From contig JAQYER010000059.1 in the NCBI GenBank assembly GCA_028723545.1, forward strand, positions 1-33,276: a stretch of 33,276 bases of DNA. Direction: 5' to 3'. This document shows, piece by piece, positions 1 through 33,276 of this stretch. This stretch comes from Bacillales bacterium (GTDB lineage: Bacteria; Bacillota_I; Bacilli_A; RFN20; CAG-826). Below the pieces are notes generated by a model. It worked only from the letters and a program-made list of their open reading frames with translations, ran no database searches and was not told where the DNA came from. Positions within the stretch are counted from its first letter, which is position 1. Every line of letters begins with the position of its first letter. The position numbers were made by a program, and so were the translations under genes.

Positions 1-2
1 TG

Positions 3-32
3 ATTTTATCAAAATCACATGCACGTACGCAA
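3..32 (-). promoter_or_regulatory. Putative sigma70 promoter firing leftwards out of the window, overlapped by an inverted repeat
   Basis: Minus strand TTGCGT (27-32), 18 nt, TGaTAAAAT extended -10 (hexamer 3-8). TGATTTT-atc-AAAATCA palindrome at 1-17. Confidence 0.4.
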
Positions 33-148
33 GTATTTTTTGAATTTACCGATTATGAAATAGATATTATTTAATTTATTAAATAAAATAAAAATAATTT
101 GTTATATTTTTTGAATTTTTTTCTCTCGTTTTTGCATCTTCATATGTA

Positions 149-204
149 AAAAATAAAACACCCGACTATCCCTAATTCATTTTTAGAAGAAGTGTGGGTG
201 TTTA
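149..204 (-). terminator. Intrinsic terminator after the P-type ATPase (long imperfect hairpin)
   Basis: Minus strand AAACACCC...GGGTGTTT arms followed by TATTTTT, just after the stop codon at 209. Confidence 0.6.
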
Positions 205-208
205 ATTG

Positions 209-2362
209 TTATTTAATTTTTCTAATCAAAATTGATAATGAATGAAGAGTCATTATGATTGTTAATGGAATGTCCGCTAAAACCATGATGATTCCGATAT
301 ATTCACTTAATGATTGAACAAATATAATAAGTATCGCTGCAATGAATTTTAAGGCAAGAGTAACAATGATATTTATTAAAACTGTTCGATTAGTAATTTG
401 TGAAATTTTAATCGCTTCATAAATAGTTCCTGGATAATGTTTCATCAAGACAATATCAGAAGCATTAACTGCGTTATCAGCGCCTAATTCACCATTTGAA
501 ACCCCAATATCCGCTACTTCAAGGCTTGGAACGTCGCTATTATCAAATCCGGCGACAAGAATGTTCTTTTTGCCTTTTTTCTCTAATGCTTCTTTTACCA
601 ATTTTTGTTTACCTTCAGGATTTAAATCGGCATAACATTTTTCAATTTGAAGAATTTTTGCTAATACATCAGTGTTTGATTGACTATCTCCAGACATCAT
701 CACTACTTCAATACCTAATTTATGAAGATTTTGAACAAGCGGTTCAGCTTCATCGCGAATATATTCATATAAAACAACATACCCTCTATACATTCCATCA
801 ACCGCTAAATATACCAAAATTCCTTCTTCATTTGGTTTTTCAAATTCAATACCAACTGAATTCAAAAATTTATAAGAACCAGCAATAATTGAATGATTAT
901 CATAACGAGTTTTAACACCATATCCTGGAACTTCTAAATAATTTTCTTGAACCGCTCCTAAAGAGGCAATGTCTTGGCCATAACATAATGTTCTTGCAAT
1001 TGGATGGGCGCTTCTTGATTCGCAAGCAATCATATATTCGGCAAATAAATTGTCTTCAATATTAATTGGTACAACTTTTGCAATTTGGAAATCAGAAAAA
1101 GTTAATGTTCCTGTTTTATCAACAAATACAGTACCAACTTTAGATAATTTATCTAATATGTTCGCACCTTTAATAATAATCCCATATTTCATCGCTAAAG
1201 CGGATGAAGATGTATACGCTAAAGGAACGGAAATAACAATCGCACATGGGCAACCGATTACTAAAATTAATAATCCTTGATGAAGAGAATAAGCCCAATT
1301 TTGAGTAACTAATCCAAAAATTAAGAAAACAATTAATCCTAATCCTAAAATAATTGGAGTGTATATATGGGCAAATTTGGTAATAAATTTATCGCCTTTT
1401 CCTTTATGTTCTCCACTATTTTGAATCATCTCAATTGATTTAGATATTTGAGTATCGTTAAATAATTTAGTGACTGATAAAGTAATTGTTCCTTCTTTTA
1501 ATATTGTTCCACCAAGAATATTCATATCTTTTTGTAAAGATAATAAATTAGAATCGCCAGTAAATGATGAAGTATCTAAAAATCCACTTCCATCAAGAAT
1601 TATTCCATCAACTGGAACGATTTCTCCTTCATTAACGATAATTTGATCACCGATTTTTAATTCATCTGGGCTAACTTTGCTAACACCATTATCATCAATC
1701 CTATTAGCGAATTCCGCTCTTTTATCAATGACGCTTGCGATAGTGCTTTTTGCTTTTGTTGTAGCGAATTTTTCAACTAATTCTCCAACTTGATATAAAG
1801 CAACAACCATACATCCATCAAAGAAAGCTGGCTCTAAATCAGAAGGGACTAAATAAGATAAAAACATTCCAGCAGCGAATATTACCATCAATAAATTCAT
1901 ATCAACAGGGTTTTGCTTCTTAATAATGTTCATGAATAATCGATATATAATATCGTAAATAATAATCGCTAAAGCGAGGCAATATAAAATAATTCCATAT
2001 GGAACAAATAATTGCTCAAAATGTTCTTCAAAAACAAATTTGGCAACAAACATTAACAATAATGAAACAATGACTCTTGCTAATAAGATCCATTCTTTTT
2101 TAGTGAATCCTTTTTTATATGTTCTTTTGCGATATGCTTTTTCTAATTCAACATGAATAATACTTCCATCAATACGACCAATTAATTGGTGGATTTCATC
2201 TAGCGTTAATGGTTCATCCTTATATGTGATAAATAATTTTTCATTATTCACATCGATATTAACGCTTAAAATTTTGTCATTATTTGACAATATATCTTCT
2301 GCTTTAGTCGCGCACGCTAAACAATCGAATCCTTCGATATGATAAATAATTTTCTTTGCCAT
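209..2362 (-). CDS. Heavy-metal-translocating P1B-type ATPase (CadA/ZntA-like) with degenerate motifs
   Basis: N-terminal HMA domain (GFDCLAC), transmembrane CPC, DKTGTLT, SAHP, and Lys/Asp in the last helices as in Zn/Cd pumps. TGES reads TGDS and GDGxND reads GFDNSD. Confidence 0.9.
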   Translation of the reverse strand: MAKKIIYHIEGFDCLACATKAEDILSNNDKILSVNIDVNNEKLFITYKDEPLTLDEIHQLIGRIDGSIIHVELEKAYRKRTYKKGFTKKEWILLARVIVSLLLMFVAKFVFEEHFEQLFVPYGIILYCLALAIIIYDIIYRLFMNIIKKQNPVDMNLLMVIFAAGMFLSYLVPSDLEPAFFDGCMVVALYQVGELVEKFATTKAKSTIASVIDKRAEFANRIDDNGVSKVSPDELKIGDQIIVNEGEIVPVDGIILDGSGFLDTSSFTGDSNLLSLQKDMNILGGTILKEGTITLSVTKLFNDTQISKSIEMIQNSGEHKGKGDKFITKFAHIYTPIILGLGLIVFLIFGLVTQNWAYSLHQGLLILVIGCPCAIVISVPLAYTSSSALAMKYGIIIKGANILDKLSKVGTVFVDKTGTLTFSDFQIAKVVPINIEDNLFAEYMIACESRSAHPIARTLCYGQDIASLGAVQENYLEVPGYGVKTRYDNHSIIAGSYKFLNSVGIEFEKPNEEGILVYLAVDGMYRGYVVLYEYIRDEAEPLVQNLHKLGIEVVMMSGDSQSNTDVLAKILQIEKCYADLNPEGKQKLVKEALEKKGKKNILVAGFDNSDVPSLEVADIGVSNGELGADNAVNASDIVLMKHYPGTIYEAIKISQITNRTVLINIIVTLALKFIAAILIIFVQSLSEYIGIIMVLADIPLTIIMTLHSLSILIRKIK

Positions 2363-2371
2363 AATTTTTAG

Positions 2372-2402
2372 TTAAAAAGCAGCTAGCAAACTAACTGCTT
2401 TT
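2372..2402 (-). terminator. Intrinsic terminator after nusG
   Basis: Minus strand AAAAGCAGTTAG-TTTG-CTAGCTGCTTTTT hairpin with U tract. Confidence 0.8.
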
Positions 2403-2430
2403 ATATTATATAATTTTTTATCAAAAATGA

Positions 2431-3006
2431 TTAATTAACTTTTTCAATAGATGCAAATTCAACTTCAGTTGGAGTTTCTGAACCAAAGAAGATGAGTGAT
2501 ACAGTGCAAAGGCCATTTACACGGTCAATATTTGTAATTGTTCCTTCAATTCCTTCAAATGGACCATGGATAATTTTAACGAGGTCACCTTCGTTATAAC
2601 GATCATACATTGATGAATCAATTTTACCAACTCTTTTGAGAACTGGTTCCATTTGTTCTTTAGTAACTGGAGATGGTTTTTGACCTCCACCAGCTGATCC
2701 AGCAATACCTGTTACATCTGGTGTATTACGAACGATATACCAAATTTCATCAGTCATAATCATTTCAACAAAGATATATCCTGGATAGAGGTTTACCATT
2801 CTTGTTTTTGGATTACCTTTTTTATCATATTGAGGCACTCCATCGCGAATGACAGGTACTTCTTCTTCGCAAACAACAACATCAAGAATACGATCGCCTA
2901 ATCCCATTGTTTCAACTCTTTTTAAAAGGTTGTCAGCGACTTTGCGTTCATGTGTTGAATATGTAGTAACAATGTACCATTGTTTTTCTGCTAAATTCTT
3001 TTCCAT
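2431..3006 (-). CDS. nusG: Transcription termination/antitermination factor NusG
   Basis: WYIVTTYS, LYPGYIFVEM, VRNTPDVTG, C-terminal KOW (GDLVKIIHGPFEG); follows secE. Confidence 0.97.
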   Translation of the reverse strand: MEKNLAEKQWYIVTTYSTHERKVADNLLKRVETMGLGDRILDVVVCEEEVPVIRDGVPQYDKKGNPKTRMVNLYPGYIFVEMIMTDEIWYIVRNTPDVTGIAGSAGGGQKPSPVTKEQMEPVLKRVGKIDSSMYDRYNEGDLVKIIHGPFEGIEGTITNIDRVNGLCTVSLIFFGSETPTEVEFASIEKVN

Positions 3007-3021
3007 TATTCAATTCCCCTA

Positions 3022-3282
3022 TTATTTCAATAAAAATAATTTAATTGCTTCCGCAACTGAACTGCTATTTTCAGTATTTCCAGAAACAGATAAATCTTTA
3101 AATATTTCTTTAATTTGTTGGATTAATGATCCAGCTGCCCAGTCTTCTAATGATAAAAATAAAGCAGCGACAACACAAACGACGAGAACAGCAACTAAAG
3201 CAGGAATAAATTCTTCTCTCTTTGGCCATCTAACACGTTTGCCTTCTTTGATTACTTCTTGTGCGTATTTTTTAACACCCAT
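3022..3282 (-). CDS. secE: Preprotein translocase subunit SecE
   Basis: EGKRVRWPKREE motif followed by one TM helix; lies between rpmG and nusG; GGAGG RBS. Confidence 0.93.
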   Translation of the reverse strand: MGVKKYAQEVIKEGKRVRWPKREEFIPALVAVLVVCVVAALFLSLEDWAAGSLIQQIKEIFKDLSVSGNTENSSSVAEAIKLFLLK

Positions 3283-3293
3283 GGTAATACCTC

Positions 3294-3443
3294 CTATTTG
3301 CTTTCTTTATGCAAAGTATATTTATTGCATTTCGGACAAAATTTACTTATTTCAAGACGAGTTGAATTCCCTTCAACTTTTTTAGTTGTTGTGTAATTCC
3401 TACTTAAGCATTCAGGGCAAATTAAAAGAACTTTCTTTCTCAT
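3294..3443 (-). CDS. rpmG: 50S ribosomal protein L33 (Zn-binding C+ type); not in the ORF track
   Basis: Hand translation [49 protein letters not shown] (49 aa, two CxxC); canonical position before secE. Confidence 0.96.
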
Positions 3444-3468
3444 ATAGTTTCAACCTTCTTGTGCGTTA

Positions 3469-3497
3469 ATTTTAATCTAAAAAAATTATTGTGTCAA
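3469..3497 (-). promoter_or_regulatory. Sigma70/SigA promoter for rpmG-secE-nusG
   Basis: Minus strand TTGACA (3492-3497), 17 nt, TAAAAT (3469-3474). Confidence 0.8.
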
Positions 3498-3515
3498 TAT
3501 GATTCAATTGAATTG

Positions 3516-3575
3516 ATTTTATATGTCTCTTATAAAGTGTTTAAAATTTTATATGTCTCTTACAAAGTGTTTAAA
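3516..3575. repeat. Tandem direct repeat, 2 x 30 bp
   Basis: ATTTTATATGTCTCTTAYAAAGTGTTTAAA at 3516-3545 and 3546-3575, 29/30 identical. Confidence 0.95.
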
Positions 3576-3620
3576 AAAATTTATTTATATAAGAATAATA
3601 TTTATTCAATCACATAGAAA

Positions 3621-4229
3621 TTACTTTAATAAAATTTTAATATCATTTAGTACTGTACCTTCTTTATCATCTTCCAATAATCTTCTTACTTGAGCGACTG
3701 AGATTTTTAATTTTTCAGCAATTTCATTAATTGTGTAGCCATCTTTTTTTAATTTTAATACTGTGGCTTGGTTACTATTTTTTCCTTTTTTTCTACTTGG
3801 ACTAGATAAAATCAAATTTAATTGATTTAATTCATAATTTTTTCGCGGATCTTCATCGTTAGAGCCAACAATATCATGAAAAGTCGAACGAGTTGATATT
3901 TCGGAATCTAAATTAATGGGGTTCATTGATATACATTCTTGTTGATATTTATCAATTAATTTAAGTAAATCTCTAACAAATATCGTTCTAAATAAAACTC
4001 TAATAGGACACCCATATTGATAATGTGAAAAAGTGGTTAATATATCTTGGTACGCTAAACAATAAGCGTCTTCAACATCAAAACCTTTAATGTTATTTTG
4101 CGTTAATACATTGTAAATTATTCCTTTCGCGCACGTAAAAAGACGATTAACTAATTCGTTGTAGACTTGTTGATTTCCACGCGCTGCTAATCGATATAAT
4201 TGTTCGTCAGAAGCCGATTCAAATGACAT
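3621..4229 (-). CDS. Divergent alternative sigma-70 factor (SigH/ComX-like)
   Basis: N-terminal SDEQLYRLAARGNQQVYNELV and C-terminal region-4 HTH (GYTINEIAEKLKISVAQV). Occupies the Firmicutes sigH slot between rlmB and rpmG. Confidence 0.7.
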   Translation of the reverse strand: MSFESASDEQLYRLAARGNQQVYNELVNRLFTCAKGIIYNVLTQNNIKGFDVEDAYCLAYQDILTTFSHYQYGCPIRVLFRTIFVRDLLKLIDKYQQECISMNPINLDSEISTRSTFHDIVGSNDEDPRKNYELNQLNLILSSPSRKKGKNSNQATVLKLKKDGYTINEIAEKLKISVAQVRRLLEDDKEGTVLNDIKILLK

Positions 4230-4236
4230 AAATATA

Positions 4237-4980
4237 TCACTGTTTGCTTCTAATCATTGCTAAAATAATACCTGTTGCGACAGAAACATTTAATGAATTA
4301 ACATGACCTTTCATTGGGATTTTTATTTTAAAATCACTATTGTCAAGAACTAATCGAGATATTCCTCTTCCTTCACTACCCATAACAACTACAGTTTTGC
4401 CATTATAATCTAATTTTGAATAATCATCTTTGGCTGATCCATCGCTAGAATATACCCAATATCCAGCATCTTTGAGTTTATTAATTGCTGACACTAAATT
4501 GCTCACCATTGCGACTTTTACATAATTAATCGCTCCCGTTGATACTTTAGCGACCGTTGAATTAACATTTACTTGATTGCGATTTTTAATAATTATTCCA
4601 TCAACAGAAAAAGCATCAGCGCTTCTTAAAATCGCTCCAAAATTATGTGGATCTTCAATTTCATCTAAAATTAAAATTAATGGATTTTCTTTTTTGTTTG
4701 CTTCAGTAATTATTTCATCTAAAGAAACATATTGATAATCTTTTGCCACAGCGATAATTCCTTGGTGATTACCAAATTTTGTCTTCTTATTCATCTCATC
4801 TATTGGAAGATAGATAGTTTTAATATTTTTTTCCGAAATAAGAGATAGTATTTCTTTATTTGAAAAATGGTCTTGTAAATAAATTGTCTTAACTTGATTT
4901 TCTTTTAAAGAAGCAATTACAGTATTCCTCCCATAAATCAAGTTTGACACATCTTGCGATTTTCTATTCTCATTTTTCAT
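4237..4980 (-). CDS. rlmB: 23S rRNA (Gm2251) 2'-O-methyltransferase, SpoU/TrmH family
   Basis: IYGRN, HQGI, LDEIEDPHNFGAILRSA, MGSEGRG, SLNVSVA motifs. Confidence 0.95.
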   Translation of the reverse strand: MKNENRKSQDVSNLIYGRNTVIASLKENQVKTIYLQDHFSNKEILSLISEKNIKTIYLPIDEMNKKTKFGNHQGIIAVAKDYQYVSLDEIITEANKKENPLILILDEIEDPHNFGAILRSADAFSVDGIIIKNRNQVNVNSTVAKVSTGAINYVKVAMVSNLVSAINKLKDAGYWVYSSDGSAKDDYSKLDYNGKTVVVMGSEGRGISRLVLDNSDFKIKIPMKGHVNSLNVSVATGIILAMIRSKQ

Positions 4981-4984
4981 AAAA

Positions 4985-5725
4985 TTAAAATTCAGTTGAT
5001 ATTTTGATATCTAAAGGATGGGAAGTTAATTTAATTTCATCAATAAATTCAATGATTGTTGATTCTCTTGCAGGAGCAATACGGATAGAAACTCTTATGT
5101 ATTGTTCATTTTGATAATTGATTAATTGAGATTCAGTATCTTTAATGTTGATTGAGAAACGATTAGCGACTTGTAATATTTCTTTTAAGATTGGTTGATT
5201 TGGGCTACATACAATAATAATCATTGGATTATGTCTTGAAGCAACACGTTCAACGCGTCTTAAAGAAACGAGCACAAATAGCATAATTAACGTTGCAAAT
5301 ATACAAATAATTAAATTACCACTTCCAGCGCATAAACCAATCGCCATTGAGCCCCAAATTGTTGTTGCAGTTGTTAAACCTTTAATATCAGAACCATTTT
5401 GAATAATTGTACCAGCGCCTAAAAAACCAACACCAGTAACTACTTGGGCTGCTAAACGGGCTGGATCTCTTGTAGCAGCGTTTAATCCACCAAAACCAAA
5501 CATTGAAATGTACATAATTAAACATGAACCAACCGCAACTAAGACGTGGGTACGAAGACCAGCACTATGACCGCGATATTCACGTTCAAATCCTAATGCA
5601 CCACTACAAAAAATAGTAATAAGTAAGCAAACAACACCAAAAAGAACTACTCCCCAACCATTTCCATTAAAAAGGTTAGAAAACCATTCAGTAATTTTGT
5701 AATCAATTGGAACAATTTGATTCAT
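4985..5725 (-). CDS. MgtC/SapB family membrane protein
   Basis: GFERE..GHSAGLRTH, DPARLAAQVVTGVGFLGAGTI, GLTTATTIW; soluble ACT-like C-terminus; GGAGG RBS. Confidence 0.93.
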   Translation of the reverse strand: MNQIVPIDYKITEWFSNLFNGNGWGVVLFGVVCLLITIFCSGALGFEREYRGHSAGLRTHVLVAVGSCLIMYISMFGFGGLNAATRDPARLAAQVVTGVGFLGAGTIIQNGSDIKGLTTATTIWGSMAIGLCAGSGNLIICIFATLIMLFVLVSLRRVERVASRHNPMIIIVCSPNQPILKEILQVANRFSINIKDTESQLINYQNEQYIRVSIRIAPARESTIIEFIDEIKLTSHPLDIKISTEF

Positions 5726-5740
5726 GTTTACCTCCTTTTT

Positions 5741-7075
5741 TTAAATTATGCGTCTAGCGATTAATATATTTCTTAGTTCATCGCTTTTTGCAAAATTCTT
5801 TTCTTTTTTATATTCGATATATTCGTTATAAATTTGTTCATCTTCGTTAGTTAATAACGGATAATCGATTTTTAACCCTAAAATATTTAACATATCGCGG
5901 TAATTGGCGAATATATCTTCTAATTTAGATAAATCAATTGGGTTTTTACGCAATTCTTGATTGGCTAATTTCATTACATTAAATAATTCAGTTAAAGCAT
6001 TTGAAACATTTAAATCATCAGCAAGAGCATTTAAGAAATTATCCATATTGTTCGCTTTTTTATTAATATCGCCTTTTAATAATTGAATTTTAACCGCTAA
6101 TTGAATAAAAGCTTTTTCGATTCTTTCATATGAATTTTTAGTAGATAAAATCGTATCATCAGTAAATTGCACTGGAGCGCGATAATGAGTAGATAAAATT
6201 AATAATCTCATTACATTTCCGCCATATGTTTTAATAGCGTCTTTCGCTAATACGACATTTCCAAGTGATTTAGACATCTTTTCATCGCCGAAATTAACAA
6301 ATCCGTTATGCATCCATATATTAGCGATTTTATTGTGGTTATGCGCTTTTGCTTGAGCGATTTCATTTTCGTGATGTGGGAATTTCAAATCAAATCCACC
6401 ACCATGAATATCTATTTTTCCACTTGGGAAAATTGAATCGATCATAACACAACATTCTGTATGCCATCCTGGTCGGCCTTCTCCCCAAGGAGAAACCCAT
6501 TTAATTCCTTGCTCAGTTGTTTTCCATAAAACAAAATCTAATGGTGATTCTTTTTTGGAATTTTCTTCGATTCTTGCACCGACAACTAAATCATCCATAT
6601 TGATTTTTGATAATTCGCCATAATCTTGAATTGAAGAAATTCTAAAGAATACATCTCCATCTTTTTCATAAGCCGCTCCAACAGAAATTAATTCACCGAT
6701 ATATTTGATAATTTGTTCCATATATTCAGTAACTCGAGGATTGTTGTAATATGGCTTAATATTCAATGAATTTAAAACGTCTTTATAAGCATTTATATAA
6801 CGATTTGTAATCACTGATTCAGGAACATTTTCCGCTAGTGCTTTTTTAATAATTTTGTCATCAACATCAGTAAAATTAGAAACCAATTTCACATTATAGC
6901 CAATATATTGTAAGAAATTTCTAAATGTATCAAAAACAATAGGAGGTCTAATATTCCCCACATGAGCATCTCCATAAACAGTTGGACCACAACAATAAAT
7001 AGAAACCTCATTTTCAACAATTGGCTTTAAGCTTTCTATTTTACCGGTAAGTGAATTATATATTTTAACTTCCAT
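5741..7075 (-). CDS. cysS: Cysteinyl-tRNA synthetase (start moved to MEVKIYN)
   Basis: CGPTVY..AHVGN, WGEGRPGWHTEC, DIHGGGFDLKFPHHENE, KMSKS. GGAGG at 7084-7088 lies 8 nt before the ATG at 7075. Confidence 0.97.
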   Translation of the reverse strand: MEVKIYNSLTGKIESLKPIVENEVSIYCCGPTVYGDAHVGNIRPPIVFDTFRNFLQYIGYNVKLVSNFTDVDDKIIKKALAENVPESVITNRYINAYKDVLNSLNIKPYYNNPRVTEYMEQIIKYIGELISVGAAYEKDGDVFFRISSIQDYGELSKINMDDLVVGARIEENSKKESPLDFVLWKTTEQGIKWVSPWGEGRPGWHTECCVMIDSIFPSGKIDIHGGGFDLKFPHHENEIAQAKAHNHNKIANIWMHNGFVNFGDEKMSKSLGNVVLAKDAIKTYGGNVMRLLILSTHYRAPVQFTDDTILSTKNSYERIEKAFIQLAVKIQLLKGDINKKANNMDNFLNALADDLNVSNALTELFNVMKLANQELRKNPIDLSKLEDIFANYRDMLNILGLKIDYPLLTNEDEQIYNEYIEYKKEKNFAKSDELRNILIARRII

Positions 7076-7096
7076 TGTCATGACCTCCGTGAACGT

Positions 7097-7122
7097 ATTA
7101 TAACACATTTATTTAATGTGTT
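7097..7122 (-). promoter_or_regulatory. Extended -10 promoter of the cysS operon with overlapping inverted repeat
   Basis: Minus strand TGTGtTATAAT (hexamer 7097-7102). AACACATT-N5-AATGTGTT palindrome at 7102-7122. Confidence 0.6.
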
Positions 7123-7156
7123 TAATAGTGCGCTTTTTATCGGAAAAATACAAGCG

Positions 7157-7233
7157 AAAAAATAAAAAAGAAGCGATTATATATCGGAAATTTAATAATT
7201 AAACACCTTTTATTAATTCGCTTCTATTTTTTT
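7157..7233 (-). terminator. Possible long-loop terminator hairpin
   Basis: AGAAGCGA (7169-7176) / TCGCTTCT (7218-7225) arms flanked by A/T runs on both sides. Confidence 0.45.
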
Positions 7234-7253
7234 GTTAAAACATTAAATGACAA

Positions 7254-7445
7254 TTAATCAATAAAATAATATCCGCATAAACTAGATAAAACATCATCAT
7301 TTAGAAAGGCAATATAGTCTAAAGACATATCACTAACATTTATTCTATAAACAAAATATTTAGGCCTTTTATATTCATCATTAGAATCATGGCTTATAAG
7401 AACATATAAATTGTTATTTGAATAATAAAAACTGCTAGGCGAGGC
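7254..7445 (-). pseudogene. Possible start-less 3' gene remnant
   Basis: 63 stop-free codons in very AT-rich DNA (...FYYSNNNLYVLISHDSNDEYKRPKYFVYRINVSDMSLDYIAFLNDDVLSSLCGYYFID*). No 5' start or RBS; followed by a terminator-like hairpin. Confidence 0.35.
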
Positions 7446-7458
7446 CTAACAGTTTTTA
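7426..7458 (-). terminator. Intrinsic terminator of the S10-spc-alpha cluster (after rplQ)
   Basis: Minus strand AAAAACTGTTAGGC-CTC-GCCTAGCAGTTTTT. Confidence 0.88.
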
Positions 7459-7473
7459 ATAGATTAAGTTTAA

Positions 7474-7869
7474 TTATTTAACAAATTCAACAATAACTAA
7501 TTTTGCGTTATCGCCTTTACGAACTCCAGCTTTAATTCCGCGAGTGTATCCACCATTACGTGATACATAACGAGGACCGAGTTCATTAAATAATTTTTCT
7601 AAAGCTGTAACATCATTTTCCTTGTAATTGCGAACAACTGCTGCGGCTTGACGACGTGCATGTAAATCACCACGTTTTGCAAGAGTTACTAAATGATCCG
7701 CTAAAGATTTAATTGCTTTAGCTTCGCCACTAGTAACAGTGACACGTTCATTAAGGACTAATGTAGTAACAACGTTTCTTAAATAATTTTCATGTTTAGA
7801 TTTTGTGTAAGCGGCTTTGAAGCGAACACCTGTTTTTCCATGAACATTTTTACGACCTTGTGCTGCCAT
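7474..7869 (-). CDS. rplQ: 50S ribosomal protein L17 (atypical N-terminus)
   Basis: LVTLAKRGDLHARRQA, KLFNELGPRY..RNGGYTR, RKGDNA; follows rpoA. Confidence 0.96.
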   Translation of the reverse strand: MAAQGRKNVHGKTGVRFKAAYTKSKHENYLRNVVTTLVLNERVTVTSGEAKAIKSLADHLVTLAKRGDLHARRQAAAVVRNYKENDVTALEKLFNELGPRYVSRNGGYTRGIKAGVRKGDNAKLVIVEFVK

Positions 7870-7890
7870 AATATTTCTCCTTTATTTTGT

Positions 7891-7982
7891 GGTATTTCCT
7901 TGATTAATTAATATTATTTCAAGGTTTCTGACCTTCAATAAGCTTATAAAATAAGCACATTATCGAAGACATTTTTCTACTA
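7891..7982 (-). ncRNA. Candidate structured cis-regulatory RNA (rplQ leader) homologous to the rpoA 3' CDS
   Basis: Stems UCUUCGAUAA/UUAUUGAAGG, GCUUAU/AUAAGC and CCUUGA/UCAAGG. Three colinear blocks match rpoA 8011-8017, 8072-8089 and 8188-8212. Confidence 0.6.
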
Positions 7983-7994
7983 GCTAAATTTAAA

Positions 7995-8984
7995 TTATTC
8001 AGCAGTATAATCCTTGAATGAAAGACCTAATTCAAGTAATTTATCTTTAACTTCTTTAAGTGATTTCTTTCCAAGGTTTCTGACCTTCATCATTTCTTCT
8101 TCAGTTTTTTGAGTTAATTCAGCAACTGTAGCAATAGCTGCTCTCTTGAGACAGTTATTTGAACGAACAGAGAGGTCAAGTTCTTCGATAGGCATATTTT
8201 CGAAGACATTTTCGACTACTTGAACTTCTTCTTTAATCATGTTGATTTCTTCAACAGCTTGTTCAAGTTCGACGAATGGACGGAAGTTTTCAACGAGCAT
8301 TTCTGCCGCTAAAGCGACAGCAGTTTGTGGCTTCATTGATCCGTTTGTCCAAACTTCGAGAGTTAATTTATCGAATTTTGAATCGTGGCCAACACGAGTT
8401 GGTTCAACGAAATATCTTGCTCTTGTGACTGGTGAATAATTTGAGTCTGTAGCAATTAAACCGACTTCTGTACCGTGTTCTTTGGCGGTTTTACGATCTG
8501 GTTTATTAGCTTCAGATGTAACATATCCACGTCCATTACGAGCATGAAGTGTCATCTTAAGATGTCCACCTTCAGTAACATGAGCAATAACGAGATCAGG
8601 ATTAATAACTTCAACTAACCCTGGAGTGCGAATATCTTGAGCTGTAACGACCTTTGGTCCTTCGACATCAATTTCGAGGAGTTTTGGTTCGTTGTCTTCG
8701 TCATCGATACGAAGAACTAAATCTTTAAGATTGAGAATGATGGCGGTAACGTCTTCTTCAACACCTTTAAGTGCACTGAATTCATGACGGGCACCTTCGA
8801 TTTCGACCGCAAATACGCTTGCGCCTGGAAGGCTTGATAATAATACTCTACGAAGTGAATTACCAAGTGTAAGTCCGTATCCTCTTTCAAGTGGTTCGAT
8901 AACGAATCTTCCAAATTCGCCAGTTGCATCGACAGTTGCTACTTTGAATATAGCTTTTTCGAATGGTTTTGCTAATTTTGCCAT
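7995..8984 (-). CDS. rpoA: RNA polymerase subunit alpha
   Basis: EPLERGYGLTLGNSLRRVLLSSLPG; alpha-CTD IEELDLSVRSNNCLKRA...RNLGKKSL. Confidence 0.99.
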   Translation of the reverse strand: MAKLAKPFEKAIFKVATVDATGEFGRFVIEPLERGYGLTLGNSLRRVLLSSLPGASVFAVEIEGARHEFSALKGVEEDVTAIILNLKDLVLRIDDEDNEPKLLEIDVEGPKVVTAQDIRTPGLVEVINPDLVIAHVTEGGHLKMTLHARNGRGYVTSEANKPDRKTAKEHGTEVGLIATDSNYSPVTRARYFVEPTRVGHDSKFDKLTLEVWTNGSMKPQTAVALAAEMLVENFRPFVELEQAVEEINMIKEEVQVVENVFENMPIEELDLSVRSNNCLKRAAIATVAELTQKTEEEMMKVRNLGKKSLKEVKDKLLELGLSFKDYTAE

Positions 8985-9003
8985 GTTTCTTTCCTCCTAA
9001 GTA

Positions 9004-9393
9004 TTATCCACGTGGACGCTTTGGTGGACGGCATCCGTTGTGTGGAATTGGTGTAGTATCGGTAATTGATAATACTTGTAATCCAGCTGTTGCAAGTGAG
9101 CGAACAGCAGATTCACGACCTGGACCTGGACCTTTGACTAATACATCAACTGTACGAAGTCCTTGATCATATGCAGCTTTACCAGCAGATTCACCAGCGA
9201 GTTGAGCAGCAAATGGTGTGCTCTTCTTTGCGCCTTTGAATCCTAATGCTCCTGCACTACTCCATGCAATGACATTACCTTGTTCATCAGAAATAGTAAT
9301 GATTGTGTTATTGAAAGTAGAGTGAATGTGTGCGACACCCTTAGTATATGCACGTTTAATTTTTTTCTTACGTGAATTTGATTTTGTTGCCAT
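9004..9393 (-). CDS. rpsK: 30S ribosomal protein S11
   Basis: [39 protein letters not shown]. Confidence 0.99.
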
Positions 9394-9412
9394 ACCTAAT
9401 TACTCCTTTCAA

Positions 9413-9787
9413 TTACATTGTTGCAACTTTCTTATTTGCAATTGTTTTACGTTTACCTTTTCTTGTACGAGCATTTGTTCTTGTACGTTGTCCACGAACA
9501 GGTAATCCTTTACGGTGTCTCATACCACGGTAACAACCGATTTCAGATAAACGTTTGATGTTTAAGGCGACTTCACGGCGGAGATCACCTTCAACTTTGT
9601 ATTTAGCAATTTCTGCACGAATTGCAGCAAATTGTTCTTCAGTTAAATTTTTAACACGGATGTCTTCTGAGACACCTGCGTCTTTACAAATTTTCTTTGC
9701 AGTTGTAGGTCCGATACCAAAAATGTAGGTAAGAGAGATTACAACGCGTTTTTCATTTGGGATATCAACCCCAACAATACGTGCCAT
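9413..9787 (-). CDS. rpsM: 30S ribosomal protein S13
   Basis: [36 protein letters not shown]. Confidence 0.99.
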
Positions 9788-9806
9788 AACAATGGTCCTC
9801 CTTTAA

Positions 9807-9920
9807 TTAACCTTGGCGTTGTTTGTGCTTTGGGTTTTCGCAAATGACCATGATTTTACCATGGCGGCGAATAACTTTGCACTTATCGCACATTGGTTTG
9901 ACGGAAGGTCTGACTTTCAT
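9807..9920 (-). CDS. rpmJ: 50S ribosomal protein L36 (C+ type); not in the ORF track
   Basis: Hand translation [37 protein letters not shown]; AGGAGG RBS. Confidence 0.98.
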
Positions 9921-9952
9921 AGATTTTCCTCCTAGATCAAATCGATCCTAAA

Positions 9953-10174
9953 TTAGTTTTTGTATCTAAATGTGATACGTCCACGTGTTAAATCATAAGG
10001 CGAGATTTCTACCATTACTCTATCACCTGGTAAGATGCGAATGTAATGCATGCGGATTTTACCAGAAACGTGGGCAAGAATAACAACACCGTTTTCAAGT
10101 TTTACTCTAAATTGGGTATTAGGTAAACACTCAATAACAGTCGCCTCTACTTCGATAACATCATCTTTTGCCAT
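9953..10174 (-). CDS. infA: Translation initiation factor IF-1
   Basis: [29 protein letters not shown]. Confidence 0.99.
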
Positions 10175-10986
10175 TAATTAGTCTCCTTAGTTTTTGCTAA
10201 TTGTTCAGCTTCATCAGTCACAACAACAATTGGGCCTTCAGCTTTTGTCAAGATTTCGAATCCATCTTTAGTAATAACAATGGAATTTTCATAATGGCAT
10301 GATAATTTGCCATCTTTGGTTTTTGCTGTCCAACCATCTGATAAGACACGGATTTTAAATGTTCCTTGAGTTACCATTGGTTCGACTGCTAGGCACATTC
10401 CTTCTTTGAGAAGAGGACCACTACCTCTTGTTCCATAATTAGGAATATATGGATCTTCATGAAGATGGGAACCAACTCCATGTCCAGTATATTCGCGGAC
10501 TATGCCATAGCCATTTTTTTCACAATATTCTTGAATAGCGTGAGATACATCACCTAGACGATTGCCAGGTTTCATATATTTCATGCCTTCAAAGAAGCTA
10601 TCTTCGGTTATTTTGATTAATCGCAAAGTTTCTTCTTTACAAATGCCAACCGGGAAAGTACGGCAAGCATCACCAACATAACCATGTAATGTTGCTCCAA
10701 CATCGACAGAAACTATATCTCCATCACGAAGGATACGTTTCTTAGATGGAATACCATGAACAATTTCATCATTGACGCTGACACATACAGCGCCAGGATA
10801 TCCAGAATAATTTAAGAAGGTTGGATAAGCTCCTTCATTTCGTATGATTTCTTCACACCAATTCGCGATATCTAATGTAGAAATTCCAGGGCGGATCTTT
10901 TCTTTGAGTTGATCGAAGACTTTCCCAACGACTCGACCCGCCTCTTTCATTAAATTTATTTCGCGAGGTGATTTAATAATAATCAC
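10174..10986 (-). CDS. map: Type I methionine aminopeptidase
   Basis: [40 protein letters not shown]; GTG start. Confidence 0.98.
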
Positions 10987-10989
10987 CGA

Positions 10990-11640
10990 CTAATTCTCCT
11001 TAAAGAGCTTTTTGAGCTCATTTAATAATTCATCTGCACCAACTGTTCCATCAAAGGTGTGTAACAAATTCTTTTTTTGATAGAAATCAAGAAGAGGCTT
11101 TGTATCTTTGACATAATGATCTAAACGAATATTTAATGCTTCTTCGTTATCATCTTTACGTTGGATAAGATCGCCACCACATATATTACAAATTCCATCT
11201 TTTGCAGGTTTCATTGTAACAATGTGATATGGTGCGCCACAACATTTACAAACACGGCGACCACTAATACGTCTAATTAATTCTTGTTTTTCGACTTCGA
11301 TATCGACAACATGAGTAACTGGACGATTGATTTCTTTTGATAAGATTTCAAGAGCTTCCGCTTGTGGGATTGTTCTTGGAAAACCATCAAGAAGATATCC
11401 GTTTGCACAATCAGGTTGAGATAATCTTTCTTTAACCAATCCAATTGTTACATCATCAGGAACTAAATGTCCTTTTTCGATATAAGATTGGGCTAATTTA
11501 CCTAATGGTGTTTGTGCTTTGATTGCTTCTCTAAACATATCACCAGTTGAAATATGAGGAATGTTATAAGAAGCAACAATGCGTTTTGCTTGGGTGCCTT
11601 TTCCAGCACCAGGAGGTCCCATGAGAACGATATTTAACAT
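10990..11640 (-). CDS. adk: Adenylate kinase (Zn-LID type)
   Basis: GPPGAGKGTQ, HISTGDMFR, LDGFPRT, Cys-containing LID. Confidence 0.99.
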   Translation of the reverse strand: MLNIVLMGPPGAGKGTQAKRIVASYNIPHISTGDMFREAIKAQTPLGKLAQSYIEKGHLVPDDVTIGLVKERLSQPDCANGYLLDGFPRTIPQAEALEILSKEINRPVTHVVDIEVEKQELIRRISGRRVCKCCGAPYHIVTMKPAKDGICNICGGDLIQRKDDNEEALNIRLDHYVKDTKPLLDFYQKKNLLHTFDGTVGADELLNELKKLFKEN

Positions 11641-11642
11641 AT

Positions 11643-13013
11643 CTACTCTCTTCCAGCAGTTGCTTGGACCTCATCGTATGTCTTACCAGCAAGTAAGCCA
11701 TCGATTTGATGTGAAAGTTCAAGAGATACACCAGCGGCGATGATAAGGCCTGTACCACCAATCGCTAAGCTTGAGTTGCCATCAAAGATATTAGTCAATG
11801 TTAAGACAACTGGTAAAGCGGCGATGAATGTTAAGGCTGCAGCACCGATACAAGTGACGCGGTTGACAACTTTCTTAACATAACGTTCAGTTTCATTACC
11901 TGGACGAATACCAGGAATGTATGAACCGTTTTTACGGAAATTCTCAGCGAGTGTTTCTGGATCAATTTGTAATGATGAATAGAAGAATGAGAATAAGACG
12001 ATGAGAACAACATAAATAATTAATCCCCAAGGCATTTCCCAACTATCTCCATTAAACCATGGCATTGTCACAGTTTCACTATAAGAGAAAATCTTTAACC
12101 ATTCAGCGCTTGTATCACTAGTAATAAAGCTAGCAATAACTGATGGTGCCATCATGATTGAAGAAGCGAAGATGACAGGAATAACCCCAGCAGAGTTAAC
12201 TTTAATTGGAAGGAATGAAGCTTTGGACATTGATTGAGTTTGTCCACCACTTTTTCCTGAGTGTTGTACTGGGATTTTTCTTTTCGCTAATTCGATGAAG
12301 ACAACGAACGCTAAGATGAGAACAAGAGCGAGGACATAGACAACAAATTGTAATGCTCCTTTTACCCCTTGAGCAGTATCACCGAGTTGAATATTATATT
12401 TAACCCAAGTTTTATAAGCTGTACTAATTTGAATTGGTAAGCTTCTTACGATACCGGCGAAGATGATAACGGAAATACCATTGCCGAGTCCTTTTGTAGT
12501 AATTTGGTCACCAAGCCACATAACGAGCATGGAACCAGCAAGTAAGATAATAATGATATAAGCATAAGTCCAGAAATTAGTTTCAAGGTTAATAGTAATA
12601 TAATCACTATTTTCCATTGTTTTAATAATTCCATAGCCTTGAACAGCACCTAACATAAGTGTTAAGTAACGTGTTGCCATTTCAGTTTTCTTACGTCCAT
12701 ATTGTCCTTGCTTTGATAATTCAGTCAATGCTGGCAATACATCTTTTTGTAATAATTGGATGATAATTTGCGAAGTGATATATGGACTGACACCAAGAGC
12801 AAAGATTGAGAAGTTTGATAATGCACCACCACCAAGAAGGTCCATTAAGGCAACTGCGTTGGCTTGATTCATCGCGTTGTTTAATTCACCTGATGGAGTA
12901 ACACCTGGAACAGTAATTGCTGCTCCAATACGGATGACGAGGAGAATCATGATCGTAAAGAAAATACGACCCATGATTTCTTTGTTTTTAAAGATAGAGA
13001 TAATCTTTTTCAT
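11643..13013 (-). CDS. secY: Preprotein translocase subunit SecY
   Basis: SIFALGVSPYITSQII, GLGNGISVIIF, GVIPVIFASS, IPGIRPG, GGTGLII. Confidence 0.98.
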   Translation of the reverse strand: MKKIISIFKNKEIMGRIFFTIMILLVIRIGAAITVPGVTPSGELNNAMNQANAVALMDLLGGGALSNFSIFALGVSPYITSQIIIQLLQKDVLPALTELSKQGQYGRKKTEMATRYLTLMLGAVQGYGIIKTMENSDYITINLETNFWTYAYIIIILLAGSMLVMWLGDQITTKGLGNGISVIIFAGIVRSLPIQISTAYKTWVKYNIQLGDTAQGVKGALQFVVYVLALVLILAFVVFIELAKRKIPVQHSGKSGGQTQSMSKASFLPIKVNSAGVIPVIFASSIMMAPSVIASFITSDTSAEWLKIFSYSETVTMPWFNGDSWEMPWGLIIYVVLIVLFSFFYSSLQIDPETLAENFRKNGSYIPGIRPGNETERYVKKVVNRVTCIGAAALTFIAALPVVLTLTNIFDGNSSLAIGGTGLIIAAGVSLELSHQIDGLLAGKTYDEVQATAGRE

Positions 13014-13015
13014 AA

Positions 13016-13456
13016 TTAGAGAACCTCTGTTTTACCACCAGCAGCTTCAATCGCTTTAATAGCAGATTGAGAGAATTTATTGGCTTGGACTGTGAGCTTT
13101 TTAGTAAGTTCACCATTTCCAAGAATTTTAATTCCGTCTAATTCTTTACGGACTAAACCTTTTTCAATAAGTAATGCTGGGGTAACAATTGTCTCGTCTG
13201 CGAACATATTTAAACTTGAGACGTTAACGATAGCAAATTCTTTGCGTCCACCGTTTTTAAAACCAAATTTTGGTAAACGACGGAATAAAGCTGTTTGACC
13301 ACCTTCGAATCCAGGACGTGTTCCGCCACCAGAACGAGAGTTTTGACCCTTGTTTCCAGTACCGGCATTTTTACCGTTTCCTGAACCAACGCCACGGCCT
13401 TTGCGGTAAGGTTTTGTCTTAGCGCCTTCGGCATAAGTGAGTTCGTTTAGTTTCAT
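13016..13456 (-). CDS. rplO: 50S ribosomal protein L15
   Basis: [30 protein letters not shown]. Confidence 0.98.
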
Positions 13457-13504
13457 AATTGCACCTCCCTTTAATAGAAATTTTTATTTTTTGTAAATAA
13501 TTAA

Positions 13505-14158
13505 TTATTCTTCTTCTTTAGTTTCAACTGGTTCTTCGACTTTTGCACGAAGAGCTTGAACTTGTGAATAACTCTTTAAATTATTTAAGCCATTATGGGT
13601 GGCGCGGATAATATTGATTGGCGCACGTGAACCATAAACTTTTGAATAAACGTTGCGGATACCTGCTAATTCTAAAATAGCACGAACTGGACCGCCGGCG
13701 ATAATTCCTGTGCCTTCTGGAGCTGGTTTGAGGAATACTTGGCAAGCACCAAATTTTCCGATAACTTCATGAGGAATTGTATCACCTTTTACAATCTTAA
13801 AGGTAGAAGTATTCTTTTTAGCTGCTTCTAATGCTTTTTTAATTGCATCAGGTACTTCAGCTGCTTTACCCGTACCGAAACCGTATTTTCCTTTGCCATT
13901 ACCGACAACGATAAGAGCACTAAATCTCATACGGCGTCCGCCTTTAACAGTTTTAGAAATACGATTGATTTCAACTACTGATTCTTTGTATTCCTTAACT
14001 TCTTCTTGGCGAGGACGGCGTTGTCCTTTGCCATCGCGGCGTTGTCCTTTTCCATTTGGACGAGTTCCACGGCGTTCACCTTTTGGAGCATCAGCTACTG
14101 GAGAGCCTGCTTCTGGAGCTACTGGAGTAGCTTCAACTTTAACTTCATTTTCTGCCAT
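13505..14158 (-). CDS. rpsE: 30S ribosomal protein S5 (N-terminal extension)
   Basis: [27 protein letters not shown]. Confidence 0.98.
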
Positions 14159-14175
14159 TAGTTTAATCTCCTTAA

Positions 14176-14532
14176 TTAGAATTTTAATCCTGCTTCACGA
14201 GCAGCATCAGCAAGAGCAGCAACACGTCCATGATAGACATAGCCGCCACGATCGAAGACAACATTTTCAATGCCTTTTGCTAAGCAAGCTTCAGCAACAG
14301 CTTTACCTACTTGAGCAGCAGCTTCGATGTTTGAACCGTTTTCGAGTTTGAGAGCGATTGAACTAGCAGAAGCTAATGTAACACCCTTTACATCATCGAT
14401 AACTTGAGCTTCGATATTTTTATTTGAACGGAAGACACATAAACGTGGACATTCAGCTGTTCCGCTAATTTTTGCTCTAACACGAGCATGTTTACGTAAG
14501 CGAATAACTTTACGAGATTCTTTTGTAACCAT
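14176..14532 (-). CDS. rplR: 50S ribosomal protein L18
   Basis: [26 protein letters not shown]. Confidence 0.98.
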
Positions 14533-14551
14533 AATTATTGCCTCCCTTCAA

Positions 14552-15094
14552 TTATTTAGCACCAGCGCGCTTACCTTCCTTACGGATGATATGTTCGCCT
14601 TTGTACATAATACCTTTACCATTGTATGGTTCAGGTTCACGAATTGCACGGATACGAGCAGCTGTTTGACCAACGGCTTGTTTGTCAATTCCTTCAACAA
14701 CCATTTCTGTATCAGATGTGCAAGAAATTTTTGCACCTGCATCAGGGACGATTGTTACTTCGTGAGAATATCCAGCTTTGACAACGACATTGTTTCCTCT
14801 CATTTGAGCACGGAATCCAATACCGACCATGACTAATTCTTTTTTGAAACCTTCGCTGACGCCTACGATAGCGTTGTGAAGATTTGCACGAGTTGTACCG
14901 TGAAGTTGTTTTGTGTGTTTTTCATCATTTGCACGAGCACATGATACTGTTGCACCATCAACTGTAACAGTAATAACTTCTGGGATGTTGACTTTTAATT
15001 CGCCTTTAGGGCCTTTAACAGTCATGACACCATTTTCTTGAGTAAGAGTAACGCCTGCTGGGACGTTGATAACTTTTAAACCGATACGTGACAT
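14552..15094 (-). CDS. rplF: 50S ribosomal protein L6 (start moved to MSRIG)
   Basis: MSRIG, VKGPKGEL, PEPYNGKGI. Confidence 0.98.
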   Translation of the reverse strand: MSRIGLKVINVPAGVTLTQENGVMTVKGPKGELKVNIPEVITVTVDGATVSCARANDEKHTKQLHGTTRANLHNAIVGVSEGFKKELVMVGIGFRAQMRGNNVVVKAGYSHEVTIVPDAGAKISCTSDTEMVVEGIDKQAVGQTAARIRAIREPEPYNGKGIMYKGEHIIRKEGKRAGAK

Positions 15095-15099
15095 AAAGA

Positions 15100-15492
15100 T
15101 TACCAAACGTAAGCTAATACTTCACCGCCAACACCGAGTTGACGAGCAGTTTTGTCGCTTACGACTCCTTTACTTGTAGAGATAATAGCAATACCTAATC
15201 CTCTTAATACGCGTGGAAGTTTTTCGCATGGAACGTTAACGCGAAGGCCAGGTTTACTAATTTTCTTTAATCCAGAGATGACGCGTTGGCCATTTACTCC
15301 GTATTTTAATGTGATTGTTAATTGTTTTTTGACATCGCCTTTAACTTCGAAGTTAGAAATGAATCCTTCTTCTAATAAAATTTTAGCGATTTCAACTTTC
15401 ATTTTGCTGCTTGGCATTTCGACTGTAGCGTACTTTAAAGAGTTAGCATTACGAATGCGAGTAAGCATATCTGCAATTGGATCTGTCATCAT
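15100..15492 (-). CDS. rpsH: 30S ribosomal protein S8
   Basis: [29 protein letters not shown]. Confidence 0.99.
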
Positions 15493-15511
15493 AAATTACG
15501 TTACCTCCTTA

Positions 15512-15697
15512 TTACCAGCTTGATTTTTTCATGCCTGGGATTTCACCTTTGTAAGCAAGCTCACGAAGGCAAATACGGCATAATTTGAATTTTGAATACA
15601 CAGAGTGAGGACGTCCACAACGTTCACAACGAGTATATTCACGCACTTTGAACTTTTGTGGTCTAGCGCATTTAACTTTCATACTTGTTTTTGCCAT
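15512..15697 (-). CDS. rpsN: 30S ribosomal protein S14, short Zn-binding type Z
   Basis: 61 aa, RCERCGRP...LCRICLRE. Confidence 0.98.
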
Positions 15698-15709
15698 TGT
15701 TCTATCCTC

Positions 15710-16309
15710 CTATTTGTGGAAAGGCATACCGATTAATTCGAGTAAGCTATATGCTTCTTCGTCGGTTTGAGCCGTTGTAACAATTACAATATCCATTCCG
15801 CGAATTTTAGATACTTTATCGTATTCAATTTCAGGGAAGATTAATTGTTCTTTAACACCGAGTGTGTAGTTACCATGACCATCGAAAGCATTTTTTGAAA
15901 CGCCACGGAAGTCACGAACACGTGGAAGTGCGATTGAGACTAATTTGTCGATGAATTCGTACATTCTTACACCACGGAGTGTTACTTTACATCCGATTTC
16001 TTGTCCTTCACGGAGTTTGAAGGTTGCGATAGATTTTTTAGCTTTAGTAGTTACAGGTTTTTGACCAGTGATGATCGCTAATTCTTTAACTGCTTCTTCT
16101 AATTGTTTCTTATCAGCAGTAGCTTCGCCGACACCGATGTTAATGACAACTTTTTCAAGATGTGGGATTTGCATAACAGAAGAATAATTATATTTTTCCA
16201 TTAATGCTTTTTTAATTTCTGATTCGTATCTATCTAATAAACGAGTAGATTTAGCACGAACTTTATTACCATTAGAAGTTGCAACTGCATTATTTTTATT
16301 TTCAGCCAT
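15710..16309 (-). CDS. rplE: 50S ribosomal protein L5 (short N-terminal extension)
   Basis: [31 protein letters not shown]. Confidence 0.98.
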
Positions 16310-16325
16310 TGTAAGTTCCTCCTAA

Positions 16326-16637
16326 TTAGTTAAGCTTACTTCCGCTTGCTTTTGTGACACGGATTTTCTTTCCATCTTTGTCAACTGAATAAGCAACACG
16401 AGTAGCTTTTTTTGTTTTTGGATCAACGATAGCAACATTGCTAGCATCGATTGGTACGTAAATTTCAACAACTGATCCTTCTGGAGTTTGTTGTGTTGGT
16501 TTACGATGTTTTTTGTGAACATTGACGCCTTCAACAACGACTTTGTTCTTCTTTGGATAAACAGCTTGGACTGTTCCTTCTTTTCCTTTGTCTTTTCCAG
16601 CGATGACGACAACTTTATCACCTTTTAAAATCTTCAT
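16326..16637 (-). CDS. rplX: 50S ribosomal protein L24
   Basis: KGDKVVVIAGKDKGKEG KOW motif, VEGVN. Confidence 0.98.
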   Translation of the reverse strand: MKILKGDKVVVIAGKDKGKEGTVQAVYPKKNKVVVEGVNVHKKHRKPTQQTPEGSVVEIYVPIDASNVAIVDPKTKKATRVAYSVDKDGKKIRVTKASGSKLN

Positions 16638-16654
16638 AATTTGTCATCCTCCTA

Positions 16655-17029
16655 TTATAAGACTTCGATAGCGAGAGAAATGATTTTCATAAATCCTTCA
16701 CCCTTATCACGAAGTTCACGCGCTACTGGTCCAAAGACACGAGTTCCAATTGGAGCACCTTCGTTATCGATTAAGACAACTGCGTTGTCATCGAATGCGA
16801 TTGTTGATCCATCTGGTCTATTGATTGGATGTTTTGTACGAACAATAACACCACGAACAATATCAGATTTTTTAACACGGCCATTTGGGATAGCTTCTTT
16901 AACAGCACAAGTGACGATGTCACCAATGCTACATGATTTGCGGTAGCTTCCACCTTTAAGACGGAAGACACGAACTGAACGAGCACCTGAATTGTCGGCG
17001 ACGACTAAGTTTGTTTCTGTTTGAATCAT
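16655..17029 (-). CDS. rplN: 50S ribosomal protein L14
   Basis: MIQ...[26 protein letters not shown]. Confidence 0.98.
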
Positions 17030-17046
17030 AACTTTGCAACCTCCTA

Positions 17047-17358
17047 TTATTCAGCTTTTGCTTCAGCTTCAAGTTCGAGTTCAGCTTCAGCTGTTTTGAT
17101 GTCTTCGAGAGCCTTCTTGTCAACGCTTACTAATCTAAATCTCTTAGTAGCGCTTAATGGACGGCAAGCCATAATTGTGACTGTATCTCCGACATTAGCA
17201 ACGTTATTCTCATCGTGTGCATAATATTTAGAAGCATATTTGACACGTTTAGAATATTTTGCGTGTTTTTTGTGAGTTTCAACTAAGACAACGATGGTTT
17301 TGTTCATCTTAGCAGAAGTAACAACACCTTGAAGTGTAATTCTAGCATTTCTTTCCAT
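17047..17358 (-). CDS. rpsQ: 30S ribosomal protein S17 (acidic C-terminal tail)
   Basis: [29 protein letters not shown]. Confidence 0.98.
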
Positions 17359-17370
17359 TGTCTAGTTCTC

Positions 17371-17568
17371 CTATTTAATTCCGAGTTCTCTTTCGCGAAT
17401 TACCATATTAACTCTGGCAATATCTTTACGAACTCTATTGATTTCTTCACCGTGTTCAAGTTGACCAACAGCTTGACGGCGACGAAGATTGAATAATTCT
17501 TCTTTAAGGGAGTAAACCTTAGCGGTCAACTCTTCATTACTTAATTCACGAACTTCACTGATCTTCAT
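17371..17568 (-). CDS. rpmC: 50S ribosomal protein L29
   Basis: LKEELFNLR, RKDIARV; position between rplP and rpsQ. Confidence 0.97.
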   Translation of the reverse strand: MKISEVRELSNEELTAKVYSLKEELFNLRRRQAVGQLEHGEEINRVRKDIARVNMVIRERELGIK

Positions 17569-17571
17569 GGC

Positions 17572-17988
17572 TTACTTAACCTCCTTTTTCGCTACAACGC
17601 GGCAGCGGCATGGAAGTTTATATGATGCTAAGCGTAATGCTTCGCGTGCAACTTCTTCTGGGATGCCGCCCATTTCAAACATGACTCTGTTTGTTTTAAC
17701 GACTGCTACCCAGCTTTCTGGACTACCTTTACCAGAACCCATACGAACTTCAGCAGGTTTTTTAGTTTTTGCTAAGTGTGGGAAGATGCGGATATAAACT
17801 TTTCCTTCTTTTTTGGTATATCTAGAGAGAACAATACGAGCCGCTTCGATTTGACGGTTTGTTATCCAAGCACCTGTTACAGCTTGTAAACCGAATTCAC
17901 CGAATACTACTTCATTGCCACCTTTAGAGAGACCTTCGTACTTAATTGAATGAGGACGACGATATTTCACTCTTTTTGGTTGTAACAT
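17572..17988 (-). CDS. rplP: 50S ribosomal protein L16
   Basis: [24 protein letters not shown]. Confidence 0.99.
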
Positions 17989-17990
17989 GA

Positions 17991-18707
17991 TTATTCTCCT
18001 TTCTTAGCGTTGTCTTTTTCTTCTTTTGTATCTAAGACTTCGCCACGGCAGATCCATACTTTGACACCAAGACGGCCATAAGCAGTAACTGCTTCAGCAT
18101 GAGCATAATCAATATCAGAACGGAGTGTTGTTAATGGGACGATACCTTCCTTATAACCTTCACTACGAGCGATATCAGCTCCGCCTAAACGACCACTAAT
18201 CATTGTACGGACACCTTTAGCGCCGGCTTTACGAACTCTTTGAATCGCTTTCTTTTGTGCAACACGGAATGAAACACGATTTTCAAGTTCTTTTGCGATT
18301 GATTCGGCGACTAATGTTGCGTCGAGATCAGGATTCTTAACTTCGATTACAGCGATTTTAACTCTTGAACCTTTAAGCATTCCTGAAACGACTTTTGTAA
18401 TACGTTCAATATTTGAACCTTGTTCTCCGAGGACAACACCTGGACGAGCAACGAAGAGTTTAATAAGAACGTTGGCAGACTTCTTATCGGCTTTGCGGCG
18501 TTCAATTTCAATGTGTGAAACTAATGCGCGGCTATTTTCATTACCTTTATCAGAAGGTTTGCCATCTAATTCGTATTTGAGATATTTACGAATTTTAATA
18601 TCTTCATGGAGATATGTTGCGAAATCAGAATCATTAGCAAACCAACGTGAATTCCATTGTTTGTTAATGCCGATACGCATACCAATTGGACTAACTTTTT
18701 GACCCAT
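17991..18707 (-). CDS. rpsC: 30S ribosomal protein S3
   Basis: [32 protein letters not shown]. Confidence 0.99.
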
Positions 18708-18719
18708 TGTATTTACCTC

Positions 18720-19262
18720 CTAGCGAGACTTAACCACAACAGTGATGTGGCTAGTTCTTTTAACAAGACCTGACGCGCTTCCTTTAGCACGTGGAAGATA
18801 TCTTTTCATTTTTAATCCATCGTTAGCATAGATAGTAGCGATATATAATGAGCTTTCTTCCATGCCGAAGTTGTTGATAGCATTTGCTGCAGCGCTTTTA
18901 ATAACTTTTGCAACGATTGGAGAAGCAGCTTTATTAACGTTTTCAAGGATACCGAGAGCTTCGTTAACATTTTTGCCTCTTACTAAATCTATTACTAAAC
19001 GCGCTTTACGTGGAGTGACGCGTACGTCATACGCGACCGCTCTTGCTTCAGTTCTTGCAGGTTTTTTAGGTTCTTCAACAACTTTCTTTGCTGCTTTTTT
19101 AGCTTTTGGAGCTTTTGCAGGTTTTTCTTCGACTACTGCTTTTTCTTCAACTGGTGCAGCTGTTTCAGCTTTAACTGCTTTTTTAGTTGTTTTCTTTGCA
19201 GTTGTTGATTTTTTAGTTGTTGATGTAGCTTTCTTGGCTACTTCTTTCTTTTCTTCTGCCAT
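18720..19262 (-). CDS. rplV: 50S ribosomal protein L22 with a long Lys/Ala/Glu-rich N-terminal extension
   Basis: Core [14 protein letters not shown]...SAAANA...PRAKG...[17 protein letters not shown] precedes the extended start. Confidence 0.97.
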
Positions 19263-19273
19263 TCTGCTACCTC

Positions 19274-19564
19274 CTATTTCTTAGCGGCTGCTCTATCTTC
19301 AGCGTTATTTCCGATGTGGCCATGGAATGTACGTGTAGGAGCGAATTCGCCGAGTTTATGTCCGACCATGTCTTCTGTAACATAGACGGTAATGTGTTCG
19401 CGGCCATTGTAGACAGCGAATGTGTGTTCAACGAATGAAGGGAAAATTGTTGAACGACGTGACCAAGTCTTGATGACTTCTTTTTTATTAGCCTTATTAA
19501 GTGCTTCAACTTTTTTCATTAAGCTTTCATCACAGAATGGGCCTTTTTTCAAACTACGTGCCAT
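19274..19564 (-). CDS. rpsS: 30S ribosomal protein S19
   Basis: [30 protein letters not shown]. Confidence 0.99.
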
Positions 19565-19583
19565 AACTTATTTTCTCCTTTCA

Positions 19584-20417
19584 TTATTTACCATTTCTTC
19601 TACGTACGATTAATTTAGTAGAAGGTTGTTTGTTGCGTCTTGTCTTAACACCAAGAGCTCTTTTACCCCAAGGTGTACGTGGTGCATCACGACCAACTGG
19701 ACACTTACCTTCACCACCACCGTGTGGGTGATCATTAGGGTTCATAACAGAACCACGAACGGTAGGACGTGTGCCAGCCCAACGTGTTTTACCAGCTTTT
19801 CCTTTATTAACAAGGATATAGTCTTCATTACCGACTACACCGATTGTTGCGCGGCATTCAGCTAAGACTTTACGGACTTCGCCAGATGCTAAACGAAGGA
19901 TAACGTGATTTCCTTCTTTACCAAGTACTTGTGCGCTTGTACCAGCAGCACGGCACATTTGGCCTCCCTTACCAGGTTGTAATTCAACATTGTGAACGAA
20001 TGTACCTTCAGGGATGTTCTTTAATTGAAGAGCGTTACCAACTTTGATATCGACTGCTTCACCAGAGACGATTTTATCTCCGACTTTTAATCCTTGTGGA
20101 GCAAGGATGTATCTTTTTTCTCCATCAGCATAACTGACAAGCATAATGTTTGCATTACGGTTTGGATCATATTCGACCGCTTTGATTGTACCAACGATTC
20201 CATCTTTGTTTCTCTTGAAATCAATGATTCTGTAACGACGTTTGTGTCCTCCACCGATATGACGTGTTGTAATAACGCCTTGGTTATTACGTCCGCCAGT
20301 CTTAGTTAATCTAACTGTTAAGCTTTTTTCAGGAGTGGACTTTGTGATTTCTTCAAACGTCAAGTTCGTCATGTTTCTACGTGATGGCGAAGTTGGTTTG
20401 TAAGTTCTAATTGACAT
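19584..20417 (-). CDS. rplB: 50S ribosomal protein L2
   Basis: [29 protein letters not shown]. Confidence 0.99.
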
Positions 20418-20449
20418 ATAAACCTCCTATATTTGGAATAAGAACTAAA

Positions 20450-20785
20450 TTATTCCTTGAATAAGTCAATTGCAGCACCGTCTGCGACAGTGACAATTGC
20501 TTTTTTGAATCCAGAGATAGAACCTTGATAACGTCCACCTCTAGTTGTCTTCTTGGCAACAACGTTGACAATGTTGACATCAGTAACTTTGACGTTGAAG
20601 ATGTTTTCGAATGCTTTTCTAACTTCAGCGCGATTAGCTTTAGCAGAAACTTCAACTGTTACTTTATTTTGCTCTTGCATAAGAGTCATTGTTTTTTCAG
20701 TGATAACAGGTCTAATAATTGTATCGAAGTCATGAATTGTTGCTTTTGATACAGTTTCAGCTGCTTTAGATACTTTTTTAGCCAT
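20450..20785 (-). CDS. rplW: 50S ribosomal protein L23
   Basis: IIRPVITEK, IFNVKV, KKAIVT. Confidence 0.97.
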   Translation of the reverse strand: MAKKVSKAAETVSKATIHDFDTIIRPVITEKTMTLMQEQNKVTVEVSAKANRAEVRKAFENIFNVKVTDVNIVNVVAKKTTRGGRYQGSISGFKKAIVTVADGAAIDLFKE

Positions 20786-20786
20786 A

Positions 20787-21422
20787 TTACTTCAATGCCT
20801 CCTCAACCATCTTAACGGTTGCTTTGTCCATAATAACGTTATCGAAGTACATTAAGTCATAAACAGAAACGTTTGTAACTGGTGTAACAACAACGTTAGC
20901 AATGTTAGCTGCTGATGCGATGAGGTTTTCATCTAAATCAGAGATAACAATGAGGGATTTCTTGTCAGCTTTAAGAGCTTTGAGCATAGCGACGACATTC
21001 TTTGTTTTGATTGAGTCAAATTTGAATTCATCGACGACAATTAATCCATTTTTAGCTTGTGCGCTATAAGCACACTTGAGAGCTAATTTGTGTTCCTTAC
21101 GGTTTTGAGAGAGCTTGTGGTTTTGAACACCTGTAGGTCCAAATACGCATCCACCGCCAACCCAAATTGGAGATCTTGTGGAACCAGCACGGGCACGGCC
21201 TGTACCTTTTTGTCTCCATGGTTTTTTACCACCACCACTGACTTCATCACGCTTTTTTGTTTTAGCTGTGTCTTGTCTCATGTTTGCTTGATAGACGAGA
21301 ACAGCATCATGCATGACTTGTTTGTTTTCTTCTACTCCGAAGACAGAAGCGTTGAGTGAGAGTGATTCGACTTTTTCGCCAGCCATATTGACTACAGCGA
21401 CACTAACTTTTTTAGTTGCCAT
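20787..21422 (-). CDS. rplD: 50S ribosomal protein L4
   Basis: VSGGGKKPWRQKGTGRARAGS. Confidence 0.99.
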   Translation of the reverse strand: MATKKVSVAVVNMAGEKVESLSLNASVFGVEENKQVMHDAVLVYQANMRQDTAKTKKRDEVSGGGKKPWRQKGTGRARAGSTRSPIWVGGGCVFGPTGVQNHKLSQNRKEHKLALKCAYSAQAKNGLIVVDEFKFDSIKTKNVVAMLKALKADKKSLIVISDLDENLIASAANIANVVVTPVTNVSVYDLMYFDNVIMDKATVKMVEEALK

Positions 21423-21427
21423 GCGAA

Positions 21428-22111
21428 TTATTCTCCTTTCTCAACAACAGCAAGTGTTTTAACTTCTTCTGGCTTGCCGAGTTGAACTTTTACTGCGCTA
21501 CGAATTGTAACGATTGATTTTTTGGCTCCTGGAACTGAACCTCTAATGAGAATATAGTTCTTATCAGCGTTTGCTTCGATAACTAATTGATTGAGAATAG
21601 TTGCAGATTTGTTTCCCATGTGTCCTGACATGTGTTTGCCTGGAATAACGCGGTTATTGCAACGTCCGTTATTAGCGAAGGAACCTTGTTGTCTGTGGTA
21701 TCCAGATCCGTGACCTTTAGGACCAATCTTTCCACCCCAGCGTTTGATTGTACCAGCATATCCACGACCTTTTGATGTTCCGATTACGTCGACAACATCG
21801 CCAGCTTTGAAGATATCTGCTTTGATTTCATCTCCAACTTTGTATGAGAGCATTTCGTCGCCTTTGATTTCCATTAAGACTTTAGTTGCCTTAACACCAG
21901 CTTTTTCGAAATGACCTTTTTCGGCTTTGTTTACTTTAGATTCTTTCTTTTCTTCAATACCGACTTGGAGAGCGTCATAACCATCTTTTTCAGTTGTCTT
22001 TACTTGAGTGACAACGTTAGGTAAGACTTCAACAACAGTGACAGCATACATTGTGCCATCTTGAGCGAAGACTTCAGTCATGCCCATTTTGCGTCCAACG
22101 ATTTGTTTCAT
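21428..22111 (-). CDS. rplC: 50S ribosomal protein L3
   Basis: GRKMGMT, DGYDALQVG, VDVIGTSKGRG, GSVPG. Confidence 0.98.
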   Translation of the reverse strand: MKQIVGRKMGMTEVFAQDGTMYAVTVVEVLPNVVTQVKTTEKDGYDALQVGIEEKKESKVNKAEKGHFEKAGVKATKVLMEIKGDEMLSYKVGDEIKADIFKAGDVVDVIGTSKGRGYAGTIKRWGGKIGPKGHGSGYHRQQGSFANNGRCNNRVIPGKHMSGHMGNKSATILNQLVIEANADKNYILIRGSVPGAKKSIVTIRSAVKVQLGKPEEVKTLAVVEKGE

Positions 22112-22125
22112 TGTCTCGAGCCTCC

Positions 22126-22437
22126 TTATAACTTGATATCAATATCGACACCGCTTGGAAGATCGAGCTTTCTTAATTGTTCGACAGTTTCCTTGGTTGG
22201 ATTTTTGATATCGATTAATCTTTTGTGTGTTCTAATTTCAAATTGTTCACGAGAATCTTTGTACTTATGGACAGCACGTAAGATTGTGTAAACTTGACGT
22301 TCCGTTGGGAGCGGAATTGGGCCAACAACACTAGCGCCAGTTTTTTTCGCTGCAATTACGATCTTTTCAACAGACATATCGAGTACTCTGTGATCATAAG
22401 CTTGAAGACGAACCCTGATTGTTTTACTTTTCGCCAT
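22126..22437 (-). CDS. rpsJ: 30S ribosomal protein S10
   Basis: [33 protein letters not shown]. Confidence 0.99.
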
Positions 22438-22464
22438 GAATTTTTCCTCCTACATTTCTTTTCA

Positions 22465-22562
22465 GGCATTTAACGATGCTCCATGCGAATTACCTGATCA
22501 CCAATTTCATGACAACGCCTGATGGTGTATCAGCAACCTCGCATATCAATGCAGACGTTAAC
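22465..22562 (-). ncRNA. S10 (rpsJ) operon leader RNA, Bacilli type
   Basis: Nested pairing AUGCGA/UCGCAU, UUGCUGAU/AUCAGGUAA and CACCA/UGGUG. GAGGUUGCUGA-ACAC and UUGYCAUG cores resemble the Bacillus rpsJ 5' leader (from memory, not aligned). Confidence 0.75.
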
Positions 22563-22569
22563 GATTGGT

Positions 22570-22598
22570 ATAATACTCCTATATTTTATATAAGGCAA
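22570..22598 (-). promoter_or_regulatory. Sigma70 promoter of the S10 operon
   Basis: Minus strand TTGCCT (22593-22598), 17 nt, TATTAT (22570-22575), with an A-rich UP-like tract upstream. Confidence 0.7.
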
Positions 22599-22630
22599 CA
22601 ATTTTTTTATTATTTTTTCCGAAAGTTAAC

Positions 22631-22662
22631 AAAAAGCTGAGTGATTTCCACCCAGTTTTTTT
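22631..22662 (-). terminator. Intrinsic terminator after the tgt-queA-queH-acyltransferase unit
   Basis: Minus strand AACTGGGTG-GAAAT-CACTCAGCT followed by TTTT. Confidence 0.8.
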
Positions 22663-22674
22663 GAAATTTTTTTG

Positions 22675-23958
22675 TTATTTTTTGGTTTTTTCGTATGTTT
22701 TTAACTGGCTATAAAGCTCAACAAATTTTTGATGAAGTATCTCAGTTAATTTCACAATTGTTTCTTTTTGTTTTAATTGTTCTTCACTAAATATTTCACT
22801 AGGAATTATTTTCTTTCCAATCATTACATGATTGCGATGGAAAGGTTTGTATTCTTTTAAAGGAATATTTATGTATATTGGAGTGTTGGTTGAAATAGCG
22901 AAATACGCTGCTCCATTCATGAATTCACCAATCTCATTTTTGACAATTTTTCCTTCAGGATAAATACCCACTACTCCATTACATTTTAAAATGTTTCTTG
23001 TATCAATCATTAATTTTGGATCATTTTGTCCTTTTGTGCGGTTATATTTGATTACTCCGAGGTGTTTTACGATCTTAACTGAATTAAATGCATCATCACC
23101 AATAATGATTCTTGTTCTTCTTGTCCAATAATCAACTGTTAATATTGGTGGGTCAGTTAATCCATTATGTTTAGAAACAATAATTGCTCTTCCTTTAATC
23201 GTCTTATCGTTTTTCTTATTTGCCCCTTCTTCATAATGGACTTTGGTTGGGAAAACTAACCATTGACTAATTTTGCAAAAGAAGCGAAGGGAATCGAAAA
23301 CAAACCAATGAAAATCAATTTTGTTCCACGCTTTATATTTTTCATATAATTCGATTTGGTGTCCCAATTCTTTTACTTTGCTTCGAAGCATTTCACATAA
23401 TTGTTTGACTTTTTCAGAGCTTGGAATTTTTTCATTGCAATATTTTGTCAAATCAATTGGTTTACCAACATTTATTCTTTTTCTAGATAATGGACCATTA
23501 TGAGAAATATAAACCGGAATGATTGGAGTGTTTGTTCTTAACGCTAAATAAACAGCAGCAGGTTTAAATGTATCTAAGTCTTTTTCTTTAACAAATCTTC
23601 CTTCTGGGAATATACAAATAACATCGCCTTTATCTAATCTTTTTTCACATTCACTCATAAAAGATAAATCACTTCTTTCACGATGAACTAAGATGTTACC
23701 CACACATTTACAGAAAAACGCTAAAAGCTTTTTTTGATATATTAATTCAGACACTAGTGTTCTTACTCTTTTAAAGAAGAATGTTAAATATATAACAAAG
23801 AAATCACTGATGTTTTTATGATTGGCAATAACAATTGCTTTTCCTTTAATATGTTTGGTTTTTGCTTTTCGATCTTCACTATAAAATTTTGGTCGAAAAG
23901 CAATTAGCCCAGGAAGCCATCCAGTTATTTTGAATAAAATTCTCGCTAACCAAGTCAT
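22675..23958 (-). CDS. Tandem two-domain PlsC-like (lysophospholipid) acyltransferase
   Basis: Domain 1 NHKNISD...IFPEG...TPIIPV; domain 2 KHNGLTD...IYPEG...TPIY. Both HxxxxD motifs are intact. Confidence 0.88.
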   Translation of the reverse strand: MTWLARILFKITGWLPGLIAFRPKFYSEDRKAKTKHIKGKAIVIANHKNISDFFVIYLTFFFKRVRTLVSELIYQKKLLAFFCKCVGNILVHRERSDLSFMSECEKRLDKGDVICIFPEGRFVKEKDLDTFKPAAVYLALRTNTPIIPVYISHNGPLSRKRINVGKPIDLTKYCNEKIPSSEKVKQLCEMLRSKVKELGHQIELYEKYKAWNKIDFHWFVFDSLRFFCKISQWLVFPTKVHYEEGANKKNDKTIKGRAIIVSKHNGLTDPPILTVDYWTRRTRIIIGDDAFNSVKIVKHLGVIKYNRTKGQNDPKLMIDTRNILKCNGVVGIYPEGKIVKNEIGEFMNGAAYFAISTNTPIYINIPLKEYKPFHRNHVMIGKKIIPSEIFSEEQLKQKETIVKLTEILHQKFVELYSQLKTYEKTKK

Positions 23959-24614
23959 TTATTGTTTCTTTCCTTTTCTTTTTCTAAACCTTGCTGATAT
24001 GTGTATTTGCATCCACAATATAATTGTTGATATAAATCGTAATGGATTCTCATTTCACGAGCAATATCTATTCCTTTATTTTTCTTGAAATCAGAATAAA
24101 AATATTTAGTGAATTGATGTTCTTTTTCTAATTTTTTACCAATTTCATTTAATATTTGTGAATTCTTTTGACGTGAAATAGTCATCACTGTGGTGAAATA
24201 ATCAAACTTTTGTTCTTCAGCGAAATCATATGCCTCTTTCATTCTTTTTTCATAGCATAAATGGCACCTGTTTCCGCCTTCTTTTTCGTCTTTATATGGT
24301 TCTAAATCTAAATTATATTTATCATTATCATAATCTGTCTTAATAACTTTAACATCATATCCATAATCTTGTTTAAAAAAAGAAAGAAATTTGATTAATT
24401 CTTCATATCGACGATTATATTCTTTTTCTGGATAAATATTAGAATTATTAAAATAAATTGTTACATCAAAATGAGGTGTTAAATATAGCAAAGGAAAACA
24501 AGAACACGGACCACAGCAAACATGCAAAAGAATGGATGGTTTTGTATTACTTTTTTCAATTTCTTGAATCTTTTTTTCACTAATTTGAAAATAATTAATT
24601 TTTCTTGTTTCCAT
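23955..24614 (-). CDS. queH: Epoxyqueuosine reductase QueH (DUF208); start moved to METRKINY
   Basis: LLHVCCGPCS, NSNIYP..EY..R, RCHLCY..RM, YQQLYCGC; directly follows queA. Confidence 0.93.
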   Translation of the reverse strand: METRKINYFQISEKKIQEIEKSNTKPSILLHVCCGPCSCFPLLYLTPHFDVTIYFNNSNIYPEKEYNRRYEELIKFLSFFKQDYGYDVKVIKTDYDNDKYNLDLEPYKDEKEGGNRCHLCYEKRMKEAYDFAEEQKFDYFTTVMTISRQKNSQILNEIGKKLEKEHQFTKYFYSDFKKNKGIDIAREMRIHYDLYQQLYCGCKYTYQQGLEKEKERNNK

Positions 24615-25634
24615 ATATGAACATTGAATCGCCAAAACTAAAGAAGCGATATTGTTTTTCAATCGCGTGTTTATATACTTCTAAAGTGAATTCTCTTCCC
24701 ATTAACGCACTGACAAGCATGATTAAAGTTGATTTTGGCAAATGGAAATTGGTAATCAAACAATCAATCGCTTTGAATTCATAACCTGGTTTAATAAATA
24801 TTGCTGTATCTTCTTTGCATTCAACAAATTTATGATGCTTTTGCATTACTGATTCCAAAGTTCTTGTCGAAGTTGTTCCAATTGCGATAATTCGACGATT
24901 TTCTTCTTTGGCTTTGTTTAAAATGTCCGCAGTTTCTTGACTCATTTCATAATGTTCAGTATGCATTTTATGATTATCAACATCTTTCTCTTTTACTGGT
25001 TTAAATGTTCCTAAACCAATATGAAGAGTAACATCGACTACTGTCACACCCATTTTCTTAATTTTGTCAAATAATTCATCAGTGAAATGGAATCCCGCTG
25101 TTGGAGCAGCTGCGCTTCCTAATATTTTTGCATACACTGTTTGATAACGGTCATTATCTTCGCATTGTTTTTTAATATATGGAGGTAATGGCATATTACC
25201 TATTTCATTTAATATTTCCATAAATATTCCATCATAAATAAATTCCATGATGCGAATACCTTCTTCTTTGACTTCTAAGCATTTAGCTTTTAAAAGTCCA
25301 TCTTTAAAATCAATCACAGAACCAACTTTAATCGGTTTAGCGTTTCCGCATAAACATTCCCAAACATCGCCTTGAATTTGATGAAGTAATAATACTTCCA
25401 CATGAGCGTTAGTTTGTTCTTTATGTCCAAATAATCTAGCCGGAATTACTTTGGTGTTATTTCTCACTAAAACATCACCAGGTTTTAAATAATCAACAAT
25501 ATCATGAAATATTTTATCTTCATAAGTTTTATTATCGTTATTAATTGCTAAAAGACGAGATTCATCTCTTTTTAATGAAGGGGTTTGGGCAATTAAATGC
25601 TGAGGTAAATCAAAATCAAATAAATCTATATCCA

Positions 25635-25635
<1 letters not shown>
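24595..25635 (-). CDS. queA: SAM:tRNA ribosyltransferase-isomerase
   Basis: FDFDLP..LIAQ, MPLPPYI, YQTVYA, AAPTAGFHF, TNFHLPKSTL, YRFFSFGD. Confidence 0.98.
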
Positions 25636-26765
<1,130 letters not shown>

Positions 26766-26798
26766 TTAATTATACACATATATAAAATAAATTCTATT

Positions 26799-27245
26799 TT
26801 ATTCAGTTAAAACATCATCTAATGACAAGAATTTTTTCTTTTTATCAGATGCGTGTTTTAATATTTCAAAATACACTAAATGGTCATTTTCATCAGCAAT
26901 AGATGGTTCGATTTTCATAACTTTACAAACCATTTGGACTTTTGAATCAGGGATAAGAATAGCTGAATCAATAATTGATATATCCACATCGTGAAATTTA
27001 TTAAATGAAGTAGAATGATTATCACCAAAAATTAATGCGATATCATCTTGTTTTTTAGCTAATGAAGAAACGCCAACAATATCGCCAACTTCTAAATTGT
27101 TACCAGTTTCAGATTGCCCACCTAAAAGCATTAATAAAACATTGTGATCAATCATCATAGCCCATGCACAAGTCATGCCATATTTTTGATTATTTTTTTG
27201 ATACGCAACAACGTTGCAACCCATATTAACTGCGTGTAATCCCAT
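26799..27245 (-). CDS. Flavin reductase-like (FMN-binding split barrel) protein; start moved to MGLHAV
   Basis: YGMTCAWA, VGVSSL, FG..HS...KF, DHLVYFE pattern. AAGGAG RBS at 27253-27258. Confidence 0.7.
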   Translation of the reverse strand: MGLHAVNMGCNVVAYQKNNQKYGMTCAWAMMIDHNVLLMLLGGQSETGNNLEVGDIVGVSSLAKKQDDIALIFGDNHSTSFNKFHDVDISIIDSAILIPDSKVQMVCKVMKIEPSIADENDHLVYFEILKHASDKKKKFLSLDDVLTE

Positions 27246-27256
27246 CTTAATTCTCC

Positions 27257-27829
27257 TTACCAATATTTAACTCCCAATAACACTACTTTTTTATTAGCTT
27301 CTGCTTTTGATAAAACGTGTTCTAGTTTTGGAAGATTATTATCAATTAAATAATTATTTAATGTTGATGAATTAATCCAATAAAATAATCCTTCTTCCTC
27401 TAAAGAATGTTTTGGATCTTTTTTATACATTTCATTTAATAAATAATATAGCTTTCCATCTTTATAACAATAATTATCTGGATGATAATCTAAATCAAAT
27501 TTGTATAACCTCGCAAAACGATACATATTAAATAATAATTCAATGGCTTTTTCTTCTAGTTCATTTTTAGATAAATCAATTAGACAATTTTCTTTATCGA
27601 TATATTGTCTAATAATAATTAATTCTTTTTTTGATTTAGAAACAATTTTAGGAATTGTTATTCCATGTTTATTTAATGATTTATTGACTTCAATATATCT
27701 TTTATAATCTTCTAAATCATCAAAATGAATATATTCATATTTTTTGTCTTTATGAATAACAATGCGATGTTCATTTTGAATTTCCCAAGTTAATGAATAT
27801 GTTTTAAATCCAATTTTTATTTGTTCCAT
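27257..27829 (-). CDS. Hypothetical protein with protein-kinase-like features
   Basis: E...L..HGITIPKI, IIRQYID, DYHPDNY..KDGKLY resemble kinase/APH subdomains; no DFG-type Asp. Confidence 0.5.
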   Translation of the reverse strand: MEQIKIGFKTYSLTWEIQNEHRIVIHKDKKYEYIHFDDLEDYKRYIEVNKSLNKHGITIPKIVSKSKKELIIIRQYIDKENCLIDLSKNELEEKAIELLFNMYRFARLYKFDLDYHPDNYCYKDGKLYYLLNEMYKKDPKHSLEEEGLFYWINSSTLNNYLIDNNLPKLEHVLSKAEANKKVVLLGVKYW

Positions 27830-27865
27830 ATTTCAAATTTTATCACATTGTTATATAGTTAAACT
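27830..27865. promoter_or_regulatory. Back-to-back -10 elements predicting two divergent leaderless mRNAs
   Basis: Minus strand TGTGaTAAAAT (hexamer 27837-27842) is 7 nt from ATG 27829. Plus strand TATAGT (27854-27859) is 6 nt from ATG 27866. No SD on either side. Confidence 0.55.
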
Positions 27866-28390
27866 ATGGTAAAAAAAGATAATTCAAAAAGTATACCTTT
27901 AGAAATATTAAGATTTGTTGTCGTAGGATTAGGTTCGACACTAATTGATTATGGAGTTCATTCAATAATGGGCTTTATTTTAAAAAGCTCATCTATTTCA
28001 TCTTCATTAAACAATGCGATATGTGTGGCGTCTGGATTTTTAATTTCAGTTATTTTCAATTATATTTTAAGTTCAATTTGGGTTTATAAAAACGTTGATA
28101 AAGACGTAAATAAAAAATCCCCAAAATCAATGATGTTATTTTTGTTTTTATCCACAATAGGATTATTTATTGGCATTGGTTTATGGGAATTAGGAGCGTA
28201 TAAAGCTTTAATTGATTTAAATATTAATAATTTAAATAGTTGGACAGAAGGATTGTTTACTAATAATTTTGATTTTTCAAAATTTTTCTGGTTTACATTT
28301 TATTTCTGCTTTAAAACATTAATTACTCTCGTTTGGAATTATCTATCTCGAAAATTATTTATATTCAAAGCCCCAAAAGAACAAAAATAA
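27866..28390 (+). CDS. GtrA family membrane protein
   Basis: EILRFVVVG..STLIDY, FNYILS..WVY, WNYLSRKLFIFK; about 4 TM helices. Confidence 0.88.
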   Translation: MVKKDNSKSIPLEILRFVVVGLGSTLIDYGVHSIMGFILKSSSISSSLNNAICVASGFLISVIFNYILSSIWVYKNVDKDVNKKSPKSMMLFLFLSTIGLFIGIGLWELGAYKALIDLNINNLNSWTEGLFTNNFDFSKFFWFTFYFCFKTLITLVWNYLSRKLFIFKAPKEQK

Positions 28391-28391
28391 A

Positions 28392-28736
28392 TTATTTCTT
28401 GCGTGATTTTTCTTTATATTCATCATATTTTTTTGATGAACCTTTTACTAATGAAGCTGGATATTTATTTTCGTTTATTATTAATTTTTCATTTATTATT
28501 TCATCTAAATCAAGATGATATGCGTCCGATAATAAAATGGAATACATTAAAACATCTGCGAGTTCTTCTTTAACTTTATCAATGGATTTTTCTTCTTTTG
28601 TATATTGAAATACTTCTAATAATTCTCCCGCTTCAATTAAAATCGATTTAGCGAGGTTTTCACCACTATGAAATTGTTTCCAGTCTCTTTCGTCTCTAAA
28701 TTTAATTAATCGGTTAATTGTTTCGTCTTTAATCAT
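28392..28736 (-). CDS. MazG-like nucleotide pyrophosphohydrolase (dCTPase type); start moved to MIKDET
   Basis: FRDERDWKQFH, EAGELLEVFQ, EELADV, N..KYP. GAGGA RBS. Confidence 0.9.
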   Translation of the reverse strand: MIKDETINRLIKFRDERDWKQFHSGENLAKSILIEAGELLEVFQYTKEEKSIDKVKEELADVLMYSILLSDAYHLDLDEIINEKLIINENKYPASLVKGSSKKYDEYKEKSRKK

Positions 28737-28772
28737 GTTTATTATCCTCAACTAATAATATTATATAAAAAA

Positions 28773-28807
28773 TTAAAAAGGAGTTTAAATAAATAAACCC
28801 CTTTTAA
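28773..28807 (-). terminator. Intrinsic terminator after eno
   Basis: Minus strand AAAAGGGGTTTA...TAAACTCCTTTTT. Confidence 0.8.
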
Positions 28808-28824
28808 CAATTTTAGATAATTAA

Positions 28825-30198
<1,374 letters not shown>

Positions 30199-30245
30199 TT
30201 ATTAGTGAACAATAAAGTAAAATGTTAATAAATATTAATCGATTT

Positions 30246-31142
30246 TTATCGATTTCGAATGAAAAATTCGGCGATTGTCTCGTTTGTTTTAATACTTTCT
30301 TCAAATAATGGATGCATAATATTAAAACAGTGATCTAATTTATTAGATACATCTTTGACATCTAATAATTGATAAGGATATTTATATTGATTATATAAAT
30401 CCACTAATTCGATTGATTGGTAATAATAATGGTCATTTTTAGTTGTAACAATTAACGTTGGAGGTAATTGTGAATAACGGATAATATCTTGGATTGAAGT
30501 TAATTTATAATCATCTCCATTTTCACCATTGTTATATACAGCGTTTCTAAACCATTTAATGCGGGAATTTTTATCCATGGCTTTTTTGACATTTGCGACA
30601 GGGCAAATAAGCGCTAAAGCGTTGAATTTGATTGGATTTTCAAGAAGGAAATTATATTTCGCTCTTAAATATTTATTGTTGTTAACAATCGAATAAGTAA
30701 TGACTTGCCATCCACCAGCGGAATCACCTAATCCATATATTTGCTTAATGTCACCATGATATTCTTTTCCGTGTCGATATACCCAAATCAAAGCTTGGTT
30801 AACACTTTGAACCATATCAATTAAGTCAACTTCAGGTGCTAAATCGTAATTGATATTAATAACGCAGAAGTTTTGTAACGCTAAACGCATTCCAAATTCT
30901 TTATTATAAAATTTATCTCCAGCAACAAATGCCCCACCATGAATTGAAATAACAATTGGGAGTAATCCTTCAACATGTTCTGGATAATAAACATCTAATG
31001 AATGGTTAATGGTGTTATCATGTAAATAATGAATATCGCTAAAAACAGACACTCCCTCAGGAAGAGATTGTCCTTTCATTTGTTTAATAACTGAATGTGC
31101 TTGGATTTTTCGAATTAAATTGATAAAAGATGAACTACTCAT
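30246..31142 (-). CDS. Alpha/beta hydrolase (HSL-family esterase/lipase)
   Basis: LDVYYP, HGGAF, GDSAGG nucleophile elbow, downstream Asp (NDH) and His (DHCF). Confidence 0.9.
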   Translation of the reverse strand: MSSSSFINLIRKIQAHSVIKQMKGQSLPEGVSVFSDIHYLHDNTINHSLDVYYPEHVEGLLPIVISIHGGAFVAGDKFYNKEFGMRLALQNFCVININYDLAPEVDLIDMVQSVNQALIWVYRHGKEYHGDIKQIYGLGDSAGGWQVITYSIVNNNKYLRAKYNFLLENPIKFNALALICPVANVKKAMDKNSRIKWFRNAVYNNGENGDDYKLTSIQDIIRYSQLPPTLIVTTKNDHYYYQSIELVDLYNQYKYPYQLLDVKDVSNKLDHCFNIMHPLFEESIKTNETIAEFFIRNR

Positions 31143-31144
31143 AA

Positions 31145-31840
31145 TTAATAATAAAAGACAATTGATTTAATAAAGACACGATGCGCGACATCGTCATTTG
31201 AAATAGTGACCGTATTTGTAGATTCTACTTCACTAACAAATTCATGGATTGGGTTTTCTCCTTCAGTGGATATTGATAAGTCAAAATAATTACTATTGTC
31301 ATTAACATATATTTTAGCGGATTCATCTTTAGAATATGAAGAAGTATATTCAACATATTTTGAATAAGCTTGAACAACAAATTTAACTTTTTGGAAATTT
31401 GTTTTTGTATTAATTGTTAATGATCCAGATAATTTTTTAGATCCTAATGTTAATTCAAGACATGATTGATTATTTTCCATAACATGTTCTTGAACAAATA
31501 ATCCTGAAAATGAAACGGAAGAAATGAATTGTCCATTTGGATCTAATGCTTTCGTTAATTTTTCATCACTACCATCGGTGACATCAAAATTATATCCGGC
31601 CGAAAAAGAAGATGCAAAATCATCAGGTGTTTGATATTCATTTAAGGCTGAAACACTACTAGAAGTGCTTGAACTAACACTGTCTTCACTAGAAGTTGAA
31701 TTAGAAATAGTATTTGAATTATCTAATGTTGTAGAAGATGATGTGTTATCAACTGATGAATGATTATTGGTTGATGAAGAATCACAACTAGCGACGAGAA
31801 ATAAAGAACCCAATAAGAGGATTAATGATTTTTTTATCAT
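31145..31840 (-). CDS. Putative lipoprotein with a Ser-rich linker and beta-rich C-terminal domain
   Basis: MIKK, hydrophobic stretch, LVAS-C lipobox, then about 45 Ser/Thr/Asn-rich residues. Confidence 0.75.
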   Translation of the reverse strand: MIKKSLILLLGSLFLVASCDSSSTNNHSSVDNTSSSTTLDNSNTISNSTSSEDSVSSSTSSSVSALNEYQTPDDFASSFSAGYNFDVTDGSDEKLTKALDPNGQFISSVSFSGLFVQEHVMENNQSCLELTLGSKKLSGSLTINTKTNFQKVKFVVQAYSKYVEYTSSYSKDESAKIYVNDNSNYFDLSISTEGENPIHEFVSEVESTNTVTISNDDVAHRVFIKSIVFYY

Positions 31841-31855
31841 TTAAGCCAATCTCCT

Positions 31856-32764
31856 TTACTTTTTTTCTGACTTAATAAAAACAATTGAATAATAGACTAT
31901 TAAGAAGATACAAACAACAAAAATAAATAAAATTCCTAGTGGAAGACCGAAATAAGGGTATCCAAATAAGAATAATGGTTGGGTACTTTCAGGATAATAT
32001 GATGGATTAATCGCGAATCCAACAAGCGCCCAAACATAAAAAGCAATAACTAAAAATGAGAAAGAGCTAACAAAAATAATCCAAATTGTTCTTCTTATTT
32101 TTGGAGAAATTAAAAAATATAATCCACCTAAAATTAATCCAATTGTTGGTAGTAACATAATAAATAAATTTGCTAAAACCCATGGAATATTTGGATCGTT
32201 TGGATTAGATAAAACATTACCACTTGAACAAATAACATTGCCAAGATGATATGACGCAAACGCTAATAAGAAAGTAAATAAAGCATTTGTTTTTCCTTTA
32301 ATGTATTGTTGGTTTGTTTTTTCTTTCAAATAATCTTTACGAAGCATTATTAAAATAAAGAAAACCAACGAAATAACAAAAACAATTAAAGATATTATTA
32401 AAATATCTAATGGATAATATTTAGTTAATGTTCCTATTATTTTTTTGGCATTAATATATTTGATTAATGAACAAACAAATGCAAATAACGAAATAGAATT
32501 AGTTGCAATTGTAGTCCCAAATAACAATTTCCATTTTTCTTTTTTTCCAATAGCCATATCAAATCTTCTAGACATAACAGTAATTAATAATGGAACAAAA
32601 TATAATAAAGAAACCGGCAAAATTGTTAATATTAACCTTCCTGCATGGGGAATAATTGGTGATAGCAAAACAAAGCCTTTATAAGTAAAAATACTTGATA
32701 TAGCAAATAAAACCCAAAATAACACGAGCTTCGAAATAGTTAATGTGTATCTTTTGTTTGCCAT
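31856..32764 (-). CDS. Hypothetical multi-pass membrane protein (about 8 TM)
   Basis: Long ORF with alternating hydrophobic helices; no family recognised. Confidence 0.75.
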   Translation of the reverse strand: MANKRYTLTISKLVLFWVLFAISSIFTYKGFVLLSPIIPHAGRLILTILPVSLLYFVPLLITVMSRRFDMAIGKKEKWKLLFGTTIATNSISLFAFVCSLIKYINAKKIIGTLTKYYPLDILIISLIVFVISLVFFILIMLRKDYLKEKTNQQYIKGKTNALFTFLLAFASYHLGNVICSSGNVLSNPNDPNIPWVLANLFIMLLPTIGLILGGLYFLISPKIRRTIWIIFVSSFSFLVIAFYVWALVGFAINPSYYPESTQPLFLFGYPYFGLPLGILFIFVVCIFLIVYYSIVFIKSEKK

Positions 32765-33276
32765 AAATATTTCGCCTCGCCTTCATAAGACATGTGAATC
32801 ATTTTTAAATCAAAATATTCTTTATATGAAGTATTTCCGTCTTTTGTTGTTCTTGTATAGGGGGTATCTTTTAATTCATAAAATGTTGCGCCTAACGTCT
32901 CTTCATCATGATAAATACCATCAGTAGATTTTAATCCATAAATAAAGCGAACTGGGAAATCACCATCACCACTATAATGAATATCACAATTATTTATATG
33001 GTCGTGAGCAGCCCCTATTCCCACTGTTGATTTTAATTTTTGAATTGTTTCAAATAAATTATCATCTTGTCGACTATTAGCGATTTTTTCTTGCTTATCT
33101 AAATAATTTAAATCTAATTCATCTTGATGGTCGATATATCTATATACTTCATCGTATTCAGCGTATTGGCCAATCGCATATTCGAAATCAATATTAGGAA
33201 TATGGAAAAACATTAATGATTTAATCATGTTTTCTTTGATTGGATCATTTTTTGATAAGCCATTTGAATAACGAAC
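32740..33276 (-). CDS. Metallophosphoesterase (calcineurin-like, Dcr2-type), 5'-partial
   Basis: The frame is open to the window edge (VRYSNGLSKNDPIKEN-MIKS...). MFFHIP, AHDHINN (GHDH-like) and IYGLKS motifs. Confidence 0.7.
   Translation of the reverse strand, partial: VRYSNGLSKNDPIKENMIKSLMFFHIPNIDFEYAIGQYAEYDEVYRYIDHQDELDLNYLDKQEKIANSRQDDNLFETIQKLKSTVGIGAAHDHINNCDIHYSGDGDFPVRFIYGLKSTDGIYHDEETLGATFYELKDTPYTRTTKDGNTSYKEYFDLKMIHMSYEGEAKYLWQTKDTH

What the first reader, a model, noticed from the sequence alone, without database searches (positions are those of the whole stretch)
7870..8220. The rpoA-rplQ spacer is a collapsed, structure-preserving copy of the rpoA 3' coding region
Seen: three colinear blocks are shared between the spacer and the alpha-CTD coding sequence. 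Block A is 7951-7975 vs 8188-8212 (22/25), block B is 7920-7937 vs 8072-8089 (18/18, UGAAGGUCAGAAACCUUG on the mRNA), and block C is 7897-7903 vs 8011-8017 (UCAAGGA). The DNA between blocks shrinks from 98 to 13 nt and from 54 to 16 nt. The retained blocks pair with each other (A with the 5' half of B, the 3' half of B with C). The spacer copy closes these arms with short hairpins (CUUCGAUAA/UUAUUGAAG, GCUUAU/AUAAGC), and unpaired junction bases (AAAAUG, CAGAAA) are identical in both copies. The element ends just before the rplQ SD. Inference: a functional multi-stem RNA, such as an L17 or other protein-binding autoregulatory leader, was duplicated out of the rpoA ORF and miniaturised, leaving tandem sites. 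Random decay of a duplicate would not be expected to keep only mutually pairing segments.
Basis: partly seen in the sequence, partly recalled or inferred. Interest (0 to 1): 0.9.

Follow-up and report, generated by a model that had tools for sequence, protein, structure and literature searches.

The report
Gene-fragment relic between rpoA and rplQ
The long gap between the RNA polymerase alpha gene and the L17 ribosomal protein gene in this pig-gut bacterium is a young insertion, seen in this species only, copied from the alpha gene's own tail; it folds into two hairpins, but nothing shows that it is a conserved regulatory RNA.

Summary
The core observation holds. On the minus strand, the 125-nt rpoA-rplQ spacer (7994-7870) carries two colinear copies of rpoA C-terminal coding sequence. 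Block A matches 22/25 and block B 18/18; B extends ungapped to 31/39. The gapped alignment beat all 1000 shuffles. Block C, a 7-mer, is at chance level.

The spacer is a lineage-specific insertion of about 113 nt:
- All 28 relatives with both genes (18 congeners, 10 same order) have spacers of 2-19 nt.
- So do 50 metagenome loci.
- 0 of 400 genomes of the order hold the insert.
- A roughly 90%-identical relative in two runs has GGAG directly after the rpoA stop.

It is not a misassembly: contigs from four studies span it with 0-2 differences. Rfam gives no match, including the L17 leaders. The helices claimed inside rpoA are missing in the 17 congeners.

The insert does fold better than chance (78-nt core -19.6 kcal/mol, z -4.5). 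Its differences from the source also promote structure. However, the 3' arm of hairpin 1 is an inverted copy of block A's end, which is what template-switch mutation produces.

Best reading: a relic of a partial duplication or template-switch event, with no function shown. An exapted mRNA structure is not excluded.

The parts
7995..8984 (-). rpoA (RNA polymerase alpha subunit, 329 aa), the source of the copied blocks
   Evidence: ORF. It is 52-78% identical to rpoA of relatives by tblastn. It is the only alpha-CTD coding sequence in the genome.
7474..7869 (-). rplQ (ribosomal protein L17, 131 aa)
   Evidence: ORF. It is 51-76% identical to L17 of relatives.
7870..7994 (-). rpoA-rplQ spacer, 125 nt. 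Relatives have 2-19 nt here.
7882..7994 (-). Lineage-specific insert of about 113 nt, lying between the rpoA stop codon and the rplQ ribosome-binding site
   Evidence: In relatives the stop codon is followed directly by GGAG or by 2 nt and the ATG. A ~90%-identical relative in runs X17 and X15 joins 8031 to 7874 through 40 letters that end in a stop followed by GGAG. There is no match in 400 genomes of the order or in 36 congeners.
7951..7975 (-). Block A copy (source 8188-8212), 22/25 identical
   Evidence: D2. Measured on a window one base further on (7974-7950), the copy matches the genome's own rpoA at 21/25 and the rpoA of 28 relatives at 12-16/25.
7899..7937 (-). Block B copy. The core 7920-7937 is 18/18 identical to 8072-8089. 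An ungapped extension down to 7899 matches 13/21.
   Evidence: D1. A 13/21 match in that fixed register occurs in 2 of 970 rpoA windows and in 0.57% of windows across the 33-kb window.
7897..7903 (-). Block C, a 7-mer also present at 8011-8017. It forms the 3' arm of hairpin 2. Homology is not demonstrable.
   Evidence: 1795 of 2000 shuffles give as good a match.
7938..7950 (-). 13-nt linker with no counterpart in rpoA. After a TTT loop, its 10 nt are the reverse complement of the 3' part of block A, apart from a 3-nt gap.
   Evidence: One search printed the reverse complement of the A 3' part next to the linker. One search found no match of the linker to rpoA (2000/2000 shuffles as good).
7929..7971 (-). 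Hairpin 1: a 12-bp outer stem, a 3-nt internal loop, a 6-bp inner stem and a UUU loop
   Evidence: the 47-nt stretch folds at -13.2 kcal/mol, z -3.82, and 0 of 200 shuffles fold as well.
7898..7924 (-). Hairpin 2: 6-bp and 4-bp stems
   Evidence: the 31-nt stretch folds at -6.4 kcal/mol, z -3.03, and 2 of 200 shuffles fold as well.
7877..7882 (-). rplQ ribosome-binding site (AAGGAG), 7 nt upstream of the ATG. It is unpaired in the predicted folds.
   Evidence: Sequence; folds.
8188..8212 (-). Source of block A within rpoA (codons for ENVFENMPI)
8051..8089 (-). Source of block B within rpoA (codons for MKVRNLGKKSLKEV, the helix-hairpin-helix region of the alpha C-terminal domain)

Best explanation
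The spacer is a young insertion of about 113 nt, found only in this species-level lineage. It was built from the genome's own rpoA C-terminal coding sequence by a replication or repair accident. The accident was either a partial tandem duplication of the rpoA 3' end that later lost most of its interior, or a single complex template-switch event. Such an event would copy block A, snap back on it (giving the inverted-copy linker), rejoin at block B through the shared GAAG, and end before the rplQ ribosome-binding site. The two hairpins are then largely a by-product of how the sequence was made. The insert is carried passively on the operon mRNA. It separates rplQ from rpoA by 125 nt instead of 2-19 nt. 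With its ribosome-binding site left single-stranded, rplQ is probably translated by independent initiation rather than by coupling to rpoA.

Shown: the homology, the origin from the genome's own gene, the absence from relatives, the reality of the DNA, and the predicted fold.

Inferred: the mutational mechanism, and the lack of a dedicated function.
For: Homology is real. A matches 22/25, B 18/18, and B extended 31/39. The colinear alignment beat 1000 of 1000 shuffles.

The copy comes from this genome's own gene. A matches its own rpoA at 21/25 and the rpoA of 28 relatives at 12-16/25. It shares the G000-specific GTC (Val) codon, where congeners have AAA or AAG. Where the two copies differ, rpoA keeps the genus consensus, so the changes are on the spacer's side.

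The insert is lineage-specific.
- 28 of 28 relatives with both genes have 2-19 nt spacers.
- 50 of 50 metagenome loci whose L17 aligns from residue 1-5 have 2-19 nt.
- No relic was found in 36 congeners (the best hit was a 26-nt match at E 6.9e-4 elsewhere).
- No relic was found in 400 genomes from 70 genera of the order.
- A ~90%-identical relative lacks it (joint 7874/8031).

The DNA is real. The stretch is held in 20 runs of 11 studies. Single contigs from 4 runs of 4 studies span the spacer with 0-2 differences.

It is a single-copy sequence in the genome, and the only alpha-CTD copy.

It matches no known RNA. No Rfam hit in 7300-9100 at E<=10 falls in the spacer. The scan found no promoter-like site in 7400-8400 and one terminator-like site, outside the spacer at 7436-7448.

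The source region is not a conserved structure. The central pairs of the A:B and B:C helices are unpaired in 16-17 of 18 congeners. The B self-hairpin is likewise not conserved.

A mutational signature is present. The linker is the reverse complement of A's 3' end. Template switching at imperfect inverted repeats is a described source of multi-nucleotide changes that perfect hairpins. For this I saw only the search listings and abstract starts of PMC7202029 and PMC8604942.
Against: The insert is more structured than chance. The 78-nt core folds at -19.6 kcal/mol against -9.0 +/- 2.3 for shuffles (z -4.5, 1 of 200 as good). I chose that sub-window after seeing the fold. The whole 113 nt gives z -2.5 (4/200), and 141 nt with flanks gives z -1.4 (17/200).

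The 9-11 differences from the rpoA source raise the predicted stability from about -9 to -12 up to -19.6 kcal/mol.

Decay is uneven. There are 0 changes in the 18-nt B core and 8 in the next 21 nt. The hypergeometric probability is about 0.003 (my arithmetic, not a tool result).

Random colinear blocks from the source are as mutually complementary in only about 1% of 20,000 draws.

The three variant events seen in other samples sit at unpaired positions. They are two at 7912 and one at 7957.

All of this also fits selection for the fold. The tandem-duplication version additionally needs the spacer's tail to be a decayed rpoA end, and that is not statistically supported.
Confidence: 0.62

Rival explanations
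1. Exapted structured intercistronic RNA. The rpoA-derived insert arose as above, but its two hairpins are now kept by selection. One option is a barrier to 3'-to-5' exonucleases or a double-strand RNase site, which would set different stabilities for the rpoA and rplQ parts of the operon mRNA. Another is an insulator that uncouples rplQ translation from rpoA.
For: The core folds far better than shuffles (z -4.5). The substitutions relative to the source promote structure. The G+C-containing B core is intact while the flanking copy drifted towards A/T. Variants seen in other samples lie in loops. Contigs from RNA libraries of three studies span the spacer. The insert has persisted in a small 1.3-Mb genome.
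Against: The insert is absent from every relative examined, so there is no covariation and no test of conservation. Only three variant events were seen. Contigs cannot show RNA ends or RNA levels. No U-tract, promoter or known motif is present.
Confidence: 0.28
2. One reading: an autoregulatory leader bound by L17 (or by the alpha subunit), with tandem binding sites, one inside the rpoA ORF and a miniaturised copy in front of rplQ.
For: The position is right, immediately upstream of rplQ. It is a structured RNA. L17 has been proposed as a ligand of a leader in other phyla (PMC7247131, passages read).
Against: There is no match to any Rfam family, including the L17 leader and L17DE, at E<=10. 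The published L17 leader is from Actinobacteria and Proteobacteria, and L17DE lies downstream of L17 genes. The supposed parent structure in rpoA is not conserved in 17 congeners. None of the 28 relatives has the spacer, so they express L17 without it. In the rpoA fold, block A does not pair with B. The ribosome-binding site is not sequestered in the predicted folds.
Confidence: 0.05
3. An assembly artefact: a chimeric or mis-joined contig that created a false partial repeat.
For: The genome is a fragmented metagenome-assembled genome of 166 contigs. The conserved rpoA motif at 8036-8119 attracts contigs of many other organisms (depth table).
Against: Independent contigs from four runs of four studies cover 7700-8116 or 7700-8300 in one piece with 0-2 differences. 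Twenty runs of 11 studies hold at least 85% of the sampled words.
Confidence: 0.01

Closest known systems
Relics of partial gene duplication, and templated (template-switch, quasipalindrome-associated) insertions
   Same: A short, colinear, same-strand copy of a neighbouring gene's sequence lying in non-coding DNA. It has lost its reading frame, exists in one lineage only, and carries an adjacent inverted copy that makes a near-perfect hairpin.
   Different: The event itself cannot be reconstructed. The 12 nt after the rpoA stop and the 17 nt before the ribosome-binding site have no demonstrable source. The uneven decay and the structure-promoting changes go beyond what a simple decaying duplicate predicts. 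The mechanism is taken from the literature (PMC7202029 and PMC8604942, search listing and abstract starts only) and from recall. It was not tested here.
L17 ribosomal-protein leader (Eckert and Weinberg 2020, PMC7247131; represented in Rfam)
   Same: A structured RNA placed directly upstream of rplQ.
   Different: That motif is reported from Actinobacteria and Proteobacteria and rests on covariation (passages read). Here there is no covariance-model match at E<=10, no conservation beyond one species, and a recent origin from coding sequence.
L17DE motif (Firmicutes)
   Same: An RNA element associated with the L17 gene in low-G+C Gram-positive lineages.
   Different: It lies downstream of L17 genes. 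This element lies upstream. No Rfam match was found anywhere in 7300-9100 apart from chance-level hits.
S4-mediated control of the alpha operon (rpsM-rpsK-rpsD-rpoA-rplQ) and S4 leaders
   Same: The same operon. This is the known route by which rplQ and rpoA expression is tied to ribosomal-protein levels.
   Different: Those operators sit at the 5' end of the operon or upstream of rpsD (Table 1 of PMC7247131; the E. coli details are recalled). They are not between rpoA and rplQ. This window has no rpsD between rpsK and rpoA.
Intercistronic stabilising hairpins and REP-type palindromes (recalled from general knowledge)
   Same: Stable stem-loops between two cistrons of one operon that can block 3' exonucleases and give the cistrons different stabilities.
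   Different: REP elements are multi-copy families. This sequence is single-copy in the genome, and no effect on stability has been measured.

Membership tests
L17 r-leader / L17DE (Rfam ribosomal leaders) | Match to the family covariance model | tested here: not met
   cmscan of 7300-9100 on both strands with permissive filters at E<=10 gave five chance-level hits (mir-374, SBRMV1_UPD-PKd, group-II-D1D4-5, SurA, rliD). None lies in the spacer.
L17 r-leader / L17DE (Rfam ribosomal leaders) | Position relative to rplQ (leader: upstream; L17DE: downstream) | tested here: inconclusive
   The element is upstream of rplQ. That fits a leader but not L17DE. Position alone does not define membership.
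Autoregulatory ribosomal-protein leader (general) | Conserved across related genomes, with covariation in the stems | tested here: not met
   It is absent from 28 of 28 relatives, 36 congeners, 400 genomes of the order and 50 metagenome loci. The helices in the rpoA source are not conserved.
Autoregulatory ribosomal-protein leader (general) | Mimicry of the protein's rRNA binding site | not testable with these tools
   No 23S rRNA gene was found in the assembly, and no L17-rRNA contact model is at hand.
Autoregulatory ribosomal-protein leader (general) | Structure occludes the ribosome-binding site or start codon, or forms a terminator | tested here: not met
   The AAGGAG and the ATG are unpaired in the minimum-energy and centroid folds. 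There is no terminator-like site in the spacer.
Relic of partial gene duplication / templated insertion | Significant colinear, same-strand similarity to a nearby gene | tested here: met
   (0 of 1000 shuffles reach the observed score).
Relic of partial gene duplication / templated insertion | The copy is closest to the genome's own gene, not to orthologues | tested here: met
   Block A matches its own rpoA at 21/25 and 28 relatives at 12-16/25. Block B matches at 18/18 against 10-17/18.
Relic of partial gene duplication / templated insertion | Absent at the orthologous site of relatives (derived state) | tested here: met
Relic of partial gene duplication / templated insertion | Junction signatures (microhomology, inverted copy of adjacent sequence) | tested here: inconclusive
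   The linker is the reverse complement of block A's 3' part, with a 3-nt gap, and it runs into block B at a shared GAAG. This is suggestive, but it is a single event and cannot be tested statistically beyond the hairpin's shuffle result (0 of 200).
Multi-copy palindromic or mobile element (REP/MITE-like) | Several copies in the genome | tested here: not met
   Only the self-match has E<=0.001 in the genome. At E<=1 the other hits are the rpoA blocks and short A/T-rich chance hits.
Intrinsic terminator | G+C-rich stem followed by a U-tract | tested here: not met
   The only terminator-like site in 7400-8400 is at 7436-7448, downstream of rplQ.

The most novel reading that the evidence does not exclude
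A structured RNA caught shortly after its birth. A fragment of the rpoA coding sequence was copied into the rpoA-rplQ junction, and template switching or selection turned it into a two-hairpin element. That element is now maintained because it tunes the stability or translation of the last two cistrons of the alpha operon, possibly by binding a protein such as L17. It would be a dated, single-lineage example of a cis-acting RNA arising from coding DNA.
Probability: 0.15. Interest if true: 0.55.

Novelty: new member of a known kind. Interest (0 to 1): 0.27.

Why it matters
As it stands, this is a clean and well-bounded example of how an intergenic spacer grows. In an otherwise tightly packed ribosomal-protein operon, a fragment of the upstream gene was copied in, together with a snap-back inverted repeat. 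That created stable hairpins in one step.

It also serves as a caution. Structure plus similarity to a gene does not make a riboswitch-like leader.

If the hairpins turned out to be selected, the locus would be a rare datable case of a cis-acting RNA born from coding sequence. It would also be a natural experiment, because close relatives lack it, on what uncoupling rplQ from rpoA does.

Tried and rejected
Rfam scan of 7300-9100: only chance-level hits.

Promoter and terminator scan of 7400-8400: nothing in the spacer, so a new promoter or an attenuator is not supported.

Search for more copies in the genome and for a second alpha-CTD: none found, so a mobile or repeated element and a paralogue source are rejected.

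My first idea was that the spacer's last ~20 nt are the decayed original rpoA end plus its stop codon. Local alignment of the part 3' of block B, and of the 5' flank, is no better than shuffles. I keep the idea only as one version of the origin.

Foreign origin of the copied blocks: rejected, because block A is much closer to the genome's own rpoA.

Conserved structure inside rpoA: rejected.

Comparison with the 23S L17 site: not possible, because no 23S was found in the assembly.

The metagenome scan for conspecific or intermediate forms returned nothing closer than 77% amino-acid identity. Less-collapsed versions of the duplicate could therefore not be looked for. In 26 of its 76 usable loci, my simple projection of the L17 start fell inside rpoA (-1 to -28), because L17 aligned only from residue 9-88. 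I did not resolve those further. Four of the 80 loci lacked rplQ.

Locus L023 (G007) had rplQ only, at a contig end, and was dropped. L020 was too short for the 240-nt tail and was left out of the alignment. That alignment used G000 plus the 17 congeners whose rpoA tail is complete.

RNA-library contigs cover the spacer. They cannot show transcription, ends or levels, so I draw no conclusion on expression or processing.

Supplements of PMC7247131 were not opened. They may hold the L17 motif alignments.

No structure-prediction, protein-search or complex jobs were needed.
Full report
**What is there.** All genes in this part of the window are on the minus strand. The order is infA (10174-9953), rpsM (9787-9413), rpsK (9393-9004), rpoA (8984-7995) and rplQ (7869-7474), followed by a hairpin with a T-run. 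The spacers rpsM-rpsK and rpsK-rpoA are 19 nt each. The rpoA-rplQ spacer is 125 nt (7994-7870). The genome is a 1.32-Mb, 166-contig, 29.9% G+C metagenome-assembled genome. Public runs that hold this stretch are mostly labelled pig gut or faeces.

**Check of the observation.**
- Block A (7951-7975 vs 8188-8212) matches 22/25. Block B (7920-7937 vs 8072-8089) matches 18/18.
- The repeat finder extends B without gaps to 39 nt (7899-7937 vs 8051-8089, 31/39). The extra 21 nt match 13/21. In that fixed register this occurs for 2 of 970 windows of rpoA and 0.57% of windows across the 33-kb window, so the extension is probably homologous.
- A gapped colinear alignment of the spacer to the last 306 nt of rpoA scores 71.6, against 38.0 +/- 5.2 for dinucleotide shuffles. 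None of 1000 shuffles reaches it.
- Genome-wide there are only 57 exact direct repeats of >=16 nt within 400 nt. The B pair is one of them.
- Block C, the 7-mer at 7897-7903 and 8011-8017, exists but is at chance level. 1795 of 2000 shuffles of the spacer's 3' part give as good a local match.
- The 5' flank and the 13-nt linker likewise have no significant counterpart in rpoA.

**It is real DNA.** The stretch 7600-8300 is held by 20 runs from 11 studies, 6 of them RNA libraries. I laid four of these 20 runs, each from a different study.
- Single contigs span 7700-8300 (X13, X15) or 7700-8116 (X17, X19) with 0-2 differences.
- The only differences inside the spacer are at 7912 (T>A plus one inserted base in X15; T>C in X19) and 7957 (A>G in X19).
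- X13 may be the source sample of this genome. The other three are RNA libraries, which can also hold DNA.
- Misassembly is therefore excluded. Expression is not shown.

**It is lineage-specific.** I extracted the rpoA stop to rplQ start interval from every fetched relative.
- All 28 with both genes on the locus (18 species of the same genus, 10 of other genera in the order) have 2-19 nt. The ribosome-binding site either abuts the stop codon or lies inside the rpoA end.
- Of 80 metagenome loci found with the rpoA protein, 76 carry both genes. The 50 whose L17 aligns from residue 1-5 have 2-19 nt. The other 26 were not resolved by my projection, but the projected L17 start in each falls inside rpoA (-1 to -28), which suggests a short spacer rather than a long one.
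- The spacer as a DNA query finds nothing comparable in 36 other species of the genus. The best hit is a 26-nt match at E 6.9e-4 elsewhere.
- The 113-nt insert finds nothing at E<=1e-4 in 400 other genomes from 70 genera and 8 families of the order.
- The closest evidence comes from the laid runs. A relative about 90% identical in the flanking genes, present in X17 and X15, joins 8031 to 7874 through 40 letters that end in a stop codon followed directly by GGAG. That is the short ancestral arrangement.
- The insert is thus younger than that split.

**Where it came from.**
- Block A of the spacer matches this genome's own rpoA at 21/25, measured on a window shifted by one base. It matches the rpoA of 28 relatives at only 12-16/25. 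Block B is 18/18 to its own gene against 10-17/18.
- The copy shares the G000-specific Val codon, where congeners have Lys.
- At the positions where the copy and the source differ, rpoA keeps the genus consensus, so the changes happened in the spacer.
- There is no second alpha-CTD in the genome and no other copy of the spacer.
- The insert is therefore an intragenomic copy of rpoA coding sequence, not foreign DNA and not a mobile element.

Two routes fit this origin.
- Route (a): a tandem duplication reaching from about 8220 to just past the stop codon, whose downstream copy then lost about 85 nt between A and B, and more after B.
- Route (b): one complex template-switch event.

Route (b) is suggested by the linker. 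After a TTT loop, its 10 nt are the reverse complement of the 3' part of block A, apart from a 3-nt gap, and it runs into block B at a shared GAAG. This is the form expected from a snap-back copy followed by microhomology rejoining. Template switching at imperfect inverted repeats is a described mutational mechanism. I saw only the search listings and abstract starts of PMC7202029 and PMC8604942; the rest is recalled. Route (a) predicts that the spacer's tail is a decayed rpoA end, and that is not statistically visible.

**Structure.** The predicted fold has two hairpins.
- Hairpin 1 (7971-7929) has 12 bp, a 3-nt internal loop, 6 bp and a UUU loop. It folds at -13.2 kcal/mol, z -3.8, with 0 of 200 shuffles as good.
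- Hairpin 2 (7924-7898) has 6 + 4 bp. It folds at -6.4 kcal/mol, z -3.0, with 2 of 200 shuffles as good.
- The 78-nt core folds at -19.6 kcal/mol against -9.0 +/- 2.3 for shuffles (z -4.5, 1/200).
- I picked these sub-windows after seeing the fold. The whole 113-nt insert gives z -2.5 (4/200). The 141 nt including flanks gives z -1.4 (17/200).
- The ribosome-binding site and the start codon of rplQ are unpaired in all folds.
- There is no U-tract terminator and no promoter-like site in the spacer.

**Is the structure inherited from a functional RNA inside rpoA?** No.
- In the rpoA mRNA (8215-8005; z -1.9, 8/200), B's 3' half pairs with C. Block A, however, pairs with the adjacent TCGAAGA, not with B.
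- I aligned G000 plus 17 congeners and counted pairs. The central pairs of the A:B helix are unpaired in 17 and 16 of 18 sequences. Three pairs of the B:C helix are unpaired in 17, 16 and 17 of 18. Overall pairing is 64.7%, against 57.1% when the partner is slid by one column.
- The B self-hairpin is also not conserved.
- These helices exist as such only in G000.

**Signals that keep a functional reading alive.**
The core energy drops from -19.6 to -9.2 or -11.7 kcal/mol. Only 3 or 14 of 3000 random substitution sets of the same size reach -19.6.
- Most of this effect is hairpin 1 (5/3000).
- Decay is uneven: 0 of 18 changes in the B core against 8 of 21 just beyond it. Five of those eight remove a G or C there. 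The hypergeometric probability is about 0.003 by my own arithmetic.
- Random colinear triples of blocks of the same sizes from the source are as mutually complementary in about 1% of 20,000 draws.
- The three variant events in other samples are all at unpaired positions.
- Each signal is post hoc or small, and each is also produced by templated mutation. Together they leave an exapted structure as a real possibility.

**Comparison with known systems.**
- Rfam 15 has no match in the spacer even at E<=10.
- The published L17 leader candidate is from Actinobacteria and Proteobacteria. The L17DE motif of Firmicutes lies downstream of L17 genes (PMC7247131, passages from sections 5, 13 and 14). Neither fits.
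- S4 leaders act at the 5' side of the operon (same paper, Table 1).
- A comparison with the L17 site on 23S rRNA could not be made, because the assembly has no 23S gene.
- Two literature searches turned up no description of a regulatory element between rpoA and rplQ in Firmicutes-like bacteria. This is a statement about those two searches only.

**Verdict.** The interpretation as a conserved, protein-binding multi-stem leader is not supported.

The best-supported account is a young, single-lineage relic of a duplication or template-switch accident, whose hairpins were largely created by the event itself (confidence about 0.6). A selected role as an intercistronic mRNA structure stands at about 0.3. 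An L17 or alpha autoregulatory site stands at about 0.05.

Interest is modest. It is a tidy example of spacer growth and possible RNA birth, seen in one uncultured gut species, with no comparative handle yet.

Noticed in passing
window 7423-7461 (minus strand, just downstream of rplQ): An inverted repeat with 18-nt arms (89% complementary, 3-nt loop) is followed by a T-run on the minus strand. It is probably the intrinsic terminator of the operon. The consensus scan flagged its core on the plus strand at 7436-7448, so it may work in both directions, towards cysS (7108-5741) as well.
   Followed up: partly
window 7919-7972 (minus strand): The insert contains a 17-codon open frame, with its ATG at 7972-7970 and its stop at 7921-7919. 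I read it directly. No ribosome-binding site lies in front of it, so it is probably meaningless.
   Followed up: no
window 8036-8119: In all four laid runs, contig depth piles up over the helix-hairpin-helix coding part of rpoA, and many contigs of other organisms begin or end there. This nucleotide stretch is conserved across many gut species and breaks assemblies. It is not a feature of this locus.
   Followed up: partly
window 8188-8212 and 8011-8017 (rpoA): G000's rpoA carries lineage-specific codons: Asn-Val-Phe where congeners have Asn-Lys-Phe or Asn-Lys-Leu, and Phe-Lys-Asp where they have Phe-Arg or Phe-His followed by Asp or Glu. These changes happen to create the complementarity with block B, so the rpoA helices exist only in this genome. 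Whether that is coincidence was not pursued.
   Followed up: partly
window 9004-9393 to 7995-8984: There is no rpsD between rpsK and rpoA, and the spacers rpsM-rpsK and rpsK-rpoA are 19 nt each. The 125-nt rpoA-rplQ spacer is the outlier in an otherwise compact operon.
   Followed up: no
G000 contigs C76:1811-1893, C60:2058-2148, C56:1692-1783: These are tandem arrays with periods of 33-34 nt, seen as exact repeats of 19-49 nt. They turned up in the genome-wide scan for local direct repeats. Their nature was not examined.
   Followed up: no
window 7982-7997 vs 8037-8052: The first 12 nt of the spacer, together with the rpoA stop codon and the base before it, are 81% complementary (13 of 16) to an rpoA segment (pair I6). 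This could be another inverted templated piece. In this A/T-rich sequence, however, it is at the level of the other chance inverted pairs listed.
   Followed up: no
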